A stretch of DNA of 64,000 nucleotides from Octopus sinensis (Eukaryota). The DNA lies in contig NC_043020.1 of the NCBI RefSeq assembly GCF_006345805.1, forward strand, positions 20,770,001 through 20,834,000, in the 5' to 3' direction. The translations under genes were made by a program, and so were the position numbers. Of the stretch, positions 1-64,000 are shown in pieces. The notes below the pieces were generated by a model. It did no database searches. It was given only the letters and a program-made list of their open reading frames with translations, and had not been told where the DNA came from. Numbering within the stretch: the first letter of the stretch is position 1; every line of letters begins with the position of its first letter.

Positions 1-77
1 TCTAGTTCTATTGAATGACAATTAGGTTGTGTAATAAGTTGTGATAGCAATGGAGAATATATATGTGTGTGTGTGTG

Positions 78-360
78 AAGGCACATGGCTCAGTGGTTAA
101 AGTGTTGCATTTACGATTACAAGATCATGGGTTCGATTCCTAGGCCGGGCTTGCATTGTGTTCTTGAGCAAAGCACTTCATTTCACATTACTCTGTGATC
201 ACTTCAGCATCTGACATGTAGCACCCTGTTGCACCTGTACAGGTAATGTCGATTTGATGGAGGGAATGAGCTTATGTCTACAGAAATATTTGATCAATAT
301 AAACAAATCATCTGCATGGATGTTCTGTAAGAAACTTCATACATCATCTAACGATGGGAG
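78..360 (+). mobile_element. tRNA-derived SINE
   Basis: Pol III A box TGGCTCAGTGG and B box GGTTCGATTCC; a related body lies in reverse orientation at ~46150-46390. Confidence 0.7.
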
Positions 361-409
361 AGTCCATCATATTTATATATAGTTTTTGAAGTGATATATG
401 AATATTGTA

Positions 410-1669
410 CAAGGGGCATTCAATAAGTAATGCCCCTGACCCACTTACCATAGCAGTAGAGCAACGACACTTGGCACAGTTATTAGTCTTTTCCTACAAA
501 GGAACTACCCAAAGTTATGCATTTCTCCCATCGTTTGATACAGCTCTGGAGACCGTTTTTGTAGAAGACCCCAGCTTGGTCCTCCAACCACGACGTGACT
601 TCAGAAATCAAGGCTGCATCATCTGGGAAACGCTTTCCTTTCAAAATCAACTTCATGGCTGGGAAGAGGTGAAAATCAGAGGGTGCAAGGGGAGGAGTTC
701 ATAGCTGCATGCCTGTGCTTCTGATCTGGCAACACGCGAGTTGTGGACCGGAGCGTTGTCCTGCAGGAGGAGGATGCCTTTGCTGATCTTGCCCCGCCTC
801 TTGATTTTGATAGCTTCTCTTAATTTCCTCAAAAGTGAAGCATAATAGGCTCCTGTAATTGTGGTACCCTTTGCCAGGAAATCTGTCATCACTACTCCGT
901 CCTGGTCCCAGAAGACTGTGAGCATAACCTTGTCAGCGGAGGGCTGCACCCTTGCCTTCTTTGGAGGAGGTGAGTCACAGTGCTTTCACTGCATTGACTG
1001 GGCTTTGGTTTATGGATCATAGTGATGGACCCAGGTTTTATCCTGTGTGATCAGTCTTTTGAAAAATTTTGACTCATCTTCTTGGCACATCTCCAAATTC
1101 ATCCTCGAGCACTCAACGCATTCTTGCTTCTGGAAAGGTGTGAGCAACCTGGAAATCCATCTGGCAGACACCTTTTGCATATGCAAATGGTCATGAATGA
1201 TAGTTTCCACAGACCTGGTACTAATCTTGACCTTATGGGCTATTTGGCGAATAGTTATGTGCTGACCTTCCAAATGGCAGCCTCAACTTGATGCCTCATC
1301 AATGGCAAAAGTGGGCGACCAGATCTGGGAGCTGTTTCCACAGAGTTCCACTATGTTTGAATTCACAATGCCAGCGTTTTACAAGGTCATATGATGGGGC
1401 ATCATCACCATAAGTTACTTTCATTTCATCAAAAGTCTCCCGTGGTGTTCGTCCTTTCAAATACAAAAACCAGATCACTGCTCAACACTCAACAGGCTCC
1501 ATTTCACACTTGACTCAGTTCAAACACCTGTAAATCAGAAACCACAATTAGTTCAGAGCTGTAATTCGCCACTTAATCTATAGAGGTATAAATAAGTGCA
1601 CATGCAAAATTTCAGCTAGATCAAACAACTGCAAGTGGGTCAGGGGCATTACTTATTGAACGCCCCTCA
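410..1669 (-). mobile_element. mariner DNA transposon, degenerate full-length copy (family A)
   Basis: TIRs CAAGGGGCATTCAATAAGTAATGCCCCTGACCCACTT / reverse complement ending at 1669; TA at left; ORF pieces with TQDKTW and LQDNAPVH; near-identical to 62288-63579. Confidence 0.95.
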
Positions 1670-1699
1670 TGTATAGAGAATAACAAGGTAGTCAGTATG

Positions 1700-2460
1700 T
1701 TGGATGATTATATATATTTTTATTTACATTTTTAGTGCTTTCTTCTATTATGAGATTTATCAAAACAGTTTACAGTAAGTTTGCTTCACCTTTTTATATA
1801 AAATTGAAACTGTTGATGTTTTAGAGAGACAAGGGGGAGGGAGGAGGAGAAAGAGGAACAAATTAGAAAGGAAGGTGGAAGGATGAGAGAGGAGGGGAGA
1901 GTGGGAGATAGTGAAGATAGAGAAAGACAGTAGAAGGAAGCATGTTTTGGGGGTTTTCAAAAAAGGGAAAGAAAAGAAAATAGTTTGAGAGGGAGGGGGA
2001 GGTAAAGGAGGCATGGCTTTTGTATCACTGTGGTCAGACACTTGTTTGATTAGGATTCAATATGTTGTTTTTTTCCCCACTTAGTGACCTTTTGGGTGGG
2101 GTAGATAAGAAATTTTTGTATTCAAGTGATCAAAGATTTTAATTGGAAGACCAGATGTTGTTTTTGATTTTCTCCAGTAAGAACTATAATTGCATCTCAA
2201 GGCCTTGTTTTTTAATTCTTTTGTGTATAAAGGGAGAGAATGGTTGTATGGATGTGGTCAATTTTTTTTTAATTAAAATTTCAGATGTTGTTTTTGATTT
2301 AGCTGTGTATGGCTGTGTTTTTGAAAGAGTGATTTTTAAATGAGTATAGTTATGACTTTAAATACAATCTGAAAAAAGTGTGGTAAAGTGTTTCTCAATT
2401 ATTATTTATATGATCTGAATTTCTTTAAAAAAATCATAAATATGATCTGAATCTAAAATA
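1700..2460 (-). mobile_element. possible highly decayed Penelope-like element remnant
   Basis: Fragmentary minus-strand translation (PYTAKSKTT..IKKKLTTSI..LPHPKGH) weakly resembles a PLE GIY-YIG C-terminus, followed by a low-complexity tail. Confidence 0.3.
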
Positions 2461-2543
2461 ATGGGAAGGGGGAAAAATCTAAATGTCAATGAAAATAAAC
2501 CTTTCTTAAGTGAATATATTCACAATTATAAATGCTATCTAAA

Positions 2544-2589
<46 letters not shown>

Positions 2590-2649
2590 CACACACACAC
2601 ACACACATGCACACACACACACACACACACACACATGCACACACATATT

Positions 2650-2986
2650 GTATATTCTTTCACTTGTTTCAGTCATTTGACATTGCTGGAGCACCACCTT
2701 AAAGGGCTTTAGTTGAAGAAATTGACCCCAGGATTTATTCTTTGTAAGCTTAGTACTTACTCTATTGGTCTCATGCTGAACTGCATCAGTTGTCAAACAA
2801 TGGTGGGGAGACAAACACAGACACACATACACATGTAAATATATATACATATATGATGGGGGGGGGGTCTTTCAGTTTCTGTCAAGCAAACCCACCCACA
2901 AGGCTTTGGTTGGCTCAAAGCTATAGTAAAAGACACTTGCCCAAGCTTCCACACAATGGGACTGAACACAGAACCATGTGGTTGGG

Positions 2987-2987
<1 letters not shown>
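2650..2987 (-). mobile_element. CORE-like SINE (partial)
   Basis: Reverse complement of the family at 9972-10403 (TTGGGCAAGTGTCTT core, GCTCCAGCA..GTCAAATGACTGAAACAAG tail). Confidence 0.8.
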
Positions 2988-3017
<30 letters not shown>

Positions 3018-3105
3018 TATATATATATATATATATACATACATACATATATTTTTTAATAATATATTATTAAAAAATATATGTATATATCACTCATATT
3101 AAATA

Positions 3106-4708
3106 CTAGCATTATGACCCATCGTTGCAGGTCATAGTGCTAGTGCATGTATATATGTGTATATATATGTGTGTACATATTACATGTACATCTATATATA
3201 TACATCTACACATAAAATACAAAATACAAAGTTATATCTTGATATCGCTAGTGATAACAATACTCAAAATATATAACAGACTGGAATTGTAGGCCCGTCT
3301 CTTGCAATTTTGATCAATTGTATCTTGTCCTCCCTCTTGTATAGAAGTGTGGCTACAATCCAGCCTACCTCTACTGCTGGGAAGGGGACATTTTAAATTT
3401 TTATCCAGGACGTCCTACATCCCAGATATAAAGGTAAACGTAAAATATTTCCACTTTGCAAGGTTCAAGTCGAGTACTCCCTTGCACGCTCCGTTGACTT
3501 AAACCTTGCTTCTATTGTGGCGAATTTACCGTCTCTGGTTAGATATCTTTCATAGTCACACCAAGACACTTTTCGATGGTGCTTTCCTCCAGGTGTTCAA
3601 ATCTTCTTTTTTCTCTACATTGTATACTTTATAGACAATAGTCTTTTCTTTAATTTAACTTTTTATTTCGTTTGGTGGTGTTATCCTAGATTCACCGTCT
3701 TTGTCAGTGATCAATCCGAAATAGGTTTGTATTTCTTCCATTTTAATTTTAATGAGTTTGTGCCCGCCGACAGCTGCAGCGAAATTCATTTTTGGACTTT
3801 CTTCTATCGAAGGCATTCTAACAAAAATGCTTCCGTATAAATGGTGAAAATATTGTCAGTTTCCCCAAACAGGGACACAATTTAATTTTTAAGCAATAAT
3901 CAAAGCTCCTTCTCCCAAAGGGGAAGTGTTACAGTTTACAATTATTTAACAAATGCAACACTACAACGCTTCCCTTACGAGGAACCAACAAACGTGATAA
4001 CAATAGTTAAACAGTAATAATAATAACAACAAACCTTACGGTGAATCAAAAAGCAGTACGCAGTTGAAGCTATAGTCCTTTATGTATAAGAAATAAACCA
4101 ACAGCAGTACTCAGTAGAAGCAGATGTTCGAGAAAACAGACATTGCATACAGCCAAACTTCATATAGATACTTAATGCTAGCTAATTAACAGATAATCTA
4201 ATGTAAAAGCCATGGTAAATGGTATGTGCACAGCTCCATCTGGACTATTCCATTTCTGCACGCTAGTTTTATTTTTAATTTATTCCCATTCATGTGAAAC
4301 CACTTTTTCAAGTTCAAGTCATTGATGCAATTTTATACCAATTGCTATTTTTACTTTTGTTATGTTACGATTATATTATACTTTAGTTTGATTTTAATTA
4401 TTACTTACTACATATAATTCAATTGTTATTATTATCTCTAATTTTTATTGTTAAAGTGAAAGTATCTGACATAAAATAGAGAAATGTTTTTGTTTCACTT
4501 TTAACACGTAATACTGAAATAATGGAGAAGATATGATATTGCTGGGCTCGCTCTAGGCAAGAAGTTGAACATTTTTTTTTGCCCATGAAACTACATGGAC
4601 CCTAAGTAAGGCATGTGTAAAATTTGAATGAAATTGGTTGTGTAGTTCTCAAGTTTTAGGGAAACACACAGACAGACACACATTCTCAGTTTTATATATA
4701 TATATAGA
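3106..4708 (-). mobile_element. non-autonomous Helitron (family H1) carrying a LINE ORF1 fragment
   Basis: Minus strand begins A|TCTATATA..AAAACTGAGAATGTGTGTCTGTCTG and ends in hairpin plus CTAG|T; further copies at 22907-25856 and 46421-47822. Confidence 0.85.
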
Positions 4709-4869
4709 TATAAATACTTTAATAGTATTAATATTATTTTATACAATGGAGCACTTAATATAAATTCAGTATATAATATTCTTATTGAATATATTTACCT
4801 AATGATTTATATATATATATTTAAAAAATGAGTTTAAAGGGATATACCATATTTTCTCTCAAGCCAGTT

Positions 4870-5960
4870 TCAGATGCTGGCTAACCACAGCAGTCTCTAT
4901 GTAGTATTCGAGTTTACAGCAGTGTATGTTATTGGCTTATCAAGTTTATTATTGAAGGTGAAGACGTTTTTGTTTGGCCTGAGGATGAAGGGCCTGTTGA
5001 GGAGTCTGCAATGGCTGTGGGTGCAGCAAATGTTGCTCAGCGTGAGAGCCAGGAGTCTCAGAACCCATGGTCCCACCTGGAAGACTTCTTTGTTTTTACA
5101 TCAAGGGATAAGAGGAATGCCAAAATCTTGTGCTTCCGGTGTGTCATGTGCCAACCCAAGGAGACCACAATCAAGAAAAAAGCAGCAAGCCGCTACAACT
5201 TGAAGTCACATATCAAGAGGAAATACCCAGTGCATGCCATGCAGTTTGAGGAGAGGATCAAGGCCAATTCTTCCTGTGGGAAACACAGACAATCTTCTGG
5301 TAGCAATGCCAGTAGCCAAACATCGTAGTCATGGGCAAAGAAAGTATGCCAGCCCAGCATTGATGAGGTGGGCAAACTGCTAGCATTGGCATCCATCTGT
5401 CTGGTGAACAGAAGGATTGTAGACCTATTTGTCAACAACGTGCTACCACTGCATGTAGTGGAATCCCCAACCTTTGACAGCCTGATCAAGTTGCTGAACC
5501 CCAGCAAGACATCGATGTCCCACTGCACCTAAGTAAGGACAATCTTAGCCAGCCATAAACAGCTGGAAGAATATCTTACAAGGTATTTATAAATTAAAAC
5601 TATGCAAATTTATTTTTATAGCGTACTTCATATTTTCTTAATTTAATTTAATTATTTAATTATTTATTAAATAATTATTTTCTTAATTAATGTAATAAAA
5701 TGTATAATAGCTAATTGAATAAATGTCACGATATATAATATATGGTATATATTTATTTCACTCATGATTAAGTTCACCAAGTATTAAACCGCCATCCCAC
5801 CAGTGCTGCAGTTGAGCACCTATTCTCTATAAGCAAAGATATTTTGAGGGCCAAGAGAGCCACCCTAGACTGATGTGTATGAAGGGTAACCAGAATCATG
5901 TTGAAGCAATGGATAAGGCCCAGCCTTGATCATCATCTGACCTTGGCATGATATCTATGC
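4870..5960 (+). mobile_element. hAT transposase remnant (BED finger and dimerisation domain)
   Basis: PWSHLEDFF..CVMC..YNLKSHIKRKYPVH (BED-like); IVDLFVNNVLPLHVVESPTF; TSAAVEHLFSISKDIL at ~5790-5860; stops present. Confidence 0.75.
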
Positions 5961-5967
5961 TATGCTA

Positions 5968-7194
5968 CTGGGTTGGCAACAAGTAATTTTTTTCATACAG
6001 AGAATGCACTTTAATCACTTGTATATTTTCCATTTTGTTCGATGATCTTTTGCCATCTTTCTGGTAACTTCAGGATTCTGCGCTCATGGAACTTCTGGCC
6101 CTTATCAGCCCAAAACTGAAGCAAGTGTGATTTCAAGTCATCATCATGATTGAAAGATTTACAATTCAAAGAATTTTGAAAACTTTGAAATAAATGGTAA
6201 TCTGATGGTGCTATATGGTGGATGTGACATCACTTCCCAACCAAGCTCCAATAATTTTTCATGAGTTAGCAAAGATGTGTGTGGTCTAGCATTGTCATGG
6301 TGGAACATAATTTCTTTATTATTTGCCAATTCTGGCCATTTTTCTTTGATTGCTTCCTCCAGTTTCATTAGTTGTTGACAGTAAACATCTGAATTGATCG
6401 TTTCCTTCCTTAGAAGCAGCTCAAAATACACAACACCTTTGTAATCCCACCAAATTGACAGCATGACCTTTTTTTGATGCAATTCAGCTTTCGATGTAGT
6501 TTGTGCTGGTTCATTACGCTTGGACGATGATTGTTTTTGGTTGATGTTATTGTAGACGATCCATTTTTCATCACTAGTGATGATTCATTTGAAAAAGGTC
6601 AATTTCATTGTGTTTGAGATGCATATTGCAAATATTTATTTGTTGTGTTAAATGAATCTCTTTCAATTTATGTGGTACCCAAATATCTTAACAAGTCCAA
6701 AACATTTGAAGTGATTTTCAATTGTTGTGTGTGATACATTTAACCTGACTGCAATCTCTCACGCAGTTATATGACAACCAGATTCAATTATGACTTTGAT
6801 TCAGTCATCATTAACTTCAATAGGTCCCAGAACATTGGTAATCTTTGAAAAATCCCCAGAATGGAACTTTTTGAACCATTTTTGGCATGTGCGTTCTGTT
6901 AAGCAATAAACACCATAAACTTCACATATTTCTTTGTGAGCTTCAGCAGCTTTTTTTCCTTTATGGAAATAAAAAAGCAAAATATGGCGAAAATGTTCGT
7001 TTTTGCACTCCATGATAAAATTGACACTGAACAAACAGTTGTAAACAAAATTACATGCAATTTACTTCTAAAGTAAGCTAAAAGTAATGGTTATCAAATG
7101 TCAAAGGAAAAAAATCATAGTGTTGACAAAAGTCATTCAAAAAAATCGTAACTGTCTATTTGTAAGAAACAAAATTAATTTCTTGCCAACCCAA
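5968..7194 (-). mobile_element. mariner DNA transposon, degenerate (family B)
   Basis: TA-flanked TIRs (C/T)TGGGTTGGCAA; ORF pieces HFRHILLFYF, KKVMLSIWWD, FHHDNARPH, HPPYS. Confidence 0.92.
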
Positions 7195-7324
7195 TATACC
7201 ATTTTGATTTGTTAAGGCACATAGGCACAGGTGTGACTGTATGGTAAGAAGCTTGTTTCCAACCACTTGGTTCTGGGTTCAGTCCCACTGCATGACACCT
7301 TGGGCAAGTGTCTTCTACTATATT

Positions 7325-9300
7325 TATACTTGTGTAGCAAGACTACACCTATTCCATACTCCAAAGCATCAAACACTACAACAATGTCCATTCTAGGATC
7401 GAAATGTGCTAGTGACAAATCAGAAATTAGTATTTTCTTTGTCTTCGAATGTGTTTTGGCACTTTACTGACCAATCCTATTTTACTTATTTTTTAGTAAA
7501 TTGTTTAATGGTGCTCTCAATTTATGTATATTTGGAATGTACTGTTGATAGTAATTTACTAGGCCAAGGAAAGCTTGTAATGTTGGTATATTCATTGGAG
7601 AAGGCATATTCTTGATTGTGTCTGCCCTCAATGGGTCAGAACATCTTTCATTCTTATCTATGATTTGACCTAGGTATTTGATATTTTGGCAAAAATAATT
7701 CACACTTCTCTTCACTGAGTGTGAAACCGTAATCCTTAATTTTTTTTTAAATGCACCTCATGTTTTTGATATGCTCATTCCATGATTAACTTTTGATTAA
7801 TATGTCATCAAGGTAAGGAATAGCAAATTGACAGTCTGCCAACATTGCTTCCATCATCTGTTGAAATATTGCAGGTGCTACCTTCAGTCCAAAAGGTAGT
7901 CTATTGTATTTGTATAGACCTCTGTGCATGTTGACCATTAACACCTTTGAGCATTTTTTATCTACTTTGATTTGTAGATATGCGTCAGACAGACAGAGTT
8001 TTGGAAATATTTTTCTCCGTTTAGTTTTGTGAAAATCTCTTCTGAGGTCAGTAGCGGATAATGATTCATTTTTAAACAGTCATTTAAACTGGTCGTAAAA
8101 CTGACACACAACCTAATTTTGTTATTTTATACATACAGTCGGAGCTGTCTATTTTGCATAATCCACTTTTACAATGATTCCATTTTTCGCCAATCTATCC
8201 AACTCATCATCCACTTGCTTTATTGCCACAAAAAGCACTTTTCTGTTAGGCTTGAACACAGGTGTAACATTATCATCTAATTCTAAACATGCTTTAGTCT
8301 TTGTGCATAGACCTAGTTTGTCTGAGAGTACTTACGGAAACATTTAAAAAAATTTTCTCTTTAACTCTTCAGACAAATTATTTTTAGAGGGACAACCATT
8401 TATATTTTTATGATAGAGATTTATGGGGAGGTCCCATAAATCGAATAATTCTAACCAATTGGTACCAAACAGATTGGTTGCATTTTTAATGACAAAGACT
8501 TTCGCCTTTCAAGTTTTTCCTCAAAATGTGACATTAGTCTACATTTTGCCTATGAAATGTAATTTGTTGCCCGTCATGTTATGAGCAGATTTTGCTGTTT
8601 TTCTCAACATAGGTTTCCTTATTTTCTTCCACGTCTCAATATTTATTATTGAAATATCACTTCCAGTATCCAATTGAAATTTAATATGTATTCAGTTTAT
8701 TTTTATGTGTATGAATTTTCTTATTTGGGAGTCAATTATTGTTTCAGCTGAGAACACTCTAGGATTTTTAATGCTTGACCGTTGTAATTTTGTTCTGCAG
8801 TGTGAACTCTTGTGATCAATTCTTTTGCAACTGTAACATTTTTATTGTTAAATGGACAGTCTTGGCCCCACATCCATAACATGGATTAAGACATGACGCT
8901 CTTTTTTGTTTGTACTTTTCTGGTCAGCATATCTGTATTTTTGAGGAATCCTTTTCTTGAATTTTTTCTACATTATGTTTCAGGTTTACCATCCTTTGGC
9001 ATTCTTAGATTTTGGTTTGCTTGTTCCAATTTAGACAGAATTCTTGCCCAAATTTCTGCATCTTCACTTACTGTAATGCTTTGTACAAAAGTAAGACACT
9101 TGAACATCTCAGGTGTAAGTTCTTTGAGTTTGAAACTTTCAAATACCTTGTTGACTGTTCTTGCGTATGTGATAAAATTATCATTCTTTTTTTTATTGTT
9201 ATATTCCAACACTCCATTCAGGTGTTAAAAGATAAGTTTTATCACTGAATATGTTAGACAGTAAATTTTTTAGATTTCAAGGTGAAGTCAATCAGCAGAC
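7325..9300 (-). mobile_element. Ty3/Gypsy gag-pol remnant
   Basis: Zn knuckle (CYSCKRIDHKSSHC), protease QLDTGSDISII, RT LSDAYLQIKVD / FGLKVAPAIFQ / YLDDILI, LQAFLGLVNYY, RNase H DALEYGIGVVL; many stops and frameshifts. Confidence 0.9.
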
Positions 9301-9399
9301 CATTTATTATTCTTTCAGTTTTGCTAACATTCAACCTCTAGCAAATCGACTACATGCTCACTTCCATCAGGCAGTCCTGGTCAGATGTGTCAGGGCATA

Positions 9400-9710
9400 T
9401 GACCTGCTACTATAGCCACTGAACAACCATTGCCATTTTTGGCAGGAGATGCCCAATTTATCGGAAGCCTTCCTTTTTGATTTCTGGGGACTTTAAGTGA
9501 TTGCTCCATCTTCTTCAGTGGTAGCACTGACTGGTCAACTCCTCCTCTGTGCATTGCAGAGGGACAAAGTCTGCTCAAATTTGTCTTGTATTCTGTAAAC
9601 TGTTAATCTTGTCAAAGCTGGTCTTTGAAATTCTTCAGTGCATTTCTGTCTAACCATTCTGTTTTCCTCTACTGCTTGATGATCCACTTTCATTCATCAT
9701 TGATCAAATT
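9400..9710 (-). mobile_element. Tc1/mariner-superfamily N-terminal HTH remnant
   Basis: VRQKCTEEFQRPALTRLTVYRIQDKFEQT resembles the DUF4817-type HTH. Confidence 0.5.
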
Positions 9711-9971
9711 TCCAACTATGAAATAAATATCTGAAATTAGGAATAATCATTTTATAATAGAAAGAATTAGATAAAAAGGTCAGAGAATCATAGAATTCTT
9801 ATCCTAAAAAGGAAAATTGCACTCATATTAAGCAATTGTATACCTACTTTTGCCCATCCATGTGTGTGTGTGTGTGTTTGTATGTGTGTGTGTGTGTGTG
9901 TGTTTGTATGTGCGTATGTGTGTTTGTATGTGTGTGTGTGTTTGTGTGTGTGTGTTGTGTGTGTGTGTGTA

Positions 9972-10403
9972 GATGCAGGTGTGGCTGTGTGGTAATTCAT
10001 TTGGTTTCCAACCACATGGTTTTGGGTTCAGTCCCACTGCATGTCATCTTGGGCAAGTGCCTTCTACTATAGCTTTGGGCTGACCAAAGACTTGTGAATG
10101 GATTTGGAAGATGGAAACTGAAAGAAGCCCATCATATATACATATATAAACCTGTCGTATATATATGTGTGTGTGTATGTGTGTGTGTTTGTGTGTGTGT
10201 TTGACCCTCACTATCACTTGACAACCAATGTTAGTGTGTTTACATCCCTGTAACTTAGTGGTTCAGTGAAAGAGAATGATAGAATAAGTACTAGACTTAC
10301 AAAGAATAAGTTTTGGGGTCAAGTTCTTCAACTAAAACCCTTTAAGGCGATGCTCCAGCATGGGAACAGTCAAATGACTAAAACAAGTAAAAGAATAAAA
10401 GAA
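9972..10403 (+). mobile_element. tRNA-derived CORE-like SINE, near full length
   Basis: A box TGGCTGTGTGGT, B box GGTTCAGTCCC, CORE-like CTTGGGCAAGTG, internal microsatellite, tail GAAACAAGTAAAAGAATAAAAGAAT-like; partial copies at ~7215, 13285, 14570, 16710, 19040-19600, 22005, 31815-32540, 35003, 38340, 54360. Confidence 0.85.
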
Positions 10404-10549
10404 TGTGTGTGCATGTGCATGCATGTGTGTGGTTATGTTCCTGTAACTTAGCAATTCAGCAAAAGAGACCAATAAAATAAATACCAGGCTTAAAAAATAA
10501 AAAGTACTGTGGCTGAGTAGGTTGACACACACACAAGCGCACACGCATT

Positions 10550-10866
10550 TGTATGTATGTATGTATGTATGTATGTATGTATGTATGTATGTATGTGTGT
10601 ATGTGTGTGTGTGTATGTGTGTATGTATGTATGTATGTATGTATGTGTGTATGTGTGTGTGTGTATGTATGTATGTATGTATGTATGTATGTGTGTATGT
10701 ATGTGTGTATGTATGTGTGTATGTATGTATGTATGTATGTATGTATGTATGTATGTATGTATGTATGTGTGTGTGTATGTATGTATGTATGTATGTGTGT
10801 ATGTATGTGTGTATGTATGTGTGTATGTATGTGTGTATGTATGTATGTATGTATGTGTGTATGTAT
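10550..10866. repeat. compound (TATG)n/(TG)n microsatellite
   Basis: Directly visible; source of the spurious MYVC/HTYI ORFs. Confidence 0.98.
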
Positions 10867-11016
10867 ACCCATTCAAAACCAAGCCAAGTGAAGCAGCCTC
10901 CATCAACTCACAGACTAACATTCAGCAATGCTAAATAAAAAAAGAATTTGACTCCTTGCAGATTATAGAGCAGAAGTGATACAGTAAACATAGAACAGCC
11001 ACAACATTAAGAAATA

Positions 11017-11094
<78 letters not shown>

Positions 11095-11504
11095 TGTAAT
11101 TTATTTTTGCTATTATGGCTGTAGTCATATTGAAGGGATATCTTCTGTGGTGGCTATTTTATGTTTGCTGTCACTTTTGTTGTTTAACCTTAGAGCAGAG
11201 CGGTGAGAGATGTTGCTCCTCACGGTTTGGTCTTATTGTTTAACCTCAAGTCAGCCTGTAATCAAGGGCATTTCAATCAAGACCATCCATTCATTTTAAA
11301 GTTATGTAAGACTATATTGTCTAATGTATTACTTCCTTAGAGAGCAGTGATTTGATGCCCATTTGAGGCTTGACATTTGAAGAACCATATAGAGAAAATC
11401 TTGTTGGTTATAATATTTCTTGATGGTTGGTATCTAAAATACTTTGCAACCCCTACTTTAGGTAACTAAAAATTAATATTATATTTCATCCACTTATCTT
11501 GTTT

Positions 11505-11546
<42 letters not shown>

Positions 11547-11589
11547 GCGTACATACACTTTGTTCTCTTATATATATATATACATATGC

Positions 11590-13050
11590 CCTTGGATGCC
11601 CTTGGGAGCTCCTCTATGCTGATGACCTTGCTCTAATTGCTGAGTCGCTATCAGAACTGGAGGAGAAGTTTCAGGTGTGGAAACAAGGATTAGAATCGAA
11701 GGGCCTCAGAGTCAATCTAGCTAAAACCAAAGTCGTAATCAGTAGGAAGGTAGACAAATCACAAACACCTTCAGGTAGATGGCCCTGCTCGATCTGTAGA
11801 AAAGGTGTAGGTAGAAACTCTATAAGATGCAAGGGAGAAAAACTAGAAATAGTTGATAGTTTCCGTTACCTAGGTGACCAAGTCAGCAGCGGGGGCGGGT
11901 GTGCTGAAAGTGTAACTGCTAGAGTAAGAATAGCTTGGGCAAAGTTCAGAGAGCTCTTACCTCTGCTGGTGACAAAAGGCCTCTCGCACAGAGTGAAAGG
12001 CAGACTGTATGATGCGTGTGTACGAACAGCCATGCTACATGGCAGTGAAACATGGGCCGTGACTGCTGAGGATATGCGTAAGCTCGCTAGAAATGAAGCC
12101 AGTATGCTCCAATGGATGTGTAATGCCGGTACTCACACTCGGCAGAGTGTAAGTACCTTGAGAGAAAAGCTGGACCTAAGAAGCATCAGTTGTGGTGTGC
12201 AAGAGAGACGTTTGTGCTGGTATGGTCATGTGGCGAGAATGGATGAAGATAGTTGTGTGAAAAAGTGCCACACCCTAGCGGTTGAGGAACCTGTGGAAGA
12301 GGCAGACCCAGGAAAACCTGGGACGAGGTGGTGAAGCACGACCTTCGAACTTTAGGTCTCACTGAGGAAATGACTAGAGACCGAGACCTCTGGAAGTGTG
12401 CTGTGCGCGAGAAGACCCGGCAGGACAAGTGAGTCCATAACCCGTGGCCTTCTACATGGGATGGAGCCAGCCTACGTATGCATACCTTCCCTTCTTGGGA
12501 CACAAAACTCTACTTGTGAAGACGTGATGAGGCAAGTGAGGATCAGAATCGAAATCGATCAATGGAAATTGCGGATGTGCTACCAGTGCCGGTGGCATGT
12601 CAAAACTCTGCTTGTGAAGACCCGTTGAGGCAAGTGACGATCAGAATCGAAATCGATCAATGGAAATCGATCAATGGAAATTGCAGATGTGTTACCAGTG
12701 CCGGTGGCATGTAAGAGAACCTTCCGTTTCGTGACCGTTGCCAGCACCGCCCCGTTTCGTGTCTGTTGCCAGCCTCGCCTGGCCCTCGTGCCGGTGGCAC
12801 ATAAAAAGCACCATCCGTTCATGGCCGTTTGCCAGCTCTGTCTGGCACCAGTGCGGGTGGCACGTAAAAAGCACCCACTACACTCACGGAGTGGTTGGCG
12901 TTAGGAAGGGCATCCAGCCGTAGAAACACTGCCAGATTTGACTGGGCCTGATGAAGCCTTCTGGCTTCACAGACCCCAGTAGAACCGTCCAACCCATGCT
13001 AGCATGGAAAACGGACGCTAAACGATGATGATGATGATGATGATGATGAC
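11590..13050 (+). mobile_element. RTE-clade LINE, 5'-truncated
   Basis: ELLYADDLAL, FRYLG, RLCWYGHVARM; 3'UTR with GGTGGCACGTAAAAAGCACC repeats; (GAT)n tail. Confidence 0.93.
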
Positions 13051-13546
13051 ATATATGTATGTACACACACATATTTATATATATTTATTTAGTTTAGTCC
13101 TACTGACAGGTGCTTTCTACTATGGCTGTGGGCAGACCAGAACCTTGTAAGTAGATTTGGTGGACTGAAACTGAAAGAAGCCCATCGTATAAAGGACATT
13201 AGGACACTTATACAGCAGAAACACGTGTCGGATGTGAATCTAATGTGAAATTAATGAGAATAATATAGTAATTAAAGAAAATTTATAAGCGCAAGCATGG
13301 CTGAGCAGTAAGAAACTTGATTTCCAATAACACGGCTCTAGGTCCAGTCCCACTGCATGGTACCTTGGCCAAGTGTCTTCTACTATAGCCTTGAGCAAAC
13401 CAAAGCCTTGAGAGAGAATTTGGTAGACAGAAACTGAAAGAAGCCTGTTGTATACATACATATATGTATGTATCTATATATATATATATGTATATATATG
13501 TATATATATATATATATTTTTTTTTTTTTGCTATTATGGCTGTAGA

Positions 13547-13745
13547 TAGATCGTTAGCTCCTACACACATTTTTTTCTCTCCTTGTTTCTCTCCTTGTTT
13601 TTTTCTGTGTATCTTTCTGTCGAATAGCGTAGGCTTGAAACATAAAAGACTTTTTCTATTTCTATTCCTGAGCGCTATACTAATACATTTGTTTGTTTGT
13701 ACTCCACCTACCTTCGTTTTTTGTTTATTTTCGTAAACTTTCCTG
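13547..13745 (+). mobile_element. PLE-like terminal repeat fragment with variant minimal hammerhead (13612-13649)
   Basis: TCTTT-CTGTCGA-A-TAGCGTAGGCTT-GAAA-CA-TA-AAAGA; second copy reversed at 51190-51345. Confidence 0.55.
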
Positions 13746-13751
13746 TTATAT

Positions 13752-14540
13752 ATATACTTAATTATATCAAAGGGAAATGGAAATTAATAGAAATTTTCAT
13801 TTCCAGTGGCCTAGCGTGTAAAAATTTAGTCCAAAGACTATGTATTAGTCATAAAATACAGTGTACATTTAAACTCATAAGAAATCCACTCATGGGATAC
13901 AACATACTAGAAAGAACAGCTAGGTTCTATAACCACAAAATTAGGGGTAAAATTCGACAGTCATTTGACTGGAACCATGCTGGAGCATCACCTTTAGTCA
14001 AACAAATCAACCCCAGGACTTATTCTTTGTAAGTTTAGTACTTTTCTATCGTTTATGGCTAATACATAGTCTTTGGACTAAAGTTTTACACGTTAAGCCA
14101 CTGGAAATGAAAATTTTAATTAATTTCCATTTCCCTATGATATGATTAAATATTGTAAGTCATTGGATAATTTTCGGTTTTTAAAAGTTGGCATTTTTCT
14201 ATTGCTGGCAAAGGGCTGCGTTTGCACAGTAGATTTTGAAAAAATTAGGATGTATAAACAGGAGGCACATAGTTTGATTGCCTCATGTTTATATATTTAA
14301 CCCAAGGTGTTCCTGCTGAGGACGATTTCACCTAGCCTGTAAATGTTATTTACTTGCTAAACTAAAATCAGAAACCAATTGGTCCAGGAAACTAGATGGT
14401 AAAATGTTTTTATTTTTTCATTTCGTTCCTGTTGAATTTTATCCCTAAATTTGTGATTATAGAACCTAGCTGTTCTTTCTTGCATGTTGAATCCCACGAG
14501 TGGATTCCTCATGTGTTTAAATGTACACTGTATTTTATGA
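13752..14540 (+). mobile_element. retrozyme/PLE-like non-coding element with partial inverted copy
   Basis: 13752-13960 is the reverse complement of 14428-14540 joined to 14052-14150; contains an HHR; flanked by (TA)n. Confidence 0.75.
14310..14390 (+). ncRNA. type I hammerhead ribozyme
   Basis: Stem I TTCCTG/CAGGAA, core CTGAGGA (14316-22), stem II GATTT..AAATC, GAAA (14371-74), palindromic stem III ACCAATTGGT, GTC cleavage triplet ending 14384. Confidence 0.85.
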
Positions 14541-14858
14541 ATACATATATATAAATGTATATATCTGTGTGTGTTTTTTTATTTGTGTTTGTCACCCATC
14601 ACCACTTGACAATTGGTGTTGGTATGTTTACGTCCCCATAATTTAGCAATTCAGCAAAAGAGACCACTAGAATAAGAACTAGGGTTAAAAAATCACTCCT
14701 GGGGTCAATTTTTCTACCAAAACCTTTCAAGGTGGTGCTCCAGCATGGTCGCAATCAAATGACTGAAACAAGTAAAAGAATAACAGAATAATGGAATGTA
14801 TAATTCTCCAATCTGCTTTATGATATCTTGATTTTATATATATATATATATATATATA

Positions 14859-15776
14859 CTAGCAGTATCACCTGGCGTTGCTTGGGTTTGTTTCGACCTT
14901 TAGAATTGGAATTTTTGAAAAGTAAAATTTGCATTATGTAGCTTGTTATTCTCTTTAAGTGAACATTTTTCTGGTTGAAATACACCGAAAAATGGCGACA
15001 CAGCAGTAAGAAAACCGTAAAAAATAGAGATTTTCATAGAAAAAAAGCACCCTTTTGATGTAAATAATTTTTGGTCTTAACATGATCTGATTTGAATTTT
15101 ATCTTCTACAGAAGGAAGAGCAAGCCTTCTTCTATCATACTCTCAATTTTGGTCAACTTGCGCCACAGGGTCTCGGAAGAGATAGTGTTAGTTGAAGGCT
15201 ACTAAACCTGCCAGACATAGACAACTTCAGCTTTATATACATAGATGAAGAGCACTTCCCGTTCGATTTTTGAGGTGATTCGGTCTGCAAAATAATTCTG
15301 TCATTTTGAGCTATTTTATGACACCATTTTCAACTGAGAACTCCTTAAAAAGGCACACTCAAAACTGCTAGAATTTGCATTTTTCAAGCGAGAGAATTCA
15401 AACTTGCTCCAATCGATTCAGGAAATTTTTCTACTTATATGCTCATATTTTGTTTTTCAAACAACTCAAAAATTGAATGTTTTCACCCCATTTTTCCGTT
15501 GCATTCACGCAAACACACACACAGTCATGTGTAGAATCCAACATGTTGCGTGAACACAACTTAAGGCAATAGTGTATGACATCCACTCACTCACAGAAAA
15601 TGCATTGTTTCGGGCCTTTGTTATTGAGATAGAGACTTAAAATCTCCTCTGGCCGTAACTACACCACACCTTCTATAGGTGTGTAAATTTCCAGCTCAAT
15701 CCTAGCACGTCTAGTGCCATTGAATCCTTACCAAAGCCAAAGTGTGCAAGTTTTTTTCCTCTTTTATATAGGTAGA
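14859..15776 (-). mobile_element. non-autonomous Helitron (family H2), apparently compound
   Basis: CTAG plus hairpin CCTGGCGTTGCTTGGG at left; 5'-TC..TATATAAA-type termini at 15245 and at 15776. Confidence 0.65.
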
Positions 15777-15829
15777 TTATATATATATATATATATAATG
15801 CATAATATATGGATTTATCTAATCTGCTT

Positions 15830-16500
15830 TCAGTTGCCAACATGTATTGGATGGGTGAGCATTGCACTTTCATTGTGGAAACAAGGACGAGTCTGTAACT
15901 GCAAAACAAAGAGCCTTCTGTGTGCACTTAAGGCTTGGTAGACCTGATCCTGTACCTACTCAAAATTTTGCGGCAGCTGAATTTGGCATTTGGGGTCTGT
16001 ACTTCTTTGAAGAAGACAATGTTACAGTGACTGTGAACTCTCGTCGATATTGTGTAATGAAAGGGAACTTTCTGAATCCCAAATTGAATGAACTTGATGA
16101 TAAGGGACAATGTTTGGTTTCAACAAGATGGGCATCATCCCACACTTTGCGACATGCAATGGGGAGTTTGAGGCAGATGTCCCCCAGTCATTTGATCTCA
16201 TTGTGCAGTGACATTGGTTTGCTGATCCCCTGATTTGAACCCCTGTGATATTTTTCCATGGGGATACATGAAATCAGAGGTGTACACTCATCACCCTCAA
16301 TCTATTGAACAATTAAGAGATGCAATTCATCAAGAAATTGCTGCCATTCCTCATGAAATGACCCGTTGATTAATGGACAACTTCCATGAATGCCTTCAAC
16401 AATGTGTGGACAGTAACAGCACCCACTTGACTGATTTAATTTTTTTAAACCAAATGAAACAAAATAGCATTACATGTATATTTCAAAATTAAAAACACAT
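15830..16500 (+). mobile_element. Tc1/mariner-superfamily transposase remnant
   Basis: GLYFFEEDNVTVTVNSRRY, WFQQDG, SPDLNPCDIFPWGYMKSEVYTHHPQSIEQLRDAI. Confidence 0.8.
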
Positions 16501-16599
16501 TTTTCATTCTTTACTCTGTTTTGCTTTTATTAAACCTATAAATATGTCAGACCATTTTGCCACACACTGTATATTCATCTCATACCTCCCAACTTTCTT

Positions 16600-16644
<45 letters not shown>

Positions 16645-17154
16645 CACACACATGTGTGCATGCGCACAAACACACATGTGTGAGTGTGTAGTTCCAGATG
16701 CATGCATAGCTAGGTGCCAGCATGGCTGTGTGGTTAAGAAGCTTACTTTGCAATTTGAGTTCAGTTTCAATGTGTGCCACCTTGAGTAAGTGTTTTGTAT
16801 TATAGCCCTGGGCCAACCAGTTTTGAGAGTAGATGTGGTAGACAGAAACTGAAAAAAGTCACCATGTGTGTGTGTGTGTTTATAAGTTGGTGTTTCCTTG
16901 TCTTGAGATTGTAAGTGTAACTGTCATATATGCAACATCCTTCACTTCCAATTTTCCATGAAAACCTGTCCAGCCATGGGGAAATGATACCTTACTTGAC
17001 AACAAGTAGGGGTTGGGCGTCCGTATGTGTAGCAATAGTGCTACTCCAGATGAGGAGTATATAATTGATTAACTTCTCCTTGCCCTCATCTGTATTGTGT
17101 CCTAATCTCAAGCCCAGGATAACCACTATATTCTGTCTCGTCTGGACCATCAGA

Positions 17155-17265
<111 letters not shown>

Positions 17266-17389
17266 CCTTTCTAGTTGATTTATTATTGTTATTTAGATCC
17301 AGATCAGCTCTGAGGGAGCACCCTATAATAAAATAGCATTTTAACACTGACCATTCTGTTTTCATTTTATCATATATATATATAGTACA

Positions 17390-18215
17390 AAGTAAGATAG
17401 GGGTTATGGGTGTAACCCACTATGGGATATCATTTATCTAATATACTGTTGGTAAAATACCCAGATTCTTAATACATAAATGTTTTTAATTGCAATGCAA
17501 TTAACTCATTTATTGTATTAAACAGGTGAAGGTAAAGAAATATTTTACCATAAATTTATAATACAAATAAGAAAATGGAGAAACAAATTTAGTTTGTTCA
17601 TCAACTTTCAAATATTATAATGTTGGATTATTTATTCATTTAACAAAATGAGAACCTCAGTAGTATACATATATATCTTATAATTCAATACATATAAGAT
17701 AAGAATACAAATTATAAAAGTCATAATATAAATTATTGAAATCATTAAAATCACTTCTTACAGCTGTTTCAGCCTATGGCTAAAAGTAATTAATTTTATT
17801 TTCATTGCCTACAGGTGTTAACATACTGAGGTTGTAGGCATTAAAAAATAGGGTACTTATATATATAACCATAGGCCTCGTCAGAGGTTATAAGGAACTT
17901 CAAAAATATTAATATTAATACATTAAACATGATACACGTATTATTTAATATATATAAAAAAATATGAACAAATATCCATATAGACATATACATATACATA
18001 AATACACTCATATATATACATAAGCAAAGTGCATGTACTATTTATATGTGTAAAATACATAAATATTAATATTGTATTCTTATCTTATATGTATTGAATT
18101 ATAAGATATATATGTATACCACTGAGGTTCTCATTTTGTTAAATGAATAAATAATCCAACATTATAATATTTGAAAGTTGATGAACAAACTAAATTTGTT
18201 TCTCCATTTTCTTAT
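17390..18215 (-). mobile_element. non-coding PLE/retrozyme-like element with 144-bp inverted repeat
   Basis: 17567-17710 and 18072-18215 are inverted copies (one mismatch seen); HHR lies between them; (TA)n flanks. Confidence 0.7.
17755..17889 (-). ncRNA. type I hammerhead ribozyme with extended stem II
   Basis: Minus strand: CTGACGA, stem II GGCCTATGGT..GCCATAGGCT, GAAA, palindromic CAGCTG, GTA site; stem I partly mismatched. Confidence 0.72.
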
Positions 18216-18228
18216 ATATATATATATA

Positions 18229-18936
18229 TGTAGTGGATCTTCCATGCATGAAGTGGATTCGATCCACCATAGCCAAATTTAAACTAACACTGCAACAGAA
18301 CTGTTCCCATGGTGGAACAATGGTTTTTCTCTGACAGCAGTTTTACATTTTCCAGATGCCTTTAGCAAGGTCAAAATAATGTCTTCACTACTTGACCCTT
18401 TCTAACCTCTTTTACTTACCCAAAAGCTAGAATAGAGATAACAAGACCACCAACTAAATCTATTGTTCTCAATGATATATCTATCCGTCTGGATCTTTAT
18501 ATAAGCAAGCACATCCCAAGCAAAAATCAGTTCGTCACAGTCATGACGACTCAACGGAGTTAGTCACAGTCAGTGACAACTCGAGGTCTGGCTGACCAAC
18601 CTTGGTCAGAGGGAGAAAGCAATGGGGAGACAACACCCTACAATTCTCTCTTGCTCTAATTCTGTTCTCTTACAACGTCATTCTATCTATCTCAGCAATT
18701 ACTACTATACAATGAAGAGAACCCAAACTCAAACTTTACTTTGCATGCTTTTGGATGTATCAAAACCTGCCCTTCGAGGCAAGGTATTTGTAAGGTAACG
18801 GTAAATAAATACTTTCTTAAAACTTCATGTATTGTTCATCTTTCACATCTTACAATTTGCCATCCTAACAACAAATTTTGATTGTTTCAACTGCGGACTC
18901 CCACATATCATTCACCAATCAATTCTTGCCGTTACA
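18229..18936. mobile_element. probable solo LTR
   Basis: TGTA...TACA termini embedded in (TA)n, internal TATATAA, no ORF. Confidence 0.5.
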
Positions 18937-20185
18937 TATACATTATTTACATTTGTAAATAATGTACATAATTCCTCATCTCTTAAATAGAGAACTATAT
19001 ATGTGTGTGTGTGTGTGTGTGTATGTGTGTGTGCATCTATGTGTATGTCTTTGTGTCTGTGTTTGTCCCACCTCTCCACTTTTGCTTGACAACTGATGCT
19101 TATGTGTTTATGTCCCTATAACTTAGCAGTTAGGCAAAAGAGATGGATAGGATAAGTACTAGGCTTACAAAGAATAAGTCTTGGCATCAATTTCTTCGAC
19201 TAAAACCCTTTAAGATGACACTCCAGCATGGCCACAGTCAAATGACTGAAACAAGTAAGAGAATAGAAGAAGCCCAGTACTCAATCTATAGTTGTCTTTT
19301 GCCAAACCATTAAGTTATGGGGATTAAGCTCACCAACAATGGTTTTCAAGCAGAAGTGGGGGACAAACACAGACAGAAAGACACACATACACACACACAC
19401 AAACACACGCACACACACATACACACACATACACACACACACATGTGTTTCAGTTTACATCTATCAAATCCATTCAGAAGGCTTTGGTCAGCCCAAGGCT
19501 ATAGTAGAGAACACTTGCCCACGGTGCCTTGCAGTGGAACTGAACCTAGAACCATGTGGTTTTAAAGCAAACTTCTTACCACACAGCCACACCAGCGTCT
19601 ATGAATAATTTCTGTATTTCTTTCAGTTGAGTGATAAAACTTGAGCTAAAGTTGATTAAAAATCACCATTGAGTTTCTTATGCTGAAAGTTCTCAGTCCA
19701 GATATATTGAGATCTCAGCAAATAGTTCACAGTTTGTGAATATGTTTGGAGAAAGTTGCATTGTTTGCATGTAGGAAGAATTAGCAATTGGCAATATGTG
19801 TATGAGTGAGTGTGTGTATACAAATGTATTATATTGATGTATGTTTATAAATAAGATATATATATATAGAACCACGTACATATGTGTTAGTGTGCACGTG
19901 TGCTTGTGTGTGTATGCATATATGCATTTATATAGTACAAAAAAATATGGCTGCTTATGACAGGGGTTAACTGAGAAACTCACATGAAGAAGTGGTGAGG
20001 TCAGATTGCAGGGTATTCTGATTCAGCATGATAAAGAAAGATGATAATTATGGTGATGTACCACATGAGTGAGTGTGTGTGTGTGTGTGCATGTGTTTAG
20101 ATGGATAGATACACACACACACACACATGAACACATGCATATACACGTGCACACACACACACATGCATACACACACACACATGCA

Positions 20186-20229
<44 letters not shown>

Positions 20230-20589
20230 CTGATGACTCATCCTACTGCTGCCTTTGAGGTTCCTTCATTCTATTTGTTATGAAAATAAAAGGATATGAT
20301 ACCTCATAGTGTGTCTGTGACAAGTTTGTAGATGCACAATGAAAGACCTTCATACTCTGTATAAAGATATATAATTTATTATTGCAAATTAATAATAGAA
20401 TAAAGAATGAGGTACATTCTAGAAGTGTAGAGACTTTTTTTTTTAGAAGAGGCAGTTATAACTGCCCTAGATTATAGCAGTTTTATTTTATTTTATTTTA
20501 TTTTTGTTCCTATACATCGAATAAGCTGACCTGCCAACTTTTTGTTCCAGATTAAAGGAAATGGCTATAAGACTACTTTGCACACAACC

Positions 20590-20880
20590 TCCTAAACACT
20601 GCTTGTCACAGCTGACTAGTTTGGAAAACACAATTAGGATGTGAAGACAATCTAGAAGCTTGCTATGCAATAAAGCTTTGTGTTAAACTGGGTGAAACAT
20701 TATGAAAACTTATAAAATGCTCCAGACTGCTTATGAATTAGCTTGTATGAGTTGAGCATCTATCTTTTGCTCGCACAAAGAGCTCAAGTACAGTACAGAT
20801 GAAGTAAGAGGAAGAAGGGAGAGAGACATCAGAATATCAGCTGGTTGAGAAAAATTCATAATTTTCTGGATGAAGACTGT
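20590..20880 (+). mobile_element. mariner 5' remnant
   Basis: YAIKLCVKLG..TYKMLQTAY..CMS resembles the mariner N-terminal HTH. Confidence 0.55.
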
Positions 20881-21173
20881 CTTCAAAAGTAACTAATAGC
20901 AACTTCTCTAGAAAATAGACAAAATTTGTTATTATAAATTACTACTCTAAATTTTTACTGAGTACATCGGCGGCTTGCATATTTATTCTTAACACATTCT
21001 GGCAGATATGAACATAAATATGCTAATTACTGTTGCGTTCTGTCACAAGAAAAGGATTTCTTCTTTATGATGAATGTATGCTCATAACACACTCAATTCA
21101 TAAATGCAAGGGATAGTGAAACATCTAGTGTCTTGACATCATTGTGTGCCATCATCCAAAGTCACCCCAGACT

Positions 21174-21174
<1 letters not shown>

Positions 21175-21207
<33 letters not shown>

Positions 21208-21650
21208 GTTTAACGTCCGTTTTCCGCGCTAGCACGGGTTGGACGGTTCGACCGGGGTCTGGGAAGCCAGGGGCCGCTCCAGGCTACAGTCTGATCTGGC
21301 AGAGTTTCTACAGCTGGATGCCCTTCCTAACGCCAACCACTCCGCGAGTGGAGTGGGTGCTTTTTACGTGCCACCTGCACAGGGGCTGGGCGGTCCGGCA
21401 TCGGTCACGATCGGTTCGAGCTTTTAACGTGCCAGCGGCACGGGAGCCAGCCAAGGCGGCGCTGGCAACGTTCGGATGGTCTTACCGGCACAGAGGCCAG
21501 TCGGGGCAGTGCTGGCATCGGCCACGTTCGGATAGTACTTTTTATGTGCCACCGGCACAGGCATCATAACTCCTATTTCCATTGATATTTATTTCGACGT
21601 TCATGTTCATGTACTTGACTCAACAGATCTCCTCAGGCACAGCAGGACTA
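21175..21650 (-). mobile_element. RTE LINE 3' end
   Basis: (CAT)n tail and CTGGATGCCCTTCCTAACGCCAACCACTCC matching the 3' end at 12880-13050; similar 3' fragments at ~27215-27375, 33577-34082, 38220-38335, 45535-45790, 50900-51190. Confidence 0.88.
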
Positions 21651-22229
21651 TCTGGACTATCAATATAAAATGGAAGAGAATATGACTCTTACAAAAGATT
21701 GAGGTTTTTGTTTATAACTTCAGCAACAAATTGTTTGCTGATGCATGCTGATATTTGCCAACTGATATTGAATCATCATACACATAGGGCGCCCTTGGCT
21801 GATAAGACACAATAATGATGAAAAACTGGATGTTTTTAGAGTCCTTTGTGCTAATGAACTGAGTGAAAACACATTTGCAGTAAAGGAGAAGTTGTTCTTT
21901 TGTAACAAAACAGCAATTAGCAAATTCATATTTGAGTTTGCTGAAGTAGATTAAGAATAAATATGCAATCCACCATTTTGATTCTAGCTGTTCAACTTTT
22001 ATCTTTTACCTTTTACTTGCTTCAGTCATTAGATTGCATCCATGCTGGAGCATCACCTTGAAGAACTTTTAGTCAAATGAAATGACCCCGGTACTTAATG
22101 TTTTAAAGCCTGGTACTCATTCCATCAGTCTCTTTTGCTGAACTGCTAATTAGAGAGATATAAACACACCAATATCAGTTGTGAAGTGGTGGTAGAGGAC
22201 AAGCATAGACACACACACACACACACACA

Positions 22230-22890
22230 CAGGGTGCAATGGGCAAATTGTCAACATTTTATACTTTTATTTCATGCATGCACATTGTTTTTGATTTTGT
22301 GGATTACACAGTATAGCAGGGTCGGTTATGCACTGTATGTGAGAAAATTTGGAAATGACATGCTGTACTGCTTGGCATTTGCTCTGGAAGCTCCAATATG
22401 GACATTTCAGAGTGTTTGGATGTCAATCTGAGGGCAGTGCAATCTGAGGACATGTACCAAGAGTGATAAAAATCAAACATCCAGTCAACATCATGGTGTT
22501 TGGAGTGATCACTAATGATGGTAATTCATCTTCCCACACACCCTCAAATTTAACACACAAGTCTACATCAAGTACCTGGAGGAGGTAGTGCTGTCCTGGG
22601 TCAAGAGGGTGGCTGCTGAAAGACCCTATGTCTGGCAACAGGACTCTGCATCATGCTACACAAGCAGAAGAACCCAGTCTCTCTTGATTATGTGTGGGGT
22701 GCAGTTGAGCGAGAGACCAACAAAACTCCTTGTAACACCAAAGTGAACTGAAGGCAAGGATTATGGTAGCATTCACCAACTTAAACTAGAAGAGTTGCAG
22801 AAGATTCCAAAGTAATCTGGAGGTTATGGCTGATGCCAGTAACAACTTCATTAAATAAATTTACTCTTTAGTATTTCAAGATATTTTAAT
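22230..22890 (+). mobile_element. Tc1-like transposon remnant
   Basis: CAGGGTG start; KHPVNIMVFGVIT, YIKYLEEVVLSWVKR, YVWQQDSA. Confidence 0.75.
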
Positions 22891-23408
22891 GTAATTTTAG
22901 TAAATACAAGCATTAAAAACCCGTCATTGCCGGGTCATAGTGCTAGTGCATGTATATATGTGTATATATATGTGTATATATTACATGTACATCTATATAT
23001 ATACATCTACACATAAATTACAAAATACAAAGTTATATCTTGATATCGCTAGTGATAACAATACTCAAAATGTATAACAGATTGGAATTGTTAGCCCATC
23101 TCTTGTAATTTCGATCAATTGTATCTTGTCCTCCCTCTTGTATAGAAGTGTGGCTACAATCCAGCCTACCTCTACTTCGGGGGGGGGGGGGGGGGGGCAT
23201 TTCATTTAAAATTTTTTTCCAGGACGTCCTACGTCACAGATATAAATGTAAAAGTAATATATTTCCACTTTGCAAGGTTGGAGTCGAGTACTCCCTCGCA
23301 TGCTCTGTTGACTCGAACCTTGCTTCTATTGTGGTGAATTTACCGCCTCTGATTAGATATCTTTCATAGTCTCACCAAAACACTTTTCAAAGGTGCTTTT
23401 CTCCATGT

Positions 23409-25298
23409 TGTTTTATTATTACCCACAAGGGGCGAACATAGATGGGACAATACAATCGGGAAAATGAATAATGAATTATGAAGTTTGTACAATGTCCACT
23501 CGATCCCCGAAATCGAGCGGTTACAATTCGTCATTTGTTTTTTATCGTCAACAATATTTTCCAAATAAAAACATTTTTACATTTTCACATACATTTCAAA
23601 AGTTTTACAAAGTTCAAATCTTTTTTTCAGAATTTAAAGTTTCTTTCATCATTTCCAAATTAAAGTTTTCACAATACCTTTTCTTTTATATATACTCCAT
23701 TATGTCTACCAAATCTGAGTAAACTTCCATCGTTCGAGGCCACCTTGTAAGTCGGCATTTCATATGTTTTGACACGTTCTTGCCAGCTGCCTCGATGAAC
23801 GCCTCGACGTCGTTCTCGCGGACGAGTGCACCTGTTTCTTTCCATTCGGTGCCCATCCTGACCCACGTATATCCATTTGTTACGTTTATTAAATCTTCCA
23901 TCTCCTCACAGTGCCTGTGATGGATCAACGTTCCATAGTATTTGAATTTCTATTCGTACCTACGTTTTCTCTAGTTTTTCTTTAGGACTTACTTCCTCTT
24001 TTTCTCCTCCCTCGGTTTCTCTCTTTCTCTCTTTTTGCTTTCTCTCTTTCTTTTTCCTTTCTTGTCTTTTTGGCTCTTTGTCTGCCGTCTCTCTACCCTG
24101 TGCCTTAAGTTCCTTCCTGTTGTTTCTTTTCTTTTTGCATACCATCTTTTCCTTCTCTTGGTTCTGTTCCTTCTCTTGTTCTTTTCCTGCTTTTCTCTTT
24201 CCTTTAATGTACTTTCCTTTTCTTTCTCTTGCTTCTGCCTTGGCTCCTTCTCCACTACTTCTGCACCCTGTGAATTTGCTCCTTTTCTACTATCTTCTTC
24301 CCTTTGTTTTCATTTTCCTTCAGTGCGCTGTTACTTCCTTCTCTTGTTGTTTCTCCGTTATTTCCTTTTCCTTGTTTTCGCTGTTCTTTCCTTCGTGTTC
24401 GTTTTCCTTCTCTCCACTTTGTGTCTTTTTTGCTCCGCTGTGAATTCATACAGCGGGCATTCCTTTTTTATGTGCCCTCTTGATCCGCACAGGTAGCAAT
24501 TCGGTTTTCTGCCTTCCACTATTACACTAATTGTTTTCTCGTTTTCTATTTCTATTTGGAAGGGAAATCTTTCGATGTCTTCCATTGTGGCCATCAGCCA
24601 CAACTCTACTCCGAATCCCTTCCAATTTACAACGTTCGTCTCCTTAATTGACCCTATTTCTACTTCCTCTTTTGCTGCTCCAATAATGGCTGTTACCAGC
24701 ATTTCTGTTTTAATATCTGGGGGCACCTTTGGGACTCTTACCCGTACCCCTCGTCTTCCTTTATACGTCGGCCACATGGTGAAATTTTCCGCTTTCAGGA
24801 CAGTGGAAGCCAATGAGGCCGCCACTTCCTTTGTTGCGCATCTCACCTCCACCGTACCATATTTCTTTCCTCTGTCTACAAAAGTCGCTTTTTTCATGAT
24901 GTCCCCCAGACGTTTCTCTATTTCTTCAATTGTCACTCTCACCAGTTTTCTCGTGTTTCTATCTTGCGTTCTATACGTTATCGTCTTGTTATTTCTCTCT
25001 TCTATTGTTTCCACAGGCGGGACCAGCTTCACGCTGTCACCCTCCCTTTTGACGAACTTCTCGTATTCCTTCAATTGTTCTTTTCTAAAGAACACTTCTT
25101 TTATTCTAAGAGACTCATCACTTTTTGTTGTGGCGACTCCCGCGTAAGTCTCCATGACTTGAGGGTCGACACACCTTCTATAAAAGGTTCAAACACGCAG
25201 CGGCAAACGCCTCGCGTGATTCAATTTTTTGACAATTTTTTACAGTTTTTTTTTTCCAATTTTCACATACAAAATAACTCACAACACACGTGGGTAGA
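23409..25298 (-). mobile_element. ORF1-only (HAL1-like) non-LTR element of L1/Tx1 type
   Basis: 12-bp TSD TTT(T/C)CTCCATGT at 23397-23408 and 25299-25310; ~140-nt 5'UTR, single ORF1, ~280-nt 3'UTR ending GGGTAATAATAAAACA; no ORF2. Confidence 0.8.
23686..25155 (-). pseudogene. L1/Tx1-type ORF1p with CCHC zinc knuckle; frameshifts in the K/E/R-rich linker
   Basis: 265 open codons including VRVRVPKVPP and VIVEGRKPNCYLCGSRGHIKKEC; continues through shifted frames to ..SDLVDIMEYI*. Confidence 0.78.
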
Positions 25299-25933
25299 TT
25301 TCCTCCATGTGTTCAAATCTTCTTTTTTCTCTACATTGTATACTTTATAGACAATAGTCTTTTCTTTAATTTAATTTTTTATTATCCATCTGGACTATTC
25401 CATTTCTGCACGCTAATTTTATTTTAAATTTATTCCTATTCATGTGAAACCACTTATTCAAGTTCAAGTCATTGATGTAATTTTATACCAATTGCTATTT
25501 TTACTTTTGTTGTGTTACGATTATATTATACTTTAGTTTGATTTTAATTATTACTTACTACATATAATTCAATTGTTATTATTATTTTTATTGTTAAAGT
25601 GAAAGTATCTGACATAAAATAGAGAAATGTTTTTGTTTCACTTTTAACGCGTAATACTGAAATAGTGGAGAAGATATGATATTGCTATGGGCTCGCTCTA
25701 GGCAAGAAGTTGAACATTTTTTTTGCCGATGACACTCCCCGGACCCTAAGTAAGGCATGTGTAAAATTTGCATGAAATTGGTTGTGTGGTTCTCAAGTTT
25801 TAGGGAAACACACAGACAGACAGACAGACACATTCTCAGTTTTATATATATAAAGATATCTGTTAAAAAGAGATGTCAGTGTTATTTTCATTTTTGCATA
25901 ATTTAGATGACTGGTTATTCACCATACCATGTG

Positions 25934-25965
<32 letters not shown>

Positions 25966-25968
<3 letters not shown>

Positions 25969-26314
25969 GCTGGAAGACTCTCAAGATGCCTACATCCCTA
26001 TACATCCATATCTGTTAATGGTTATTTTAAATGCTTTTCTCACTGTATTACATATTCATTTCATTTTTGCATCTGTGATTTTATTTTTCATCTTCTATAT
26101 CAATGAAGATATTTCCTTCATTTTGCTGCTTTTCTTTCTACGAAATGAGAAGATACATTGCAGAACTGTTATTTTAATGAGTTGTGTCTACTTATCATCC
26201 TATGAGACATATCTGCACCACCAGATGTTCCTGAACCAGTTGTTGAGCATCCCACCTGTGAGGGATCATTGCTAGATGTGTCAAAATAATTGTCATGATT
26301 AATGATAAATTCTA
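25966..26314 (+). mobile_element. PLE 3' terminal fragment with degenerate hammerhead (26194-26299)
   Basis: Homologous to the reverse of 47860-48190 and to the LKDSRDAY-coding end of the PLE; core decayed to CCTATGA..AAAA. Confidence 0.75.
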
Positions 26315-26701
26315 TAGATTTGATTTGTCCTCATCAGCTGCATATACCTTGACAAAATTTCAAATGTTGCCACATCTATGGCAGTACACTCGTCTGAATA
26401 CCAAAACGTTAACAGAACGAGAACAGTGAAGAAGTTTCAATGAAAATAGTAATGCAATTCAAAAGTATTGCTTTCCAGTAAAAGATAGCCCGTAAGGGTA
26501 AAATTATACATATAAAAGTAAATAAATGGTACAACGAAGTACCGATATTTACTGGAAAATAGCGATTGTAATAAATACGATGCTATTGTATAGCTTCACT
26601 GCGTATATACTAGCAAAGACGTGTGTGTGCAACAAACATGAAGAAAATTTGTCTTACCTCTAGGAAGAACATCTGAAAAATGAAAAACCTAGAAATGGAT
26701 A

Positions 26702-26772
26702 ATGCAGGACCGGTTTCAGACTCTTCAAATACGTTTGACAACGTAGATTTGATTTGTCCTCATCAGCTGCAT
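26702..26772 (-). ncRNA. type I hammerhead ribozyme, intact core
   Basis: Minus strand: ATGCAG-CTGATGA-GGAC[hairpin]GTCT-GAAA-CCGG-TC-CTGCAT. Confidence 0.9.
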
Positions 26773-27130
26773 ATACCTAGACAAAATTTCAAATGTTGCC
26801 ACATCTATGCCAGTACACTCATCTGAACGCCAAAACATTAACAGAACGAGAACAGTGAAGAAGTTTCAATGAAAATAGTAATGCAATACGAAAGTATTGC
26901 TTTCCAGTAAAAGATAGCCCGTAAGGGTAAAATTATACATATAAAAGTAAATAAATGGTACAACGAAGTACCGATATTTACTGGAAAATAGCGATTGTAA
27001 TAAATACGACGCTATTGTATAGCTTCACTGCGTATATACTAGCAAAGACGTGTGTGTGCAACAAACATGAAGAAAATTTGTCTTACCTCTAGGAAGAACA
27101 TCTGAAAAATGAAAAACCTAGAAATGGATA

Positions 27131-27201
27131 ATGCAGGACCGGTTTTAGACTCTTCAAATACGTTTGACAATGTAGATTTGATTTGTCCTCATCAGCTGCA
27201 T
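27131..27201 (-). ncRNA. type I hammerhead ribozyme with G12A core substitution
   Basis: As 26702-26772 but GAAA reads AAAA (position 27146). Confidence 0.8.
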
Positions 27202-27389
27202 ATATATATATATCATCATCATCATCATCGTCATTTAACGTCCACTTTGCATGCTAGCATTGGTTAGACGATTTGACTGAGGACTGGCAAACCAGATGGC
27301 TGCACCAGGCTCCAGTCTGATCTGGCAGAGTTTCTACAGCTAGATGCCCTTCCTAACACCAACCACTCCAAGAGTTCTTTAGGTGTAGT

Positions 27390-29700
27390 AATTCTTTATA
27401 CATTTCTTGGCCTAGAGCAATTCTCTTTTTCACTAGAGTGCTGAGAATTTACATGAGCTTAAGATAAAGCATCAGCTGTGCAATTATTGGGGCTCTTGAC
27501 ATAATGAATATCGACAGCAAACCGTGCCTAATTTCCCTTCGAAAATATTTATCCAATTTGGATTGAAATTCCATTTTGTTCCTCATCCTTCTTCCATGAA
27601 ACATATTTGATGTCACATTTCTACTGGTCACAAAGCTCAGTTTTGTTCACTCTTCACAATTTATTTCAAATGGAAGTTGCAGCATTGGAAAAGCTCATTT
27701 CAACTTCATTCATTTGGTCAGATATGAACAGGAATGTTTGTCAATGGATAGGAATTATATATCAAGTTTATTGTTATGAAACTTTCTTAGGAACTTTTGC
27801 TACACTGGACACTTATTTTCAACACATACACATAGATATTATTAGACCCTTATCTCCTGTTCTGGATTATATTTAACTGTTGATTAGTATTAATTGTTCC
27901 TTTAGGTGACCTAAAGCCATTCCTATTTAAGATGTTTCATCTACAATGGTAACAAAAGTATTATGTTTCACCTGGATTTCATATTTTGGGACTCCAGCAA
28001 CAATGACAATTGACAGAGGTCAGCGATTTGAATCTAGTCTGTTTACTGAATTAACCCAATAGATTGTTACAAAGAGGATTCACATAATTGCTTAGCATCC
28101 TGTATGGAATGAGAGAACAATTTCATAACCAATTTAATACATCATTTAACACATACAGCAAGGTCAGAATATATATCTATTATACTACTGAGTAACACAA
28201 TATCAATTAAGACAGACTTAGATTTGACTCCAGCAGAACTGCTTTACAGCACTGCATTAACTCTTCATGAACAAATGGTAGTTGAAGAATCCATCACGTT
28301 ACACTCCATCCAATTATGTACAATAACTGCATTTACATCTGAGTTTATCAAAATTACTGCCCAGACAGCAAACAGTTAGGCTATGTTTCATATGTTTCAA
28401 CTGACTTTACTACTTGGACTCATATTTTTGATTGTAATGATATAGTGCAAAAGCCCTTACACACACCATATACTACACTTTATTATGTTATGCAGGAACA
28501 CCATAACGCAACTAATTAGGGAGAGAGTCAGTCTAGATGAGATGCAGTTTGAGTTTGTGACAGGGAAAAGCACCACTGATGCTATATTTTTGGTAAGACA
28601 GCTGCAGGAGAAATACCTAGCCAAAGAAAAACCTTTGTACTTGGCTTTCATTGACGTGGAGAAAGCCTTTGACAGGGTCCCCCAATCCCTTATCTAGTGG
28701 AAACTAGGGATAGATGAGTGGTTAGTGAGAGCTGTATGAGCCATGTACAGGGACACTGTTAGTAAGGTGAGGGATGGCAATGAGTACAGCAAATAATTCT
28801 GGGTAGGAGAGGCAGTCTATTAAGGATCAGTCCTCAGCTCTGTGATGTGGTGGTGAAGCATGACCTTTGAACGTTGGACTCCACTGAGGCGATGACAAGT
28901 GACCAAGACCTTTGGAGATATTCTGTGCTTGAGAAGACCCAGCAAACCAAGTGAGACTGTAACCGTGGCTTATGCCAGTGCAGCATAACCAACCCATTTA
29001 AGAGTATCCTACAATCATTGGGAAATAAACTGCACTTGTGAAGACCTGTTGAGGCAAGTGAATTCATTGTTGTGGCTGATGACAGTACCGAATGTACCAT
29101 TCAAGCTTGGTCGATGCCAGTGCTGGCTGACTGGTCCTGTGCTGGTGGCATGTAAAAAGCACCATTCAAGTGTGGTCGTTGCCAGTGCCACCTGACTGGC
29201 CCCCATGCCAGTGGCACGTAAAAAGCACCATTCAAGTGTAGCCGATGCCAGTACCACCTTACTGGCCCTCATGCAGTTGGCACATAAAAAGCACCCACTA
29301 CATTCTCAGAGTGGTTGGCATTAGGAAGGGCATCCAGATGTAGAAACATTGCCAGATCAGACTGGAGCCTGGTGCAGCCTTCTGGCTTGCCAGCCCTCAG
29401 TCAAACCATCCAACCCATGCCAGCATGGAAAGTGGATGGTAAACAATGATGATGATGATGGCGATGATACCAATAGTAAAAAAGAGACAGTTAATATTGA
29501 CAGAATTAAAATAAAAGCTTACATTCATTTACATACATCTACAAGGGCACATCTTCACATATAACAAAAAAACAACTATGGATACACAGGCACCATCAAT
29601 ACACAAAGCTATGGTTCCTAAAAAAGACATTACTATGAAAAATGGCAAGAAGGTGCATTGGCCTACCAAGTATGAACTTATAAATTATATATAATACTAT
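27390..29700 (+). mobile_element. decayed Gypsy integrase region, interrupted by an RTE copy
   Basis: FIWSDMNRNV, FQHIHIDIIRPL, FGTPATMTIDRGQRFESSLF; resumes after 29465 with NGKKVHWP. Confidence 0.7.
28490..29465 (+). mobile_element. RTE LINE, internally deleted
   Basis: STTDAIFLVRQLQEKYL..AFIDVEKAFDRVP joined to a 3'UTR with ~62-bp repeats and (GAT)n tail. Confidence 0.9.
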
Positions 29701-29897
29701 TTTTCTATCTTATAACAATATTTGGATTATTTTTAATTGTGTATAATTTGTGAACATTTTCTTCTTTTACTGATCATGTATTTGTTGTATTTGCTTTTGT
29801 AACTGTTAATTATTTTTGCTCTATGTTTGTCTGTCTTTGTAGTGTGACAGATGAAGAGGACAACAGAAAAGGAGAAGGAAATATGATTAGGTCTTAC

Positions 29898-29975
29898 CTC
29901 GGCGAAGATTAGTCTACCAAACTCAGCGTCCAGTTGCTTCCTTGTGTCCGCTCGAACTGCCCGCTTCCTTGATGT
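29898..29975 (-). other. probable non-coding first exon of an unidentified gene (5' end approximate)
   Basis: Ends in consensus donor GAG|GTAAGA at 29898/29897, immediately downstream of the motif-rich promoter. Confidence 0.55.
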
Positions 29976-30080
29976 CACACGTGCATGCTGCCTCACCGCT
30001 TCCGCTTCCTGCCGTGCATGCGCCCTGCAAGCTCTACTTCCGCCCTCCCCTATCTGTCGTCCTCTCCACCGACACCACAG
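29960..30080 (-). promoter_or_regulatory. CpG-rich housekeeping-type promoter
   Basis: GC box GGGGAGGGCGG overlapping ETS CGGAAGT (30036-50), NRF1-like GCGCATGCAC (30014-23), tandem ETS-like CAGGAAGCGGAAGCGG (29996-30011), E-box CACGTG (29978-83); unique GC-rich sequence. Confidence 0.65.
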
Positions 30081-30619
30081 TCTTATAATAAACACAATGC
30101 AAAAGGATTCCCATAGTGAGGCTTCTGCTGAGTTTTGAACCAGAGTCAAACTATATTGCCATAGAAATAAAACTTGCAATGAGAAATTAACTGTTTCACC
30201 ATAAAATGTATTATGCTTATGTAAACATAATTTGACCAATTAACTAGTGTGTAGCCAATAAGTGGCAAACTTGAAAGTAAGATTTGTGGATTTTCTTGCC
30301 ATTAAATAATTCTGCCAAAGATTCTAGAAGCTTGACTAAATGATATAAAAAACTGGGTACTGAACTCCCAAACAGAACAACTTCAAATAACACACAGAAA
30401 TTTGTTGATCAGTTTTGTGATAAAATGTTTTCACTCTTTTTGCTTATTCTGCCTTTAACAACAATGAACAATTTTCATATAAATCACAAAAATATTTGAT
30501 GCAATTAAGACTTAACTATGACATTTCCTATTTCATGTTTGCTAGATACACAAGATAGTGAATGTGATAATTAAATACCTAGATGATAAAATGACCATTA
30601 TTACTATTTGATGACATTT

Positions 30620-31830
30620 TTAAAATGATTCAAGTGACATATGCTTCATTAACAAAGATCTTTGTTGTAGAAGTCTTTCTCTGATTTTGTACACTGCTAT
30701 GATTTCTTGTTCTGTAATTAAAGCTGTTCTTGTCTTTTTGTAAGTTTATCACATATTTTCATCCTGTTACCTATGGGTACCTTTTCTAATGTGATAACCA
30801 TGTTGTCGTTGTTGTCACTGCAACTACTGTTGTTGTTATTATCATTGTCATCATCATCATCACCATCATTATTATCAGGATCATCCTGGTTGAGAATCAT
30901 TTCAACTATTTCCCTGTTAGTAATAATATGAACAGTTACAGTATTGTTATCAATATTATACTTTGATCTCCTCTTCCTCCAGCTTACTCCCAGATTCTGT
31001 TGGTATGTAAGGAGATCTGATACCATCTTTTTTGGCTTGGTATGCCGAATCTTTTTTATTCTTTACTCATTATCATCGCTGAACATTTTTTCATGCATCA
31101 GACATTGCACTTAATTCCATGCATTAACAACTGCATATATAGGTATTCTTTACAATAAACTCTTTTTGGAAGCCTTAACACAGATACAGCTTTGTTCACT
31201 GCTGCCAGAACACTGTTCAAGAAATTGTGTTTACATTTAGCCTTCAATAATCTAAGGATGCTTTGGTAACATCGCTGAATTAATAATGCATTAGCACATG
31301 CCAGCATAGTTAAGAGATTGACATCAGAAGTCAATCTCTCAAGGAGAGGTCTGAGAGCTATCCTTGGTTATCTTAATCCCTGAAGTCTGAAATCAATCTA
31401 TATTTTGAAATTACTTTACAATAAAAGTTCTAAAAATACAAAATCTTTTCAAAATTCTTTTAAAAGGAAAGCAAAACAGAAAGAAACCATTGTCTGGCAG
31501 TTGACAGAAACTAAAGACTAAACCTTGATTAATTGAGAATGTAAAAATAAACGAAGGGCTTGCCAGGAAGTCATCAGAAATCAGCTGTAGCAAATGTTTC
31601 CTTGGGGCAATAATACCTGAACAATGATGCTTCATCGGTATAATGCATTTGTCCTATTGTTAAATTTTCCTCTGCAATAATCCTTGGAAACTCATCAGTG
31701 AATCTCTCAGCTGTCTTATGATCAGCAAATACCTTTTTACCACAAGTCATTAAATATTTAATGTCATGCCTTTTCATAAATTTTTGTAACCAGCTTTGTG
31801 AAGATTTCACAGTTAACTTTAACCTTTTAC
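30620..31830 (-). mobile_element. pogo/Tigger (Jerky-like) transposase remnant
   Basis: SQSWLQKFMKRHDIKYL..CGKK..ADHKTAERF..ENLTIGQMHYTDEASLF; acidic C-terminal stretch. Confidence 0.8.
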
Positions 31831-32999
31831 CTTTTTCGGTCATTAGACTGCAAACATGCTGAGGCACCGCCTTGAAGAGTTTTAGTCAAACAGATCAACC
31901 CTGGGAATTATTCTTTTGATCTCTTTTGCCAAACCCCTAAGTTGTAGGGATATAAACAAACCAACATTGGTTGTTGAGTAGTGACAGGGACAAACACAAA
32001 CACAAACACACACACACCCTACATAATACATACATGCATATACTTTTATTCTTTTATTTATTTCAGTCATTTGTCTGTTGCCATGCTGGAGCACTGCCTT
32101 GAAGGATTTTAAGTGAACAAATTGATCCCAGGACATTTTAACGCTTAGTACTTATTCTGGTTGTCAAGCAGTGATGGGGAAACAAACACAGAGACGAAGA
32201 CACACACACACATACATGACAGGCTTTCAGTTTCTGTCAACCAAATCCACTCACAAGGCTTTGGTCGGCCTGAGGCTGCAGTAAAAGACATTTGCCCAAG
32301 GTGCCATGCAGTGGGACTGAACCTGGAACCATGTGGTTGGGAAGCATGCTTCTTGCCACAAAGCTATGCTTATATATGTTCAGTAGGCTTCCACACAGTT
32401 TCTGTCAACCAAATTCACTTTCAAAGCATTGGCTGCCTGGGGTTTGTAGTAGAAAACACTTACCCAAGGTGCCACACTGAAGCCAAAACTATGGGGTTGC
32501 AAAACATTCTTGTCAACCAAACAACCATGCCTGTGCCTAGCCATGTACATTATAGCAGATTTTAGCTTCTTTCATTTTTTAGTTTGTTAAATGGTAAATG
32601 TTTATTCTGAAGCTGATGTGTCCACTCAATCAATGCATAGCCAACATCTTTGTTTTTTTGCCTGATGCAAATAAATATCCATGCCCGGAATTTACTTTAA
32701 ATACTCATTGATCAGGTGGATCAGCTGACATTTGGAGACAGCTGCAGATGGAAGTAATTTGAATACAAGTGGGCAGTTGGTTAGAGTGCAGGACAAAAGC
32801 AAGAGGAAACACGAGTTTAAGAAGAGAGGACGGGGAAGACAGAACAAAGCAAAAGTATACAAGTGAAAGATAGACATAAACTGAATCAGGGCAGCTAAGA
32901 AGCAGGAGAGGAAGAATAATAGGATGGTTATGGTGGTGACGACGACGACGATGATGATGATGATGGTTTATAGAGAATAAAATAAACAAACATTGCAAG

Positions 33000-33150
33000 G
33001 TTAGAGACTTTTCAATTCCCTATCATAGCAGTGCTAATAGCAAAGAAATAAAAAAAATTGAGAAATATCAAGATCTAGCCAAAGAGCTGAAAAGACTAAC
33101 ACAATAATTATTATTGGTGCACTTAGCACAAAACCAATAAATATTGCATC
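33000..33150 (+). mobile_element. restriction-like endonuclease remnant of an R4/NeSL-type non-LTR element
   Basis: DFSIP..KEIKKIEKYQDLAKELKRL..IIIGAL. Confidence 0.55.
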
Positions 33151-33369
33151 TCTCACCCCTCCTGGAGTTGATCAATTATATTCTCTCTATCATTGATATG
33201 CCTTGATTTTCAGTAGGATGGTATCATTAGTTTTATACCCTAAACTCATCTACTGTCTTCTTGATAGCCATACACCTGGCAAAGAGCTTATCATGCATCT
33301 TGTTTGATTCTTTGAATCTCTACTCCAATTATATCATCATCATCATCAACTTTTCCATGCTTGCATATA

Positions 33370-33564
33370 CAGTAGTACCTTGGTTTCTGAACACCTCTGA
33401 TCATGAATAAATCGTGCTTTATCTCCTGCCTTTCTCATATTCATTTAATACAGTATAGTACCTTGGTTTTACAAAGGCATCTGATCATGAATAATTATGC
33501 TTTACATATATATAAAGTATGATTTATTCGTGATCAGAGGTATTTGAAAACCGAGGTACTAGTG
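33370..33564. mobile_element. MITE (pogo/Tigger-like)
   Basis: TA-flanked TIRs CAGTAGTACCTTGGTTT / AAACCGAGGTACTAGTG; duplicated left arm at ~33450. Confidence 0.75.
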
Positions 33565-34082
33565 TATATAAATATATCATCATCATCATCGTTTAACATT
33601 CATTTCCCATGTTAGCATGGGTTGGACAGTTCAACCGGGGCCTGGGAAGCCAGGAGGCTGCAGTCTGATCTGGTGGTGTTTCTACAGCTGGATGCCCTTC
33701 CTAATGCCAACCACTCTGTGAGTGTAGTGGGTGCTTTTTATGTGCCACTGGCAACAGCCACAATTGGTTGGTGCTTTTTACATGCCACTGGCACAGACGA
33801 CAGTCAAGGTGGCGCTGGCATTGGCCACATTTGGATGGTGCTTTTTATGTGCCACCGACACAGGTATCACAACTACAATTTCCATTTGATTTTTATTTTG
33901 ATGTTAATGTACTTGACTCAGTAGGTCTCCTCAAGCACAGCGGGTCACTCTACAATCCCAGGTAAGCACAGCAGGCCGTCCTGTGAGCCATGAACTCACT
34001 TCATTTGTTGGGTCTTCGCAGTCACAGCATATCTCCAGAGGTCTTGGTCTTTCATCATTGCCTCTGGTCTTTCATCATTGCC

Positions 34083-34602
34083 TCAATTTTCAGACGTTGG
34101 GCAGCTGTGCATACAACAACTATGGCAGTATCTAGCAATAGGCCTCCCTCAGACCCAGGCATCCACTTCATTCACTTTCAAGCATCAGTTGTGAGTGGAT
34201 TTGTTACAATTGTATCTGAAATACCCCTAAAATGACTGGTAAAAGAAAATGGAATTCACAAGATTCTTTATTAATCACTACAATAATTTCAACCCATTTT
34301 GCATTAGTCCCTCACGGATGAGATTCTGTACAACTGATTGTGATGTACCTTTCAGTGCAGATGTGCCTCATCAGGTGACTTTTCAATAGGTTTCCTTGAC
34401 TTCTTAGCCAGCACATCTGTAGATGAAAGCATTTTTCTTTTACCAGTCATTTTAGGGGTATTTCAGATACAATTGTAACAAATCCACTCACAACTGATGC
34501 TTGAAAGAAGTGAATGAAGTGGATGCCTGGCTCTGAGGGAGGCCTGTTGCTAGATACTGCCATAGTTATTGTATGCACAGCTGCCCAACGTCCGAAAACT
34601 GA
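34083..34602 (-). mobile_element. PLE-like terminus with ~170-bp inverted repeat
   Basis: 34083-34251 is inverted at 34430-34602; the spacer holds an HHR related to that of the PLE at 47.9 kb. Confidence 0.75.
34273..34380 (-). ncRNA. type I hammerhead ribozyme (stems II and III partly decayed)
   Basis: Minus strand: AGTCAC-CTGATGA-GGCACATCTGCA..TGCAAAATGGGTT-GAAA-TTATTG-TA-GTGATT, followed by AATAAA. Confidence 0.7.
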
Positions 34603-35092
34603 TGTTTAAAAATTTATTTAATAATTAATTAATTAATTTTTGTGGTCATAAGTACAGATGGCCATAAGTCGCATAGGTCGTAAGTTGAGGAGAAGGTGTA
34701 CTGTGCTACCTCATTGACAGGTGCCTACTCACTGCATACCAGCCAAATCTCATTGTAAATGATATATAGAATATTGACTTTTCAGTTACTGATGTTGCAA
34801 ATAACCAGTAGGATAATTAAGAAATAAATTAGTGAATGAAACGATATTAATACCAAGTGGTTATCTTTCTTCTTCATAATGTGAATGATACACACACACG
34901 CACGCATACACACAATTATACATATCTATATGTACATAAGTGTGTGTGTATAAGTATAATTGTATATACAGGTATATTTGCACACACACACACACACACA
35001 CATATGGCTGTGTGGTAAGATTTTTGCTTTCCAATCATATGGATCTGGGTTCAGTCCCCTTGAGTGGCACCTAAGGCAAGTGTCTTGTACTA

Positions 35093-35698
35093 CAGGGTGT
35101 CCCAAAAGTGACTGATGGGTTTCAATTTTTAACAACCTCCTTAACTTTACAAAGAAATGTATGAAACTTTGATACAGTATAAAGGACATAATGAAAATTG
35201 ATACGCATAAGTCAGATTTTGCAATACCACCACATCACATATAAAAGAAGGACATCGTTTAAATGGCAGCCATTTTCGACTTTGCATGCCCGTGCTCTTT
35301 CCAGAACTTGCACCATAACATCCTCAAGAGTTTCAGACTCCACTTCTCTGATTTCTCTATTGATGTTCTCCTTCAGTTGCACCAGGGTCTCTGGTTTGTT
35401 GATGGAAACCCTCTCTTTCAGGCATCCATGATTGAGACTTTTTGCACGTGGCCATTCAAAATAGACCTCACATATGGTTCCAGAAAGATGAGGCAACTGC
35501 TCATACTGCAAGAGAAACAAGGCAGTTGCTATGGCAGTGCTTTGGAGAGAGAATAATCTCCTGCTACAGCAACATCAACTGGCCTTCACATTCCCCTGAC
35601 TTGACTAGCTCAGACTTTTTCTTGTGGGGATATCTGAAAGAGAGGGTTTATGAAGCTATCAAAAATTGAAACCCAACAGTGACTTTTGGGACACCTTG
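35093..35698. mobile_element. internally deleted and inverted Tc1/mariner-superfamily element inserted in a SINE
   Basis: 38-bp TIRs CAGGGTGTCCCAAAAGTGACTG..; transposase pieces on both strands (WFQKDEATAH..SPDLTSSDFFLWGYLKERV on +; LKERVSINKPETL..HLNDVL on -). Confidence 0.85.
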
Positions 35699-35768
35699 TT
35701 ACTGATAGGAAATGAATCTGTCTATGAAACAATGCTTTAACAATCTCGCCTATGCTAGCATGGAAAAG

Positions 35769-35871
<103 letters not shown>

Positions 35872-36432
35872 CATACATACATACACACACACGTTGTTTA
35901 GTTCACTTTAGCTGGCATATGAAGGGACTGCTGGAATGTTGCCTTCATAGATTTTTCTCATTTGTTTTCACCATTACACTCAAGACCAGCCTGGAGTACT
36001 ATTAACATAACACACACAAAACATTATTATCAACAAGTGGTCAAGTGGAAAATACTTCTGCTACACTCTTACATATTTAATATTATGAGTTGAAAACTAG
36101 TTAACAGAGTTTATCTATGCAATTAGTTGATGAAAACTCCCTCTCTAAGTGTTTAAAATTTAAATATAATAAACAAGGGAGATAAAATCAAATAACTGAA
36201 AAATACAGGTAATGCCTCACAGGTGTGGATTTGGTCTCTAAGTCAACTGGTGTTTCAGTCTTATTAGACCTTCAAAGAGACACATTCTACTCAGTTGGCA
36301 AGACTAATATTGATTTAGAATAGATTGTATTGGTATTTTATTAAGCAGGTCTCTTGTTATTTTATTCTTGGCTATGCCCTGTAATAGTGGTAATAGTGCT
36401 AAGTTTGGGTAATGTCTGATATTTCACAGGCA

Positions 36433-36490
<58 letters not shown>

Positions 36491-36491
36491 C

Positions 36492-36532
<41 letters not shown>

Positions 36533-37065
36533 TCATCCATAGACCAAGTATCTCCTCTCAACTTTGCTCAAGCTTTTATTTTAACATTACTACTATTCCA
36601 GATGGCTTGTCTTCTCCATTACATCACTTCTCTATTGAAAGAGTATTAAGAGGATGGAATGAAACTGAAATAATATGATAAGCTGAAAATCAAGGAGAGA
36701 AATAGGTAGATGAACATGTAGTCCATATAAGAATTTAGAATGAAAGACGAGGAGGGGGGATAGTGATTAAGTAAGAGAGCAGTGTGACAGGTTTCTGATG
36801 TTATGTACAAGCTTAGGCCATCATTAATAGTGAGGACAGATATTTAATAGTAAAAATCACAAAGGTTGGGAAAGTACAGCAACAATGACTGCAACACAAA
36901 ACATAGTTGTAATCTATTTACATTTTATTCTCATTACCTTTAGCTGGTTCACGTCACACCTGGCACACACATATGTGTGTGGGTGCATGTAAGTATATAT
37001 CATACATATATCTATCCACAGAACACACACAAGTACATGCTCTTACTCACTTCTCACGACATATA

Positions 37066-37273
37066 GGAGGGGGTGCTGGAAAGTTCCTGGCTTTAAGGGT
37101 ATTGTGAAAGGCCTGGTTGAAGGCCCAACCTTCTGAGTTCTTTTACAGGGCTTAGAAAAACTGAAGGACCGTTGCAATAAGTGTGTGAATCTGAGAGGTG
37201 AATAAAATCATAATAAACTGATCCCCCTGTATTTTCTTTCTTCCAAAGCCAGGAACTTTTCGACACTCCCTTG
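37066..37273 (+). mobile_element. mariner-derived MITE
   Basis: TA-flanked TIRs (..GAAAGTTCCTGGCTTT / AAAGCCAGGAACTTTTC..); internal QGLEKLKDRCNKCVNLRGE matches a mariner C-terminus. Confidence 0.8.
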
Positions 37274-38544
37274 TATATATCAGTTCACACACACACATGC
37301 GTATCTGCAGACATATATACATATGCACATATTTTTGAATTGTGTAGTCAGAAGAGGAAGGGTAGCAGTGTTCATGACATTTGTCAGTGTCTTAAAGACT
37401 GTCAACAGAAATGGGGTAAGTAACTAACAAAGATGTCCCAATATAAGCCCAGATACAGTATCCTGTATCAGTTTTCATTCAGTGTTATGGGCCTCATAAA
37501 TGGGAAGATTGCAATCTTAGGCTCTTTTGGACAAATGATTAAGAAATGAATTAAGAACACACACACACACATGCAAAAACGTTCTGCATTGATAGACATA
37601 GTTTGTTTTGTTTTATTTTCTTATTGCTGGAAGTGAAAACAGGAGCTAAGTTTTTAATCTTGGTCTTAGTTTAATTTCATGCCTTTAATGTCTCTCTCCT
37701 GTTCAGCATCCTTAATAGCCATTTTCTCATATATATTATGTAGATTAGATTAGTACGAATACTCTAATGTTTTATATTAGAGCAGAACAGTACAGTTTTT
37801 CATATGTTCCTACGATGTTTATATGATAATATATGGCTTGAAACATTAATCTATAATATTATGTGGCTTAGGGTGCATTGATAATAATAATTATAGTAAA
37901 AGTTCTGAATCTTAATGTACATTATAAACAGTGTCCATCTTGCAAAAACATTATGCTTGCCCTCCTCCACCTTTTAATTACAAATGTATATGACTCTCCC
38001 TAAGTAATCATACTCATGGTCTGTGTGTAAAGGTTTCCCCCCTCTGTATCCCCCTTTTTTTTTAGTGTGTGTCTGTTAGCTTACTGCATGTCTGTATGTA
38101 CTCATGTGAACCTCATTATGTATGTTAGTGTGGATGTATATGTCTATGAGTATATATGTATATGCTAACAGGTATATGTGTATATATTTACATCTATGTT
38201 TACCCCTGTGTGGGCTGCATGTTCATGTGTGTATGGTGCAGCCTCCTGGCTTCCCAGACCCCATTCGAACTGCCCAAGCCATGCTAGCATGGAAAACGGA
38301 CGTTAAACGATGATGATGATGATGATGATGATGTATATACTTGTGTGTTTGTGTTTGTCTCCCCACCATTGCTTGACAACCGATGTTGGTGTGTTTGTGT
38401 CCCTGTAACTTAGCGGTTCGGCCAAAGAGACTGAGAGAATAAGTACTAAGCTTACAAAGAATAAGTCCTGGGGTTGATTTGTTCAACTAAAGGTGGTGCT
38501 CCAGCATGGCTGCAGTCAAATGACAAACAAATAAAAGAGTAAAA

Positions 38545-41225
38545 CAATTACATTTATCTCTGCCTATGCTCCACAGGCTGGGCTGGGTGGTGATCAGAAG
38601 GACCAATTCTACAAGGTCCTTTTGCAAACTACCTCAATAACAAATGACAGGGACTTCGTTATGGTGGCCGGCGACTTTAATGGACATGTTGGGCAGCATT
38701 CCCATGGATTCCATGGTGTGCATGGTGGTTATGGCTTTGGCATCATGAATGAGGAAGGTACAAGTCTACTTGAGATCTGTGATGCAAAAAAAAAATGAAG
38801 ACTGCGAAAGGCCCTGGACCATCGGCTATCATTGCCGAGATGATTAAAATATCAGGTAGTATGGGATACAGCCTACTCATTCACATAGTTAATCAGGTTA
38901 TTAAGGAAGATATTATCCCCAAAGACTGGTGTAGCAGTATTATAGTTAGCTGCTACAAGGGTAAAGGTAATGCCTTAGATAGAAACAATTACAGAGGTAT
39001 GAAGCTGCTGGATCAGGTCAAGAAAATTAAAAAGAGAGTTATATCTCAACTGATTTGGGATAGAATTAAACTAAATGAGATGCAGTTTGGTTTTGTTCCG
39101 GGGAGAAGTACCACAGATACCATCTTCATAGTGAGACAGTTGCAAGAAAAATATCTGGCCAAAAGTAAGCCATTGTACTTAGCCTTCGTCAACCTAGAGA
39201 AAGCTTTTGACAGGGTTCCCCGCTCTCTTATTTGATGGTCTCTAAGGAAGCTAGGAGTAGAGGAGTGGCTTATTAGAGCAGTTCAGGCTATGGTACAATG
39301 ATGCTGTCCATAGGGTGAGAGTTGGCCTTGAATACAGTGACAAATTTAACGTACAAGTTGGAGTACACCAGGGATCAGTTAATAGCTCATTTTTATTCAT
39401 CATAGTTCTCCAGGCCATGACAGATGAATTCAAAATTTGATGTCCATGGGAACTACTATATGCTGATGATCTTTCTCTTATTGCAGAATTTGAAGTAGAA
39501 TCAGAGAAGTTGTTCTGAGTTTGGAAGCAAAAACTGCAATCAAAGGGCCTTAAAGTTAACTTAACTAAAACTGAAGTTGTTGTTAGCAAGGAAGGAGATA
39601 AGACCCTCATTCCAGATAGCAAATACCCCTGTTCAATATGAAAGAAAGGAGGGGGATGTAATTCCATTTGCTGCACCAAGTATAAGCTATGGACATATGA
39701 GATGCAATGGAATTATGGGAAGGTCATCAGGTAAGGTTGCTTTCATGTGTGAAGATGCACAGGAACAGTTAGTACTAAGAGCACGAGGGACTTAAACTCT
39801 CTCAAAGAGAGAGAGCCCAGGAGGCTCTCTTGAGGAGTAAATAGTTTCTGCTATTTAGGTGACGAAATTAGTAATGGTGGTGAATACTTTGAAAGTATTG
39901 ATTTTAGAATAAGAATAGGGTGGAGCAAATTAAGAGAGCTACTACCTCTGTTGGCAGCAAAAGGACTCTCTCTCAGAGAGAAAGGCAGATTGTATGATGC
40001 TTGTATTACATGACTATGGATGGCATGCATAGGCTGGAGAGGAATGAAGGTAGCATGCTTCATTGGATTTGCAACCATAAAGTGCATGATTGGCAAAGCA
40101 CAACTGTGTTGAGAAAAAAGTTGGGCAAAAGGGATTGAATGTAGTATGCAGGAGAGGAGAATGCATGGGTTTGGATATGTGATGCATATGAGTGAAGACA
40201 GCTATAAACAGAAGTGCCTGTCACTGAAAGTGGATGGTATCTGTGGAAGACATGGATGAAGTAGTGAGGAACGATCTTAGGATGTTAGGCCTCATAGAGG
40301 ACCAAGATGTTTGGTGATATGAGGTTCTAGAGAAGCCCTATCCATGAAACTGAATGCTAGAAGAATTGTGACCCACCCACATGTAGCAACACACTTTTCA
40401 CCCATTCTACCCTAAGAAACTGAACTACAACTCCTCTTCTAACTGCATCTTTCTCTTCTTCACATTTCCTCTTCATAAATTATGATTGTTTTCTAATCCA
40501 CTTTCTTGCCCCCACTACCCTGCTCCCTACACCCACACCCTATTTTTCTAACCAGGTTCAATGCTCATATTCTTGTTATTTGTGAGTATACCCTAGCACA
40601 ACGCCATCTCCTCCTCTACTCTCTCTTACACTTTTGCTGTTTTCTACTCTCTCTCTCCTTGCTTTTCCTCTAAGTAACCAAATATCTCCTTTACATCAGC
40701 ATACTTGTTTCTGGCTTCTTTCCTGTACCTCTTTCTCACTGGGTAACCATGTATCTCCACCTATTTCTCTGTTACAGTGTAACCTTTCATCATTTAATAC
40801 TGGATCACCTCCTCTAATGCCCCCTCTGTTGTGGCAAGATGCCTGCTTGTCTCTTTGTCACACTCTAACCTTTCATCCTCTGACACAAGTTCCTCTCCTC
40901 AAATGTCTTTCCCCCTCTCATAATTTCTTGTCTTGTGAGTTACTTGGTTACCCTGCTAGTGCTGGTTTCACGTTAAAAGCTTCCAGTCCAGTAGTTAGCA
41001 TTTGGAAGGTCATTCAGCTGTAAAAATCATGCCAAAGTGAATTCCGCCAGTGCTAGTGCCATGTAAAAGGCACTGAGTCCACTCTGCAGAGTGGTTGGTG
41101 TTAGGAAGGGCATGCAGCTGTAAAATCCCTGCCAAACAGACACAGTAGCCTAGGGTAGATTTTCTATCTGGCTGGCTCCTGTCATCCTTCCTATCCATGC
41201 ATGTATGAAAGATAGATGTTAAATG
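38545..41225 (+). mobile_element. RTE LINE, long degenerate copy
   Basis: APE fragment (SAYAPQ, GDFNGHVG), RT (YKGKG..NYRGMKL, LEKAFDRVP, GVHQGS, LLYADDL), family 3' end at ~41080-41225. Confidence 0.9.
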
Positions 41226-41583
41226 ATATATAGTAATGGCTGGTTCATAGGGTTACCCAGGGTTTTCTGTACATAAAGTGCTTAGCTTTACATGTCTCAT
41301 TAGACCCTAATGGCTGGTGGCCTATAACCATTTTTTTTTTGAAGAGAGGTTAATGGCCACTGACCATTAGGATCTGACAATTTTTTCATTAACCCTGCCC
41401 CTCCATAAATCCTAAAATTTTAGCTTTCTTTCCAAATTTTTTAAAATCATAATCTTCAATTACAGAGTCTGAATCAGCAATTTGTTTCTGTTTATAATTT
41501 CAAAATAATTTTAAGGCAAAAAGATGTGATTTTAGGGAGATTTACTTGTTGTTTCTAGCACATCTCATGACCACCTTACTCTA

Positions 41584-44395
41584 TAGCTTCCCAAAGTGGG
41601 CAATTTCAACATACACGTGGGCAATGGTCGAATTTCTAGAAAATGGTGGGTGATTTGAGATTTTGGTGGGTAATATGAACATTTTGTGGGTGACAAGGAA
41701 TTTTTAGAGATTAAGTTTGCATTTACTGATATCTAGACATGCCTAGATTAAGGATGAACTTTTATTGATTTGACTACATGCATTAAAAAAGCAGATTTGT
41801 TTATTGATCGAATATTTTTATTGCAGTCATTGAGATGGTTGTCATGTGTGCTAAAAATAGCAACCAAATAGGCCTAGGCCTTAAATCACACTCCACTACC
41901 ATTTTTTTTTTTGCATAATCGTTATGAAGTCCTGCTTATAGAATTCAAATTCACAAAAATTTTCTGAAAACTCTGAAAAATAAAAAAAGTTATGAGGGGT
42001 TATATGTCGTGTATAATTCTGCAGTTTCATATCAAAACACAAGTGCTATTTTCAGATGTTGACAAAATGTGCAGTCATGCTCAAAATGACAGCTTTGAAA
42101 TTGTGTTACTTGACTGGGTGAAAATGATCAAACCTCTATAACTTTTTAAAAACATTTTTCTGGTAAAATTTGAATAACTTTTGACCTACAGATTTATAAA
42201 ATAATTTTTTGTAACTAAACACTTTCAAACTTCGGACACTGGTAGAATATGTTATATAAAATATCTTTTACTCTTAGCATTTTTGAGAAAAACTTATATT
42301 TACAAAGTTATTTCACGTCAAAGTTCTCATATTTCGGTAATTTCAAACAATCAATGACGTGTATTCAGCTGAATAAAATTACTGCTGTTGAGGTCTATAT
42401 TTCGTTTGTCACTGTTATTTATGACAACCCTAACCCTAAAACATTAATCCTAACCCCCTAACCCTAAAACCAGTACAAACGAATGAACGATGTCATAAAT
42501 AACAGTGACAAACGAAAAGAGCCAATAACTCCAGCAATTTAGCTTGGAAAGGTATATTAATGTGCGAAATTCTAAAATTTTTGATAAACTTTAATTTTTG
42601 AAATGCTGGCAGCCAGCATTTTACACAATTGGCAAAACATTACTTTGCCCAAATATCGAAGAGGTTTTGTCAATCATTATGCACGTAAAACCCGATAACA
42701 TTATGAAGAAGATCCCACTTAGTGGGATCCAATAACACATTTCTCAATGCATCGTTAAAAATGGCCAACAATGTCAAACATCAGCTCATTAATATTCTCC
42801 AGTGTTCTGAATTTTTCTATACTAGTGAATGAGTCAACTGCTGTGGACAATCAATGTTTGATGATGGTATTTCAGTGAAGACCTTCAACCTTGTGAGGAA
42901 ATGCTATTCACAGAGAAATGGCTGCTTGATTCAAAAGGTGCAACTATTTTTCACACTCTCAAGTCTTTCCTTTTTGAACATAATATCCCACTCAGTAATA
43001 TTCTTGCCTGTGTGTCTGATGGAGTCCCTTCAATGATAGGAAGATACAGAAATTTTTCATCTCTCCTATAGCGTGAAATTTCCCACCAGATACTAACTGT
43101 TCATTGCTTAGCACCCCAGCAGCATTTAGTGGCCAAATATATGAACAGTAGATTGAATGATGCGTACAGTTAGTTATCAAGACTCTGAACAAACTGAAAT
43201 CCAGTCATTTGTCTGATCAAATTTTCCATCAACTCTGTCTGAGAAATGATGAGGACCATATTAAACTTTTTATACCATATCGAAGTGCAGTGGCTGTTAA
43301 AAGGAAACTGTGTTTTACGCTTTGTTGAACTGTTTCATATAATCTTATCTTTCTTTGAAGCTACTCCGCAATCCACTTCATTGATGGCTGCAAGGTGCGA
43401 TATCTTCACAAAATTAAATGGTTTGAATAAGTTATTGTAAGGAAACAGAAAAACTCCCGTTGATTGTAAATCATCTATCACTAACTTTATTTCAAAATTG
43501 GTGCTATATAAGACTAACATTTCAAAATGTCAATTGCATCAATTTCCACAACTTGATTCTTTGAAAGATGGATTGGTTGGTAAGGATTTAACTACATACC
43601 GCAAATATTTACAATCATTGCATGATGGTTTGGTGGAGTGATTTCAAGATGTTATTGCACTGAATATTCCAAATTGGTATAGCAATCTGTTTGAGGTCGA
43701 TGCACTTAATTGCAAGGACGAAGCTCATGAGGAATTGATAGAATTACAAAATGACAATGACAGCACATTGCGATATTGCTGTTATGACAAAGAAGGTTTG
43801 TGGTACCATCAAAGTATATTGAATTCCTACACTAATCTGTGGAAACGTCTGAAATTACTTTTGGTTGCCTTCCGTTCCTCGTACCGGGTTGAATTTGGCT
43901 TTAACCATTTGGAACTTTATTTTCCCATAAAAGAATTGGACTGAATGTGACACAAGGAGACTTGTGGCTAAAGTTGACAAGTTTGAAACCGAACGTATCT
44001 GCACTAGCTGCATTGCACCATAATACAATCATTATTTTTGCATCGGTAGTTCTGATCAATCATTCATTTGGTTAAAATGAAAATCAGTGTAAAAGGAAGC
44101 GCAAGTTTACCGAAGTTAATCTGTCTGCATAATATAGAGTTAACATTAGAATTTTATTTACACTAATGGCAAAACTAAACCTACAATAAGGGATTTGTAA
44201 GCAACCGCATATTTAGTCCAAACAGCACTAATAGGGCAACAAGTCTACGATATAGTGTGTGTCATATGATACGGGGGAGGGGATTTTGTGTTGGGTTGTT
44301 GTGTCAGGGTTTTTTTTCACACAGGTGGGTGATGGAGCATTTTTTGGCCAATAAGTGGGTGATATTGCAATTTGGCGCAAAGTTTAGGAAACACT
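41584..44395 (+). mobile_element. hAT (Buster/SCAND3-like) transposon remnant
   Basis: LVNESTAVDNQC, LYHIEVQWL, LLLVAFRSSYRVEFGF; Buster-like terminus AAAGTTTAGGAAACACTA at ~44395; boundaries approximate. Confidence 0.7.
42400..42517. repeat. 27-bp perfect inverted repeat enclosing telomere-like CCCTAA units
   Basis: TTTCGTTTGTCACTGTTATTTATGACA / TGTCATAAATAACAGTGACAAACGAAA around AACCCTAACCCTAA..CCTAACCCCTAACCCTAA. Confidence 0.9.
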
Positions 44396-46085
44396 ACCTT
44401 ACTCATTTCCTTGTCACTCTGATATGTTGCTATAATGTGGATCCTTGTCCACTTGTATGTTGTCATCGGCACTGTAATATTCTTGTCACCACTAATATGT
44501 TATATTGGTATTCCACGTCTTAATATCTTTAGCTCAACAATTGTGCTATTGGTGTTAGCTCCACAAGACAATGACTTTGAAATGTCTACCTTGACAGTAA
44601 CTCAAACTTGTATATATCATGTAACTAACCCTAACTTCAACTGAGAACTTGTACAACGACTCTACTACTACTACTGACCTCCAACAACAACTGACTGTCT
44701 GATATTTTAGTGGGACTATATGACTGTCACATGGGAAGGAGTGTACCATTTTCATTACAACACATGTATTGATGTTTTTTCAATATTTTTCTCCCCCATA
44801 AACACATTTTCTGGAATGATGATGTGGTGGTAATTTAAATTTTTAATCCCCTACCCTGCATCAAGTGAATCTGTGTGTGTGTGTGTAAGAAAAAACATAT
44901 TTACTAATAGAAAAGTATGCTATAAAAATAAATTATCATTTACACATCTTTTTTAAATCACTTTGTCACCCTAATGAAATTCCTTACACACATTCATACA
45001 CATATTGACAAACACACACTCACTCAGTGTGAGTGATATACCTTTTTAGAGATTGAGAGAGAAAGAGAAATGTATAGTGAGGTGGAAAGTTTAAGTGAAA
45101 AATGAAAAAGAAAGAGATAATTTCTGTTGCTGTCTCATTAAAATTAAGTAAAAATTTTCAAATTTTGTATATTGAAGTACTTCTTCACACTGAATCTAAG
45201 TTTGTGATTCATTTATTTCAGAAAAATGTTACAATGGTTTAAGTTTGATCAGAAAACAGGATTTGTGCAGACAAAATGAAAGTTATGTGTGATACATAAA
45301 CAAAGAGAGTCAGTGTCAAAGAGTATGGTAAATTGATACAGAGGGATACATTGGTGGTGAAAGATAGAGAGTGGGAGAGTTGTTGATCTAAAAGTTGTTA
45401 TTTCTTGCAGCAAATTATATTTTTTTAATTATTTATGGATGATCTTTTCTTTAGGACATAGATTTTGAAAATCAAATTTGTTTTTCTTGAAGATGCCCCA
45501 TTTCAGAGCCTTTCTGGGCTAAACCCACACACTTACATCATCATTTAACATCTGTCTTCCATGTTGGCACAGGATGGAGAGTTTGAAAGAAGCTGGCAAG
45601 CCAGACAGCTGCACCAGGGTCCATCGGCTGCTTTAGCATGACTTCTTCTGGCTAAATGCTGTTCTTAATGCCAACCACTTTACAGAATGTACTGGGTACT
45701 TTTTATGTGGTGTCAACACTGGTGCTTTTTACATGGCACTGACACCAACAGGGGTTACCAAGTACTAGCAAGATGAAGACTTCTCAGCTGGGCAATGGAA
45801 TGGAACCACAGGAGAGGACAGTATAATAAAAGGATAGAGAATAGATGTCTTACTGCAGAGGAGATTCTTGGTTACCCCAATATATAAACCAGGATTTGAG
45901 TAAATCAAGCACTTAAATGATAAGGCACTAGGTCAGGTTGGAAAATAAAATGTGTACACAACAAAAATAGAGTCTCTAATAGTGTAATGTCTCCATTAAT
46001 CAATTAAAAATTCGTTAGAAACAGCTGTAGTGGATTGACCCATTATCCATCTGTTGTTATTTATATATATACATGTGTTTGTATA

Positions 46086-46121
<36 letters not shown>

Positions 46122-46420
46122 CATACACACATGTCACTTTATATCAATTTATGAGGGTTCTACAATTTCTTGTTGAAAAATCTGCACACACAATTTGTTT
46201 ATAGTGATGAAATGCTTATGTTGTACATTAGCTCACTTTCCCCATTAAATTGACATTGCGTGTACAAGTGCATAGTGTGCCACATGACAGATGTTGAAGT
46301 GATCACAGAGCAATGTGAGATAAAGTGCTTTGCTGAAGAACTCAATGTACTGCTCAGTCTGGGAATAGAAATCACAATTTTGCAATAGTTTAAATACATA
46401 TATATATATATATATATATA

Positions 46421-47822
46421 CTAGCATTATGACCCGTCGTTGCAGGTCATAGTGCTAGTGTATGTATATATGTGTACATATTACATGTACATCTATACAT
46501 ATACATCTACACATAAAATACAAAGTTATATCTTGATATCGCTAGTGATAACAATACTCAAAATATATAACAGACTGGAATTGTAGGCCCATCTCTTGCA
46601 ATTTCGATCAATTGTATCTTGTCCTCCCTCTTGTATAGAAGTGTGGCTACAATCCAGCCTACCTCTACTTCTGGGGGGACATTTTTAATTTTAATCCGGG
46701 ACGTCCTACGTCCCAGATATAAAGGTAAACGTAAAATATTTCCACTATGCAAGGTTCAAGTCGAGTACTCCCTTGCATGCTCCGTTGACTGGAACCTTGC
46801 TTCTATTGTGGCGAATTTACTGCCTCTGGTTAGATATCTTTCATAGTCGCACCAAGACACTTTTCGATGGTGCTTTCCTCCAGGTGTTCAAATCTTCTTT
46901 TTTCTCTACATTGTATACTTTATAGACAATAGTCTTTTCTTTAATTTAATTTTTTATTTCGTTTGGTGGTGTTATCCTAGATTCACCGTCTTTGTCAGTG
47001 ATCAATCCGAAATAGGTTTGTATTTCTTCCATTTTAATTTTAATGAGTTCGCGCCTGCCAACGGCTGCAGCGAAATTCATTTTTGGACTTTCTTCTATCG
47101 AAGGCATTCTAACAAAAATGCTTCCGTGTAAACGGTGAAAATATTGTCAATTTCCCTAATCAGGGACACAATTCAATTTTTAAACAATAACCAAAGGGGG
47201 AGGGTTACAGTTTACAATTATTTAACAAATGCAACACAACAACGTTTCCCTTACGAGGAACCAACAAACGTGATAACAATAGTTAAACAGTAATAATAAT
47301 AACAAACCTTACGGTGAATCGAAAAGCAGTACGCAGTTGAAGCTATAGTCCTTTATGTATAAGAAATAAACCAACAGCAGTACTCAGTAGAAGCAGATGT
47401 TCGAGAAAACAGACATTACATACAGCCAAACTTCATATAGATACTTAATGCTAGCTAATTAGCAGATAATCTAATGTAAAAGCTGTAGTAAACGGTATGT
47501 GCACACCTCCATCTGGATTATTCCATTTCTGCATGCTAATTTTATTCTTAATTTATTCCCATTCATGTGAAACCACTTTTTCAAGTTCCAAGTCATTGAG
47601 AAATGTTTTTGTTTCACTTTTAACACGTAATACTGAAATAGTGGAGAAGATATGATATTGCTATGGGCTCGCCCTAGGCAAAAATTTTTTTTATTTCTTC
47701 GCCGATGACACTTCCCGGACCCTAAGTAAGGCATGTGTAAAATTTGAATAAAATTGGTTGTGTAGTTCTCAAGTTTTAGGGAAACACACAGACAGACACA
47801 CATTCTCAGTTTTATATATAGA
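46421..47822 (-). mobile_element. non-autonomous Helitron (family H1)
   Basis: Same termini as 3106-4708; best-preserved ORF1 fragment (PLYLGRRTSRIKIKNVPPEV). Confidence 0.85.
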
Positions 47823-47835
47823 GAGATATATATAT

Positions 47836-49645
47836 GGCAAATGAAAGATGGAAGATGGAATATACGAGAATTTATTAATCATGACAAATGTTTCGACACA
47901 TTTAGCATCGATTCCTCATGGGTGGGACACTCAACAACTGGTTCAGGGGCATCTGGAGGTGCAGATGTATCTCATCCGGTGATAGATAGACACAACTTGT
48001 GAAAATAATAGTTCCGCAATGTAACTTCTTGTTTTGTAGAAAGAAAAGCAGCCAGACTGAGGAAATATCTTCATTTGCATAGAAAATCAAAAGTTAAATC
48101 ACAGATGGAAAAAAGAGAAATGAACATGCAATACAGAGATAAAAGTATTAAAAATAACTGTTAACAAATATGGATGTATAAATGCCCACAGGCAAGCTGC
48201 ATGGTGCGAGTACAATTCGCTCATACAAGCATGTGCAAAAATGTGAGCATACGCACACGTGAGGTTTGGTGCATCATGATCACAAAGCAAGTTAACTATC
48301 TACTTGGTGTTTGTAAGAAGGGGGAAGTTAAAAGTAAACTTAAGCCATTTACACCTTAAAGTAAATAAATTTTAACAGTGACTCAAAATTCATTCCCACT
48401 GCATTGTGCGAATGTACATTTATATCTGTGTAGGCATCTCGAGAGTCTTTCAGAAATTCTATTAATGATCTTCTCATAGAAGACAGGGATTCCTCAGAGC
48501 AGAGATAGCATCTCCTGGAAATTATATTGCATGGTTTCACATGCCTTACTCTGAATCATGTTATGCTGTACTTCATTTTATCTTCCTTCAGTTGCCGTAC
48601 AAAATCAGCCAAAGATGTTAAATGTCTCTTATTGATTGTCTTAAAGCTGGCGACATGGTTATGATAATGATTCTTAAATGAATCAGCCATCTGCCCAATG
48701 TAAACATACGACCCCCCTCTTGTGAGCATGGTACATTTTTATACAAGACTTGTACTCATACAGTGATTCATCAATGGACATTTTGATTTTTCTCTGCATA
48801 AGCATTTATCATATTTATTTGTATATAAGGCAGTCCCAACTCCATTTACCGACATTGTTACCATGTTAGCTGTATCATAAGTATTTCTATTATTATGATT
48901 TGGCAGTAATTGGTGTTCGTCATTGTGGTTTACACCTCCTTGGTTAGTATTTAGATACGTATGTTTGTTAGATCCAGTAGGTGGGTTATTGAACCTTTGT
49001 TGCATTTTGGTATTGTTTATGCGATGCATAAGCTGCTCTAAATTAGCAAAGTTGTTTTTGGATACCTTCATGGTGTGCTGATTAAAGATATGATACCGAT
49101 TAGATTTAGGAAAACATTTGTCCAAAGCAGCAAAAAATTTTCCAGCGATCTTGATTGAAACATGCGAATCGAAAATCTGGTTGAACCAAAGTATATCCTG
49201 ATTCCTTTATCTGTTGTTAGGCTTATTTAATCAAGTGTATCGTACAGGATTGGAACAAGCAGTTGGATTATTATGTAGTTCATCAACATGACCAATTCTT
49301 CCTGGCCTGTATTCTCTATGTGAGTGAGTTCTCAAACTGTGATGTTGTGCAATGTGTATTACAATTGGAGGAATTACCAGTGTTATGTATATCTGCTTCT
49401 TGTATTTATTGAATTTTTTCAGATACCCAGCCCCAGCTAGAGCAGCATTATAATAAGTTGCACGTGATGCAAAAATTTTATAATTAGTGGACAATCTAGA
49501 AATTCTTGTAGAAATATTCTTAATTAAACCCTGTATTACTGAGGGTGGATGGTTGGATGCTACGATAATGTACTTAATATGATCATTTTGCTTATAATGA
49601 TCTAGTATCATAATAATGATCCAGGTTCAAATAATCCAGTATCAA
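47836..49645 (-). mobile_element. Penelope-like element, 5'-truncated (RT thumb, Cys linker, GIY-YIG, terminal repeat)
   Basis: YIIVASNHPPSV..ISTRISRLS..YNAAL..AGY; ILWFNQ; CLCREKSKCPLMNHC; YVYIGQM; RCYLCSEE. Confidence 0.88.
47878..47983 (-). ncRNA. degenerate hammerhead ribozyme in the PLE terminal repeat
   Basis: Minus strand: ATCAC-CGGATGA-GATACAT..ATGTGTC-GAAA-CATTTG-TC-ATGAT; U4G change in core. Confidence 0.7.
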
Positions 49646-50275
49646 GACAGGGTGTGGTATTTTTTCACACAGCTATCCTCATCCATTCTCGCCACATGAC
49701 CATACCAGCGCAGTCGTCTCTCTTGGACACCACATCTGATGCTTCTTAGGTCCAACTTTTCTCTCAAGGTACTTACACTCTGTCGAGTATGCACACTGAC
49801 ATTACACATCCATCAGATCATACTGGCTTCATTCCTTGCGAGCTTACATATGTCCTCAGCAGTCACGGCACATGTTTCACTGCCATGTAGCATGGCTGTT
49901 CATACACATGCGTCATACAGTCTACCTTTTATTCTGAGCGAGAGGCCCTTTGTCACCAGCAGAGGTAGGAGCTCTCTGAACTTTGGCCAGGCTATTCTTA
50001 TTCTAGTAGCTACACTTTCAGCGCACCCTCCTCCACTACTGACTTGAAGCTATCAACTACTTCTAGTTTTTCTCCCTGGAATGTGGCAGAAGTTGTTCTC
50101 TGCACATTTTCAGTGTTTATTGCTCCCGAGCATCTGCCACATACAAAAACTATCTTCCCAGTTAGCCTTCCTTTGATATTGCTGCACCTCTTATGTGTCC
50201 ATAGCTTACACTGGGTACATTTTATAGAGTTTCTACCTATGCCTTTTCTACAGATTGAGCAGGGCCATCTACCTG
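49645..50275 (-). mobile_element. RTE LINE fragment containing a PHD finger
   Basis: SGRWPCSICRKG..CTQCKLWTHKRC..CGRC..GEKLEVVDSF, then RIAWPKFRELLPLL; same family as 11590-13050. Confidence 0.9.
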
Positions 50276-50284
50276 ATATATATA

Positions 50285-50588
50285 TATCACCGTGACTGAC
50301 CAGGCTATCAGATGTTGCTACAGATCGCTGGTCACAATGCGCTTCGCATTGTTTTAGCCTTGAAATGATGCCGCCCCGCTGGCTAAGCGAGCAGGCCAAC
50401 AGACGAAAGAGTGAGAGAAAGTTGCGGCGAAAGAGTACAGCAGATATTGCCACTACCTCCTGTTGGAGCCAGTGGAGCTTTAGGTGTTTTTGCTCAATAA
50501 ACACTCACAACGCCCGGTCTGGGAATCGAAACTACGATCCTACAACCGCGAGTCTGCTGCCCTAACCACTGGGCCATTGCGCCTCCAT
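50285..50588 (-). mobile_element. tRNA(Arg)-like SINE
   Basis: GGAGGCGCAATGGCCCAGTGGTTAGGGCAGCAGACTCGCGG..GTTTCGATTCCC head; well-preserved body. Confidence 0.8.
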
Positions 50589-51189
50589 GATATATATGAT
50601 GAATGATACTACATATCTTCATGCACTACATATATCTCTCCACTACCATCCCTACTCTGTGCTCCTGCAGCCTAATGTTACTTTGTTGTCTCTCTTACAT
50701 CATTCCCCTGCCACTCCTCTGTAAACTTGTATTCACCACTAGTTGCATTCCCCTTCTCCTCACCTCTCCCTCTTTGCACTTCCTACACACTCACCTGTCC
50801 AATCCTTTGTACCTCTCCACTTACATTCCCCTCCTTGTACCTTGAGGGTATACTTTGGCACCTTACCACTAATGTCTTTCTCACTGATTGAATGATCTAC
50901 AGCAAGACATCTTTTTTGTCCCTTATCAGAGTTTAACCTTTCATCACCTGGTACAAATCCACCTCCAATGCCAGTCATCATCTTAGTTGAGGGGTTTTCA
51001 TCTTGCAAGTTACTTGGTGACTTCACTGGTGCTGGTGCCACATAGACAGCATCCAGTACACTCTGTAAAGTGCATTAGAAGGGCATCCACCCATACAAAC
51101 CAAGCCAAAGCTGACCGTAGAGTTTGACACAATCCTGTGAAACCGTCCATCCCATGCCAGCATTGAAATTGGATGTTAAATGATGATGA

Positions 51190-51345
51190 TGAAAACAGGT
51201 GGTGAAGACAACAAACAGATGTAATAGTATAACACTCAGGAAGTGAAAAAGTCTTTAACGTTTCGAGCCTATGCTCTTCCACAGAAAGGAACACAGAAAG
51301 AAACAAGGAGAGAAAATAAAGAATGTGTAGAGGCTAGCGATCTAA
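51190..51345 (-). mobile_element. PLE-like terminal fragment with variant minimal hammerhead (51252-51289)
   Basis: Minus strand: CTTT-CTGTGGA-A-GAGC-ATAG-GCTC-GAAA-CG-TT-AAAG; homologous to 13547-13745. Confidence 0.6.
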
Positions 51346-51351
51346 TATATC

Positions 51352-51412
<61 letters not shown>

Positions 51413-51599
51413 CACTTACATACATGCACACACATAGAGTCTGTCATTGTTGGATCACATTTATTGCCACCTTTCTCCCATAGGTTTTGCAATAGGCAAT
51501 CTTTTGTTTTTGTAGCTATTCCTGTTTTACAGGAATGGGTTGCTGGTTCAATGTCTAACCTTCCTCTTTTTCCTGGGCTTGAGAACTCTTTTAAGAAAC

Positions 51600-52170
51600 A
51601 TTAAATCATTTGACAATGATAGCACTGTACAATTTCCATCAACAAAATAAGATAGCTCTGGATGTAGATGAAAATCCAATAATGAGCGAAGAGACAACAA
51701 CAGCGAATGAAAAGTTGAGAAACAACAAAGCTATTCGATTGGATGAAATCACTGTAGAAATGTTTAAACATGGTGGGAGCACTGTAGTGGCTGAACTGAC
51801 AAGTCTGACAAATTGTTGCTGGCATGAGCAGAGAGTTCCACATAATGGACAAGAGGGAACCATTGTGAAACTGCTGAAGAAAGGAGACCTGTCCAACTGC
51901 AATAACTAGCAAAGCATCACACTGCTCTCAATGCCTGGTAAAGTTTTCCACAAAGTGCTTTTAAACAGGCTAAGTGAAGTTTGTGGACACAGTTCTATGA
52001 GAGGAACAAGTTAGATTTCATTACCACTGATCCTGCACTGAATAAATTCAGAAATATTATTCTCCAGTGTGTTGAACATCAAAGATCACTGAAGCTAAAT
52101 TTTATTATGGCATTCCTCAATGCTTTGTCAGTATCTTTGAAGAACTTTACTCAAATTCACAATGCTGTTT
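51600..52170 (+). mobile_element. old RTE-like RT remnant (different family)
   Basis: LRNNKAIRLDEITVEMFKHGG..IVKLLKKGDLSNCNN*QSITLLSMPGKVF. Confidence 0.75.
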
Positions 52171-52376
52171 GAATGGAAAACAGTGCTATGTTATTTAAGG
52201 GAGATTTGCCTATTGCCATGTTGTAGTGTTGTTATAATATTGTGTGATGCTCTGTTGCACTGTTGAGTCGTCATGTTATTGTTCTCTATTCTAACACATT
52301 GCTTCATTTCCTCAAAGGAGATAGTTTAGAAAGTAGGTTGTTTGCTTACTACCAACCTGTCTATTTAGGTAGGAAG

Positions 52377-52535
52377 CTAGCTGACAACTTGTAGACGAGG
52401 TACACAAGGACCAGGGTTTTCCAGCTGTTTCTCCAGCTCACTATATTCTTTAATAATGTCTTCAAGACTGTTATAGCTGTCAGTAAATTCCTGCAGTTCC
52501 ATACCATCAACCATAGTATAATGGTGAAGGTGGGC
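52377..52535 (-). CDS. TUBE1: epsilon-tubulin, terminal coding exon
   Basis: Polypyrimidine tract plus CGCAG acceptor; AHLHHYTMVDGMELQEFTDSYNSLEDIIKEY..PRLQVVS* matches the epsilon-tubulin C-terminus; phase 0. Confidence 0.95.
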   Translation of the reverse strand, partial: AHLHHYTMVDGMELQEFTDSYNSLEDIIKEYSELEKQLENPGPCVPRLQVVS

Positions 52536-53099
52536 CTGCGAAAAAGAAAGAAAGAAAAAACATAAACGATATGACAACAAATAATAGCATTATTTATAGA
52601 ATTATAAATTAATATTAGAATTAGAATAGAATTATGTCGACAAATAAATAGAATGTAACCTAACCTGCCCAGACCACCCTAGACTATCCCAGAACTCCAC
52701 ACCACTACCACCTATTCCATGTGGGAATCTGAGTCAATAAAGGATTCTCTGTATGATTGCTCGACTAGCAACAAATAGCAGCTAAATCCCTCTCAAATCA
52801 CACTATGCTGTCATAAAAAAGGATTGAATAACATGGTCCTGGGTTTCTGACCAACAATAAAAGGACTGGACCACAGGTCTGTTTGATCAGAGATGACCTT
52901 GGGCTAAACAATAGCCTTACATCCTTAGACTGTCTCTCTATCCCTATCACCCACACTTGTACATCCACATCATTGTCACTCTCTCCCTCCATGTACACCG
53001 TAAGCCACTACCAATTTCCCCATCCACTCCAACAAATAACTAAACTAATTACTTGGATAATCAGTTGTTTTCTTTGAAATTAGATTAATAACCCCCACC

Positions 53100-53500
53100 C
53101 CCAACAATTTTACGCACATACATGCACACGCATACATATGCTAAAACTCAAGACACCACCACAACTACTACCATCACTACTATGCAACACCACTGTGACT
53201 ACTACTACACACCACCATCAATTGTTTTATACACACAGATGCTACCAAACAACAGCAACACACCATCTCCTCCACTACACACACCCACTACCATTGCTAC
53301 TACATACCACCACCGTCGTCATCCCCACTACTGCTACAAGATGCTATCCTCTCAATTAGATACCACCACCACCACCACCACAACCACTACAGTACAACAA
53401 TGCACATCTGTGGCCATCACTACCATTAACCATCACTGACGGTTTTGCACACACATACACATGCTAACACACACCACCACCACCACCACCGCCATTCCCT
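53100..53500. repeat. (ACC/ACT)-rich low-complexity tract
   Basis: Directly visible. Confidence 0.8.
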
Positions 53501-55095
53501 GTATGCCCATACATACACAAAAGCCAATAAGAAAGTCTCTATGTGATTAGCTGACATGCTAAATTTAAGCAACTAAATCTCCCTCACATTACACCTTTTT
53601 TTTAAAAAAAAAACTCATTGAACAATATAGTCTTTGCAATACAGAAAGGATGGTCATGGTCAGAAACACCTCTAGTCATGAGTCTGCTGGATCAGTGTTG
53701 ACCTGGAGTTAAATTTCATTAACAACTTGTACTACCAAAGAAACACACACATAATGCTAGTATTAAATAGAACCACGATTACACACATACACATGCTCAT
53801 ACACACACACCCACACCTCTACCAGTCCCTGTCTTCCAGAATGCCTTTCAAGTGTATCCTCAAAATTCTTCTATTTCAGGTATCCTCAAATCAGAGGTGT
53901 GTGTGGTAAGGATGGTAGTGGTGGTGGTAGATTATTTTAACTTTAATTTAGTATTTCTCAATCATGACAGGGTTGATTAGAACAGATTTTAAAATTAACA
54001 CTGTTGTTAGCATTCTCATCATCATTATCGTCACCACTACTGCCATCACAGATGCCACCACTATCGTCACTATGACCACCGCCACCACCACCTTCATCTT
54101 TATTTTCCAATCATCCATTTTGCTTTAACTCATTATCTTTGAACGTGGCAAAATTGGTAGAATGTTAGATAAAATACCTTGGAGGATTTTGGTTAAATCC
54201 CTTATGTTTTAGGTTCAAATTTGGTTGAGCTCAAACTTTGCCTTTTATTTTTCCAGAGCGATTAAAATAAAGTAGCAGTCAGTTACAATGGTTGATTTTA
54301 AAATGTCTACACTCTTTCCACAAATTTGTTGCATTGCACCTGACAGAAATGATTATCATCAGACATGGCTGTGTGGTTAAGAAGTTTGCTTTGGAACCAT
54401 GTCATTCCAACTGCAGGGACACTTTTGGCTGGTGTCTTCTACTTATAGCCACGAATGACTAATATCTTCAGAGTAAAATTTAGCAGACAGAAACTGGAAG
54501 AAGCCTTTTACACATGCCATGACTCAAGTTTCATATCACTGCAATAAGTGTATGTCAGAGAGAGTGAGTCTGTATTCTTTTTGTCTTGACAAGTGCATGC
54601 ACATTATAAAAAAAAATGGGTCATAGTGCATATAAAAACTGTTGTCTGTTTGTAGCCCTTCATAAAATTCTGTTAAGGCTGCTTGTTGCTGGTTAGATTT
54701 GGAAAATATTACCTTGCTTGAAAACAGGTGAAGTCTGGTGACAGGAAGAGCATCTGGTCAAAGAAATATCTACTTTAACAAAGTTATCATCTGATTCATG
54801 CAAGCATGGGAAAGTGGATATTAAAATGATAATGAGGATTATGATAATAGCTTCTCATCTTTACTCATTTCTTCTTGCAGAAACTAAATTACATAAAAGA
54901 GGCCCAATTCCTGAAAATGCTTACAGTCCTTACCACTATATATCAAACCATACCCAAAACACTTAGATACATCTACAATACTCCAGAACACTACTACAGT
55001 ACCATCGAAAGATGAAGAATTTTTTTACACAGTACACGCGCACGCACACACACACACACACACACACACCAGAAGACAGAAACCAGAGAGCAAAC

Positions 55096-55270
55096 CTTGC
55101 GTCTGTAAAGCTTCATATATCTGTCCCGGAGATCTCCAAATGTTTGTTGGATGCAAGTGTTGTTTGCTAGTGTTAACAAAGAATATGGGTGACCCACAGG
55201 TGGAACAGAACACAGACCGGTTTTCCATCCCTCCTTGTTCCAACTGATGAACTGCAACTTGCTTTTTAGT
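55096..55270 (-). CDS. TUBE1: epsilon-tubulin, penultimate coding exon (175 nt)
   Basis: TAG acceptor and GTTTG donor; LKSKLQFISWNKEGWKTGLCSVPPVGHPYSLLTLANNTCI..MKLYRRK; phases 2 and 0 fit both neighbours. Confidence 0.96.
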
Positions 55271-55539
55271 CTACAACAAAAACAGCAATGTGAGAGAGAA
55301 ATGCTTAAAATAAGGTAAGCCCTGCAATAATGATCTCTTTGTGAGGCACAACTATTGTTGGCTGAGTCAAACCCCAGTATATTACTAGTACCTGTTTTGG
55401 AAGAATGAAAGATAAAATTGTAATTGATATTGCTGTTTAGCTCTGGCTCAATCCTGATTGAGCAGACCATTGACAAAAGGCATTCCATGTGTGACTATGC
55501 TGTCTTTTTAGGGATTGCTAAATTATCTAATATGAGCTT

Positions 55540-57040
55540 CTACTGATGCACTCTCTCATCTCCCTGTGTGTTCTCTTTCATCTCTTGCTGCAATTGATTT
55601 AACTGCCATTGCACAGGATCAGCCAGCTCTAGACACTTTGGATCTAACTTCTACCAAGTTGTCCTGTTGCAAATTTGCCTATCTTCCACTTCCTTCTGCT
55701 GAAAGCACAATCCTTTGTGACACAGCTACTGGTTCTCCCAGGCCGTTTGTACCTGAGAACCACCAGTGTTCCATTTTTGATGCCTTGCATTCACTGTCAT
55801 ATCCTGGCATCGCTGCCTCAGTGAAACTTGTTATGACTTGAGTTTTTCTTGCCTAATATGCGCTGGATGATCACCACTTGGACATGCCCTTGTGTGAAAT
55901 GCCAACGTTCTAAAATCTACAGGCACATTTGTGCTCCTCTTGGACAGTTGTCCACATTGATCTGGTTGGACCATGGCCTGTCAGTCATGGTTTCTCTTAC
56001 ATATTAATAAGCATTGATCGTTTCTCTCGTTGGCCTGAAGCCATTCCTGTAATGGACATTTCTGCTGAGTCGGTTGCTTGAGCTTTCATTTCTAATTGGA
56101 TAGCTCATTTTGGTGTTCAAGCTAAGATAACCACTGACCGTGGACGCCAGTTCGAAGCTTCCTTATTTCGTGAATTATCACGAATTCTAGGTGTTTATCA
56201 CATTCATACAACCAGCTACCATCCAGCTTCCAATGGGATGGTCGAACGTTTTCACAGGAAACTAAAGGCTGCTCTATGTGCCACTCCTGATCTGCAGTCT
56301 TGGACAGAATTCCTGCCTATCGTTCTTCTTGGTTGTTGCACTGCCGTTAAGACAGACTTAGTTTTCTCCTCTGTCAACTCCTTTACGGTACCACCTTGAC
56401 AGTTCCTAGTACAATGTTAGCACCAGCCAATTCATCGCATCCTGATCCAACATCGTATGTCACCAGACTTCGCTCATATTTCTCGAGTCTTTCACCAATG
56501 TATCTATTCCCTCTCATGTCCTACCAAAACTTTTAGTCTCGACATCAATGGTTGGGCAGAGACCGTGTCAGTCAACAGACTTAAAAAGGTATATTTTGAG
56601 GTTTCCACACCCTTTGATGACACTGGCCATGCCCGCTTTTGATCCTTTACAACCACCTACACACCTACCCACACATGCACCTTTGACCACACCATCACCT
56701 ACGTCATCACAACCTAACACAAACAAACCTTATGTCACCAGGACAGGCCGCACTGTGCACTGGCCTCCAAAAACTTTACAAAACTATTTATATCTGACAA
56801 TCTCTTTTGTGTTTCCTGTGACAAACAATTGCTTTCTAGTGTTAATGAAAAATTCCAGTACTCTACCATTGAATATTTTGTCAAATTTTGTGTATGCCAA
56901 TTCATATTTCTTGCAATTATTTTTCTTTTTGACTTGTTACATTTTTGTACCATATGTTGTTGTTTTCAATCAGTTACCATCTTTGCCCTTTTCTTGTGCC
57001 TGCTCCAGTTATTCTCTATTTTTGCACTGGTGGTCTCAGG
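55540..57040 (+). mobile_element. Gypsy integrase region and 3'UTR remnant (TUBE1 intron)
   Basis: [72 protein letters not shown]. Confidence 0.88.
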
Positions 57041-57049
57041 GGGTGCCCC

Positions 57050-57437
57050 TGTAGTGAGGCACAAAGAAGCCAGCGCCATTTTGAAACAGTGAGATCTCGC
57101 CTGCAACCATTGCCATACACAAGACAAAAACGAGATCTCAACCATTATTTAAAGAAGAGACAACAACATTTTCCTTCTCATTCTTCTCACGCTGATGTGA
57201 ACAAGACTTTGAAGCCAGGAGCTCAAAACAGATTTTTGTCCTGCTGTGATACCACATGCATTGTCTCCAGAGGTTATTGAACCTCACGTGTATGGGAGTG
57301 AAGGCTAACTACACGATGCTGTTAAGATGGTTACTGAAAGCAAACCCCTTGTATGAAGCACCCGTGAATAAACGGTTATTGAATTTAGTCTGCCTGAAAA
57401 CTTCATTCTTCGCATTTCCAGCTCCTTGAATCAACAG
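57050..57437 (+). mobile_element. probable 3' LTR of the Gypsy remnant (right end uncertain: 57313 or ~57437)
   Basis: Purine tract AGGGGG shortly before TGTAGT; ACTACA ending 57313; AATAAA at ~57367. Confidence 0.55.
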
Positions 57438-57439
57438 AA

Positions 57440-58563
57440 TAGTTATAATGAAAGAAGAAGATTCCCCAAAAGTATCATAAAAACCTTCCTTCCATTATAA
57501 GTCTTTCACCGACAAGTTATAATTGTGGATAAGGAAAGTTAAAAACTCACAGTTTGATTGCTTCCCATGTGTAGAAGCTTTTCCAAACAAATTAAAAATT
57601 TTGTCAGAAGTGCAGAAGACAGTAAAAAACCTCTCTGTATCATTTTCATCACTTAATTATCAAATGTACGAGATATGGATTTCGCTTTGGGGCCAATATC
57701 CTTGATTAACTACTACAGCCATTAAATCTCTGTTGCCTTTTGGATCATCGTATCTTTGTGAATTGGGGATCTCTGCACTTATGGAAATGAAGTAAAAAAA
57801 ATGGGAACGATCGCAGATGGTAGATGAGGAGTTATGTATTTATCTAATTTAGAGCCACATTTGGACAAAAGTCTTTCTCAAAATCAATTGCATCCTTCTC
57901 ACTAAAAACATTATTATTGTATTATATTACCTATATATATATATTATATGTTCATAAAACAATTAGATGTTGTATAACATCAAGCAAACCAAGCTTTCAT
58001 ATTGTTTTAACCAATGGCATCATTACAACATATCTGTAGATTTGGATATCTTAGAATTTAACCTCTTCACCAATGTTTAAATTGCTCTGGAGTGGAGATA
58101 TGTGACACAGAGGAGTGATATTGATGCCTTTCTTAATCATTGTTTCAGATGAATGTCATGGTGGAATTTTAAAATTTAAATTTGAAATCACTTTCAGTGA
58201 ATTTATTTAAATGAGAATTTACTAATACAGCAATCGAGTTAATTCTGGTTCATTTGTTTTTGTAATTTAATCCAGTGTTTCTAAAAGTGTATTCAAAGAA
58301 ATCTCAGAGTCCTATGAAAAATGTTTAGAATTTTGCAAGATAAAGGAGCTTTTAATATGAATTTTAAAAGAAATAGTGTATATTTTTTCAAAGTAAAGTT
58401 ATCAACGTCTATGTGAATATATTTTTCTCAGTAAAATAATCTGTGTTTCCTTTAATGGTTAATCAAAGTTAGAGTAGTGCAGATTATCTGTAAAATATAG
58501 GTAGGAAATATTCATAGGAAATTGCATAAGGGTTCCTTGACAATATAAGTTTGAGATCCACTG
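57440..58563 (+). mobile_element. hAT (Buster-like) 3' remnant
   Basis: LLPFGSSYLCELGISALMEMK; terminus AAGTTTGAGATCCACTG. Confidence 0.65.
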
Positions 58564-58979
58564 ATTTAAGTGATAAAGGACAATTCCTACAAAATTTTGA
58601 AATTATTCTTGGTTCTGTGATAAGGAGTTCTTGTTAAAGATTACATGGATAGTTGGAGACAAGTCCAGGAAGGAAAGGTGTGTGATTCTGCAGAACAATT
58701 AGCCTGAATGTTTACCTTCCATAGTCAGCTTGGCCCTCAGGTGGAGGAAGAGGTAGCTACAGATGATAAGATGGAGGATAGAGTATGATGAATCAATATT
58801 TATCTTCCACACTTTTTCAATAAAGTCTATTGCCATCATAGGTGTTCACTGATCCAATACTTAACCTTTTGAGTTTGTGATTTACTAAGTGGATAGGGTA
58901 CTGAATGACCAGCAAAGGTGTCAGCAGTTCACATCTTGTTACAGGTTATGATCATGGCTAAAGACTCAATCATCCTGCC

Positions 58980-59335
58980 AACCTGGCTCTAAGTAGGTAC
59001 TATAGTGTATTGTACTGTATCTATGACCAAGGAACTTAACTGTGAACAGTCCAGCTGACCTAATAGTACATAGGTACTATAGTGTGGTACAGTTCATTAC
59101 TGTGTCCATATCCCAGATACTTAACCATCAACAATCCAATTCACCTAGCTGTAAGTAGGTTACACAGTATGGTATGGTTCACAGTACTGTCTCTATGACC
59201 AAGGCACTTAACTATTAAGGGTCCAGTCTATCTAGCTGTAATTAGGCACCACAATATGATAGAGCTCACAGCACAGTGTCTATGACCAAGACACTTAATT
59301 GTCAGCAGTTCAGTCTGATGGCTATATGTAGGTCT
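58980..59335. repeat. diverged ~86-bp minisatellite, about 4 units
   Basis: CTATGACCAAG..ACTTAA motif at 59021, ~59106, 59193 and 59280. Confidence 0.75.
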
Positions 59336-60097
59336 GAATAATTTGTTGTTGATCAAACAATGAAAGTGTAAACCTTTGGTCAAAGGTCATGACCAATTTG
59401 CTTTTATATCAGTCATGATGTATCTCGATACATCTTCTTTAATGTGTCTTCTTTGATTTGAGAGAGCTTTGGCTGTTATTTCTAACAGGTTGAGTGATTA
59501 CACAAAAGTTACCTCAGGTGGATGATTAGTTACCTTGCAGTTTTGAATTGAATTCACCCTGCAACAGGAGCTATTACTGATAGTGCCTTATCTTGGAGGA
59601 GATTTATCTCTAATCTATTAAACATGGCAGAACCCAGAGAGGTATACTAACTCTGTGGATTATTGTACTTTTAATAGGGATCAGCTCACAGCTACAGACA
59701 CTTTAGTAGAAGTGGTAGAAGAAACAGTGAGGATTAGTGGTTGTAGTATGTTGTAGTGGCAATAATGGTTGTATACATTAGGTATCATATTTATACAAGT
59801 TTTCAATTCATAAACAAATCAAATTTACTGTGTATCATGCACAACAAATTCTAGAAAATGTAGTTTTCAGTAAAAATTTCACCCAGAAATGTAGAAAGAC
59901 ATTTGAATAATTACTAAATACAGCAAATTAATATGTGTAAGTAGTACACAAATCAAACTTGATATGCAGGTTATTTAGCTTAGCTGTATCTTCAAAAACA
60001 ATTGTGTGTATCTATTTATACAAATCAAATTAGGTACAATACATGCAAATTATGTACAATAATTTTCAAATTTCAATAGGGTTACATTCCTTATTAA

Positions 60098-61143
60098 CCC
60101 TTTCGTTACCAAACCGCCCGAAACAAATTTTGGTTAATGTGGCCAAACTGCCCAAAGCCGCCCGAATTTACCTATTCATATTTAAATGAGAATATCAGAG
60201 CAAATCTCTTTCGTACATTCGTGAAAATACGTATTATACTTCGTAAAGAGTTCAACTACAGTTTTGTACAAAAATCAAAGTGTAATTTTAATTCCGTGAA
60301 TTTTGGAAGATTTTTTTCCGAAATTTGTTCCTATTGTGTTTTCAAAATTTGTAATTCTGACAAAAAATGGATACGAATTTCATTAATATCAAGCAGCGAA
60401 TCAGAATTCGAAGGATTTTCTACTGAAGACCTTCATAAATCTAACTCTATGACTGAAAAAAAAAAGCATGTGGTATTTGATAATGAATCTGATGTTTCAA
60501 TTTCCGAAAGTGAAAACAGTGAATTTGAAAGCTCCGACAGCGATAAAGAAAATGAATTGGCACCTGAATGGAGTGAAAATTTAAAACCTTTTCTTTCGGT
60601 GATTTTTCTGAAGAAACTGGACCAAGCCACAGACTTTCCCAGAAGAGTAAAGCCTTAGACTATTTCTTTTTACTTTTTCGAATGAGCCTATTTGAAATCA
60701 TTACGGCGGAAACGAACCGTTACGCTAAATGTAAACAAAACGAAAGAAAGGATAGTTAGTGAAATTAAGACTATTTTGCCATAAATATTATTATGGGTAT
60801 CAGAAAGTTACCCAGAATAACAAATTCTATCGTAAAATTTTGTTGTATACCCAATTGAATATTAGCTCATAACCCATTTTCTATGAACAAAATTTCAATA
60901 ATTTTATACTTTGTTGAATTTACCTGTATCTACCTGCAATTAGAGTCACTTTGTGACAAAAATTATTGTATAGAATTGGTTGAGAACATTTCATTAAATT
61001 ATCTTCCAAAATTCACGTTAATATATTGATAAATAAAAAAGTTATAGTTGTTTAATGAAACCAGACTAAATTTATGATTATGTTAGAAATTAATTGAAAC
61101 ACATAAGGGGTGTATTTTGGTCAGAAATATAGTAACGAAAGGG
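60098..61143 (+). mobile_element. piggyBac deletion derivative
   Basis: TTAA TSDs; TIRs CCCTTTCGTTAC / GTAACGAAAGGG; acidic N-terminus, PLDYFF, ITAETNRYA, IIMGIRKLP. Confidence 0.92.
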
Positions 61144-61991
61144 TTAAACATGTTACATATTTTACCATATTTGAATATTATTATATTGTCATACCAGTCA
61201 GTAGTAACTCTCTATTTCAATAAAATATAAACAAAGTGTACTGCAGTTAACAAGTATTTCCTTGTGTGCTACTCTTGTACAGGAAAATCCACATACACCA
61301 GTAGAGAGCTTACTATTTGACATTTCAAAATACATGTTTTTTTTTAAATTAGCCAAAAAAACCCCAAAAAAACAAAGAATTTATAAGCAAAATATGGCAA
61401 ATAATTCAAATGATTGAACTATTTTTGAAAGTTAGACTTGTGATAATGAGTATAAAAGTGAAGGCTTTTACAGATGTAAACGGTATACAGATTTACTGAG
61501 CACAACACACAAAAATATTCCCTTTTGTGTGAGAAATTTTTCCAAAATTTACAGCACCTGATCAGTATGTGTTCTCAAAATGGAAAATTAGGTGTTTTTC
61601 TGGACAAAATAAAACTGACCAAAATGATGATTTAGAAAATGAAAGACTTCTGCATTGGCTACTACTTTCAAAGATGGTTACAATATTAAGGAATATACAG
61701 TCTATGAAGAGATAATAAAGGTAAACTCAATTCTAATTTTGCTCCACCATAAATCACTTAATATTTAAAAAAAAATCCTTTGAAGTTCACCATGTAATTG
61801 TGTGTTGAGGGAACAGGCTTTTCTTGCATGGTTGTACTATCCCTGTTGGCAGTCTAACTCTTCATTGAGCTTTTTCTTTATAGTTGAGAGTATGGCCCCA
61901 CTTGTAACTCAGCCAGTTACAGACAGGAGTTGAAAGATTGATAATGAATAGACAGAGAGGGACAAAAGTTCTAGTGTTGCACACGACTCAC

Positions 61992-62132
61992 CTTTCAATA
62001 TTTCTTCTCATGTCAGAAATACTCACTTTTCCTCGCACCATGAGAGCACAAGCAAGGTAAAGACTGTGTCTGGGGTCAGCTTTTATCAGTTGATGGTCTT
62101 TTGAAAATGCATCAGAGAACATTTGGTCAAGA
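61992..62132 (-). CDS. TUBE1: epsilon-tubulin, coding exon (141 nt); upstream exons lie beyond the window
   Basis: AACAG acceptor and GTGAGT donor; LDQMFSDAFSKDHQLIKADPRHSLYLACALMVRGKVSISDMRRNIER. Confidence 0.96.
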
Positions 62133-62287
62133 CTGTTAAAGAGTAAACAGAAAAAAAGTTGAGAAACAAGATTGTTTTAGATGAATTGATTTCTTCTGAT
62201 TGAGTGAAGGTAAATGGATCTTTACTTAACTTGAAGAGATGCGATATAGTGTAAGATTTTAACTCAGAATCTAGAGGGATGAAAATA

Positions 62288-63579
62288 CGAGGGACGTTCA
62301 ATAAGTAATACCCCTGACCCACTTGCAGTTATTTGGTCTAGCCGAAATTTCGCATGTGCAATTATTGATATGTCTATAGATTAAGTGGCAAATTACAGCT
62401 CTGAACTAATTGTGGTTTCTGATTTACAGGTGTTTGAACTGAGTCAAGTGTAAAATGGAGCCTGTTGAGTGTCGAGCAGTGATCCGGTTTTTGTATTTGA
62501 AAGGACGCACACCACGGGAGACTTTTGATGAAATGAAAGTAACTTATGGTGATGATGCCCCATCATATGACCTTGTAAAACGCTGGCATCGTGAAATCAG
62601 ACATGGTCGGAACTCCGTAGTAACAGCTCCCAGATCTGGTCGCCCTCTTCTGCCATTGATGAGGCATCTGTCTGTCAAGTTGAGGCTGCCATTTTGGAAG
62701 ATCGACGCATAACTATTCGCCAAATAGCCTATGAGGTCAAGATTAGTAACGGGTCTGTGGAAACTATCATTCATGACCATTTGTATATGCAAAAGGTGTC
62801 TGCCTGATGGATTTCCAGGTTGCTCACACCTTTCCAGAAGCAAGAACGAGTCGAGTGGTCAAGGATGAATTTGGAGATGTGCCAAGAAGATGAGTCAAAA
62901 TTTTTCAAAAGACTGATTACACAGGATGAAACCTGGGTCCATCACTATGATGCAGAGACCAAAGCCCAGTCAATGCAGTGGAAGCACCATGACTCACCTC
63001 CTCCAAAGAAGGCAAAGGTGCAGCCCTCCGCTGGTAAGGTCATGCTCACAGTCTTCTGGGACCAGAACGGAGTAGTGATGACAGATTTCCTGGCAAAGGG
63101 TACGACGATTACAGGAGCCTATTATGCTTCACTTTTGAGGAAATTAAGAGAAGCTATCAAAATCAAGAGGTAGGGCAAGATCAGCAAAGGCATTGTCCTC
63201 CTGCAGGACAACGCTCCGGTCCACAACTCGCGTATCGCCAGATCAGAAGCACAGGCGTGCGGCTATGAACTCATCCTCCATCCCTCCTACTCTCCTGACC
63301 TTGCACCCTCTGATTTTCACCTCTTCCCAGCCATGAAGTTGTTTTTGAAAGGAAAGCGTTTCCCAGATGATGCAGCCTTGATTTCTGAAGTCACGTCGTG
63401 GTTGGAGGACCAAGCTGGGGTCTTCTACAAAAACGGTCTCCAGCGCTGCATCAAACGATGGGAGAAGTGCGTAACTCTGGGTGGTTTCTATGTAGAAAAA
63501 GACTAATAACTGTGCCAAGTTTCGTTGCTCTACTGCTATGGGAAGTGGGTCAGGGGCATTACTTATTGAACGCCCCTCG
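62288..63579 (+). mobile_element. mariner DNA transposon, full length, inactivated (family A)
   Basis: TA TSDs and TIRs; ORF 62455-63506 with TQDETW, LQDNAPVH, YSPDLAPSDFHLF (D,D34D type); frameshift at ~62645 and stops at ~62805 and ~63171. Confidence 0.96.
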
Positions 63580-64000
63580 TAAATACTGTAAAAGTTTTAC
63601 TCAACCATTCTATGACCTCCATATATGCTTTGCTGATGAGGTTTAATAATGCTGAATCAAGTCCTATGTTGTTTCATTTCTATTTTTCTATGAATACTAC
63701 TTCAATTACAGTGAAATTATGCTGTGTTGAAGTTCAATATGACAAAAACATGTCTGGAGTTGTCTTCCCTTACTTGCTGAAGCAATATTATTCAATGATT
63801 ACTATTGATGTTTTTTAACACATCAAAATTTTGTAGTTAGTTTTTTTTTTCTATATTTATTTCATTGAATATATTGTGATGATGGATTTCCATCATGTGA
63901 CAATGAAGATTCATTTATTCGATCAACTGAATAACTTGCTCCTGAATTTGTCCCAACTTCCTGTCCATGGCAAAATCCCAGATTACAACATACATGTGAT

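Follow-up and report, generated by a model that had tools for sequence, protein, structure and literature searches.

Metazoan non-LTR retrozymes, as described for coral, mussel and axolotl (Cervera & de la Pena, PMC7229834), are low-GC, non-coding tandem units of 150-450 bp that carry a type I hammerhead ribozyme (HHR), occur in hundreds of copies and are proposed to be mobilized by Penelope-like elements (PLEs). The 429-nt repeat family of Octopus sinensis that we report here is like them in each of these features and, at the level of its sequence, is a non-LTR retrozyme in the sense of that study. Li, Clavereau & Pollet (2026; 10.64898/2026.07.22.740005) add co-occurrence of retrozymes with EN+ PLEs and a proposed SINE/LINE-like dependence on them, both of which have a counterpart in the octopus family. 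The class, animal retrozymes, is already known, and the family is not a new kind of element. Among the papers listed in the open-access literature on octopus or cephalopod retrozymes, hammerheads and Penelope/Neptune elements, none deals with the family, which the supplements of both studies may list; the main text of PMC7229834 mentions neither octopus nor cephalopods, and its supplement may include such species.

PLE insertions, as outlined by Craig et al., comprise partial tandems, inverted 5' copies and a one-sided tail, with a bias towards (TA)n. Work on the Poseidon element PAc (Frangieh et al. 2024, PMC11167929) describes the tail as the stretch between two internal RT start sites, with both target strands primed. 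Like the EN+ PLEs PAc and Neptune, the octopus family has two putative internal RT start sites that bound a tail, and it further resembles the EN+ PLEs of that study in its inverted 5' arms, partial tandems, AT-rich targets and a HHR shortly upstream of the starts.

The window locus

The window is a stretch of 64,000 nt from contig NC_043020.1, and the features of the family copy within it are collected in Table 1, with monomer positions numbered so that nt 1 is the base after the cut. The original prediction, made from the letters of the window, described two near-identical 429-bp units and a partial third; TRF recovers the same arrangement (period 429, 2.1 copies, 97%), and a comparison of the two units shows 11 differences in 429 positions. 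Each unit junction encodes on its minus strand the type I HHR that had been proposed, with a 6-bp stem I, CTGATGA, stem II, GAAA, a palindromic ACCGGT stem III and C17. Stem II is long, at 42 nt including its loop. The CTGATGA cores start on the minus strand at 27195, 26766 and 26337. As predicted, the core with C17 at 26708 is intact, with GAAA present, and that with C17 at 27137 carries G12A at 27146; the third consists of the 5' half only. The unit has a GC content of 35%, and its longest stop-free stretch in six frames is 57 aa.

Table 1. Features of the family copy in the window, and Neptune-type reading frames elsewhere in the genome
Feature	Position	Strand	Evidence
Whole insertion, 2.07 head-to-tail 429-bp units (nt 362-429, 1-429, 1-393)	26315..27204	-	TRF, unit comparison
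Cut-to-cut monomer, 429 nt, 35% GC, branched rod fold	26708..27136	-	predicted fold
Upstream type I hammerhead, G12A (27146), C17 at 27137	27131..27201	-	motif and sub-threshold Hammerhead_HH9
Intact type I hammerhead: 6-bp stem I, long stem II, ACCGGT stem III, C17 at 26708	26702..26772	-	motif and sub-threshold Hammerhead_HH9
Third hammerhead, 5' half; atypical truncated 3' end (nt 393)	26315..26343	-	motif; such an end in 0/85 loci
Family end site A: nt 195-203, TA-like, mostly unpaired region; main fixed 3' end of other copies	26934..26942, again 26505-26513	-	locus ends; loose contig ends at 26934
65-nt 'tail', nt 204-268, between end sites A and B (B = nt 262-269)	26869..26933, again 26440-26504	-	locus ends
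(TA)n run at 5' junction, overlaps TATATG of element	27200..27213	.	sequence
Intact Neptune-type ORFs, 775-781 aa	L117-L126, e.g. L119:2032-4374, L123:3745-6069	+ (L119), - (L123)	domain matches

The window copy starts within a (TA)n run at nt 362 and stops at nt 393. Because an end at nt 393 is absent from all 85 loci sampled below, the 3' part of this copy was probably lost after insertion. The two cores of a double hammerhead cut each other's sites, so that G12A would likely silence the site at 26708 rather than that of the core that carries it. With one G12A core, only one site would be cuttable in cis, and the window copy is likely no source locus; this agrees with the earlier expectation that the locus is unlikely to release a monomer itself. 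Taking the G12A core and the lost 3' end together, the copy is likely a dead-end product.

No host gene near the element was evident by eye among the open frames of the window. By the same means, we take the open frames at 24358-25188 (-), 11477-12334 (+), 62808-63506 (+) and 48739-49626 (-) to resemble, respectively, a gag-like zinc-knuckle protein, a LINE RT fragment, a mariner transposase and a PLE-type fragment. Two inverted copies of a short, highly abundant repeat with an (ATG)n/(CAT)n end adjoin the element (27212-27373 and 29304-29465).

Ribozyme matches and predicted fold

In the proposed Rfam search, the window element has no match at gathering score, and Hammerhead_HH9 matches both junctions below threshold (E=0.00038 at 26688-26780; E=0.015 at 27114-27213). 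On the plus strand, we found no CTGANGA core in the unit and no ribozyme family at E<=10 in the element. Folded as a circle, the monomer reaches -123 kcal/mol, against -80 (sd 5.3) for 60 dinucleotide shuffles (z -8.1); the linear monomer gives z -7.2 against the same number of shuffles, and 62% of the monomer is paired. The predicted rod is branched and bears several side hairpins, and all four self-complementary pairs named in the original prediction lie within its helices. Of the description "rod-like, viroid-like", the rod holds (z -7 to -8), whereas viroid likeness is weakened by the branching and by the lack of an opposite-strand CTGANGA core. Hammerhead viroids and viroid-like circular RNAs (circRNAs) are similar to the family in size, high self-complementarity and a predicted dimer-only hammerhead; the family differs from the viroids in being genome-encoded and retrotransposed, with a core in one polarity and a branched, AT-rich fold. 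The family is neither an autonomous PLE nor strictly viroid-like.

In the circular monomer, stems I and II form at high probability and stem III has a pair probability of 0.0, an instability expected of dimer-only metazoan hammerheads (PMC4209133). When we forced the ACCGGU palindromes of the array to pair with each other, the fold cost about 6 kcal/mol and stem I was swapped between copies. The longest stretches of the monomer that are predicted to be unpaired contain or adjoin both end sites. The rod helices outside the ribozyme are conserved, and among 40 natural monomers they show one-sided changes, with no compensatory change common to more than one sequence. We accordingly dropped covariation of this part of the rod as a line of evidence, and the predicted rod draws its support mainly from its z-score.

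Family size and selection on the ribozyme

A 23-mer of the unit has 457 exact matches in the genome, which bears out the suggestion that this is a multi-copy family with the architecture of non-LTR retrozymes, one type I HHR per 429-bp unit in hundreds of copies. A pattern for intact long-stem-II cores finds 473 in the genome and one in the control. Other families account for eight of the first 100 in the list, so that the 473 are mostly members of the 429-nt family. A first-look search of the 2.72 Gb genome returned 1932 candidates, 40 of them scored, a figure that is not a copy number. Full units are 85-97% identical to the window copy, and contigs from sequencing runs under three species labels cover the whole monomer.

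In loci chosen without any HHR pattern, core positions vary in 3 of 633 cells, compared with 1314 of 24321 in other non-CpG columns. In a separate count, catalytic cores are intact in 65 of 70 cases. Double compensatory changes occur in stem I (two pairs, each in 6 of 40 sequences) and in stem II (in 13, 2 and 6 of 40). Because the core is nearly invariant and compensatory changes are confined to stems I and II, the sequences indicate that the ribozyme is under selection across subfamilies. Family members with two or three intact cores exist; those with two consecutive intact HHRs, which Li et al. take as "active", include L006, L007, L011, L021, L095 and L096, and the window copy, with G12A, is not among them.

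In one sublineage (L247-L259), seen as 13 matches that fall in 10 loci, six nucleotides are duplicated precisely at the cut site. In its three complete examples stem III becomes a 4-bp hairpin with a pair probability of about 0.6, and we predict that with this duplication a monomeric ribozyme would be active. Another hammerhead family, unrelated to the first and with units of about 540 nt (L155-L158, L132, L134), likewise has an ACCGGT stem III, a long stem II, TA-rich ends and inverted arms, with no Neptune match in L155-L158. Further distinct hammerhead-like motifs occur at L135, where the motif sits in a tandem of about 360 nt, and at L136, L131, L137, L138, L100, L121 and L123.

Insertion ends

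We determined the ends of 85 loci. They come from the first 100 occurrences of the 23-mer along the genome, a sample without length bias. Among 59 simple copies, 72-789 bp long, the 3' end falls at nt 190-212 in 52 and at nt 258-271 in seven, whereas 5' ends are scattered, as in variable truncation. The remaining 26 of the 85 loci have inverted arms; in 23 of these one arm ends at about nt 203 and the other at about nt 265 (the exceptions are L186, L232 and L237), and in none do both arms end with the tail. Of 110 such ends, 86 have a TA-like run next to them. The same pattern holds in a previous sample that overlaps this one in part (79 loci, 17 duplicates having been dropped; 15 of 18 inverted loci) and in 16 loci of divergent subfamilies. 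Similarly, contigs assembled from DNA runs have loose ends at the nt-203 site (26934). The original prediction had proposed a check for permuted start points; the ends prove not to be freely permuted and cluster at two fixed 3' positions 65 nt apart.

If the two sites were chosen independently at the 52:7 ratio, 21% of inverted loci would be expected to have one of each; the count is 23 of the 24 that can be classified, which suggests that the two sites are used in a coupled fashion. We infer that end site A (nt 195-203) is an RT start. A fixed 3' end, a one-sided tail, an inverted 5' arm and a microsatellite target are all present, and the mode of insertion, which the original prediction had missed, is, as judged from these end sequences, Penelope-type. 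We considered L1-style twin priming; by eye, the 5' ends of inverted arms and simple copies do not differ clearly. TA microhomology is seen at 6 of 26 5' junctions, against 13% expected (p 0.10). A footprint of A-to-I editing was looked for and rejected, with 20 locus-private A>G against 41 T>C changes (p 0.24) and no hyperedited copy. At L091 (G000:C4:114663600-114665000), a truncated insertion with its flank is locally triplicated in nearly identical form at a spacing of about 525 bp.

A candidate coding partner

A genome search for GIY-YIG domains gave 147 matches among the 150 scored of 5029 candidates. Intact Neptune-type RT-endonuclease ORFs of 781 and 775 aa are present elsewhere in the genome (Table 1), with RVT_1 just below and GIY-YIG above the cut-off. 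Elements of the 781-aa family have a (TA)n end, an optional tail of about 35 nt, a variant hammerhead core (TTGATAA) about 80 nt before the 3' end and an upstream 479-aa open frame. The 429-nt monomer has no significant similarity to 34 GIY-YIG loci (best E 0.22), a comparison that samples the PLE families in part. Neptune protein matches are found at 4 of 79 family loci and, within about 4 kb upstream, at 0 of 16 divergent-subfamily loci; there is no fixed link. At L072, a Neptune-type element of the 775-aa family has (TA)n at its 3' end, and a copy of the 429-nt family lies directly against this run with its 3' end, a junction consistent with a target common to both elements. We take a Neptune-type RT-endonuclease to be the likely mover of the family.

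The RNA template

Priming 203 nt downstream of the cut means that a linear cut monomer can give at most 203-268 nt. Of the 62 arms that extend to the cut site, 56 continue past it, and 14 of 93 are longer than one unit (one arm did not align, and one duplicated locus is counted twice). Six of the 62 have 5' ends near the cut (-10 to +7), three of them exactly at nt 1, which is not significant by bin (p 0.33).

In 64 of 65 tandem pairs, which are not independent of one another, the units of an insertion diverge less than the median between loci (3.5% compared with 9.2%). Across 27 insertions, 149 of 337 minor-allele cells are common to the units of one insertion, compared with 53 (maximum 93) in 500 permutations. 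Twelve locus-private alleles are present in both units, at 8 of the 27 loci, and none of 164 columns is position-specific (best raw p 0.051). Given the strong truncation of copies, each tandem must have been rebuilt from a single unit, as would be possible with a circle or with a jump across the nick. Together, read-through of the cut and private variants common to units favour, at the level of sequence comparison, a circular or re-copied template; part of the identity within loci could come from homogeneous donors or later gene conversion. Regeneration of tandems from such a template has been proposed for retrozymes by Cervera & de la Pena (PMC7229834). Contigs from runs that we guess to be RNA cover the element, and such contigs cannot show strand, ends or circles.

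Discussion

We are confident that the family is a PLE-mobilized retrozyme, which fits the view of retrozymes as non-autonomous PLE derivatives (10.64898/2026.07.22.740005). On balance we favour the fuller account, a non-coding hammerhead repeat with PLE insertion ends that is moved by a Neptune-type RT-endonuclease and whose RNA is likely circular. Loci with at least two intact ribozymes would be transcribed, and the ribozymes would cut as a dimer through the ACCGGU palindrome. A host ligase would close the monomer, and the circle, lacking stem III, would resist re-cutting. The PLE protein would then nick (TA)n and prime inside the RNA at about nt 203; in inverted copies the second strand would be primed at about nt 265, giving the 65-nt tail. 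The RT would copy across the former cut site, in some cases making more than one circuit, and so regenerate tandems.

More tentatively, the 429-nt ribozyme-made circRNA may be a minimal complete Penelope substrate, with a dimeric Neptune RT-endonuclease holding one RNA at two sites 65 nt apart, one per nicked strand, and copying round the circle across the ligated cut. The basis for reading one site per strand is that 23 of 26 inverted insertions have one of each end and none has the tail twice. Alternatively, the same non-autonomous PLE parasite could be copied from a linear template, either an uncut or partly cut multimer or a cut monomer with template jumping; the sole function of the ribozyme would then be to release or process the RNA, and covalent closure would not be needed. 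This agrees with the PAc system, in which cleavage is dispensable in vitro and unprocessed RNA is the main substrate (PMC11167929), with the instability of stem III in the monomer, which would make cutting partial, and with the arms that start exactly at the cut and several long copies, from a set selected for length, that begin at nt 1-7. Pure linear copying would, however, shorten arrays in each generation, given the 5' truncation and the few arms longer than one unit, and subfamilies of 85-97% identity each keep homogeneous tandems, in which private alleles recur in both units and no variant is tied to a position. We think a linear template rather unlikely.

A coding PLE whose body escaped notice, with the unit as its pseudo-LTR and nothing more, is a possibility raised together with the original prediction. 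It would account for insertion features that are all PLE-like, in a genome with intact Neptune-type elements; in Xenopus, Li et al. matched 24 of 57 retrozyme families to 22 TEs, of which 21 were PLEs, with the matches at PLE termini (10.64898/2026.07.22.740005). In the 79-locus set and the 16 divergent-subfamily loci, however, no ORF with RT and GIY-YIG is attached to the unit. Copies of more than one unit always continue into another unit (up to 3.2, at L095), simple loci have no 5' junction in common, Neptune matches are as scarce as given above, and at L072 the family copy meets the (TA)n 3' end of the Neptune copy by its own 3' end. We regard a missed coding body as quite improbable, and we give almost no credence to a satellite spread by unequal crossing-over of DNA with an incidental ribozyme-like motif. 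Tandem organization and the one locally triplicated insertion would suit such a satellite, but the copies are short and dispersed over many large contigs, and their fixed ends and covarying ribozyme largely refute it.

Within its class, the family shares with the axolotl retrozyme a HHR that depends on a dimer, as predicted here. It differs from the metazoan non-LTR retrozymes described in PMC7229834 in its long stem II and in its dispersed copies, from less than a unit to 1.5 units rather than arrays; fixed PLE-type ends and a tail are documented in the octopus family, and circRNA, a prediction for the octopus family, has been shown for those retrozymes. Compared with the EN+ PLEs of PMC11167929, the family has no ORF, a tail of 65 nt rather than 30-40 and a canonical rather than minimal HHR core. 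Its start sites resemble the (TA)n target, unlike those of PAc.

The published case for PLE-moved animal retrozymes consists of a common ribozyme type, co-occurrence and pLTR homology, the last two established by Li et al. (10.64898/2026.07.22.740005) across 35 genomes of vertebrates, insects and a coral. The evidence here is the structure of insertion ends: in the 429-nt family, the ends themselves carry the PLE signature, in an unusually clear insertion record. The ribozyme is selected although the one in vitro PLE system can do without cleavage, so its importance must lie in another step. If the two-site circular reaction is true, PLE tails, inverted arms and partial tandems would all come from one reaction, and the hammerhead would be given a role in vivo. 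With a short non-coding substrate and intact Neptune-type ORFs in one genome, PLE transposition becomes directly testable, including the role of the hammerhead, the choice between circle and multimer, and the origin of the tail and the inversions.
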